Origin: Octopus sinensis | Lineage: Eukaryota | Assembly (NCBI RefSeq): GCF_006345805.1 | Contig: NW_021828015.1 | Span: 1 to 64,000, forward strand | DNA: 64,000 nucleotides | Reading direction: 5' to 3' | Part shown: positions 1 through 64,000 of the stretch, piece by piece | Numbering within the stretch: position 1 is the first letter of the stretch | Layout: each line of letters opens with the position of its first letter | Notes under the pieces: model-generated | The model's input: only the letters and a program-made list of their open reading frames with translations | Told to the model about the DNA's origin: nothing | Database searches by the model: none | Program-made: the position numbers and the translations under genes

Positions 1-2520
1 TGCTGTGGCTGTGTAGTCCTAGCCGGGACAAACACTCCCTCTGGCAGTGCCGTAAATGTAGCGAAGACTTTGCCTGACTGGTTGTAATGTAATCGTTTCT
101 TTGTTGACGTCTTTTCTGTCTTTCCATTTCTCCTTTCTCACTATGTCACTCCTTTGTGTTCCCTTTTTCACGGTACGTCGCCAATCTCCACGGTTGCTGG
201 CAACTGCTTCCCAGTTGGTAATATTGATGTTGAGGCATTCATGTCCCTTTTGCAAACACCTTGTATCGTAAGAAACGGTCTTCCCACAGACCTAGTGCCC
301 TAGCAAGCTCTCGTTGAGTATGTCCTTGGGGATTCTGCCATTTCCATACGGCTAACATGTCCAAGCCATCTCATACGTCTTTGTGTGAAGAGTGCAGACA
401 TGCTTGGTATTCCTGCTTGCTTGAGGACATCTTTGTTAGGGACATGATTCTGCCATTTGATGCGATGGATTTTCCGGAGACAGCGCAGGTGAAAGATATT
501 TAGGCGACGTATGGCGTCGTATGGCGTGTGTATGGCGTCAAAGTCATACAGTAGAGTGCTAAGTACACATGCCTGGTAAATCTTCATTTTTGTGGTCTTG
601 GTCAGCTTATTGTTGTCCCATGCGCGTTGGTGAGTGGGCCATCACAGCAGCTGCCTTGCCAATGCATATTGAGCTCAGCATCAAGGGATAGGTTGTAGGT
701 GACGGTAGAGCCAAGATAGGTAAACTTCCACCTCCTATACTCTGTGGTCCCAATATGTATGTTTGGGATGTCCGATGTAGCCGACCCATGATGTTGGTCT
801 TCTTGAGGCGATAACTAAGCCAAAGTTGCCAAATGCTTGCTCAAAACAGTTGCTGTGCCTTCGTAGGGTTCATCTGTGGTGATACTAGAGCGGCATCATC
901 AGCAAATAGCATCTCCTTGATCAGGATGCTTCTGAAATTTGGTCTTGGCACGCAGACGCGAGAGAGATTGAACAGTTCCCATCACTTCTACTGTGCAGAA
1001 ACACTCCATCATCTGATGTCTCAAAGGCATGTGACTGCAGCAGCGAGAAGATGCCAAATAATGTAGGAGCAAGGACACAACCTTGCTCTACCCATTTTTT
1101 ATTGGAAGGCGTTGATGTGAAACCATTGTGCTGTATGGTGCCTTGCATATTAGCATGGAATGATTTGAGTGATCCTCAGCAGCTTTGGTGGACATCGATT
1201 TTTTGAGCAGGATGAAGAGGCATTTTCTACTTACCAAGTCAAAGCCCTTTGTCAGATCATGAAGGCCATATATAATGGCATTTGCTCTCTGGACTTCTGA
1301 AGTTGGCGTATGGAGAAAATATCATGTCAATAGTGATCTGCTTCTAAAGCCACACTGCGATCTGGATAAATTCGAGAAGCAATAGTTGCAGCCTGGACAG
1401 GATAATGCAAGCAGAGGCCTTTCCAACTGTGCTTAGAAGAGATTATTCCACGGTAATTGTTACAATCATCACGGTCACTTTTATTTTTGTAAAGCGTAAT
1501 GATGTTAGCATCCCGCATATTCTGAGGGACTGTACCCTCTTACCTGCACTGACACAGAAGCTCATGAATGTGCCGAAGCAGGAGGATGGTGTTTTGCCGG
1601 TTGATGATCTCTAAGGGGATGCCGTCTTTTCCGGAGCCTTGTTACTGCTAGGGAGTCAATAGATTTGGTGAGCTCTGCTATAGATGGCAGACTGTCAAGT
1701 TTCACACATGACTGGCAAGATCTTGACACCTCGATTGCGCCTCAGCTACCGTGGTCTCTCGTGAGTAGAGATCCTGGTAGTACTCCATCCATCTATCCAT
1801 TTGCTTGTTTGGTCCCTGATGAGATCTCCAGTAGTTGATTTCAGAGGGGGCTGAGGTATTGCGGATGGACGAGGGTTCTTCAAACCGGCATACATCCCAC
1901 GGGTGTCGCCACTGTCAGCAGCTGACGGATACTCTGACAGATTTCCTTCAATACCCATTTGCATAGCGTCTGGCAGTCAGTGGGTTTTATTCTTGCCTTT
2001 CTGAGTTCTTCGTGTGACTTTGTAAGAAGAACCACTCTTGTATTGCATCAGAGCTGTACGCTTGCTTCGATAACTGGTTCCAGCTCTGAGAGCCCAGCAC
2101 TGAACAAAATCTGGGTTTTACCTTTCTCTCATTCCTGAAAGTATCTATTGATGTGGTTATACAAGTTCCCTGATATAATTCCACCTACTTTCAGCAGAGG
2201 AGGTTGGGCAGCTAATGAGGGCAACCTTGATAAAAACAGCAAAACATTGTCGCAGTGTAGGGTTCGAGGTTTGGCATGTGTTAATGCGTGGTTGGCTAAT
2301 TTTCTGGAGTGATGGACTTTTTAGGCAGAATTCTCACCCTCTTATTAGTGAATGACGTATCACAATCCGCGCTAGGGTCAGTTGAACAGAATTCAGAAGG
2401 ATCTTCGTGTAATGATGAGATCCAATGATGCCATGGTGAGATCTTGGATGTCTCCAAGATGCCTTGTGGAGTCTGTGGGAAAGAATTGTGGTGATGCACA
2501 GGATGGTATGTGCAAAATTC
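1..2520 (-). mobile_element. Decayed RTE-clade (BovB-like) LINE: C-terminal part of APE endonuclease, RT and C-terminus
   Basis: Fragmented minus-strand ORFs carry RTE motifs: HPRS..H and SADCDT (end of APE, 2296-2582), DANIITLYKNK..DCNNYRGI (1327-1518), QGCVLAPTLF (921-1148), IYQACVLSTLLY..RRMRWLGHVSRM (300-587), WEAVASNRGDWR (19-255). Many frameshifts and stops. Confidence 0.9.
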
Positions 2521-2629
2521 AAGTAGTTCTGGCTATTATCATTCATGTCAATACTAAAACACATACACTTACATATATACATACATATATATACGATTGA
2601 TTCTTTCAGTTCCTGTCAACATGAAATCC

Positions 2630-2630
2630 A

Positions 2631-2689
<59 letters not shown>

Positions 2690-2720
2690 CATATATATAT
2701 GTATGTACAACACACACACA
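2630..2720. repeat. (TA)n/(CA)n microsatellite
   Basis: Direct inspection. Confidence 0.95.
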
Positions 2721-2755
2721 CCAAAGATAAATTGATAGATACAAACTGAGTGGGC

Positions 2756-2961
2756 AAACAACGTTAACTTAGAAATTACAATTCCGTTTTCATTTTGGTT
2801 TACAATTATGAGATCTTTTCATTCTGAAGCCAGTTTTTTCAAATTTTTCCTACTGAACCAAACAATTTGAAACTTCGTATACTGGTAGAATGTGTCAAAA
2901 GTAAACTTAATTGTAAACCAGAATGAAAACGGAATTGTAACTTCTAAGTTTAACGTTGTTT
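2756..2961. mobile_element. MITE-like element with ~54-bp terminal inverted repeats
   Basis: 2756-2808 (AAACAACGTTAACTTAGAAATTACAATTCCGTTTTCATTTTGGTTTACAATTA) is the near-perfect reverse complement of 2908-2961. No clear TSD. Confidence 0.7.
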
Positions 2962-3334
2962 AATAATTCGAATTTTAACCAATGATATTCCGTCATTCGG
3001 CTTTATTTTATTTACTCCGTCTCGACCACCAATTTGCTGACGTATTAAACATCTGAAATGTAAATAAAACGCATAAATCGCCTTCTAATTATTTAACGTA
3101 CTCATGTTTCCAGGATCCTATAGTCAGCCACCTTCTAATAACAATATTTAAAAGTAGTTAATAAGCCACATTATAAATTGAAAATGTTTCCATTCTGTTT
3201 ACTTGGCTTTCGTTTGCTATTAAGAAGTGGAATCTCAGTGACGAGGCTTCTAACAAGATTTCGTTTCTAAGCTAATGCGTTTCATTTCACTTATTGTATT
3301 TATTGTGCAAAAGGCAAGAAATTTAAATTAAAAA

Positions 3335-3445
3335 AGCAAAGAGCTGGCAGAAACGTTAGCACGCCGGGCGAAATGCGTAGCCGTATTTCGTCTGCCGTTA
3401 CGTTCTGAGTTCAAATTCCGCCGAGGTTGATTTTGCCTTTCATCA
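3335..3445 (+). mobile_element. Truncated tRNA-derived SINE (same family as 32638 and 50552)
   Basis: GAGCTGGCAGAAACGTTAGCACGCCGGGCGAAATG...GAGTTCAAATTCC (A/B-box-like) matches the two full copies. Confidence 0.85.
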
Positions 3446-3458
3446 TACATACATACAT

Positions 3459-3498
<40 letters not shown>

Positions 3499-3540
3499 AC
3501 ACACATACATACATACATACATACATACATACATACATAC
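3445..3540. repeat. (TACA)n/(CA)n microsatellite
   Basis: Direct inspection. Confidence 0.95.
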
Positions 3541-5214
3541 CCAAAGATATAGCAGAAAAGAAGTTTGCCAATGTCCAGCGACGTGAGGACCAAAGAACTG
3601 AGGTATTTCGTATTGCTAGACAGTGTGTGAGAGAAAATAGTGATGTTACAGGGGAGAAATGTGTCCGCATGGATGATGGGGCACTTGCTTTTAATGTTGG
3701 TGAAAAGAAAGAGGCTTGGAGAAGCCATTATGAAAGACTGTTGAATGTGGAGAATGAATGGGAGGAGGAGAGGCCAAATGTTGACCCAGTAGAGGGACCA
3801 GCTATCCAAATAGACAGCTCACTTGTAGTTAAGGCAATTAAGGATATGAAACCAGGTAAAGCCCCCGGCCCATCAGGAATCACTGCTGAGATGCTTAAAA
3901 CAGCTGGTTATGCGGGCTATGGCCTAGTCACCCGTATTGTTAACCAGGTAGTTCATAATGGAGTCATACCCAATGACTGGCGTAGCAGCACCATAGTCAA
4001 CTACTACAAGGGTAAGGGTGATGCTCTAGATAGAAATAACTACAGGGGTATTAAAACTGTTGGATCAGGTGATGAAGGCCACAGAGAGGGTCATAACCCA
4101 TCTCATTAGGGAGAGAATTTGCTTAGATGAGATGCAGTTCGGTTTTGTGTCGGGTAGAAGCACCACTGATGCTAGATTCCTGGTCCGACAACTGCTGGAG
4201 AAATACCTAGCTAAAGATAAACCCCTCTACATAGCTTTTGTGGACTTGGAGAAAGCCTTGACAGGGTTCCCCGATCCCTTATCTGGTGGTCGATGCGGAA
4301 ACTGTTGATTCACGAATGGCTAATAAGGGCTGTACAGGCTCTATACAGAGAGGCTGTCAGCAAGGTTAGGATTGGCAACGAATATAGTGAAAAATTCCGG
4401 GTAGAAGTAGGTGTACACCAGGGCTCAGCCCTCAGTCCCCTTTTATTCATCATAGTCCTCCAGGCAATAACAGAGGAATTCAAAACAGGTTGCCCCTGGG
4501 AGCTCCTCTATGCTGATGACCTGGCCCTCATAGCAGAATCGCTACCGGAACTAAAAAAGAAATTTCGGGTGTGGAAACAAGGGTTGGAATCAAAGGGCCT
4601 TAGAGTAAATGTAGCGAAGAACAAAGTTATAGTATGCAGAAAGGCGAACTCAGCACACACCCCATCGGGCAGGTGGCCCTGCTCGAGCTGTAGGAAAGGT
4701 GTAGGTAGAAACTCCATAAGATGCACCCAATGTAAGCTTGGACGCACAAGAGGTGCAGCAACATTAAAGGGAAATTAACAGATAAGATAGCTTTCATGTG
4801 CGGCAGATGCACAGGGACAATAGACACCACAGACACTCAGAAACAGATTCCATCACACTCCAGGGAGAGAAACTAGAAGTAGTTGATAGTTTCCGCTACC
4901 TGGGTGACCAAGTTAGTAGTGGGGGTGGATGCTCAGAGAGTGTCACCACTAGAACACGAATAGCCTGGGCAAAGTTTAGAAAGCTGCTACCCCTACTGGC
5001 GACAAAGGGTCTCTCACTCAGAGTGAAAGGTAGATTGTATGATGCATGTGTGCGAACTGCCATGCTTCACGGCAGTGTGAAACATGGGCCGTGACTGCAG
5101 AGGACATGCGTAGACTTGAAAGAAATGAAGCTAGCATGATCCGCTGGATGTGTAATGTCAGTGTGAATGCACGACAGAGTGTAAGCACCCTGAGAGAAAT
5201 GCTAGGCATAAGAA
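3541..5214 (+). mobile_element. 5'-truncated RTE-clade LINE, RT region (5' segment, interrupted by a CR1 insertion)
   Basis: Overlapping ORFs 3627-4109 (KAPGPSGI..EMLK, NYRGIK), 4060-4308 (QFGF..GRSTTDA..FVDLEKA), 4293-4778 (GVHQGSALSPLLF..LLYADDL), 4798-5094 (FRYLG). The frame reads ..REMLGIR at 5214 and resumes SIRCG.. at 8326. Confidence 0.93.
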
Positions 5215-8200
5215 TCCGTGGCTTCCCTAAATCGCAACTCTGTGCCACAGGAGAGTTTTAGCCTCCGCGATGATGGGCAGATCTGGACATTCGTCAAGTC
5301 TGGTGAGTCGTGGATAAGGGATGCCAGCTGGACTGAGCAGACTACACCCACAACAACTGGCAATGCAAAAATCTTGGGGAAACTAACCAAGAACAATCAG
5401 CCATCCCCTGTATATCATCATCTGAAATCCAGATATAAACTGCTGTCCTTGAATGCCCGTAGTTTATGCAACAAGGTGCATCTTTTTGTCTCTACGTCAA
5501 AAGTATCAACCCAGATTTCATCACAGTCACGGAAACGTGGGCACACTCTGCACTCTGTGATGGAGTTTTCAGCATAGCCGGCTACAACCTGTTCCGCAAA
5601 GACCGCATTAATCGCCGTGGAGGGGGTGTGATGATTTATGTTCGATCAAGTCTTTCGGCAATCCCCTGTGATGATTTGAACCAATCTCAGCAGGAGGTAT
5701 TTTTCTGCAATGTACACATGACCATGTCAACACTTCTGCTCGGAGTCGTTTACCGTCCTCCAAATTATCGCCAAGACGCACAGCTTTTTGATCTCCTCAG
5801 GGCGGCTGCCATGAAAACAGCCACATATGTGTATGTTGCGGGGGACTTCAATTCCCTGAGATTGACTGGGAGGCCTTCCGTTGGCCGCAAAGTGCAGACG
5901 ATTTTCTTGAACTGGTGCTGAATTCGAATTGGTCCCAAGTTGTTACCCCCCACAAGGGGGTAACAAACACTTTGGATCTGCTACTAACCGCTTCTCCTGA
6001 AACAATCATTAGTGTCGCTACCGAAGAACCTTTGGGGACTCTGATCATTCCATGATCATGGCCGATTGTCTCTGATTGGTTGTAACAAAAAACACAACCA
6101 TCTTCAGATTGCCCGCTTTGACTGGAATAAAGCAAACTGGAGCTCTTATTGTACTGAGCTGCAACGCCCAAACTGCGCGCGAATTTTATGCCTCTGGAGA
6201 TGTGGACACTATACTCCAGAACATTCTGAATTCAATATGGGCAGCATGTGCAGCATCAGTACCACGCAAGCACAAAAAACCACCCAATAGTGCAATTTGG
6301 GAGACTGCAGCAGTCCGACTTGCCAGGAAAGAACGCCGTAATGCTGAACGGGAATACAAATTGCATAAATCAGAGAGCAACAGGAAAAAGCGCAATAGGT
6401 CAGCCAACCACCTCAAGCAGGTGACAAAAAAGGCAGTGCTTGAATTTGAACAACGCATTGCAGCTAACCCTGACAGCAAAGGGTTCTGGAAGTATGTGCA
6501 CTCAAAGCAGAGACCCCACTCTCCTGTTGGTCCCCTTCGCAATCCCCACACAGGACAGATTACTGGCAATCCCGAAGAATGTGCAGAAATCATTGCTGGA
6601 TGCTATGCCGGCATCTTTACTGTCGAAGACCAAAATGTTCCATCATCATCACCACTGACATCGGACTCTATATCTTCTATGCAATTTACACCAGCAATGC
6701 TGCAACGCCACCTAAAGATTAAACGCAATTATGCCTCTCCTGGTCTCAATGGTGTTACATACCTAGTTCTCAAATGCAGTGGGTACTTTCTTCTAAGCCA
6801 ACTTTCTCTATTCTTCCAATTCTGTCTCGACAATGGTGTTACTCCAGAACAGTGGAAAACTGCCAGTGTCATCCCTCTGTTAAAAAAAGGCGACCGCACA
6901 TCGCCTGTCAACTATCGCCCCGTCAACTATCGCCAAACTGATGGAATCCTGTATCAGAGAAACCCTCTGGAACTTCTGGAAGTCTCACAGCCTCAGCCAG
7001 CCGTCACAATTCGGATTTATTCCTAACTCCAGCTGCTGTAATCAACTCATCGAGTTTCTTGAGGACGTTACCCAAATCACTGATCGCGGATCCTGGGTGG
7101 ATGTTGTTTACCTGGACTTTGCTAAGGCTTTTAACTCTGTGCCACACAAAAGACTTATGGTGAAGCTTTCTGCGTTGGGTGTAAGAGACGAACTCTATAA
7201 CTGGTTAAAGTCCTTTATTTTCGGCCGAAAAGAGGTTGTCACAGTTCTAGGACAGCACTCTTCGCCCTATGAGATGACATCTGGTGTGCCGCAGGGATCT
7301 GTTCTTGGCCCTCTTTTATTTGTTGCATATGTTAATGACATAGATGCCAACTTAAAGAATGCCACAGTGCTGAAATATGCAGATGACATCAAGCTGTACC
7401 TCCAAATAAAGAGGTCAAATCCTGTACACTATGGATCTCTATTGCAAGCAGACCTGGACACAATGCAGCAGTGGATCATGGACTGGCAACTCAAGCTGGC
7501 TGTGGACAAATGTACCACCATGCATTTTGGGAGGAGAAACCCAGCGTCCACCTACTCCCTCCACACACTAGTCTCAAAAAGTCTTCAAGTGAACGTGACC
7601 TGGGTGTTATTGTCGACAGTGATTTGCGTTGGACAAAACACATCGCTAAAATTGTCAAGAAGGCTGAGGGTGTCTTGGCATCACTCACCAAATCCTTTGT
7701 GAGCGCTCTCCGGCTATCTATCTGCGGCTTTATATAGCTATGGTAAGACCTCACCTGGAATTTGCATCACCGGTCTGGAACCCTTATCTTCCCAGGACAT
7801 CAATCGTCTAGAAGCTGTTCAGCGACGTGCAACCAAAAGAATACCCTCCATCAGGCATTTGCCATATCCTGAACGCCTTACTTCCCTGGGCATGGACACA
7901 TTAAAACTCCGACGTCTGGCAGCTGACTTGGCAGACACCCATAAAATTATCAACCATCGCACAAACAATAACTCTGAGCACCTCTTCAAACTCCACCCAT
8001 CTAACACCCGTGGACATATTTACAAAGTAAGAAAACAGCACAGCTCCCATGACTTCAGGAAACATTTTTTCACGCTGAGAGTTGCTGAAGCGTGGAACAA
8101 ACTGCCGGCATCGGTTGTTAGTTGTCGGAGCACTGCATCCTTCAAAACTTCATGCTTCCTGAGATTCGCCAACACTACACTTGATTTTCTCCCTTCCATA

Positions 8201-8318
8201 CACACACAAGCATGTTCACTTTCCAGACATTTCTACATTGCTGCATGTACTTTATATGCACTTCTGACAAGTTGTGGTGCACCTGAGCACTGTATACAAT
8301 AATTTCATTATTATTATT
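5215..8318 (+). mobile_element. CR1-clade LINE: essentially complete ORF2 (APE + RT), 5'-truncated, (ATT)n tail, 7-bp TSD
   Basis: APE motifs LNARSL, VTETW, RKDR..GGGV, VYRPP, GDFN (5430-5860). RT motifs YLDFAKAF.SVPH, SGVPQGSVLGPLLF, KYADD (6941-7702). C-terminal RRLAADL..K and FFTLRV..WNKLP. ATAAGAA occurs at 5208-5214 and 8319-8325. Confidence 0.93.
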
Positions 8319-8951
8319 ATAAGAAGCATCAGATGCGGTGTGCAAGAGCGACGCTTGCGATGGTATGGTCATGTACTGCGGATGGATGAGGAGAGATGTG
8401 TGAGAAGAAGTGCCACTCCCGAACAGTTGAAGGAATCAGGGGGAGAGGTAGACCCAGGAAGACATGGGATGAGGTAGGCAAGCATGACCTCAGAGCGTTG
8501 GGCCTCACTGAGGCAATGGCGAAGGACTGAGATCTCTGGAGATGTGCTGTGACTACTAAGACCCGTGATGCTTCCGGCACCAGTTCCGCATACCCCCTGC
8601 CCATTCAAAGTACCTTGGATCCCGGAACATCTCATGGTGCTTGAGGAGACCTGTTGAGTCAAGTGCATGTACATGAACATCAAACCAAATATCAATGGAA
8701 ACAGTAGTTGTGATACCTGTGTCGGTGACACATAAAAAGCACCATCCGAACGTGGCCGATGCCAGACCCCTCTGGCACCTGTGCCACTGGCACTTAAAAA
8801 GTACCCACTACACTCACGGAGTGGTTGGCATTATGAAGGGCATCCAGCTGTAGAAACACTGCCAGATCAGACTGGAGCCTGGTGCAGCCTTCTGGCTTCC
8901 CAGATCCCGGTTGAACGTTAAACGATAATGATGATGATGATGATGATGATG
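8319..8951 (+). mobile_element. 3' segment of the RTE LINE (C-terminus, 3' UTR, (GAT)n tail)
   Basis: RSIRCGVQERRLRWYGHVLRM continues the 5214 frame. The 3' UTR ends ..TTAAACGATAATGATGATG and matches many short copies in the window. Confidence 0.9.
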
Positions 8952-9133
8952 ATACACCGAGTAAAAAATTTCAGTTATCTCTCTCTTTCACACATTACTC
9001 TCTCTGTCTCTTCACACACACTAACAGGGCTTGATGATTGGGGTGGCATCTTGAGAGGGGTTCCAGGGAAACAAGGTGTGGTTTAGGAACCCGAGGATGT
9101 ACCTCATGAAACACGTGTTGCCAAAGAATAAAA

Positions 9134-9376
9134 CAGTAATTTATTTATGTATTTTTTGGTATACAACCTGCCATTAACCCCTTTCTTATAAAATAGTTGA
9201 AGAATCTGGGGTGTAGGAATTGGGACAGTATTGGAACTTTTAACTTCTTGCTCTCTATCTTAAGATCTCCAAAATTTAAGAATCTTGTGTTAACTGGGCT
9301 CTTATTATTTACTCTGACTCTGCCACCACCTCAATGCAAAGACTATCAATATCAGAATCATCTTCACAACCACTAC
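9134..9376 (+). repeat. Left arm of a ~240-bp high-identity inverted repeat pair
   Basis: Reverse complement of 16447-16710 apart from a few substitutions and one ~24-bp indel. Confidence 0.85.
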
Positions 9377-10373
9377 TGAGACATCCTAACATAATCAATG
9401 CCACTATTCTATCATCATCATTATCATCATCATCCACTTCCGCCACCACCACCACCACCACCTCTGCAAAAACACCAACACTATAATTGCTGCCATCATA
9501 CACATCCACTGTCAACACTACCACCACCACCACCACTGCCATGATAACCACATCTACCACCTCCAACACCATTGCCACCACTATCTATGAGACATCCTAA
9601 GTTAGATACTACTTTCACTTTCTAGTTGGTCTTTGAGTCCATTTTATCTAATCTATCTCTCTAAAAGATGCAAACCAAGTAGCATTAAATGGAGAATGGA
9701 TGTGAGCAGAAAGAGAGTAAGTTCCATTCCAGTTTACAACAATTATAGAATTATTCTCAAACCATAAATGAAGGGTGGAGAGGAGTGAAGGAGGAGTCAT
9801 GTTTCCTCCGAGAGGTTACAGAAGTATTATTACACTGTTGTTAGAATAGCTGTGGAAAATGTAAGTTGAAATCAATTTGATGCTAAATTCTTTATAGTCA
9901 TGTCCCAAGTAAATAAACATAATCAATTTGAACAGTCTGAGTAAAATAACTACTTTCTTGAATTATTAATCAGGTGTTGGATCAACAAAATTATGAGATA
10001 AAGGTGAGAAGGTCAGTAGAGTGTCTATCTGCTTGTAACTATGTAGACACTTAAAATAATGAGTGAAAGCATGATATACATTACTAAGTCATACTCGCTT
10101 GCAGGCAGTCACTATGATTTTTTTTTATGCTTATATATATGCAATGAAGCATTGATGTTTCATTGTATATTTGGACATAACAATTAATTCTTCGTCGTCA
10201 AACTGTCCAACCCATGCCAGCATGAAACATGGATGTTAAATGATGTTGACTACATGATGACACTTCACATTATTGAAACATTGGGAATAAGAACTAGATC
10301 ATCTGATGATGTTAACACATGACAGAGTGGCTTCCTCTCCATGTAGCAAGGAAGATTTTAATTGATATGTTTC

Positions 10374-10564
10374 TCCTTTTAGCATTTAAACCGGCCATAT
10401 CTGGCCCAAATATTCTACCTGTTTTATGTTCAAACCGGTCAGGCCTGGCCTCTAGAAAGTCAATCTAAAAATAAGCAATCAGATCAATTAAATCTCAAGG
10501 CTACAGGTAATGCATGATTAATTCAAAGCAATGTGAATAAACAATCTGAATGTTAAGGAGTTAA
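10374..10564 (+). mobile_element. Decayed copy of the piggyBac-type MITE seen at 13821
   Basis: TTAGCATTTAAACCGGCCATATC.GGCC.AAATATTCTACCTGTTTTATGTTCAAAC is shared with 13825-13885. Confidence 0.7.
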
Positions 10565-11554
10565 GATGAAACAAGAATTGAACACTGGTTTTTAACAGTG
10601 ATATCAGAGATCTTTAAATTGAATTACATCACTTTTAATATTAAAACAAACTACTGTAACAATGTTAAACAAAATAATTGCATTCTTATTTGAACTAAAA
10701 TCCATCATTCTCAGTATCATAAATAAAGGTGCCAGTCGCACCTCAGTGCTTACATGTTTGTCTTGTCTAATAAATGGAAGATTACTGAACATAAGACACT
10801 TGGGTCACTCAGCCAAGTTTCATCTGAGCAATATATGTGAAAGTTCTGGAAATTTGTGACTTTTTGTATTTCAAATAATGTGCAAGTCTGAGAATAATAT
10901 ACATTGTTGGATACAGACATACAACTAAACTTATATATTTTAGATTTTCTCAAAAAGTCTAACAATTGCTGACTAATATAACTAGCTTCTCTATTACTGC
11001 CTGTGTCTCTCCTCTCTTTTTGTTATTCTATCTACAGATAGGTTTGTATGTGTAGTTCTTATATATACACATTCATACATTACCTCTTTTACTTGTTTCA
11101 GTTATTGAACTGTGGCACCACCTTGAAAGGTTTAGTGAAACTAATTGCGCCCACTACATATTTTTAAGTTTGTTATTTATCAGTGTCGTTTGCTAAAACT
11201 GTGAAGTTGCAAGGACATAAACAAAACAACACCAATTGTTAATTTGGGATAGGGACAAACACAAAGACATTGTCTATGATGCTACTGGATCAACTAAAAT
11301 ATGTTACCCCCTACTATATTATTGAATAGTTTTTCTCCTATTTGTTATACTAACTACACCCTCACACACACAAATACATTTTTTGTAAGGTGGTTGGTGT
11401 TAAATCCAGACACAGAAACTTATGTTGCAAAGAGAAAGTATGAACAAAATGTAGTCCTGCAACTCAGTTGGGATTGGGTGAGGGGGAGGTACTGGCTCAG
11501 TTCTGCCCAACTAATGCCAGCATAGAAAAGTGATGATAATGCGGATCATGAATA

Positions 11555-11885
11555 TCATCACCATCGTTTAATGTCCGTTTTCCATGCTAGCATGGGTTGG
11601 ACGGTTCAACCGGGATCTGGGAAGCCAGAAGGCTGCACCAGGCTCCAGTCTGATCTGGCAGTGTTTCTACAGCTGGATGCCCTCATAATGCCAACCACTC
11701 CGTGAGTGTAGTGGGTACTTTTTACGTGCCACTGGCACAGGTGCCAGGTGAGGCTGGCAATGGCCACGATTGGATTGGTGGTTTTTACATGCCACCAGCA
11801 TGGAAGCCAGTGAAGGCGGCGCTGGCATTGGCACATCTGGACGGTGCTTTTGACATGCCACCGGCACAGGGATCACAACTACAAT
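11555..11885 (-). mobile_element. RTE 3'-UTR fragment (other copies ~25375-25560 +, 32040-32115 -, 33935-34330 -, 52156-52475 -, 59290-59672 +)
   Basis: Shares CAGACTGGAGCCTGGTGCAGCC / CAACCCATGCYAGCATGGAA / (GAT)n tail with 8800-8951. Confidence 0.85.
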
Positions 11886-12169
11886 TTCCATTGATTTTTG
11901 ATGTTGATGTACTTGACTCAATAGGTTTCCTCAAGCACAGGGTCGAATATATATTTTTAAATATTTTTTTGCAAACAACATGCAGATGCAAGTGTTACCT
12001 GTTGAAAGCTCTGCATACCAGATGCTAGCAAGTTTATGGGGCCATTAGGAGAGAATACCTGCCATTTCGGGACCTCTCTTGACAGCATCATTGGGCACCC
12101 CTCACTGAAATGAGACCCTGCTTGCTAGATCAACTGGTCATCAGGTTTCACTCAATATTCTTCTAGCCA

Positions 12170-12465
12170 TTGCTCATTGTTGCTTTCTAATCCAGTGGTT
12201 TGCCTTTTCCAGTGTAGTTTGGATATTACTCCTAGTGGTATTTGCTTTGCGATGAATTAAGTCAATGATGGCAATAGTCACTTCACACTGAGTCCAAAAC
12301 CCCTCTACATCCAACTTTGATTGAAAAATGCTCTGCTTTCCAGCCTGTGTCTTCACATTCCTCTAGGAGGTTTTCATAACAGCCAATTTTGAGCTCGAGC
12401 GGCATCCATGTTATCTTCATGAGGAACTCAACTAGATTTACCATTTTCTTTCTTTTACGCCATAT
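12170..12465 (-). mobile_element. Remnant of an RLE-type non-LTR retrotransposon (HERO-like C-terminus)
   Basis: Frameshifted translation VNLVE..VPHEDNMDAA..YENLLEECEDTGWKAEHFSIKVGCRG resembles the ELTVP.E...Y..L...C...GW......EVGCRG endonuclease tail. Confidence 0.65.
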
Positions 12466-12513
12466 TATCATATATATATATATATATATATACCACACAC
12501 ACATGTATATAAC

Positions 12514-12563
<50 letters not shown>

Positions 12564-12985
12564 TGATCATCATCATCATCACTTTTTGGTCCTGGCATCT
12601 GTTTGGCAAGACTGAGTTAGTTCTTATTGACATTTACTTCCCCATTCTACCTACCCCAACTATATTTGGAGTTGACTACTTCAAGTTTCTTATTTCTTTG
12701 CATCCATCAATTAATGATAATATAGTATATCTTGTATATAATATAACATATACATATATCAAAACAGGAGATAAGAAAAAATGTTTGGTATTATTTATTC
12801 ACCATTACACATGTTTCATTTACTAATAGGGGTTACAAAATTGTATTTAACAGAGAAACATGTAAGATATCTTCTGTTAGAAAGTCTTCAGACAGAAAAT
12901 TAGAGAGTATTATCATGCTGAGTAAAAGTAAGCAACGTTTTGAAACATGAAATTCATCACAATATATTTCAGCAATGTGGAAATT

Positions 12986-14200
12986 TTATTCATCAAAGTA
13001 AGTACCATTACAATCAACACATTTGTGCCAATGAGTTACAAGTTTGTTTATTCTGGTAACATAAAAATCTGGAGTTCTGGAGCTGATGAACTCCTTGAAC
13101 ACAGTTTCAGCATCAGTTTGATTTTTGAACTCCTTCTCTTTCAGGAAACCATCAAGGTGCTTGAAAAAGTGGTAGTCGGTAGGAGAAAGGTCTGGGAATA
13201 AGCTGGGTGGGGAAGAAATTCATAGCCAAGTTCCTTCAACTTTTGGAGCATCATTAGTGAAATTTATGGTCGAGCATTGTTATGAAGAATGATTGGCCCT
13301 CTTCTGTTGACCAGTCTGGGACAGAGGATTAGCGGTTTTTCTTTCATTTTGGCAATTTCATGACAATATGTTTCTGCAGTAATGTTTTTTCCAGATTTCA
13401 AAAAGTTATAATGGATGATTCCAAAAGTACACCACCAAGCAGTCACCATAACCTTCTTTTTGAAGAGCTTGGGTTTAGGGAAGGTTTTTGGTGCTTCATT
13501 TTGCTCCAACCACTGCAAAGAACGTTTTTTATTGTACAGAATCCACTTTTCATTGCAAGTTACAATATGGTCAAGAAATGGATTGGTCTGGTTGCGGAGA
13601 AGAAGCAATAAGCATTTTCTGATTTTCATTCAAATTTGTCGAGCTTTTTTGATTTTCTGATTGCATGAAAATGGTTGCAGGCAGTTTTCTGACTAACTTG
13701 AAGTTCTTTTGCCAGTTCTCAAGTGGTTTTATATGGATTTTTCTCAATGACAGTCTCTACTTGACTGTCATCGATGACAGATGGGCGTCCATAATGCTCA
13801 CAATCTGTAAAATCATTTAACCCATTAGCATTTAAACCGGCCATATCCGGCCAAAAATATTCTACCTGTTTTATGTTCAAACTAGCCATATCTGGTCTCT
13901 CAACCAACCCTACAATATTGTTTAAAAAATTATTACAGCTACCTCATCAAAATCTCAAAGCTACAAGATAATGCATGATTAGTTCAAAACAATGTTGATA
14001 AAAAAGGATTAATTTTGGCAGAATAATGCAAACACTAAAGGGTTAAACCATTTTCAAGCTGACCTCTCACTGGTCATTTCCCCACCAAATGTTTCATTGA
14101 TATCATGAACAGTTTTAGCTGCTTTACATCTTTTTTGAAGTTGAATTGCAAAACTGCTCAAATATCGCACTTTCACAGTTCCCTTTCAGATGATTGTAAG
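12986..14200 (-). pseudogene. Mariner (DD34D-type) transposase pseudogene
   Basis: IVTCNEKW (decayed IVTCDEKW), HNNARP (HDNARP), reconstructed HPAYSPDL.P.DYHFF and KCVDCNGTYFDE*. HTH-like N-terminus at ~14050-14200. Frameshifted and interrupted by a MITE. Confidence 0.9.
13821..14042. mobile_element. piggyBac-type MITE inserted in the mariner ORF
   Basis: TTAA at 13817-13820 and 14043-14046 flanks CCCATTAG...CTAAAGGG termini. Confidence 0.75.
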
Positions 14201-15213
14201 AATGGGGAAAAAAAAATATAAATGTTAATTTATTGATGCATTTGGGTAGTTTATATCTGTATTATCAGACAACTGCAAAAAAATGTTTAACAAAAATTCA
14301 AAACCCTGCAAAAATCTGGTACAAATTCTTCATGGTTCAAAACGTTGCTTATTTTTTATTCAATCTGATAATTGATTCGCTGTCTGAGGAGTTTTTAATA
14401 AGAGATATTTTATCATTTTCTCTTACATGTATAATATTCTAACTCGTACTAGCAAATGAAAACATGTACAATGGTGAATAAATAATACTAAAAATATTTT
14501 CCAGTCTACTGTTTTGATGCGTAATTACTCTGCAAATATTATTTTCCAATATTTTTCTACTCTTATACATACCTCACACAATTATAACATCTACATACAA
14601 TATTGGCATACTGGAATATACAGGTGTGCTTCACGAGGACACGGCTTCGATTACAACCCTATCTACATACTATATATGTGTTTATATATATATATATGCA
14701 CGCATACACATGTACAGAAAGACTGATAGAAGGCACAGGCACGTAGTTCCCTTCTTAAACATATGGTTTTGAGTTCAGTCCCAGTGCATGGCAACTTCGC
14801 CAAGTATCAATTATGATAGCCAAGATTGACCAAATCCTTGTGAGTGAATTTGATAGATGGAACCTGTAATAAATCTATCTATATAATATGTGTGTATATC
14901 TGTTTATGTTTGTGCTCTATAAAAGTTGCAAGCTACAGGTTTGCTGTTGTCATTTCTCTGGTTGACAAATTGTCCGCTTACTTCAAGCCTTTCAAGACAT
15001 GTGTAATTAAGAGATTCCTTATTTAAAACACAGTCAATGTTAATGACAGGAAAGGCATCTGGTTGTGAAAGAATACTTCAATCATTTTTTCATTTAAAAC
15101 ATACTTGACTCGAAAAACATGTAAATCAAACAAGACATATTCAAATACATACATGTATTTGATGATATTTATATGTATATATACATATGATATATGTATA
15201 TATGATTGAAATA

Positions 15214-15258
<45 letters not shown>

Positions 15259-16446
15259 AATTATTTTCTTGTTAATTAATGATTCCTATCAATATAAGTA
15301 TTCCCCCACTACATGTCTACTATTACATGTCTTAAAAAAGAAACAAAAATCTCATTGTTTTGGGCGAATGATTCAACCATTATGAAACCAAAGATTTTTA
15401 CTGTTGTTTCTGAAGGCAGCTGTGCACCTCACCAAACCCACCCATCCCACTTTACATGACACATTCACTTGCATTCTTTTATTTATTCTGATCTCCCACC
15501 CAAAGAATATTCATCCTAATAATTTCCATGACTTTTGTTTCGGTGAACTTCTACTTAGAAGGAAATTCCATTTATGCATGTATGCATACAATTACACCGA
15601 GAAAAGTCATTTAACATTGTCTTTACATTTGGATGTTTATCATTAAAAAATGTTTTGAAACCTAGAATTGTTTCTTCTTTTATTAATTTCAGTCAGTGTG
15701 CTATGGCCATGCTCAGGCACTGTCTTTGGGTGTCTTCATTGATCCTATCAATATTAGAGATAATTTCAAACATAGGGCAGCGTCCCATTTTAACGATGCC
15801 TGTTCATTGAAGTAACCTTTGATAGCCTAGTATACTAGAGCAGTAAACATGTAAATGAACACACACACATACACACAAACACATCTTGCGGGCTTCTTCA
15901 TAGAATCATTCTCCCAATTTGACTCACATGACATTGATCAACCTAAGACTACAGTAAAAGACAACCCAGAAAACCCATGGGTGTGAAGCAAATCTTTCAA
16001 CCACAGCCCCCTTTATCCAGCCAATTGTTCAAATAAAACATGGGGAAAAAAATCCTAACACCCACTACTATTCCTGTGAATTAGTAAGCTGTAAACTATA
16101 TCAAACTGAGCCCACATCATCATCTTTAACATGTCTCACAGCTAGAACCCTTTTACTAAATATTTTAGCCAATCATTTATCTCCAGAATGGCAGCTTCTA
16201 CATGGAATCACATTCTCATCAGACATTAATTTACACAAGTTGAAAAAGACATCATCTACATTCATATTAACAGTTTAGGAAAGCCTACAGATGTTCTCTT
16301 GCTCGCACTTTATATTAATACAAATAAGAATTTTTAACAAAGGTACATAGCCAAAATTTTATAGGAGGAAATAATGTCAACTATATTGACCCACCCCTGG
16401 TCTTGGGGTTATGGTGGTGGCATTGGAGGTTGTAGTAATGGTTGTA

Positions 16447-16710
16447 GTGGTAGTTGTGAAGATGATTCTGATATTGATAGTCTTTGCATTGGTGGTGGCA
16501 GAGTCAGAGTAAATAATAAGAGCCCAGTTAACACAAGATTCTTAAATTTCGGAGATCATAAGATAGAGAGCAAGAAGTTAAAAGTTCCAATACTGTCCCA
16601 ATTCCTACACCCCAGATTCTTCAAATATTTTATAAGAAAGGGGTTAATGGCAGGATAGGGATTCAGCTTAAAAATAAATTGTATAACAAAAAATACATAA
16701 TAAATTACTG
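16447..16710 (-). repeat. Right arm of the inverted repeat pair with 9134-9376
   Basis: See left arm. Confidence 0.85.
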
Positions 16711-17585
16711 CTCCAACGATGTAATTTTAGTATGTGTGTATGTATGTATGTATGTGTGTGTGTGTATGTATGATGTATGGATCAAAACAGTTTGATTCAA
16801 ATTCTGTGGTACTTATATATTCATACATACATATACATGTAGATGTATATAAAACATATATATATATTGTATGTAAACATCTTTTATAAATATATATAAT
16901 TCATGCATCTATAATACACAACATTATAATATATACACATATATGCATATGCATTAGAAATGTGTGTATAGGTGTATATATATATATATGCATATGTTTG
17001 TATACATGTGTGTGTGTATGTATAAAAATAATATAAGCATAACCAAGGCAAACAATGGAAAATAATTTAAACACTCATTTTATATATACTCAGGATCTAC
17101 ACAAATTTTATATACTCCACGAAGTTCAAAAGGTAAAAATCCGGTATTTTAATTTTTGTTGCATTTCTAATCTTTCTGATGTCTAAGGATGGATATTTAT
17201 GCGTATGAATCTTTTTCTTTTTATTTTGTTTCAAATATAATTCTAGGGAACTGAAAAACTGCGTACGATTACGCGATGCGCCAATGTTTTCATTTTGACA
17301 AATTGCTTTCCACGTCACAGATAACACTACGCAGATAATAAGTTCACATAAATACAGACAATATGATTGGCTAAAATTCGCAGTTTTAATCTACGATTAA
17401 AGTCATAAAATAGATTTTTCTCAAATAAACTAGTTCCAACTGGTGTCTTGTTTTGAGACACTCTATGAGTACACGAAGTTTCAAATTATTTAGTTAACTA
17501 GAAAGATCTGGGGTCCTGGCCACGATATTGAAAAGATCCGGTAAGTGTCTGTCTATCTATCTATATACCTATCTGTCTGTCTATC

Positions 17586-17630
<45 letters not shown>

Positions 17631-17650
17631 ATCTATCAATTTAATTCTCA

Positions 17651-17693
<43 letters not shown>

Positions 17694-18129
17694 CACACAC
17701 ACATATATGTACGTATGTATGCATGTATGTAGGTAGGTATATATATATATATATATATACACCTGCTTGTCGTTCATACACCTGTCTTCATTTTTGTTAT
17801 CTATAAGCTTCAATTATATGTGTGTGTGTATGTGTGTGTGTATATGTGTGTGTGTATGTGTGTGTGTGTGTATGTGTGTGTGTGTGTGTATAATACATAT
17901 ATATATATATACATAAAAAAATTATGGGTGTGTGTTCACAAACACACACAGATATATAAATTTATACACATATACACGTGATTTTGGTGTGTGGGTGTAT
18001 AAACAATAAATTAAACTTAATTGCTTCTTGAAGAAAAACAAATAAACCAAATATTTTGCTTAATTTTTTCGTTATCAAAGAAAACGTTCATCTTGTTCGC
18101 TGTCAAAGCAACTAGTATTTTCTTGGTTT

Positions 18130-18770
18130 GTGTGTGTATATGGGTGAATGTACCATTCTGTGTATGTGTGTGCGTGTGTGTGTATGTGTAGGTGAGTGTG
18201 TCATTTTATGTGTGTGTATGTAGGCAAATGTGTTATTCTATGTGTGGGGGTGGGTGAATGTGTCATTTTCTGTGTGTGTGTATGTGTGTGTTTGTAGGTG
18301 AGTGTGTCATTTTGTGTGTGTGTATGTGGGTGGATGTGTCATTCTGTGTGTGTGTGTGTATGTTGGTGAATGTGTTATTTTGTGTGTGTGTATGTGTGCT
18401 ATTTTGTGTGTGTATGTGGGTGAATGTGTCATTTTGTGTGTATATATGTGGGTGAATGTGTCATTCTGTGTGTGTGTATGTGGGTGAATGCATCATTTTG
18501 TGTGTGTATATGTAGGAGAATGTGTTATTTTGTGTCTGTGTCATTTTGTGTGCGTGTCATTTTGTGTGTGTGCATGTAGGTGAATATATCATTTTATGTA
18601 CATGTGTGTATGTGGGTAAATGTGTCATTCTGTGTGTGTATGTAGATGAATGTGTCATTTTGTGTGTGTGTATGTAGGTGAATATGTAATTTTATGTACA
18701 TGTGTGTATGTGGATGAATGTTTCATTTTGTGTGTGTAGATGAATGTGTCATTTTGTGTGTGTGTCATTT
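18130..18770. repeat. TG-rich minisatellite (~30-40-bp unit GTGTGTATGTGGGTGAATGTGTCATTTT)
   Basis: Repeated GAATGTGTCATT(T/C)TGTGTG units. Confidence 0.9.
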
Positions 18771-18899
18771 TGGCTTTGGTCAACACAAGGTTATAGCAGA
18801 AGACATTTGCCTAAGGTGCCGCACAGCAGAACTGAACCTGGAACGATGTTGTTTGGAAGCAGGCTTCTTACCATACAACCACATGGAATTTTTGATGGC

Positions 18900-19800
18900 A
18901 ACTTTTAATATAAACCTCTTTTAAATAGGTAATTTGAATCATAGAACCAGGAGCAGTATCAGATGGATTGGTATCAAAATGGCTAACCCCTTTTTGTTAC
19001 TCTACTTCTTCTATAACCTATTTTGCATCACATATTTTATAACCATACCTGCCTTTGTTTTCAATTAATTTCCAAAGTAATGAAGAATTTCGTATCAGCA
19101 TGTTGTCATTATTAAGCTAGTATTAGGAACATAAATATGAAATTTTGAGGGATGGTTTTAATCCAGATTGCTTCAACATGGGAAATTCATATCATAGAAC
19201 CAGTTACAGTATCAGTTAAGTTGGTATCAAAAGGATTACCCCTTTTATTTCCACATTTGTTTGGAAGTATACTGCCTTTATTTCAATTAATATCGAAAAT
19301 AATGAAGAATTTAGTGAAATTACTTTGTCTTTATTGAGTGGGTTTTTGGAACATAAATTGACATGAAATTTTGAGGGAAGATATAAATTTTAAATTATTA
19401 TAGAAAATAATATAAGATTTAGTGAAATAACATTACCATTATTAAACTGATGTTTAGTACTTAACATAAAATTTTGATGTAATATTTTAATTTCAATCAC
19501 TTTAAATTAAGGAGTCATTATCATAGAATCAGAAGCAATCTTCAGTGGATTAGCAGCAAAAGAGTTATTCATATTTCTCCTGAAATACATTGCTTTTGTT
19601 TCAATTAACTTTGGAATTAACAAAGAATTTAGTGAAATAACTTAGCCATTATTAAGCTGCTGTTTGAAACATAAACTAACCAAAGAATTTTCATAGATGG
19701 TTTTAATTTAGATTGCTTTAAAATAGTAATTTTGTATCATAAAACAAATGGTAGTTTCAAGTGGGTTAGTATCAAAAAGAATTAAGGTGCTAATAAATAA
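18900..19800. repeat. Old, diverged tandem repeat (3-4 units, ~220-330-bp spacing)
   Basis: ATCATAGAA(C/T)CAG and GAAGAATTTAGTGAAAT..ATTATTAA blocks recur near 18940, 19190, 19520 and 19735. Confidence 0.6.
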
Positions 19801-20171
19801 AATACCATTCCAGTCAGACCTATGATCAAAGCCAGCCCAATCATCTTTTTTCTTAAAATCATACTTGGTGTATACTGATCTATAATATCAACTTTGTCTT
19901 TTTGTTTTTTAAAGACAGAAAGATGTTGTCTGAGGAAGATCTGACTGTTATTTTTATGTAGTTTAGTTGAGCAATCATTCAGAGCTCAAAACAAAGAAGT
20001 AAACAGTAAGTAAATATCGTAACGTATTTTTGCCATTTCAATATGGCTAACCCCTAAGGGTGGATGCTACTGTAGTTTTTAGCCCCAGGAGGACACACTC
20101 CTCCAGCTGGCCATAGACACACTTTCTGTGTCCTGTCAGTATTTGCAAAGGGAAGTCATCCTTCCCGTCTT

Positions 20172-20241
20172 CAACTTATGATACACACGGACTCGAGTTT
20201 CGAGGTATTGACCTCTCGTCAGCGTGTGACAATCATAGTTG
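20172..20241 (-). ncRNA. Type I hammerhead ribozyme (first of 11 minus-strand copies)
   Basis: Reverse complement of the motif at 24110-24179. Confidence 0.9.
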
Positions 20242-23200
20242 TCGCCGAGAATTAGATTCCTTCACAAATACTTATACTTTTTCCAGCGTCCACTGTCGCT
20301 GATTTGAAAAAGTGAAATCAAACAATGAATAAATATCAAAGTTAGTATATACAGTACTAGCGGTGTAACACATCGTAACGTATTTTTGCCATTTCAATAT
20401 GGCTAACCCCTAAGGGTGGATGCTACTGTAGTTTTTGGCCCCAGGAGGACACACTCCTCCAGCTGGCCATAGACACACTTTCTGTGTCCTGTCAGTATTT
20501 GCAAAGGGAAGTCATCCTTCCCGTCTTCAACTTATGATACACACGGACTCGAGTTTCGAGGTATTGACCTCTCGTCAGCGTGTGACAATCATAGTTGTCG
20601 CCGAGAATTAGATTTCCTTCACAAATACTTATACTTTTTCCAGCGTCCACTGTCGCTGATATTGAAAAAGTGAAATCAAACAATGATAAATATCAAAGTT
20701 AGTTATATACAGTAGCGGTAACACATCGTAACGTTTTTTGCCATTTCAATATGGCTAACCCTAAGGGTGGATGCTACTGTAGTTTTTAGCCCCAGGAGGA
20801 CACACTCCTCCAGCTGGCCATAGACACACTTTCGTGTCCTGTCAGTATTTGCAAAGGGAAGTCATCCTTCCCGTCTTCAACTTATGAACACACGGACTCG
20901 AGTTTCGAGGTATTGACCTCTCGTCAGCGTGTGACAATCATAGTTGTCGCCGAGAATTAGATTTCCTTCACAATACTTATACTTTTTCCAGCGTCCACTG
21001 TCGCTGATATTGAAAAAGTGAAATCAAACAATGATAAATATCAAAGTTAGTTATATACAGTAGCGGTAACACATCGTAACGTATTTTTGCCATTTCAATA
21101 TGTAAACCCTAAGGGTGGATGCTACTGTAGTTTTTAGCCCCAGGAGGACACACTCCTCCAGCTGGCCATAGACACACTTTCTGTGTCCTGTCAGTATTTG
21201 CAAAGGGAAGTCATCTTCCCGTCTTCAACTTATGATACACACGGACTCGAGTTTCGAGGTATTGACCTCTCGTCAGCGTGTGACAATCATAGTTGTCGCC
21301 GAGAATTAGATTTCCTTCACAAATACTTATACTTTTTCCAGCGTCCACTGTCGCTGATATTGAAAAAGTGAAATCAAACAATGATAAATATCAAAGTTAG
21401 TATATACAGTAGCGGTAGGGTAACACATCGTAACGTATTTTTGCCATTTCAATATGGCTAACCCTAAGGGTGGATGCTACTGTAGTTTTTAGCCCCAGGA
21501 GGACACACTCCTCCAGCTGGCCATAGACACACTTTCTGTGTCCTGTCAGTATTTGCAAAGGGAAGTCTCCTTCCCGTCTTCAACTTATGATACACACGGA
21601 CTCGAGTTTCGAGGTATTGACCTCTCGTCAGCGTGTGACAATCATAGTTGTCGCCGAAATTAGATTTCCTTCACAAATACTTATACTTTTTCCAGCGTCA
21701 CTGTGTGCTGATATTGAAAAAGTGAAATCAAACAATGATAAATATCAAAGTTAGATATACAGTAGCGGTAACACATCGTAACGTATTTTGCCATTTCAAT
21801 ATGGCTAACCCTAAGGGTGGATGCTACTGTAGTTTTTAGCCCCAGGAGGACACACCCTCCAGCTGGCCATAGACACACTTTCTGTGTCCTGTCAGTATTT
21901 GCAAAGGGAAGTCATCCTTCCCGTCTTCAACTTATGATACACACGGACTCGAGTTTCGAGGTATTGACCTCTCGTCAGCGTGTGACAATCATAGTTGTCG
22001 CCGAGAATTAGATTTCCTTCACAAATACTTATACTTTTTCCAGCGTCCACTGTCGCTGATATTGAAAAAGTGAAATCAAACAATGATAAATATCAAAGTT
22101 AGTTATATACAGTAGCGGTAACACATCGTAACGTATTTTTGCCATTTCAATATGGCTAACCCCTAAGGGTGGATGCTACTGTAGTTTTTAGCCCCAGGAG
22201 GACACACTCCTCCAGCTGGCCATAGACACACTTTCTGTGTCCTGTCAGTATTTGCAAAGGGAAGTCATCCTTCCCGTCTTCAACTTATGATACACACGGA
22301 CTCGAGTTTCGAGGTATTGACCTCTCGTCAGCGTGTGACAATCATAGTTGTCGCCGAGAATTAGATTTCCTTCACAAATACTTATACTTTTTCCAGCGTC
22401 CACTGTCGCTGATATTGAAAAAGTGAAATCAAACAATGATAAATATCAAAGTTAGTTATATACAGTAGCGGTAACACATCGTAACGTATTTTTGCCATTT
22501 CATATGGCTAACCCCTAAGGGTGGATGCTACTGTAGTTTTTAGCCCCAGGAGGACAACTCCTCCAGCTGGCCATAGACACACTTTCTGTGTCCTGTCAGT
22601 ATTGCAAAGGGAAGTCATCCTTCCCGTCTTCAACTTTGATACACACGGACTCGAGTTTCGAGGTATTGACCTCTCGTCAGCGTGTGACAATCATAGTTGT
22701 CGCCGAGAATTAGATTTCCTTCACAAATACTTATACTACTTTTTCCAGCGTCCACTGTCGCTGATATTGAAAAAGTGAAATCAAACAATGATAAATATCA
22801 AAGTTAGTTATATACAGTAGCGGTAACACATCGTAACGTATTTTTGCCATTTCAATATGGCTAACCCTAAGGGTGGATGCTACTGTTTTTAGCCCCAGGA
22901 GGACACACTCCTCCAGTGGCCATAGACACACTTTCTGTGTCCTGTCAGTATTTGCAAAGGGAAGTCATCCTTCCCGTCTTCAACTTATGATACACACGGA
23001 CTCGAGTTTCGAGGTATTGACCTCTCGTCAGCGTGTGACAATCATAGTTGTCGCCGAGAATTAGATTTCCTTCACAAATACTTATACTTTTTCCAGCGTC
23101 ACTGTCGCTGATATTGAAAAAGTGAAATCAAACAATGATAAATATCAAAGTTAGTTATATACAGTAGCGGTAACACATCGTAACGTATTTTTGCCATTTC

Positions 23201-24109
23201 AATATGGCTAACCCCTAAGGGTGGATGCTACTGTAGTTTTTAGCCCAGGAGGAACACTCCTCCAGCTGGCCATAGACACACTTTCTGTGTCCTGTCAGTA
23301 TTTGCAAAGGGAAGTCATCCTTCCCGTCTTCAACTTATGATACACACGGACTCGAGTTTCGAGGGATTGACCTCTCGTCAGCGTGTGACAATCATAGTTG
23401 TCGCCGAGAATTAGATTTCCTTCACAAATACTTATACTTTTTCCAGCGTCCACTGTCGCTGATATTGAAAAAGTGAAATCAAACAATGATAAATATCAAA
23501 GTTAGTATATTACAGTAGCGGTAACACATCGTAACGTATTTTTGCCATTTCAATATGGCTAACCCCTAAGGGTGGATGCTACTGTAGTTTTTAGCCCCAG
23601 GAGGACACACTCCTCCAGCTGGCCATAGACACACTTTCTGTGTCCTGTCAGTATTTGCAAAGGGAAGTCATCCTTCCCGTCTTCAACTTATGATACACAC
23701 GGACTCGAGTTTCGAGGTATTGACCTCTCGTCAGCGTGTTGACAATCATAGTTGTCGCCGAGAATTAGATTTCCTTCACAAATACTTATACTTTTTCCAG
23801 CGTCCACTGTCGCTGATATTGAAAAAGTGAAATCAAACAATGATAAATATCAAAGTTAGTTATATACAGTAGCGGTAACACATCGTAACGTATTTTTGCC
23901 ATTTCAATATGGCTAACCCCTAAGGGTGGATGCTACTGTAGTTTTTAGCCCCAGGAGGAAATGGCAAAAATACGTTACGATGTGTTACCGCTACTGTATA
24001 TAACTAACTTTGATATTTATCATTGTTTGATTTCACTTTTTCAATATCAGCGACAGTGGACGCTGGAAAAAAGTATAAGTATTTGTGAAGGAAATCTAAT
24101 TCTCGGCGA

Positions 24110-24179
24110 CAACTATGATTGTCACACGCTGACGAGAGGTCAATACCTCGAAACTCGAGTCCGTGTGTATCATAAGTTG
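24110..24179 (+). ncRNA. Type I hammerhead ribozyme
   Basis: CAAC-UAUGAU-ugu-CACACG / CUGACGA (24129-35) / GAGGU-caau-ACCUC / GAAA (24150-53) / C-ucga-G / UC, predicted cleavage after C24161 / CGUGUG-u-AUCAUA-a-GUUG. All three helices pair and the core is canonical. Confidence 0.93.
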
Positions 24180-24462
24180 AAGACGGGAAGGATGACTTCC
24201 CTTTGCAAATACTGACAGGACACAGAAAGTGTGTCTATGGCCAGCTGGAGGAGTGTGTCCTCCTGGGGCTAAAAACTACAGTAGCATCCACCCTTAGGGG
24301 TTAGCCATATTGAAATGGCAAAAATACGTTACGATGTGTTACCGCTACTGTATATAACTAACTTTGATATTTACATTGTTTGATTTCACTTTTTCAATAT
24401 CAGCGACAGTGGACGCTGGAAAAAAGTATAAGTATTTGTGAAGGAAATCTAATTCTCGGCGA

Positions 24463-24532
24463 CAACTATGATTGTCACACGCTGACGAGAGGTCAATACC
24501 TCGAAACTCGAGTCCGTGTGTATCATAAGTTG
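24463..24532 (+). ncRNA. Type I hammerhead ribozyme (second plus-strand copy)
   Basis: Same motif; CUGACGA at 24482-24488, predicted cleavage after C24514. Confidence 0.92.
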
Positions 24533-25279
24533 AAGACGGGAAGGATGACTTCCCTTTGCAAATACTGACAGGACACAGAAAGTGTGTCTATGGCCAGCTG
24601 GAGGAGTGTGTCCTCCTGGGGCTAAAAACTACAGTAGCATCCACCCTTAGGGGTTAGCCATATTGAAATGGCAAAAATACGTTACAATGTGTTACCGCTA
24701 CTGTATATAACTAACTTTAATATTTATCATAGTAAGTAAATAATTCAATGAAAAGAAGAAAAATATAAGATATGGTAAAAAAAAAGGATATTTCACTAAA
24801 ATCTCAAGAACAAAGTTAACAGGGCTTGATAATTTAATGCTATAAAAACTTCATTTAAATGTCATTAAAATCTCATTAAAATATCATCAAAATGCCATTA
24901 AATGACAAGGTTTTTTATTTAATTGTCTCCGTTACAGTACAATAAAGATTATTCTTGGAAGGTAGCTGATGAAATAAATCATAAAAGAAATAAAGGAAAC
25001 ATGAAAAATAACAGAAAAAAATTGGTTGATTAAAATTCCTTCTTTTAGTTTTATTATTATTTTTACTTTCTTTTACTTGTTTTGGTCATTTGATGGTGAC
25101 CATGCTGGGGCACTGCTTTGAAGGGTTCTAGTTGAACAAATCAACCCAAGGAATTAAAATTTATTTTAAAAGTCTGGTATTTATTCTATCAGTCTTTCTT
25201 GCCAAATTGCTAAGTTATGAGAATGTAAACACACCAAGCAGTGGCAGGTAACAAAAACAGACAGAAACACACAAACACA

Positions 25280-25328
<49 letters not shown>

Positions 25329-25810
25329 ACACACACACACACAGATATATGCTTATGCATGCTGGTGGCATGTAAAAAAAGCACCCATTACACTCTCAGA
25401 GTGGTTGATGTTAGGAAGGGCACCCAGCCATAGAAAACCATGCCAAATCAGACTGGAGTCTGGTGCAGCCTTCCAGCTTACAAGCTCCAGTCAAACCGTC
25501 CAACCCATGCCAGCATGGACAATGGACGTTAAATGATGATGATGATGATGATGATGATATTGTTGCTATTATGTCAAAGTGTTCTATGTCCAAATTTGGC
25601 TCAAAGCGTTTTTCTTTCAATAGCCAGTTCTTTTGGTCAAACTATCGTATCTCCAGCTGCTTCAGATGCCAAGATATCAAAATTTGTCAAAGTGTAGTAC
25701 AACGGTTTTGCTATGGAATGGTGAAACTATTTTTTCGTCTTCTTAAAAAGCAACATTTTGGACTTACAACACTTTTGCGTTATAGCAACGATATATATGG
25801 AGTGGCTGTG

Positions 25811-26195
25811 AGGCACAGGGAGTGGCTGTGTAGTAAGTAGCTTGCTTACCAACCACATGGCATCAGGTCCAGTCCCACTGCATGGCACCTCGGGAAAGTG
25901 TCTGCTACTATAACTTTAGGCTGGCCAAAGCCTTATCAGTGGATTTGGTTGGAACTGGAAGAAGCCTGTCGTATATATGTGAATGTGTGTGTGTGTCTGT
26001 TTGTCCCCCACCATCGCTTGACAACTGATGTTGGTGTGTTTTCATCCCTGTAACTTAGTGGTTCAGCAAAAGACACCTATAGCATAAATACTAGGCTTAC
26101 AAAGAATAAGTCCTGGTATTGATTTGTTCAACTAAAGGCGGTACTCAGCCAAGCCATCAAATGACTGAAACAAATAAAAGAATAAATGAATAAAA

Positions 26196-26198
<3 letters not shown>
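25811..26198 (+). mobile_element. Abundant tRNA-derived SINE (other copies ~46159-46530 -, 54326-54900 +, 54921-55270 +; fragments near 11060, 14720, 18760, 25060, 27510, 29590, 36300)
   Basis: Shared GGAGTGGCTGTG.GGTAAG..GCTT head, GGCACCTTGGGCAAGTGTCTTCTACTATAG body and ATGACTGAAACAA.TAAAAGA tail. Confidence 0.85.
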
Positions 26199-26232
<34 letters not shown>

Positions 26233-26247
26233 ATATATGTATATATG

Positions 26248-26280
<33 letters not shown>

Positions 26281-26410
26281 GTATATATGTATATATATAT
26301 TGTATATATGTATATATATATATGTATATATATATATGTATATATGTATATATATAATATAATATATATGTATATATATATATATATATATATGTGTATA
26401 TATATATATA

Positions 26411-26451
<41 letters not shown>

Positions 26452-26661
26452 AGTTTTTCTAATGCTCGTTGCTTAGTTTTTCTTGGAGGGCTGGCCGTGA
26501 TCTAGTAATCTCAGATTAATCAGCCGAAATTATACGATGATCCGGTTCTTGACTGAAGACTGAGGGTTTCGAATGTCCTGTCCGTGTTTATTGTATCGTC
26601 TTCTTGAGTTATACGTTCTTGTCCATGTTGTATTTTTCTACATACCTTAATATATATATAT

Positions 26662-26755
<94 letters not shown>

Positions 26756-26982
26756 GTATATACATATATAATATATGTATATACATATATATTATGTGTA
26801 TATACATATATATATATATGTGTATATACACATATATATATATATATATGTATATATACACATATATATATATATATATGTATATATACACATATTATAT
26901 ATATATGTATATATACACATATATATATATATATATGTATATATACACACATATATATATATATATATGTATATATACACAC

Positions 26983-27015
<33 letters not shown>

Positions 27016-27047
27016 CATATATATATATATAATATGTATATATACAC

Positions 27048-27080
<33 letters not shown>

Positions 27081-27097
27081 CAACATATATATATACG

Positions 27098-27133
<36 letters not shown>

Positions 27134-27229
27134 CGTATATATACATATATATATATACGTATATATACATATATATATATACGTATATATACATATATAA
27201 TATATACATATATACACATATATATATAT

Positions 27230-27262
<33 letters not shown>

Positions 27263-27296
27263 TATATACATATATATATATATATGTATTATATAC

Positions 27297-27340
<44 letters not shown>
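26198..27340. repeat. Long compound (TA)n/(TATG)/(TACA) microsatellite containing a short repeat at ~26450-26650
   Basis: Direct inspection. Confidence 0.95.
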
Positions 27341-27342
<2 letters not shown>

Positions 27343-27983
27343 GAGAATTTACAAAAAAACAAAAGATGAAAACGTGTGTGTAAACAAAAAAACAGATGTA
27401 TTAGTTTAATGCTTGGGAAGTGAGAAAAACCTTTTACAATTTAAGCCTACACACTTTGACAGAAAGGAACATAGGAATAAACAGGGAGAGAAAATAAAAA
27501 AGGTTTAATAGCTGGGCTTCTTTCAGTTTCTATCTACCAAATCCACTCCCAAGGCTTTGGTCAGCCCAAGGCTTCAGTACAAAAAAACTTGCCCAAAGTG
27601 CCACACAGTGGGACTGAACCCAGAACCATGTGGTTGGGAAGCAGGCTTCTTGCCATACAGCCACACTTTCTTTCCTTTGAAGATTGCTACAATCTGTAAA
27701 GTTAATCTTCAAGTTGTAAAAGCTACGTTAATTGAAAGATACTGGAAAAAAAGGTGGGGATGATAACCTTTGACAAAGTTAAGTTGAATTATTTCATAAA
27801 CATGTAATAGTGCCTAATTTCTCAGGGTTGCCTTCTGCATGGATGCTATATTCTTTTAGTCTTTTATTCATTTCAGTTATTTGACTGCAGCCATGCTGAA
27901 ACACTGCCTTTAGTTGAGCAAATCAACCCCAGGACTTATTCTTTGAATTAAACAATGATGATGATGATGATGACGACGACGAC

Positions 27984-28016
<33 letters not shown>

Positions 28017-29149
28017 TAGGAGGAGGATATCAATGAAAATCTATGATGGGATGGTCACAGCTGTAATGTCTTTAATTGTAGGGTCTACATGATCAAGGTT
28101 GACCTGGGACTTAACCTACATTAATAGGGGAATATCTATGACATGCTGGAAGGAGTAGCCATAATTTTCCTCAAATCATACGCCTTATTGTCTTAAAAAG
28201 AAACGATACATTAGATATTGTAGTCCATGATACACTATACCAGTAAACAAAAACAAATAAAAAAGGACAGGATGGGCATGACTGGAATGTATGTTTAGCG
28301 GACCTTTGGTGACCTGGGGCTAATTTTGTTTTAAAAGAATGGTCTTGTTTATGTGATTATGGCTGAGCGGGGCTAAACAGCATCAGTGAGTGAATCTCTG
28401 CAACCTGCTAGAAATAGCAACCATGTGTCCTTCAAATCCTACACCCTATTGTCTTAGGAAAGAGGAAGATACATTGGTTAATGTAATCCTTGGTATATTG
28501 TGCATCAAGCTACCTATTGGTTTAACAAATCAAGGAACCTATTTGATTATGAAATTCTTTGTTCTTTGATACATTCCAGCTGTCTGTAAATAAGAAAGAC
28601 AGGATGGTCGCGCCTAGAAATCCTTTGATCAGGAATGCCAGCATCATTTTGGCTAGGAGAGTCAGATTGAATCATAACCTACATCTTTTAGGCTAAATTT
28701 TGAAAGACAGCTTGAAAGAATTATTATTACCAAAAACCTTATGCTAGTCAAAGTATATGGACAAAGGTGAAAATATATGTTTTAGCTACCTTGTTTACTA
28801 AAAGCAAAAGAAGAGATTAATAGCAAAATTTGTGCATAGAGTGGTCATCATTTCAGAGGTCATCGTTTCTTACCATCATTTTTGGCATCCATTTTCTATG
28901 CTTGCCTGGTTTGGATGAAATTTATTGAGATGGATTTCCTATACCAGGTTAACCTTTTTTGTCACTAAACATTACCTGTTTCCAATCATGGTACTATTTC
29001 CACATGGCAAGACATATTTTTGCTGTGGCATTTATCTATAACTATTATGCAGTATCAAGACAAAGCGTCACAAACATATACACACTCACACACACATACA
29101 CATGCATACATGTGTGTATATATGTATGTGTGTGTGTATTAGCTACTAC

Positions 29150-29309
29150 ACACATTTTTTTCTCTCCTTGTTTTTTCTGTGTCCCTTTCTGTAGAAGAGC
29201 GTAGGCTCAAAACATAAAAGACTTTTTCTATTCCTGAGCATTATACTAATACATCTGTTTGTTTTGTACACCACCTGTCTTCGTCTTTTGTTTTTTTCGT
29301 AAACTCTCC
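29150..29309 (+). mobile_element. Short (TA)n-abutting repeat, family A, with hammerhead-like motif (other copies ~27341-27500 -, 32180-32340 -)
   Basis: The three copies align over the motif and the TAATAC/CTAATACATCTG segment; each has (TA)n at its 3' side. Confidence 0.7.
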
Positions 29310-29321
29310 CTATATATATAT

Positions 29322-29368
<47 letters not shown>

Positions 29369-29435
29369 CAAAATGTAACCGCGTGTGTATATGGATGGTC
29401 TTCCTCCATCTTCCCTTCCTTTGGACTTTCCTGTT

Positions 29436-29468
29436 TTTCTGAAGAAGAGCTTGGCTCGAAACGTTAAA
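29436..29468 (+). ncRNA. Minimal (Penelope-type) hammerhead motif, family B
   Basis: UUU / CUGAAGA / a / GAGC-uug-GCUC / GAAA / CG / UU / AAA. Palindromic loop-less helix III (ACGU). Related decayed copy at 40146-40183 (-). Confidence 0.65.
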
Positions 29469-31038
29469 TCCTCTTTCCTTCCTTTCCTGAGCATCTGATA
29501 ATACAGTACTTGTACCACGTCCTTGCATTATTGTTTTTTCTTGTTTGTTCTTTGTTTGGATTCACTATATATATACATACATATATATATATATTTCTTT
29601 CAGTTTCCATTGACCAAATCCACTCACAAGACTTTCCTTGGCCTAAGGAAAGTAGAAGACAATTGCCCAAGGTGCCACACATAGGGACTGAAACTAAAAC
29701 CATATGGTTGGGAAGCAAACGTCTTAACCATACATCCATGCTTCTGCCTGATGTGTGGGGGAAAATAACTAATCTGCATGGTATATATACACTTTTGTCA
29801 AGTCCTTGAAGTGAGGACAGATATAGAAATTGTCCAAATGAATGTAAGCCATTCTTGAAACAACCAGTACTTGACAGAAAACTTGTACCTTTCAATATTA
29901 TTCCTGTCAACAGAATCCATTTAGATGGACACAAGATTTGCATGTATAGACAAAGTGAAGGGGGAAAAGGTCACAGCTTTTAGTATTTGGATTTGTACAC
30001 TTCTTTTTCATTGGCTGAGATAATAAACAATTCCTTAATGTGCACAGAATTGTGTAATCAGAACCAGTGTTAGTCATAACTTTAGTTGGGCACTGACTAT
30101 GTATGAAATGTTAACAATATATACTTTTTACAGAATATTTTCAAGCACATGATAGCAGCCAGTAATTGCAAGGGAGATAATCATTTGTAACTTAGTCATG
30201 GAGGGATTCGAAGCTTGAATTTTAAATCAAAGAGCAAAGAAGAAGATTCAAAATTACTAAAACTACATAATAACAGAATATTTGTTTTATAAGAGTGAGC
30301 CATGACTCATACATATAACATCTGTAGTTTTGATCATAGGTTTTGCTCAATCAGGTTTGACCTAGGGTTAAACACTAACGCCAATAACTAGTAAACAACT
30401 AACTCACTTTAGTTTACACTCTAATTCCATTACACTTTTGGCCATTAATTTTTCATTCGGCGGGAGGGGGGAAAATCAAGATTTTACTTTCTTTTACAGT
30501 TGCAATAATGTTCTATATTTCCTGTAGAATATCTTCACAAGAAAACCACCCCCACACCTGCCTGAGTTTCACCATTCCTCCACTCCTTGCATTCCAATCA
30601 TGAAGAGGAAACAACTATTAGAAATTTATCTCTGATTTCTTACATGTATTTTTATTTAATTTTTGCTTTTTTTTCTTTGTTTTTTTTAAGGTGATTTAAG
30701 AAAAAGAATTCTTATATATTTATTTGTTTTATTTGTGTGAAAAAATACATGTGCAAAAAATATATGTCTGCATATGTACACACATATATATATATATATG
30801 CATACATATAGATATATTATATATATATCACACATATATGTATGTATATATGTATATATGTATGTATGTATGTATGTAGTTAGGTAGTTAGGTAGGTAGG
30901 TATACATATGCAGGTATGTAGAAATATACGCATGTTTTTATATGTACATACACATGTATACATATGTATATACAAACACGCACACACACGTATATACATA
31001 CATATAAATATACATATACATATACACATTATTTACCG

Positions 31039-31080
<42 letters not shown>

Positions 31081-32133
31081 ACACATATATTTTATATTAC
31101 ATATATATATATATATATGTACATACACTCACATATACATACAGAAATATATGTGTGTGTGTGTATGTATGTACATATGTATATATGTCACTATATAAGT
31201 ATGTATACACTGAACCATGACTTTCCACATTGCCAGGTATGATCAATGATTCAGTCACACGGGAAACACGAAAGTACCAAAGTCAGACAGACAGGATATG
31301 GCAAAGTAAAACACTAAATTGGTAAAATGGTAAAATGGTGAAAATGCAATCCTAAGATCGACTCGGAAACATTCTAGAAAATTAGTGAAGCATGTTTTTA
31401 AAAACAGTAAATTGAGCAGACATTTACGCTTTTTCCTGATGTACTCAATGGTGGTGGTGGGGTGGTGGGGGTGGTGGCGGCGGCGGTGGTGGTGGGGCTG
31501 GGGTGGGGTGGGGTGGTGGTCATGGTGGTGGTAGTAGGGGTAGTGATGTCTGAGACAGCAGTGGTGGTGAGTCTGGTGAGAGCAGAGGCAGTAGCAGTGG
31601 CGATGGTCATGGTGATCATAATGGTGATGGTGATGCTGGTGGTGGTGGTTTTGGTGGTAGTAGAAGTGTTGGCAGTAGTAGTGGGGGGCAGGGACAGAAT
31701 ATATGTGTGTATTCAGAAAAAAAAAACATAACCTGAAGTTTCTCTGGCTGGTACAATAAAAAGATTTAATGTGAAAATAAGGTAAAAATTTCATCACTGT
31801 AGACATGTTTTCATAACTATGTTCTATAGAAGTATTGACATGTGTGGTAAACATATGCAGATTTTTTTGTGTGTATGCATGTGTATATGTGTATATATAT
31901 GAGTGAATGTGTGTGTAGGGGAGGATGTGTTTGTCAATATAGATATAGATGTATATGCATATACATGCGTATTTTATATATATATGTATATATCTATATA
32001 CACACATATACATATATATATACATATACATATATATATCATCACCATCATCATCACCATTTAGCGTCCGCTTTCCATGCTAGCATGGGTTGGACGGTTC
32101 AACTGGGGTCTGTGAAGCCATATATATATACAT

Positions 32134-32167
<34 letters not shown>

Positions 32168-32637
32168 CCTGTATATATAGGGGGAGAATTCCCCAGAAAA
32201 ACAAAGGATGAAGACAGGTTGTGTAGACAACAAACAGTTGTATTAGTGAAAAAGTCTTTAATGTTTCGAGCCTACGCTCTTCCACAGAAAGAAACAAGGA
32301 GAGAAAATAAAGAATGCGTAGTGACTAGCGATCTATCATGGTAAATACCAGACAGAGGGGGTCACACAGGAGAACTAGGAAGAAGGGGAGATAATAAAGT
32401 GGTGATGATCCCAAAACGAAGGTGCGCATGCATGTGTATAAGAGAGCATGTATGTGCGTGTGGAAAGCGCTGGTGACCTTGACTTGTGCTTACGTGTATG
32501 TGTAGGTGTGTGAATGATGGTGTGGGGCTGGGAAGTGGTCAGTGCTAGAGTGTGCATGGTGGTGTGATGTGATTTTATGTGGTGCTGTGTGGTATGGTGG
32601 TATGGTGGTATATGGTGAGGTGGTATATGGTGAGGTG

Positions 32638-32871
32638 CAAGGCGGCGAGCTGGCAGAGACGTTAGCACGCCGGGCGAAATGCGTAGCCGTATTTCGTCTG
32701 CCGTTACGTTCTGAGTTCAAATTCCGCCGAGGTTGACTTTGCCTTTCATCCTTTTGGGGTCGATAAATTAAGTACCAGTTACGTATTGGGGTCGATGTAA
32801 TCGACTTAATCCGCTTGTCTGTCCTTGTTTGTCCCCTCTGTGTTTAGCCCCTTGTGGGTAATAAAGAAATA
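32638..32871 (+). mobile_element. Full-length tRNA-derived SINE with 16-bp TSD
   Basis: GGCGGCGAGCTGGCAGA.. head and GCCTTTCATCCTTT.GGGGTCGATAAATTAAGTACC body. GGTATATGGTGAGGTG at 32622-32637 and 32872-32887. Confidence 0.92.
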
Positions 32872-32959
32872 GGTATATGGTGAGGTGGTTTATGATGTGG
32901 TTAATGGTGTTGGGATTTTGGGGAGGCAAGAGTGGGGAAAGCAAGGGTGGGGTGTGGTT

Positions 32960-33205
32960 AGGCTGAGGGTGGGGTAGAGGTGGGTGGGTGGGGGGGTAGA
33001 GGTGGGGTGGGGTAGAGGTGGGGGTGGGGTAGAGGTGGGGTGGGGTAGAGGTGGGGGTGGGGTAGGGTGGGGGTGGGGTAGAGGTGGGGTGGGGTGTAGA
33101 GGTGGGGGTGGGGTAGAGGTGGGGGGGGGGTGGTGGGGTAGAGGTGGGGGTGGGGTAGAGGTGGGGGTGGGGTGTGGTAAGTAATGGGGTGGGGGTGGAA
33201 GGGTG
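32960..33205 (+). repeat. G-rich minisatellite (GGGGTAGAGGTG)n with G-quadruplex potential
   Basis: More than 20 runs of >=3 G. Confidence 0.85.
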
Positions 33206-35392
33206 GGGTGGAATGGGAATAAGCTTAGTAATTATTCCATCAGTCTCTTTTTGCAGAACTGTTAAGAACCAGCATCGGTTGTCAAGTGATGGTGGGGAGT
33301 AAACACAGACATACACACACACACACACACATACATATATATATTTATTGAATTCATAAAAGGTGTTTTTTTTTTTCTAATTTATATATATATATATTAT
33401 ATTTTGTGAAATTTGATTTAGTATTTCTAAATTGAATTTTTCCCTCTAAGTTTGGAATAATATTCCCTCATATATATATATATATTATATATATTATTGT
33501 GTATAAATAATTTAAGCATTTATTAATCATTTAGTCATGAAAGAGGTGACCTGTGACAGGACACCTTACATGCTAGAAAGGGCAGTCAAAGCCCAAACCA
33601 CGAATAAGAGCAATTTCAAAGGGAATGAAAATAAAAAAATATTTTTGTACTTACCCTCAAACTTGAGTTTCGGTATCAATGTACAAATAAATTAATTTGC
33701 CATCCGTACTTCATCTGTGAAGTCGATAAAATTAATGCACATTTATGCAGCAAATAGCACCGAAAACACACGTGCACACCAGTTTTAGTATGTATGTGTG
33801 TGAACGTGTGTGTGGGGTGTATTCTGCATAAGTTCGGAAATGGTGACCAGGGAAAATTTTTCCTGAATATAATAAGATTTCAGCATATATATTGACAATA
33901 GAATATAATCTAATATTGTAGCATAATCCTCGTCGTTTAACATCCACTTTCTATGCTGGCATAGGTTGAATGGTTTGACTGAGGACTGACAAGTCAGAAG
34001 ACCGCACCAGGCTCCAGTCTGATCTGGCAAAGTTTCTACAGCTGCATGCCCTTCCTAACACTAACCACTCCAAGAGTGAAGTGGGTGCTTTATACATGCC
34101 ATCTGCATGAGGGCCAGTCAGGCGGTACTGGCATCGACCACACTTGAATGGTGCTTTTTGCATGCCACCGGCACAGGAGCCAGTCAGGGGCTGGCACTGG
34201 CAGCAACCATGCTCGATTGGTGCTTTTTACACACCACTGGCATGGGAGCCAGTCAGGGGGCACTGGCAACAACCATGCTTGAATGGTGCTTTTTACATGC
34301 CACCAGCACAGGACCAGTCAGGCGACACAAAAAATGGGTATTAGTACACATTGCTATCGAACTCACACCTCTTACTTTCGCAATAAGTGTGCTACCAATT
34401 ACACCAACAATCTCATCCATCTTTGCTTCATTAAGTTTAAGAACTATGACTTCATAGTGGTGTGTATACATGCATATTCTTCATAATTTAAGAAAAAATG
34501 ATAAGTGAAAATTTTGCATAAATATGATTGTAAGTTTTCACTGACTACACAAAATAATCTAATATTGGGACACATAAACCCACAAACGCTACCTGTTTTC
34601 ATGCACTTGTTCTTGGTTCTTCTGAAGAAAATATTATGAATTCATCACATCATGATACACAACCATCAAAATTCGTGGTAGTTAATACTATCTTTGCTTT
34701 TTTCATTTATGATTAGCATTGCCTCAGTATTTCATCTGCTTACACAATATGCATTGTTATATGAACCAGTTACAGATCATTTGAAACAGGTGTAAAGATT
34801 AGACTATTTTACACCTGTTATTGTTTGTCCAACCTTTTTGGGGGTTAGAGGATTAATATCAATCCTTCACCTACCTGACTCTTCTACCTCTGGACTACTT
34901 CTAACAACTTTGTATGACCATGGTACTCATTTACAACTATTGTGCAATGTTAAAACAAAGAAACATAAACACATACATATGCATGTATATGTATGTGTAT
35001 TGTAAATATATATATATATATACATACATATATATTAATTGAAGTGTATTATATATCCATTACAGCTGATCTTACCAATTGTTTTTGCAATAGGAATTCA
35101 ATGATGTGTTAGGTAACAGTCCAATTATGTAACACTGCACTCTTCAGAGGTAACCATTAAGGAATGAAATCGACCATTATCGATATATAATACTGTACAC
35201 TGTGATTCATATACCCACTCTAGTAGAGTGGGTATATGAGGGAAGATATATGAGTGCGTTTTTTTAGTGGCTTATAGATTCTTAGATGGCTTACAGACAC
35301 ACACACACACATTCACATATATCTATATATCTATATCTATATGCATGTATATATATACATATATATATATATGTATATATATACATATATAC

Positions 35393-35435
<43 letters not shown>

Positions 35436-64000: not shown

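What the first reader, a model, noticed from the sequence alone, without database searches (positions are those of the whole stretch)
20005..24742. Whole 4.7-kb multimer is bracketed by one 12-bp target-site duplication: single-event insertion, suggesting rolling-circle reverse transcription
Seen: AGTAAGTAAATA occurs at 20005-20016 and 24731-24742, exactly abutting both array ends, and is not part of the monomer. Both ends fall at mid-monomer positions, with no poly(A) tail and no TIR. Established: TSDs of this length are typical of target-primed reverse transcription. Inference: about 13.4 monomers were inserted at once, as expected if an RT ran repeatedly round a ~353-nt circular RNA or copied an uncleaved multimer. 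This would be genomic evidence for circRNA-templated retrotransposition building satellite DNA. Later expansion by unequal exchange is the alternative.
Basis: partly seen in the sequence, partly recalled or inferred. Interest (0 to 1): 0.88.

Follow-up and report, generated by a model that had tools for sequence, protein, structure and literature searches.

The report
Two-armed hammerhead retrozyme insertion
The 4.7-kb block is a "retrozyme", a known kind of non-coding mobile element made of 353-bp repeats that each encode a self-cleaving hammerhead ribozyme; it sits between a real 12-bp target duplication as two oppositely oriented arms, a layout that points to a Penelope-like reverse transcriptase.

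Summary
The 12-bp duplication AGTAAGTAAATA is real. It abuts both ends of the block exactly and is far beyond chance. The block is not one head-to-tail multimer. It has 11.2 units in one orientation (20017-23959) and 2.2 units in reverse complement (23960-24730), joined head-to-head at a 2-nt microhomology. This makes the element a metazoan non-LTR retrozyme, probably in a cephalopod. The ribozyme-sense 3' ends of both arms point outward, as expected if both 3'-OH ends of a staggered break primed cDNA synthesis. The two start points are internal (monomer positions 173/174 and 216), 42-43 nt apart, and both lie just 5' of UGU. This resembles the Penelope-like element (PLE) signature of an inverted 5' copy, a "tail" and internal initiation. 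Each arm exceeds one unit, so the template was circular or multimeric. Whether all 13.4 units arrived at once cannot be decided, because the monomers differ almost only by indels that look like assembly noise. This is a new member of a known kind. The PLE-like layout is the only possibly new point.

The parts
20005..20016 (+). Left copy of the 12-bp target-site duplication AGTAAGTAAATA. Its 3'-OH is the inferred primer for the left-arm cDNA.
   Evidence: The last A (20016) could also belong to the monomer, so the boundary is ambiguous by 1 nt (pair I8).
20017..23959 (-). Left arm: 11.2 units of the 353-nt retrozyme, ribozyme-sense on the - strand. The RNA-sense 3' end is at 20017 (monomer position 173/174). 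The 5' end is at 23959 (position about 97).
   Evidence: TRF: period 353, 11.2 copies, 97% matches; phasing; ribozyme strand.
20184..23740 (-). Eleven type I hammerhead ribozymes on the - strand: 20184-20228, 20540-20584, 20889-20933, 21238-21282, 21593-21637, 21940-21984, 22293-22337, 22642-22686, 22993-23037, about 23343-23387 (A>C in helix II/loop 2) and 23697-23740.
   Evidence: Rfam RF00163 scores 32.2 bits for nine copies (gathering score 34) and 27.3 bits for one. One copy is found only by the core pattern.
23958..23959 (.). Head-to-head inversion junction with 2-nt microhomology (GA) between the inner (5') ends of the two arms. The palindrome is not perfect: the arms meet at monomer positions about 97 and about 153. 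This leaves a 56-nt spacer (23904-23959) between 771-bp inverted repeats.
23960..24730 (+). Right arm: 2.2 units, ribozyme-sense on the + strand. The 5' end is at 23960 (monomer position about 153). The RNA-sense 3' end is at 24730 (position 216).
   Evidence: TRF: 2.2 copies, 99% matches, 0 indels.
24123..24520 (+). Two type I hammerhead ribozymes on the + strand (24123-24167 and 24476-24520). Sequence: CACACG CUGACGA GAGGU-CAAU-ACCUC GAAA C-UCGA-G UC / CGUGUG.
   Evidence: alignment to RF00163: 32.2 bits, E 5.9e-6 in a 901-nt search.
24688..24730 (+). A 42-43-nt extension by which the 3' end of the right arm overshoots the 3' end of the left arm in monomer phase. It is a candidate equivalent of the PLE 'tail', the stretch between two RT start sites.
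   Evidence: (I8). Compared with PMC3846280, PMC8557442 and PMC11167929.
24731..24742 (+). Right copy of the target-site duplication. On the - strand its 3'-OH is the inferred primer for the right-arm cDNA.

Best explanation
This is one insertion of a metazoan-type (non-LTR) retrozyme: a non-coding 353-nt unit with a type I hammerhead ribozyme, which folds into a highly base-paired RNA. A 12-bp staggered break was made in AT-rich DNA (top strand AAATA^ATTCAA, bottom strand CTTACT^GTTTAC). Both exposed 3'-OH ends then primed reverse transcription on retrozyme RNA. Initiation was internal, at monomer positions 173/174 and 216, each immediately 5' of UGU in the template, with 0-1 nt of homology to the target. 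Each cDNA ran over more than one unit (3.9 kb and 0.77 kb), so the template was a circle or an uncleaved multimer. The two cDNA 3' ends were joined head-to-head at a 2-nt microhomology.

The enzyme was most likely a Penelope-like element RT/GIY-YIG endonuclease. In vitro that enzyme cleaves and extends both strands and initiates internally at two adjacent sites.

Shown: the TSD, the two inverted arms, the ribozymes, the phasing of the ends, and the junction microhomology. Inferred: dual priming, PLE as the enzyme, and a circular template. Probably most or all units date from the insertion (roughly 45-50%), but this cannot be established from the locus.
For: The TSD is exact, abutting and non-random.

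All 13 units have an intact hammerhead core: CUGAnGA, GAAA, GUC, a 6-bp helix I, a 5-bp helix II, and a 2-bp helix III with a tetraloop.

The unit is 353 nt, has 41.7% GC, has no ORF over 85 aa, and its recurrent 63-aa ORF has no homologues. The RNA folds at -122.8 kcal/mol with z -6.8. All of this matches the published definition of metazoan retrozymes (PMC7229834).

The ribozyme-sense 3' ends of both arms face outward, which is the geometry required if each target 3'-OH primed a cDNA.

The outer ends are 42-43 nt apart in phase and share the same downstream UGU, which only 12 of 353 positions have.

The inversion junction has 2-nt microhomology and is asymmetric.

Literature: PLE insertions often have an inverted 5'-truncated copy at the 5' end, a 30-40-bp tail at one end and 8-10-bp TSDs. 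Purified PLE protein cuts and extends both strands, prefers AT-rich/ATT sites, and starts RT internally at two adjacent sites not homologous to the target. Non-autonomous PLE derivatives give multicopy head-to-tail insertions. The circRNA-to-tandem-cDNA model is published.
Against: This is a single locus. No second copy of the family could be retrieved, so preferred start sites and recurrent architecture are untested.

The PLE-specific features are individually weak. Head-to-head orientation has a 50% prior. A phase offset of 43 nt or less has a 25% prior. 42-43 nt is slightly outside the reported 30-40. Only one of the two nicks abuts ATT.

There is no PLE in the window. The only RTs there are APE-type LINEs.

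The ribozyme scores 32.2 bits, just under Rfam's gathering score of 34 (one search found nothing at gathering).

Copy number at insertion is unknowable here. The left arm could have grown later by unequal exchange.

One 1-nt difference separates the arms: A5 in 11/11 left units and A6 in 2/2 right units. This needs two templates, RT slippage, or an assembly error.
Confidence: 0.65

Rival explanations
1. Same insertion, but only a short oligomer (for example 1-2 units per arm) was inserted. Most of the 11.2 left-arm units arose later by unequal sister-chromatid exchange or replication slippage. This is the standard satellite-expansion model.
For: This is the model the 2026 preprint on animal retrozymes favours for array growth. 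TSDs survive such expansion. The two arms differ five-fold in length. Nothing at the locus fixes the original copy number.
Against: No variant is shared by neighbouring units in a nested or stepwise pattern. All 6 substitutions are singletons, and the shared indels fall in short homopolymer or dinucleotide runs in mostly non-adjacent units. With this little real variation the test has almost no power. A 3.9-kb cDNA is within the size of full-length PLEs.
Confidence: 0.35
2. The retrozyme RNA was mobilised by an APE-type LINE through classical twin priming (as for L1 inversions), not by a Penelope-like element.
For: APE + RVT_1 LINE fragments are present in the window. L1-type twin priming also gives a TSD, 3' ends facing outward and microhomology at the inversion junction (from established knowledge, Ostertag and Kazazian 2001, not re-read here). 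The NAR 2020 paper leaves LINEs open as mobilisers.
Against: There is no poly(A) or microsatellite 3' tail and no LINE-derived 3' end. Both cDNAs start internally with 0-1 nt of homology to the target. The tail-like offset and type I hammerheads are PLE traits, and the tail is reported as not seen in non-LTR TPRT.
Confidence: 0.15
3. Only one target strand primed cDNA (the left arm). The cDNA 3' end then snapped back on itself (2-bp GA/TC pairing, 56-nt loop) and copied 771 nt of its own strand before joining the other flank. The right arm would then be DNA-templated.
For: The GA at 23958-59 can pair with the TC at 23904-05 (and the sequence). Self-priming has been proposed for PLE inverted junctions.
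Against: The right arm differs from the reverse complement of its would-be template at 11 sites but from the family consensus at only 5. It shares none of the private variants of the neighbouring left units, and it has A6 where all left units have A5. Its outer end lies next to the same UGU motif as the left start site and 42-43 nt from it, which is not expected for a random stop point. PLE palindromic junctions are described as palindromes, and this one is asymmetric.
Confidence: 0.12
4. The insertion had no RNA intermediate. Either a piece of satellite DNA was re-inserted at a staggered double-strand break (for example from extrachromosomal circular DNA amplified by rolling-circle replication), or it is a foldback-type DNA transposon whose inverted arms are made of tandem repeats.
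For: Inverted arms made of tandem repeats and a short TSD also describe foldback elements (from general knowledge). eccDNA has been proposed to spread satellites.
Against: Every unit has an intact self-cleaving ribozyme of the class known to yield circRNAs. The arms are very unequal. A 12-bp TSD is long for DNA transposons. There is no transposase. The strand polarity of both arms matches cDNA priming.
Confidence: 0.05
5. The inversion (and perhaps the copy number) is a long-read assembly artefact, such as a chimeric or palindromic read. The true locus would then be a simple head-to-tail array.
For: The interior of the array has about 1% indel errors: 41 indel events against 6 substitutions. 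Indel density in the ten full left-arm monomers is above that in the remaining units, the partial copies next to the flanks and centre junction plus the right arm (p = 0.02). This suggests poorly polished long-read consensus. Craig et al. note that PLE tandem/inverted structures trouble assemblies.
Against: A palindromic-read artefact gives a perfect palindrome and inverted flanks. Here the junction is asymmetric (56-nt spacer). The right arm ends in unique sequence carrying a direct, not inverted, copy of the 12-mer in the right geometry.
Confidence: 0.07

Closest known systems
Metazoan non-LTR retrozymes (Cervera and de la Pena, NAR 2020, PMC7229834; review PMC7761336)
   Same: Tandem units of 150-450 bp (here 353). 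A type I hammerhead in every unit, with a 2-bp helix III capped by a tetraloop as in invertebrate retrozymes. GC below 50%. No LTR, PBS, PPT or coding capacity. A highly self-paired RNA. A TSD longer than 4 bp. The proposed life cycle is circRNA copied into tandem cDNA and integrated.
   Different: The head-to-head two-arm layout, the defined internal start points and the tail-like offset are not described in those papers ('inverted' occurs 0 times in the NAR text). The host appears to be a cephalopod, and I found no report of a cephalopod retrozyme. RNA circularity and self-cleavage are untested here.
Penelope-like element insertions (Penelope/Poseidon, Neptune, Naiad; PMC3846280, PMC8557442, PMC11167929)
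   Same: Direct tandem copies plus an inverted 5'-truncated copy at the 5' end (head-to-head). A short TSD (8-10 bp reported, 12 here). An extra stretch at the 3' end of one inverted arm (31 bp or 30-40 bp reported, 42-43 here). An AT-rich target. Internal, non-homologous RT initiation. A hammerhead motif.
   Different: There is no RT/GIY-YIG ORF, so the element is non-autonomous. The repeated unit is the whole element, not a pLTR. The hammerhead is a full type I, not the minimal PLE variant. No PLE is present in the window.
L1 twin-priming inversions (Ostertag and Kazazian 2001; from memory, not re-read)
   Same: A TSD, a 5' segment inverted relative to the 3' segment, both RNA 3' ends facing the flanks, and microhomology at the internal junction.
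   Different: No poly(A), no A-rich priming site, and a tandemly repeated ribozyme RNA as template.
Hammerhead satellites of newts and salamanders, and Schistosoma Sm-alpha / W-elements (PMC7229834, PMC8490949)
   Same: Repeats of about 330-350 bp with type I hammerheads, transcribed, satellite-like.
   Different: The amphibian ribozymes have a 1-bp helix III. Those arrays are huge and were described as satellites, whereas this is a single discrete TSD-flanked insertion.
Plant LTR retrozymes (PMC4918200)
   Same: A non-autonomous retroelement with hammerheads that produces circRNA.
   Different: Plant retrozymes have type III hammerheads, LTRs, PBS/PPT, 4-bp TSDs and Gypsy-type mobilisation. 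None of these is present here.

Membership tests
Metazoan non-LTR retrozyme | A type I hammerhead ribozyme in each tandem unit | tested here: met
   13 of 13 units have the CUGAnGA...GAAA...GUC core with helices I, II and III. RF00163 scores 32.2 bits with a full-length alignment. Caveat: this is 1.8 bits below Rfam's gathering score, and nothing was found at gathering.
Metazoan non-LTR retrozyme | Tandem repeat unit of 150-450 bp with GC below 50% | tested here: met
   353-bp unit. GC is 41.7%.
Metazoan non-LTR retrozyme | No LTR, PBS or PPT, and non-coding | tested here: met
   The whole insert consists of the 353-nt unit. ORFs are 85 aa or shorter and frame-unstable. The recurrent 63-aa ORF has no homologue.
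Metazoan non-LTR retrozyme | TSD longer than 4 bp, when present | tested here: met
   A 12-bp exact TSD.
Metazoan non-LTR retrozyme | Highly self-paired monomer RNA | tested here: met
   MFE -122.8 kcal/mol, z -6.8 against 100 shuffles. The circular fold is -117.7 kcal/mol.
Metazoan non-LTR retrozyme | Expressed as linear and circular monomer RNA; ribozyme self-cleaves | not testable with these tools
   No transcriptome or wet-lab data are available.
Metazoan non-LTR retrozyme | Dispersed multicopy family in the genome | tested here: inconclusive
   There is no second copy in the 64-kb window. There are no matches in the metagenome, prokaryote-genome or viral collections. These collections do not hold the host genome.
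PLE-type insertion signature | An inverted 5'-truncated copy adjacent to the 5' end of the direct copies (head-to-head) | tested here: met
   The 2.2-unit inverted arm abuts the 5' end of the 11.2-unit arm. Both RNA-sense 3' ends face outward.
PLE-type insertion signature | A 30-40-bp 'tail' at the 3' end of one arm only, lying between two RT start sites | tested here: inconclusive
   The right arm overshoots the left by 42-43 nt, slightly over the reported range. The chance of an offset of 43 nt or less is 0.25. Both sites are followed by UGU.
PLE-type insertion signature | Internal RT initiation not homologous to the cleaved target | tested here: met
   The starts at monomer positions 173/174 and 216 are not at the ribozyme-processed end. 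Terminal homology to the primers is 1 and 0 nt.
PLE-type insertion signature | AT-rich target with cleavage at ATT | tested here: inconclusive
   The TSD is 10/12 A+T. The top-strand nick is AAATA^ATT. The bottom-strand nick is CTTACT^GTT, with no ATT.
PLE-type insertion signature | An autonomous PLE (RT + GIY-YIG) with a related pLTR/5' region in the same genome | not testable with these tools
   There is none in the window, and the only RTs there are APE-type LINEs. The host genome is not searchable here.
L1-type twin priming | Poly(A)/T-rich priming at the 3' end | tested here: not met
   There is no A-tract at either element end.
Plant LTR retrozyme | Type III hammerhead in LTRs, PBS, PPT and a 4-bp TSD | tested here: not met
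   The hammerhead is type I, there are no LTRs, and the TSD is 12 bp.

The most novel reading that the evidence does not exclude
The locus is the unaltered product of one symmetric, dual-strand, target-primed rolling-circle reverse transcription. The two halves of a PLE RT/endonuclease dimer each primed on a retrozyme circRNA at one of two fixed internal start sites next to UGU. The circles may have been two different ones, given A5 against A6. One half ran 11 times round and the other twice. If so, this would be the first structural 'scar' evidence that animal retrozyme arrays, and hence one class of satellite DNA, are laid down in a single step by Penelope-like enzymes copying circular RNA. 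It would also define the cis start sites.
Probability: 0.3. Interest if true: 0.65.

Novelty: new member of a known kind. Interest (0 to 1): 0.42.

Why it matters
The link between retrozymes and PLEs currently rests on co-occurrence, shared hammerheads and pLTR similarity. What mobilises them, and whether their arrays are born multimeric or grow afterwards, are still open questions. A young insertion with an intact TSD shows the PLE hallmarks: an inverted 5' arm, a tail-like offset and internal non-homologous initiation. It yields a concrete prediction that can be checked across the genome, namely that array ends cluster at two positions next to UGU. It also gives a clean substrate for the in vitro PLE system. 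As a single locus it illustrates a published model and is not a discovery. It also appears to add a cephalopod to the retrozyme host range.

Tried and rejected
(1) Rfam at gathering thresholds found nothing. The hammerhead appears only with permissive filters, 1.8 bits under threshold.

(2) I looked for other loci of the family. Two exact-pattern scans each of metagenome and prokaryote-genome contigs and one scan of viral contigs were all empty. A protein search with the recurrent 63-aa spurious ORF had no candidates. An exact look-up of the window's LINE RT ORF was not on record. blastn of the consensus against the window found no other copy.

(3) I tried using monomer variants to separate a single event from stepwise duplication. 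The test has no power: 6 singleton substitutions against 41 indel events, with deletions not confined to homopolymers, so the variants are probably assembly noise.

(4) I rejected the Rfam MIR6217 hit at 23844-24019, which is only the hairpin of the inversion junction. I also rejected the mir-297/466/3149 hits, which are microsatellites.

(5) I rejected the 14th pattern match at 60922-60964 as a chance hit inside a 21-bp tandem repeat.

(6) I considered fetching random octopus loci through LINE proteins to hunt for the family. I dropped this because each hit stands for 1-2 contigs, so the expected yield was below one locus.

(7) I considered axolotl Rtz_353, which has the same unit length. I rejected it because that ribozyme has a U-U mismatch at the base of helix II, while this one has a clean 5-bp helix II, and because the window's LINEs point to a cephalopod.

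Full report
1. The observation

AGTAAGTAAATA is present at 20005-20016 and 24731-24742 and nowhere else in the window, even with one mismatch allowed. Both copies abut the repeat block directly. Base composition of the flanks gives about 6e-7 for such a recurrence at a given position. An empirical control took random position pairs 4714 bp apart with +-3 nt slack, in this very microsatellite-rich window, and gave at most 1e-3 for 12 nt or more. The duplication is real.

There is no poly(A) at either end, and the ends are not at a natural unit boundary. The description of the block between the two copies is wrong in one important respect. Tandem Repeats Finder reports two arrays: 20016-23959 (period 353, 11.2 copies, 97% matches) and 23958-24730 (period 353, 2.2 copies, 99% matches). 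The consensus of the second is the reverse complement of the first. The inverted-repeat search confirms this: for example, 20016-20258 is 100% complementary to 24446-24688. So the insert has terminal inverted repeats and an internal head-to-head junction. It is not a 13.4-mer.

2. What the unit is

Each 353-nt unit contains CACACG-CUGACGA-GAGGU(CAAU)ACCUC-GAAA-C(UCGA)G-UC/CGUGUG. This is a complete type I hammerhead ribozyme with a 6-bp helix I, a 5-bp helix II, and a 2-bp helix III capped by a tetraloop. Rfam RF00163 aligns to it end to end at 32.2 bits. The gathering score is 34, so the default search missed it. E is 5.9e-6 on the 901-nt search, 3.2e-5 on the array and 4.2e-4 on the whole window. 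A core-pattern search finds 13 copies in the array against 0.32 expected by chance in the window. Eleven are on the - strand in the left block and two are on the + strand in the right block.

The unit has 41.7% GC, against 27-34% in the flanks. It has no ORF over 85 aa, and its recurrent 63-aa ORF has no homologue. It folds into a highly paired RNA (-122.8 kcal/mol, z = -6.8). These are the defining features of metazoan non-LTR retrozymes: type I hammerheads in 150-450-bp tandem repeats, low GC, no LTR/PBS/PPT, and TSDs larger than 4 bp when present (PMC7229834). The 2-bp/tetraloop helix III is the form that paper describes for invertebrate retrozymes.

The window's LINE reverse transcriptases (APE + RVT_1) have their best named relatives in Octopus bimaculoides at 67-76% identity. 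The host is therefore probably a cephalopod. I found no report of cephalopod retrozymes.

3. Anatomy in ribozyme-sense coordinates

Position 1 is the first nucleotide after GUC|. The left arm runs from about 97 at the centre, through ten full units, to 173 at 20017 (or 174 if the ambiguous A at 20016 is counted). The right arm runs from about 153 at the centre, through one full unit, to 216 at 24730. Four points follow.

(a) Both arms have their RNA-sense 3' ends at the flanks and their 5' ends at the centre.

(b) Neither 3' end is at the ribozyme-processed end (353/1).

(c) The right arm overshoots the left by 42-43 nt (24688-24730).

(d) The centre junction shares 2 nt (GA) and is asymmetric. 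It gives 771-bp inverted repeats around a 56-nt spacer.

Both outer ends lie immediately 5' of UGU in the template (...CGA|UGUGUU and ...UCAU|UGUUUG). Only 12 of 353 positions have this property. Both also sit just 3' of small predicted hairpins. Terminal homology between the target primers and the RNA is 1 and 0 nt.

4. Mechanism

In target-primed reverse transcription, the TSD-bearing 3'-OH on each strand faces into the insert. If both prime on RNA, the result is exactly this: two cDNA arms, antisense on the primed strand, RNA 3' ends outward, and 5' ends joined in the middle by microhomology. This is twin priming as proposed for L1 (from established knowledge).

The literature on Penelope-like elements matches more closely. 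PLE inserts are typically partial tandems with an inverted 5'-truncated copy at the 5' end and a 30-40-bp tail at one end (PMC8557442). Rotifer examples have direct plus inverted pLTRs, 8-10-bp TSDs and a 31-bp tail at the 3' end of one inverted pLTR, with head-to-head the commonest arrangement (PMC3846280). Purified PLE protein cleaves and extends both strands of an AT-rich target. It starts reverse transcription internally at two adjacent sites that are not homologous to the target, and the tail is the stretch between those sites (PMC11167929). [quoted passage not shown]

The inferred nicks here are AAATA^ATTCAA and CTTACT^GTTTAC. One abuts ATT and the other does not.

I therefore read the locus as a retrozyme insertion made by a PLE-type enzyme through dual-strand priming. 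This part is inference. From one locus the PLE-specific features are individually weak: the orientation prior is 0.5 and the offset prior is 0.25. No PLE is present in the window.

5. One event or later growth; circle or multimer

One robust point can be made. The two arms cannot recombine with each other to gain units, and each arm contains more than one unit. So in each of two independent priming events the RT crossed a unit boundary. A ribozyme-processed linear monomer cannot template that, so the RNA was circular or an uncleaved multimer.

Beyond that the locus is silent. Against the consensus there are 31 deletions, 10 insertions and 6 substitutions. The deletions are not confined to homopolymers. 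Two units are perfect and others carry 7-8 events. Indel density in the ten full left-arm monomers exceeds that in the remaining units, the partial copies next to the flanks and centre junction plus the right arm (p = 0.02). An indel:substitution ratio of about 7:1 looks like unpolished long-read consensus, not evolution.

All six substitutions are singletons, and no variant is shared in a nested pattern. This is compatible with a burst, but the statistical power is negligible. One 1-nt difference separates the arms: A5 in 11/11 left units and A6 in 2/2 right units. If real, it suggests that the arms were copied from two different homogeneous templates, as expected for two circles. It is a homopolymer length, so it cannot be trusted in this assembly.

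The snap-back alternative proposes that the right arm was copied from the left-arm cDNA. It is disfavoured. The right arm differs from its would-be template at 11 sites but from the consensus at only 5.

6. Comparison with what is known, and novelty

[quoted passage not shown] S9; PMC7761336 Fig. 2). A 2026 preprint argues from phylogenetic distribution and pLTR similarity that animal retrozymes are non-autonomous PLE derivatives, and it favours local amplification for array growth.

The element is therefore a new member of a known kind. I did not find three things described for retrozymes: the head-to-head two-arm layout, the tail-like offset and the defined internal start sites. If these recur across the family, they would be direct structural evidence for PLE mobilisation.

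7. Limits

No other locus of the family could be reached. Metagenome, prokaryote-genome and viral scans, the ORF-based search and the exact look-up were all negative. The host genome is not in the searchable collections. They are listed as next steps.

Noticed in passing
window 3627-8302 (+): Fragments of APE-type LINE retrotransposons: RVT_1 at 4293-4778 and 6941-7702, and Exo_endo_phos at 5466-5921. There seem to be at least two adjacent or nested copies. The best named relatives are 'jockey-like' proteins of Octopus bimaculoides (67-76% identity), which suggests a cephalopod host.
   Followed up: partly
window 23844-24019 (-): Rfam MIR6217 (a miRNA precursor family) hit at 74.6 bits (gathering score 110). 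It is simply the long hairpin formed by the inversion junction. A transcript through the junction could form up to 771 bp of dsRNA with a 56-nt loop, which could be a small-RNA source.
   Followed up: partly
window 24686 and 24719: The only two substitutions in the right arm are both G>A and both lie in its outermost 45 nt, the first stretch copied from the bottom-strand primer. On the first-strand cDNA both are C>T in a 5'-TC context, and the first is also a CpG. They could be initiation errors, deaminase editing or CpG decay. Two events are too few to tell.
   Followed up: no
window 20017-23959 vs 23960-24730, monomer position 259: A fixed 1-nt difference between the arms: A5 in all 11 left units and A6 in both right units. 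It shifts the spurious ORF from 63 to 84 aa. It is either a real signature of two templates or a homopolymer assembly error.
   Followed up: partly
whole window: The tandem-repeat load is very high: 24% of the window is tandem repeat and 12% has a period of 6 or less. Examples are (AT)n at 26650-27340 and (AAT)n at 37211-37522. GC is 36.6%. Permissive Rfam hits to mir-297, mir-466, mir-3149 and mir-1277 all fall in these microsatellites and are artefacts.
   Followed up: partly
window 18174-18765: A TG-rich minisatellite (32-bp unit with a 98-bp higher-order period, about 18 copies, 69-74% matches), 1.2 kb left of the insertion.
   Followed up: no
window 60582-61295: A 21-bp tandem repeat (34.7 copies) with a 125-bp higher-order period. 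It holds a chance match to the loose hammerhead pattern at 60922-60964. This match is not a ribozyme.
   Followed up: partly
window 32945-33211 and 34084-34322: A G-rich repeat (GGGTGGGGTAGAGGTGG)n with G-quadruplex potential. Nearby is a GC-rich 66-bp repeat with 3.6 copies, of unknown nature.
   Followed up: no
window 41319-41942 (-): A 207-aa ORF with no Pfam match. It lies antisense to a 139-aa ORF and may be part of a decayed retroelement.
   Followed up: no

What the first reader, a model, noticed from the sequence alone, without database searches (positions are those of the whole stretch)
20017..24730. Retrozyme-like array: 13 tandem canonical type I hammerhead ribozymes in a ~350-nt non-coding monomer
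Seen: every full monomer holds CACACG-CUGACGA-GAGGU(caau)ACCUC-GAAA-C(ucga)G-UC-CGUGUG, with helix I extended by UAUGAU/AUCAUA and CAAC/GUUG. Monomers are nearly identical (periods 347-356 bp, mostly 1-nt indels). Established: tandem type I hammerhead monomers of a few hundred nt (newt satellite 2, Schistosoma Sm-alpha, metazoan retrozymes) are transcribed as multimers, self-cleave to monomers, and can accumulate as circular RNAs. Inference: this is a young, probably active cephalopod retrozyme family producing ~353-nt linear/circular RNAs. I do not know of it being described in octopus, but cannot check.
Basis: partly seen in the sequence, partly recalled or inferred. Interest (0 to 1): 0.95.

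Follow-up and report, generated by a model that had tools for sequence, protein, structure and literature searches.

The report
Hammerhead-ribozyme retrozyme insertion, two inverted arms
This 4.7-kb block is one insertion of a young, non-coding mobile element whose 353-base units each carry a self-cleaving hammerhead ribozyme; the kind is already known from other animals, but the way the copies sit in this genome points to Penelope-like retrotransposons as the machinery that copies them.

Summary
The repeat is real: 13 units of about 353 bp at 20017-24730, each with a canonical type I hammerhead core. It is not one head-to-tail array. Eleven ribozymes lie on the minus strand (20017-23959). Two lie on the plus strand (23958-24730). 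The arms meet head-to-head at a 2-nt overlap, and a 12-bp target-site duplication (AGTAAGTAAATA) flanks the whole block.

Rfam Hammerhead_1 scores 32.2 bits per copy, just under the gathering score of 34 (E = 3.8e-5).

The host genome (2.72 Gb) holds 725 copies of this ribozyme in roughly 435 dispersed loci. In 42 insertions examined:
- arms always end at fixed 3' positions and are cut short at variable 5' positions;
- two-arm insertions always point tails-out, with one short and one 42-45-nt longer end (24 of 24);
- 37 of 42 abut (TA)n repeats;
- locus-private variants are shared by all units of both arms.

These are the published hallmarks of Penelope-like element (PLE) insertions. Intact PLE genes exist in the genome, but no partner sharing the element's 3' end was found.

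Verdict: a non-LTR retrozyme family, a new member of a known kind, apparently undescribed in cephalopods. RNA cleavage and circles remain untested.

The parts
20005..20016 (.). Left copy of the 12-bp target-site duplication AGTAAGTAAATA
   Evidence: Read directly. It is the longest common string of the two flanks. In the joined-flank search the left flank covers query 1-297 and the right flank 286-597, so they overlap by exactly these 12 nt.
20017..23959 (-). Left arm, 11.2 units with the ribozyme on the minus strand. The outer end at 20017 is the 'short' 3' end (unit position 174, ...AAAAATACGTTACGAT). There are 10 full units, and the inner unit is 5'-truncated at unit position 97 (23959).
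   Evidence: TRF and BLAST of the unit against the window. In RNA sense, unit boundaries (cleavage sites) fall between 20190|20189, 20546|20545, 20895|20894, 21244|21243, 21599|21598, 21946|21945, 22299|22298, 22648|22647, 22999|22998, 23349|23348 and 23702|23701.
20184..20228 (-). Hammerhead ribozyme, exact 45-nt motif
20540..20584 (-). Hammerhead ribozyme, exact 45-nt motif
20889..20933 (-). Hammerhead ribozyme, exact 45-nt motif
21238..21282 (-). Hammerhead ribozyme, exact 45-nt motif
21593..21637 (-). Hammerhead ribozyme, exact 45-nt motif
21940..21984 (-). Hammerhead ribozyme, exact 45-nt motif
22293..22337 (-). Hammerhead ribozyme, exact 45-nt motif
22642..22686 (-). Hammerhead ribozyme, exact 45-nt motif
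22993..23037 (-). Hammerhead ribozyme, exact 45-nt motif
23343..23387 (-). Hammerhead ribozyme variant: A->C at the loop 2 / fifth helix II pair (AAUACC becomes AAUCCC). The catalytic core is intact.
   Evidence: Not listed by Rfam at E <= 10.
23696..23741 (-). Hammerhead ribozyme variant: a 1-nt insertion in the 5' strand of helix I (CAACACG). The core is intact.
   Evidence: Rfam 27.3 bits
23958..23959 (.). Head-to-head junction of the two arms. A 2-nt overlap (GA) is shared by both arms: unit position 97 of the minus arm meets unit position 151 of the plus arm.
   Evidence: TRF changes to the reverse-complement consensus here. Inverted repeats across the junction are 97-100% complementary.
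23958..24730 (+). Right arm, 2.2 units with the ribozyme on the plus strand. The inner end is 5'-truncated at unit position 151. The outer end at 24730 is the 'long' 3' end (...TTAATATTTATCAT).
24123..24167 (+). Hammerhead ribozyme, exact motif; predicted cleavage after C24161
24476..24520 (+). Hammerhead ribozyme, exact motif; predicted cleavage after C24514
24689..24730 (+). The 42-nt 'tail': the stretch of the unit beyond the short 3' end, present at only one end of the insertion
   Evidence: The same asymmetry is seen in 24 of 24 two-arm insertions.
24731..24742 (.). Right copy of the 12-bp target-site duplication AGTAAGTAAATA

Best explanation
The block 20017-24730 is a single retrotransposition event of a young non-LTR retrozyme family. 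The unit is about 353 nt, non-coding, and carries one type I hammerhead.

Proposed cycle, with each step marked as shown or inferred:
1. Genomic arrays are transcribed as multimers (inferred).
2. Adjacent hammerheads fold and cut after GUC, giving 353-nt monomers. They probably act as double hammerheads, because helix III is only A-U plus C-G closed by the palindromic loop UCGA. The motif and its predicted folding are shown; cleavage is inferred.
3. The long interrupted helix I holds the two ends together, and a cellular RNA ligase closes the circle (inferred by analogy with coral, mussel and axolotl retrozymes).
4. A reverse transcriptase/endonuclease of a Penelope-like element nicks a target, usually a (TA)n microsatellite. 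It starts cDNA synthesis at a fixed place in the RNA, unit position about 171-174 or about 216-219. It then runs round the circle, or along a multimer, several times. This makes a tandem array whose units are all alike and whose far end is cut short at a random position. The architecture is shown; the enzyme and the circular template are inferred.
5. The second nick primes a second cDNA in the same way. The two cDNAs are joined through 0-7 nt of microhomology. This gives two arms head-to-head with their 3' ends outwards, one end carrying a 42-45-nt tail, and a target-site duplication (12 bp here). The architecture is shown; the mechanism is inferred.
For: Ribozyme.
- All conserved core positions and three helices are present, with loops closing helices II and III and helix I open, which makes it type I.
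- Each copy matches RF00163 at E = 3.8e-5.

Mobility.
- 725 copies of the 45-nt motif lie on many chromosomes, against 0 for the reversed control.
- The first 100 hits form 60 loci, so there are roughly 435 loci in all.
- Copies are 95-100% identical.
- A 12-bp target-site duplication flanks this insertion. Duplications of 10-12 bp are seen at L032, L059 and L040, the other loci outside (TA)n where one could be read.

Retro-type architecture in 42 insertions.
- Outer ends are always 3' ends, at unit position 165-175 or 209-223.
- Inner ends vary.
- Mixed-strand loci are always minus-then-plus. The only exceptions are places where two insertions adjoin.
- 24 of 24 two-arm insertions have one short and one long end.
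- Junctions with overlap share 1-7 nt; the rest have 0-15 unmatched nt.

PLE signatures as described by Craig et al. 2021 (PMC8557442).
- That paper lists partial tandems, an adjacent inverted 5'-truncated copy, a 30-40-bp tail at one end, and a (TA)n bias.
- Here 37 of 42 insertions abut (TA)>=4, while (TA)>=5 covers 3.6% of the window.
- The genome has at least 147 GIY-YIG matches, many inside intact 781-aa frames.
- One such frame, fetched as L071, is an RT plus GIY-YIG PLE bounded by (TA)n.
- PLE fragments lie within 300 bp of the retrozyme in 2 of the 41 other loci fetched.

One template per array.
- 47 locus-specific variants are fixed in every unit of both arms, against 10 that are polymorphic.
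- In the window, three variants are present in 13-15 of 13-15 units.

RNA structure.
- The circular unit folds at -111.9 kcal/mol against -80.8 +/- 5.2 for shuffles (z = -6.0).
- Two ribozyme domains co-fold as a double hammerhead with helix III formed in trans: -50.9 against 2 x -23.1 kcal/mol.
Against: - No RNA data: transcription, cleavage and circles are untested.
- No autonomous PLE sharing the element's 3' end or its ribozyme was found. The three PLE copies at hand (L071, L048, L060) show no similarity to the unit and no hammerhead.
- The RF00163 score is 1.8 bits under the curated cut-off.
- Uniform arrays could equally come from uncleaved multimeric transcripts of uniform parent arrays, so a circular template is not proven.
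- Among copies, the ribozyme has as many variable sites as the rest of the unit: 15 of 45 against 101 of 308.
- One 81%-identical old copy does not show more compensatory changes than slid controls.
- The 11-unit arm may have grown after insertion.
Confidence: 0.7

Rival explanations
1. It is a retrozyme, but it is copied by a LINE-type reverse transcriptase. The inverted arm would then arise by ordinary twin priming, as in human L1 insertions, and Penelope-like elements would play no part.
For: Tails-out inverted arms joined by microhomology, 5' truncation and 10-12-bp target duplications are also what L1 twin priming produces (established knowledge; architecture). LINE fragments are present in the window itself. 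No PLE partner was identified.
Against: The one-short, one-long end rule (24 of 24), the 42-45-nt tail and the strong (TA)n association are described for PLEs and are said not to be seen in LINE insertions (PMC8557442). There is no poly(A) at the 3' ends. Type I hammerheads are a PLE feature (PMC4209133). PLE fragments share the same (TA)n sites.
Confidence: 0.15
2. It is ordinary satellite DNA that grew by unequal crossing-over. The hammerhead would be a passive relic and no RNA intermediate would be involved.
For: The units are tandem and nearly identical. At 13 units this array is larger than any other locus seen, which hold 1-10 units, so some local expansion is possible. A 2026 preprint favours local amplification of retrozyme arrays.
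Against: There are about 435 dispersed loci on many chromosomes. Arms end at the same two 3' positions at every locus and have variable 5' truncations. Target-site duplications are present. Head-to-head arms share private variants. Unequal crossing-over explains none of these.
Confidence: 0.05
3. It is a DNA-level element: a foldback-type or other cut-and-paste transposon with long inverted arms made of tandem repeats.
For: Two inverted arms flanked by a target duplication look superficially like a foldback transposon.
Against: The two termini are never the same: one is short and one is long in 24 of 24 cases. 18 of 42 insertions have a single arm. Arm lengths and inner junctions differ at every locus, which is 5' truncation. 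No transposase and no fixed terminal inverted repeat are present.
Confidence: 0.04
4. The inversion at 23958 is an assembly artefact, a palindromic chimaera of noisy long reads on an unplaced contig. The true locus would be a simple tandem array.
For: The window lies on an unplaced contig, C4486. The array shows a long-read error profile. Complex PLE-type structures are known to trouble assemblies.
Against: The same minus-then-plus architecture recurs in at least 24 insertions, most of them on chromosome-scale scaffolds. The right arm runs into unique flank that repeats the 12 nt found at the left flank, which a read-level palindrome would not produce.
Confidence: 0.03

Closest known systems
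Animal non-LTR retrozymes (Cervera & de la Pena 2020, PMC7229834): Acropora about 230 bp, Mytilus 350-390 bp, axolotl 331/353 bp
   Same: Short tandem units, each with a type I hammerhead. GC is low (42% here). The units are non-coding and have no LTR. Copies are dispersed, with target duplications longer than 4 bp. The unit size of 353 bp falls in the mussel and axolotl range.
   Different: The host lineage is apparently a cephalopod, which is absent from that paper's main text. RNA forms are not tested here. Fixed 3' ends, head-to-head arms, a one-sided 42-nt tail and the (TA)n association are seen here, but the term searches of that paper turned up no mention of inverted arms, orientation or microsatellite targets.
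Newt satellite 2 and other canonical metazoan type I hammerheads (Rfam RF00163; described in PMC4209133)
   Same: The core is CUGANGA...GAAA...UH. Helix I has 6 bp before an internal loop. Loop 2 is of the (C)AAUA type. Helix III is very short and closed by a palindromic tetraloop, so a double-hammerhead dimer is expected.
   Different: The helix sequences differ. Position N7 is C. The score is 32.2 bits, just under Rfam's 34-bit cut-off.
Penelope-like elements (Craig et al. 2021, PMC8557442; Cervera & de la Pena 2014, PMC4209133)
   Same: The insertion anatomy matches: partial tandems, an adjacent inverted 5'-truncated copy, a 30-40-bp tail at one end only, a microsatellite (TA)n association, variable target duplications, and hammerheads in the repeats.
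   Different: There is no RT/GIY-YIG ORF, so the element is non-autonomous. The hammerhead is canonical rather than the minimal PLE form. No sequence similarity to any PLE copy examined was found.
Retrozyme-PLE link in vertebrates (Li, Clavereau & Pollet 2026, bioRxiv 10.64898/2026.07.22.740005)
   Same: The conclusion is the same: animal retrozymes are non-autonomous dependants or derivatives of PLEs. Retrozymes and PLEs occur together in one genome.
   Different: Their evidence is co-occurrence and homology between retrozyme and PLE repeats in Xenopus. The evidence here is the anatomy of the insertions. They favour local amplification of arrays. The arrays here look finished at insertion.
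L1 twin priming (5' inversion of LINE-1 insertions; from established knowledge, not checked in a paper here)
   Same: Two cDNAs are primed from the two nicks. The segments lie tails-out and are joined by microhomology inside one target duplication.
   Different: There is no poly(A). Both arms start at defined internal sites 42-45 nt apart. Both arms are multimeric.
Plant LTR retrozymes (PMC4918200)
   Same: Non-autonomous and hammerhead-bearing, with a circular RNA intermediate proposed.
   Different: The plant elements have type III hammerheads, LTRs with PBS and PPT, 4-bp target duplications, units of about 700 nt, high GC and Gypsy-type mobilisation. None of these applies here.

Membership tests
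Hammerhead ribozyme, type I (RF00163) | Conserved catalytic core: C3 U4 G5 A6 N7 G8 A9, G12 A13 A14, A15.1-U16.1, H17 | tested here: met
   The core reads CUGACGA ... GAA A...U C in all 13 copies.
Hammerhead ribozyme, type I (RF00163) | Three helices around the core, with helices II and III closed by loops and helix I open (type I topology) | tested here: met
   Helix I is CACACG/CGUGUG, extended by UAUGAU/AUCAUA and CAAC/GUUG. Helix II is GAGGU/ACCUC with loop CAAU. Helix III is A-U plus C-G with loop UCGA.
Hammerhead ribozyme, type I (RF00163) | Significant match to the curated covariance model | tested here: inconclusive
   Each copy scores 32.2 bits with E = 3.8e-5 in a 5.8-kb search. That is below the 34-bit gathering score, so the default search reports nothing.
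Hammerhead ribozyme, type I (RF00163) | Mg2+-dependent self-cleavage after H17 | not testable with these tools
   Only thermodynamic predictions are available. The single active fold is -17.2 kcal/mol against an alternative at -23.1. The double hammerhead is favoured for two copies at -50.9 kcal/mol.
Animal non-LTR retrozyme | Tandem units of about 150-450 bp, each carrying a type I hammerhead | tested here: met
   13 of 13 units of about 353 bp carry the motif.
Animal non-LTR retrozyme | Low GC, non-coding, no LTR | tested here: met
   GC is 42%. The longest open frame through a multimer is 66 codons. The insertion is bounded directly by the 12-bp duplication, with no terminal direct repeats other than the units themselves. 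PBS and PPT were not searched for specifically.
Animal non-LTR retrozyme | Dispersed genomic copies with target-site duplications longer than 4 bp | tested here: met
   725 ribozyme copies lie in roughly 435 loci. Duplications are 12 bp here and 10-12 bp at L032, L059 and L040.
Animal non-LTR retrozyme | Expressed as monomer-length linear and circular RNA | not testable with these tools
   No transcriptome data could be reached. The circular fold is unusually stable (z = -6.0), which is compatible but not evidence of expression.
PLE-dependent non-autonomous element | Partial tandem plus an adjacent inverted 5'-truncated copy | tested here: met
   24 of 42 insertions have two tails-out arms. 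All arms are 5'-truncated at variable positions.
PLE-dependent non-autonomous element | A 30-40-bp tail present at one end only | tested here: met
   24 of 24 two-arm insertions have one short end and one end 42-45 nt longer. This is slightly longer than the published range.
PLE-dependent non-autonomous element | Insertion bias for microsatellites | tested here: met
   37 of 42 insertions abut (TA)>=4, 31 of them at both ends. Background (TA)>=5 cover is 3.6-4.8%. The window's own copy is one of the five exceptions.
PLE-dependent non-autonomous element | 3'-end sequence shared with an autonomous PLE of the same genome | tested here: inconclusive
   No similarity to the three PLE copies at hand. 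At least 147 GIY-YIG loci exist, but no more could be fetched.
PLE-dependent non-autonomous element | Potentially active autonomous PLEs in the same genome | tested here: met
   Many GIY-YIG hits lie in uninterrupted 781-aa frames. L071 encodes RT plus GIY-YIG and is 58% identical to its best database relative, which carries RVT_1 and PLE-type Pfam domains.

The most novel reading that the evidence does not exclude
Each array, with both of its arms, is made in one step. A 353-nt circular ribozyme RNA would be copied by rolling-circle reverse transcription, started from both nicks of a Penelope-type endonuclease cut at two defined RNA sites 42-45 nt apart. If so, this family would give the first sequence-level picture of how circular-RNA retrozymes enter animal DNA. 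It would also explain the unexplained tandem/inverted/tail anatomy of Penelope-like insertions in general.
Probability: 0.35. Interest if true: 0.65.

Novelty: new member of a known kind. Interest (0 to 1): 0.42.

Why it matters
- It extends hammerhead retrozymes to what appears to be an octopus genome, where the searchable literature reports none.
- The family is young and uniform: 725 near-identical ribozymes. It is therefore a good candidate for an abundant small circular RNA in a lineage studied for its unusual RNA biology.
- The insertion anatomy is independent, structural support for the recent proposal that animal retrozymes ride on Penelope-like elements. That anatomy consists of fixed 3' ends, tails-out inverted arms, a one-sided tail, a (TA)n association, and private variants shared by all units.
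- The same anatomy suggests that arrays are built at the moment of insertion rather than by later satellite-style expansion.
- On the practical side, such blocks are easily mislabelled as satellites, and their inverted junctions are hard to assemble.

Tried and rejected
1. Search for the autonomous partner.
- GIY-YIG (PF01541) hits were listed across the genome.
- One intact PLE was fetched (L071). Two PLE fragments were found beside retrozyme copies (L048, L060).
- None shares sequence with the unit, and none has a hammerhead or a CUGANGA...GAAA motif.
- The protein database has no close copy of this genome's PLE. The best hit is 58% identical.

2. Rfam RF00163 over the whole genome. Only 74 of 265,664 first-look candidates were scored, so it is no census. 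It does show that other hammerhead families exist.

3. An empty-site allele. The joined flanks match only the window's own contig.

4. Relatives elsewhere. The 33-nt core has no exact match in metagenome or viral contigs.

5. Selection on the ribozyme. Per-copy substitutions are lower in the ribozyme (0.33% against 0.75%). The number of variable sites is the same (15 of 45 against 101 of 308). The copies are too young to tell.

6. Structure conservation between the young family and one 81%-identical old copy. This gave 4 compensatory and 19 broken pairs, against 0-3 and 16-25 for slid controls, which is uninformative. That copy does keep the core and the same 3' end, and it has one A-U to G-C compensatory change in helix II.

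7. Rejected readings: plain satellite, foldback DNA transposon and assembly palindrome (see the rival explanations).

Full report
**1. What is in the sequence**

Tandem Repeats Finder reports a 353-bp period from 20016 to 24730 but splits it in two. The first part, 20016-23959, has 11.2 copies. The second, 23958-24730, has 2.2 copies, and its consensus is the reverse complement of the first.

Two further minus-strand copies carry one change each:
- 23343-23387 has A->C at the loop 2 / helix II closing position.
- 23696-23741 has one extra base in helix I.

So there are 13 ribozyme-bearing units, as reported. They form two arms that meet head-to-head at 23958-23959, where a 2-nt GA is shared. 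The block is bracketed by a perfect 12-bp direct repeat, AGTAAGTAAATA, at 20005-20016 and 24731-24742. A search with the joined flanks confirms this: the two flank matches overlap by exactly those 12 nt.

Differences between units are about 35 small indel events, deletion-biased, with about half of the deleted bases in homopolymer runs. Only about 3-5 isolated substitutions occur in 3.9 kb. I read the 347-356-bp 'periods' mainly as long-read assembly noise (inference).

**2. The ribozyme**

All conserved core positions are present: CUGACGA, GAA, A15.1-U16.1, C17. Helices II and III are closed by loops and helix I is open, so this is a type I hammerhead.

Helix I is 6 bp.

Rfam's Hammerhead_1 model gives 32.2 bits per exact copy (E = 3.8e-5 in a 5.8-kb search). 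That is 1.8 bits under the curated gathering score, so the default scan of the window returns nothing.

Helix III is only A-U plus C-G, closed by the palindromic loop UCGA. This is the weak format described for canonical metazoan type I hammerheads, which cleave poorly alone and well as dimers (PMC4209133; PMC7229834). ViennaRNA agrees:
- The single active fold is -17.2 kcal/mol, against an inactive alternative at -23.1.
- Two ribozyme domains co-fold at -50.9 kcal/mol into a double hammerhead with an 8-bp helix III formed in trans.

These are predictions, not assays.

The 353-nt unit folded as a circle gives -111.9 kcal/mol, against -80.8 +/- 5.2 for dinucleotide shuffles (z = -6.0). The extended helix I closes the molecule. 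The unit is 42% GC and has no open frame over 66 codons, even when read through multimers.

**3. The family in the genome**

The window is contig C4486 of a 2.72-Gb assembly.

- The 45-nt ribozyme occurs 725 times within two mismatches, with 0 for the reversed control.
- The first 100 hits fall into 60 loci of 1-6 ribozymes each, which suggests roughly 435 loci in all.
- The window's 13-unit block is the largest seen.
- Units elsewhere are 95-100% identical to the window's.

I fetched 40 other loci and mapped every unit in coordinates that start at the cleavage site. In 42 insertions:

(a) Every outer end of an arm is a 3' end in ribozyme sense. It lies at one of two places: 'short' (position 165-175, ...AAAAATACGTCAC(GAT)) or 'long' (position 209-223, ...TTGATATTTATCAT(TGT)).

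(b) Inner ends are at variable positions, which is 5' truncation.

(c) 24 insertions have two arms, always minus-then-plus (3' ends outwards). Where the arms overlap they share 1-7 nt; in the other cases 0-15 unmatched nt lie between them. Three junctions are symmetric, meeting at the same or adjacent unit positions.

(d) All 24 two-arm insertions have exactly one short and one long end. The 18 single-arm insertions split 15 short to 3 long.

(e) 37 of 42 abut (TA)>=4, 31 of them at both ends. (TA)>=5 covers only 3.6% of the window.

The window's copy is one of the few outside a (TA)n run, which is why its target duplication can be read cleanly. Other readable duplications are 10-12 bp.

**4. 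One template per array**

Variants that distinguish a locus from the family consensus are almost always present in every unit of that locus, in both arms. There are 47 such fixed variants against 10 polymorphic ones, and several of the latter come from two adjacent insertions being pooled.

In the window, T>A at position 66, C>T at 169 and C>A at 199 are present in 13-15 of 13-15 units. Each array was therefore copied from one template sequence. That fits rolling-circle copying of a monomeric circle. It does not exclude an uncleaved multimeric transcript from an already uniform parent array.

**5. Which machinery**

Craig et al. 2021 list the peculiarities of Penelope-like element (PLE) insertions (PMC8557442):
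- partial tandems;
- an inverted 5'-truncated copy next to them;
- a 30-40-bp 'tail' often present at one end only;
- a microsatellite bias, with (TA)n named for the Naiad clade.

They add that the tandem/inverted repeats and the tail are not seen with LINEs. All four features are found here.

The genome has at least 147 GIY-YIG matches out of 4,846 first-look candidates. Many lie in uninterrupted 781-aa frames.

One such locus (L071) encodes RT plus GIY-YIG and is itself bounded by (TA)n. Its database relatives carry RVT_1 and PLE-type Pfam domains, some also GIY-YIG.

PLE fragments sit within 300 bp of retrozyme copies in 2 of the 41 other loci fetched. This is far more than the density of PLEs would give by chance (rough estimate, inference). 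It fits a shared target.

The missing piece is a PLE that shares the retrozyme's 3' end or its hammerhead. The three PLE copies I could examine do not. I could not fetch more. A LINE partner with ordinary twin priming therefore remains a live rival.

**6. Comparison with what is known**

The element meets every sequence-level criterion of the animal non-LTR retrozymes of Cervera & de la Pena 2020 (PMC7229834). Those authors already named PLEs as the likely mobilisers.

A 2026 preprint argues the same for vertebrates, from co-occurrence and from homology to PLE repeats in Xenopus (10.64898/2026.07.22.740005).

Term searches of the two papers found nothing about fixed 3' ends, tails-out arms, the one-sided tail or a (TA)n association for retrozymes. 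The preprint favours local amplification of arrays.

No paper in the library links hammerhead ribozymes or retrozymes to cephalopods, apart from a passing mention of cephalopod PLEs. Repbase and Dfam could not be consulted.

The host identity is an inference. The assembly size matches the published 2.72-Gb PacBio/Hi-C Octopus sinensis genome.

**7. Verdict**

The interpretation as a young retrozyme family is supported by independent genome-wide evidence. RNA cleavage and circularisation remain untested.

It is a new member of a known kind. Its added value is that the insertion anatomy points to PLE-type, two-nick, target-primed reverse transcription of a circular or multimeric RNA.

Two things remain unexplained:
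- the strict one-short, one-long end rule;
- the hint at L040 that part of the (TA)n at 3' ends is added rather than pre-existing.

Noticed in passing
window 3381-8302 (+) and 41319-41999 (-): Open frames typical of LINE-type retrotransposons. There is an endonuclease-like piece at 5463-5921, reverse-transcriptase pieces with YADD motifs at 4221-4778 and 6884-7702, and another retroelement-like frame on the minus strand near 41.3-42.0 kb.
   Followed up: no
G000, e.g. C13:29988995-29989039; C16:25146363 and 25146794; C13:23787518(-) and 23788041(+): Other hammerhead families exist in the same genome. One hit scores 48.2 bits. One same-strand pair lies 431 nt apart. One pair lies on opposite strands about 520 nt apart. 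Only 74 of 265,664 first-look candidates were scored.
   Followed up: no
L071 (G000:C6:12729800-12736300) 847-4738: An apparently intact Penelope-like element. It has a 781-aa RT plus GIY-YIG frame at 1421-3763, is bounded by (TA)n on both sides, and carries five copies of a repeat spaced 58-93 nt apart in its 3' UTR (3935-4284). No hammerhead was detected. Many genomic copies have the same uninterrupted frame length.
   Followed up: partly
L071 5464-6501: A second, unrelated element made of 99%-complementary inverted arms (237-269 nt), lying next to a (TA)n run. It looks like another tandem/inverted non-autonomous insertion.
   Followed up: no
L034 (G000:C9:28443300-28448900) 1551-2782 and 2818-4014: Two separate two-arm retrozyme insertions lie 35 nt apart in one (TA)n tract. 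Their inner junctions differ, so they are independent events at a hot spot.
   Followed up: partly
L040 (G000:C16:31318500-31322200) about 1530-1562 and 2166-2185: The 10-nt duplication ACATATGTAT is separated from the element's 3' end by (AT)9, which is absent beside the other copy of the duplication. Part of the (TA)n at 3' ends may therefore be an added tail rather than target. Overall, 3' ends abut (TA)n in 57 of 66 cases and 5' ends in 11 of 18.
   Followed up: partly
L058 (G000:C4:44088800-44092800) 640-1140 (-): An older subfamily copy, about 80% identical. It has the same 3' end, CUGAUGA instead of CUGACGA, one A-U to G-C compensatory change in helix II, and a broken G10.1-C11.1 pair.
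   Followed up: yes
protein database hits P0031, P0041, P0058, P0062, P0076, P0101, P0115: Eukaryote-type PLE proteins (RT plus GIY-YIG, 43-50% identical to the L071 frame) are filed under bacterial symbiont bins: Candidatus Thiodiazotropha and the Solemya velum gill symbiont. This probably reflects host bivalve DNA in those bins.
   Followed up: no
window 23887-23977, and (TA)n tracts in several loci: In E-value mode Rfam gives spurious microRNA-precursor matches on the hairpin at the inversion junction (mir-9461, 23.6 bits against a cut-off of 84) and on TA microsatellites.
   Followed up: yes
window 18174-18765, 34084-34322, 60582-61295: Three unrelated minisatellites with periods of 32/98, 66 and 21/125 bp. 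In all, TRF lists 147 tandem-repeat rows in 64 kb, mostly TA, CA and trinucleotide microsatellites.
   Followed up: no
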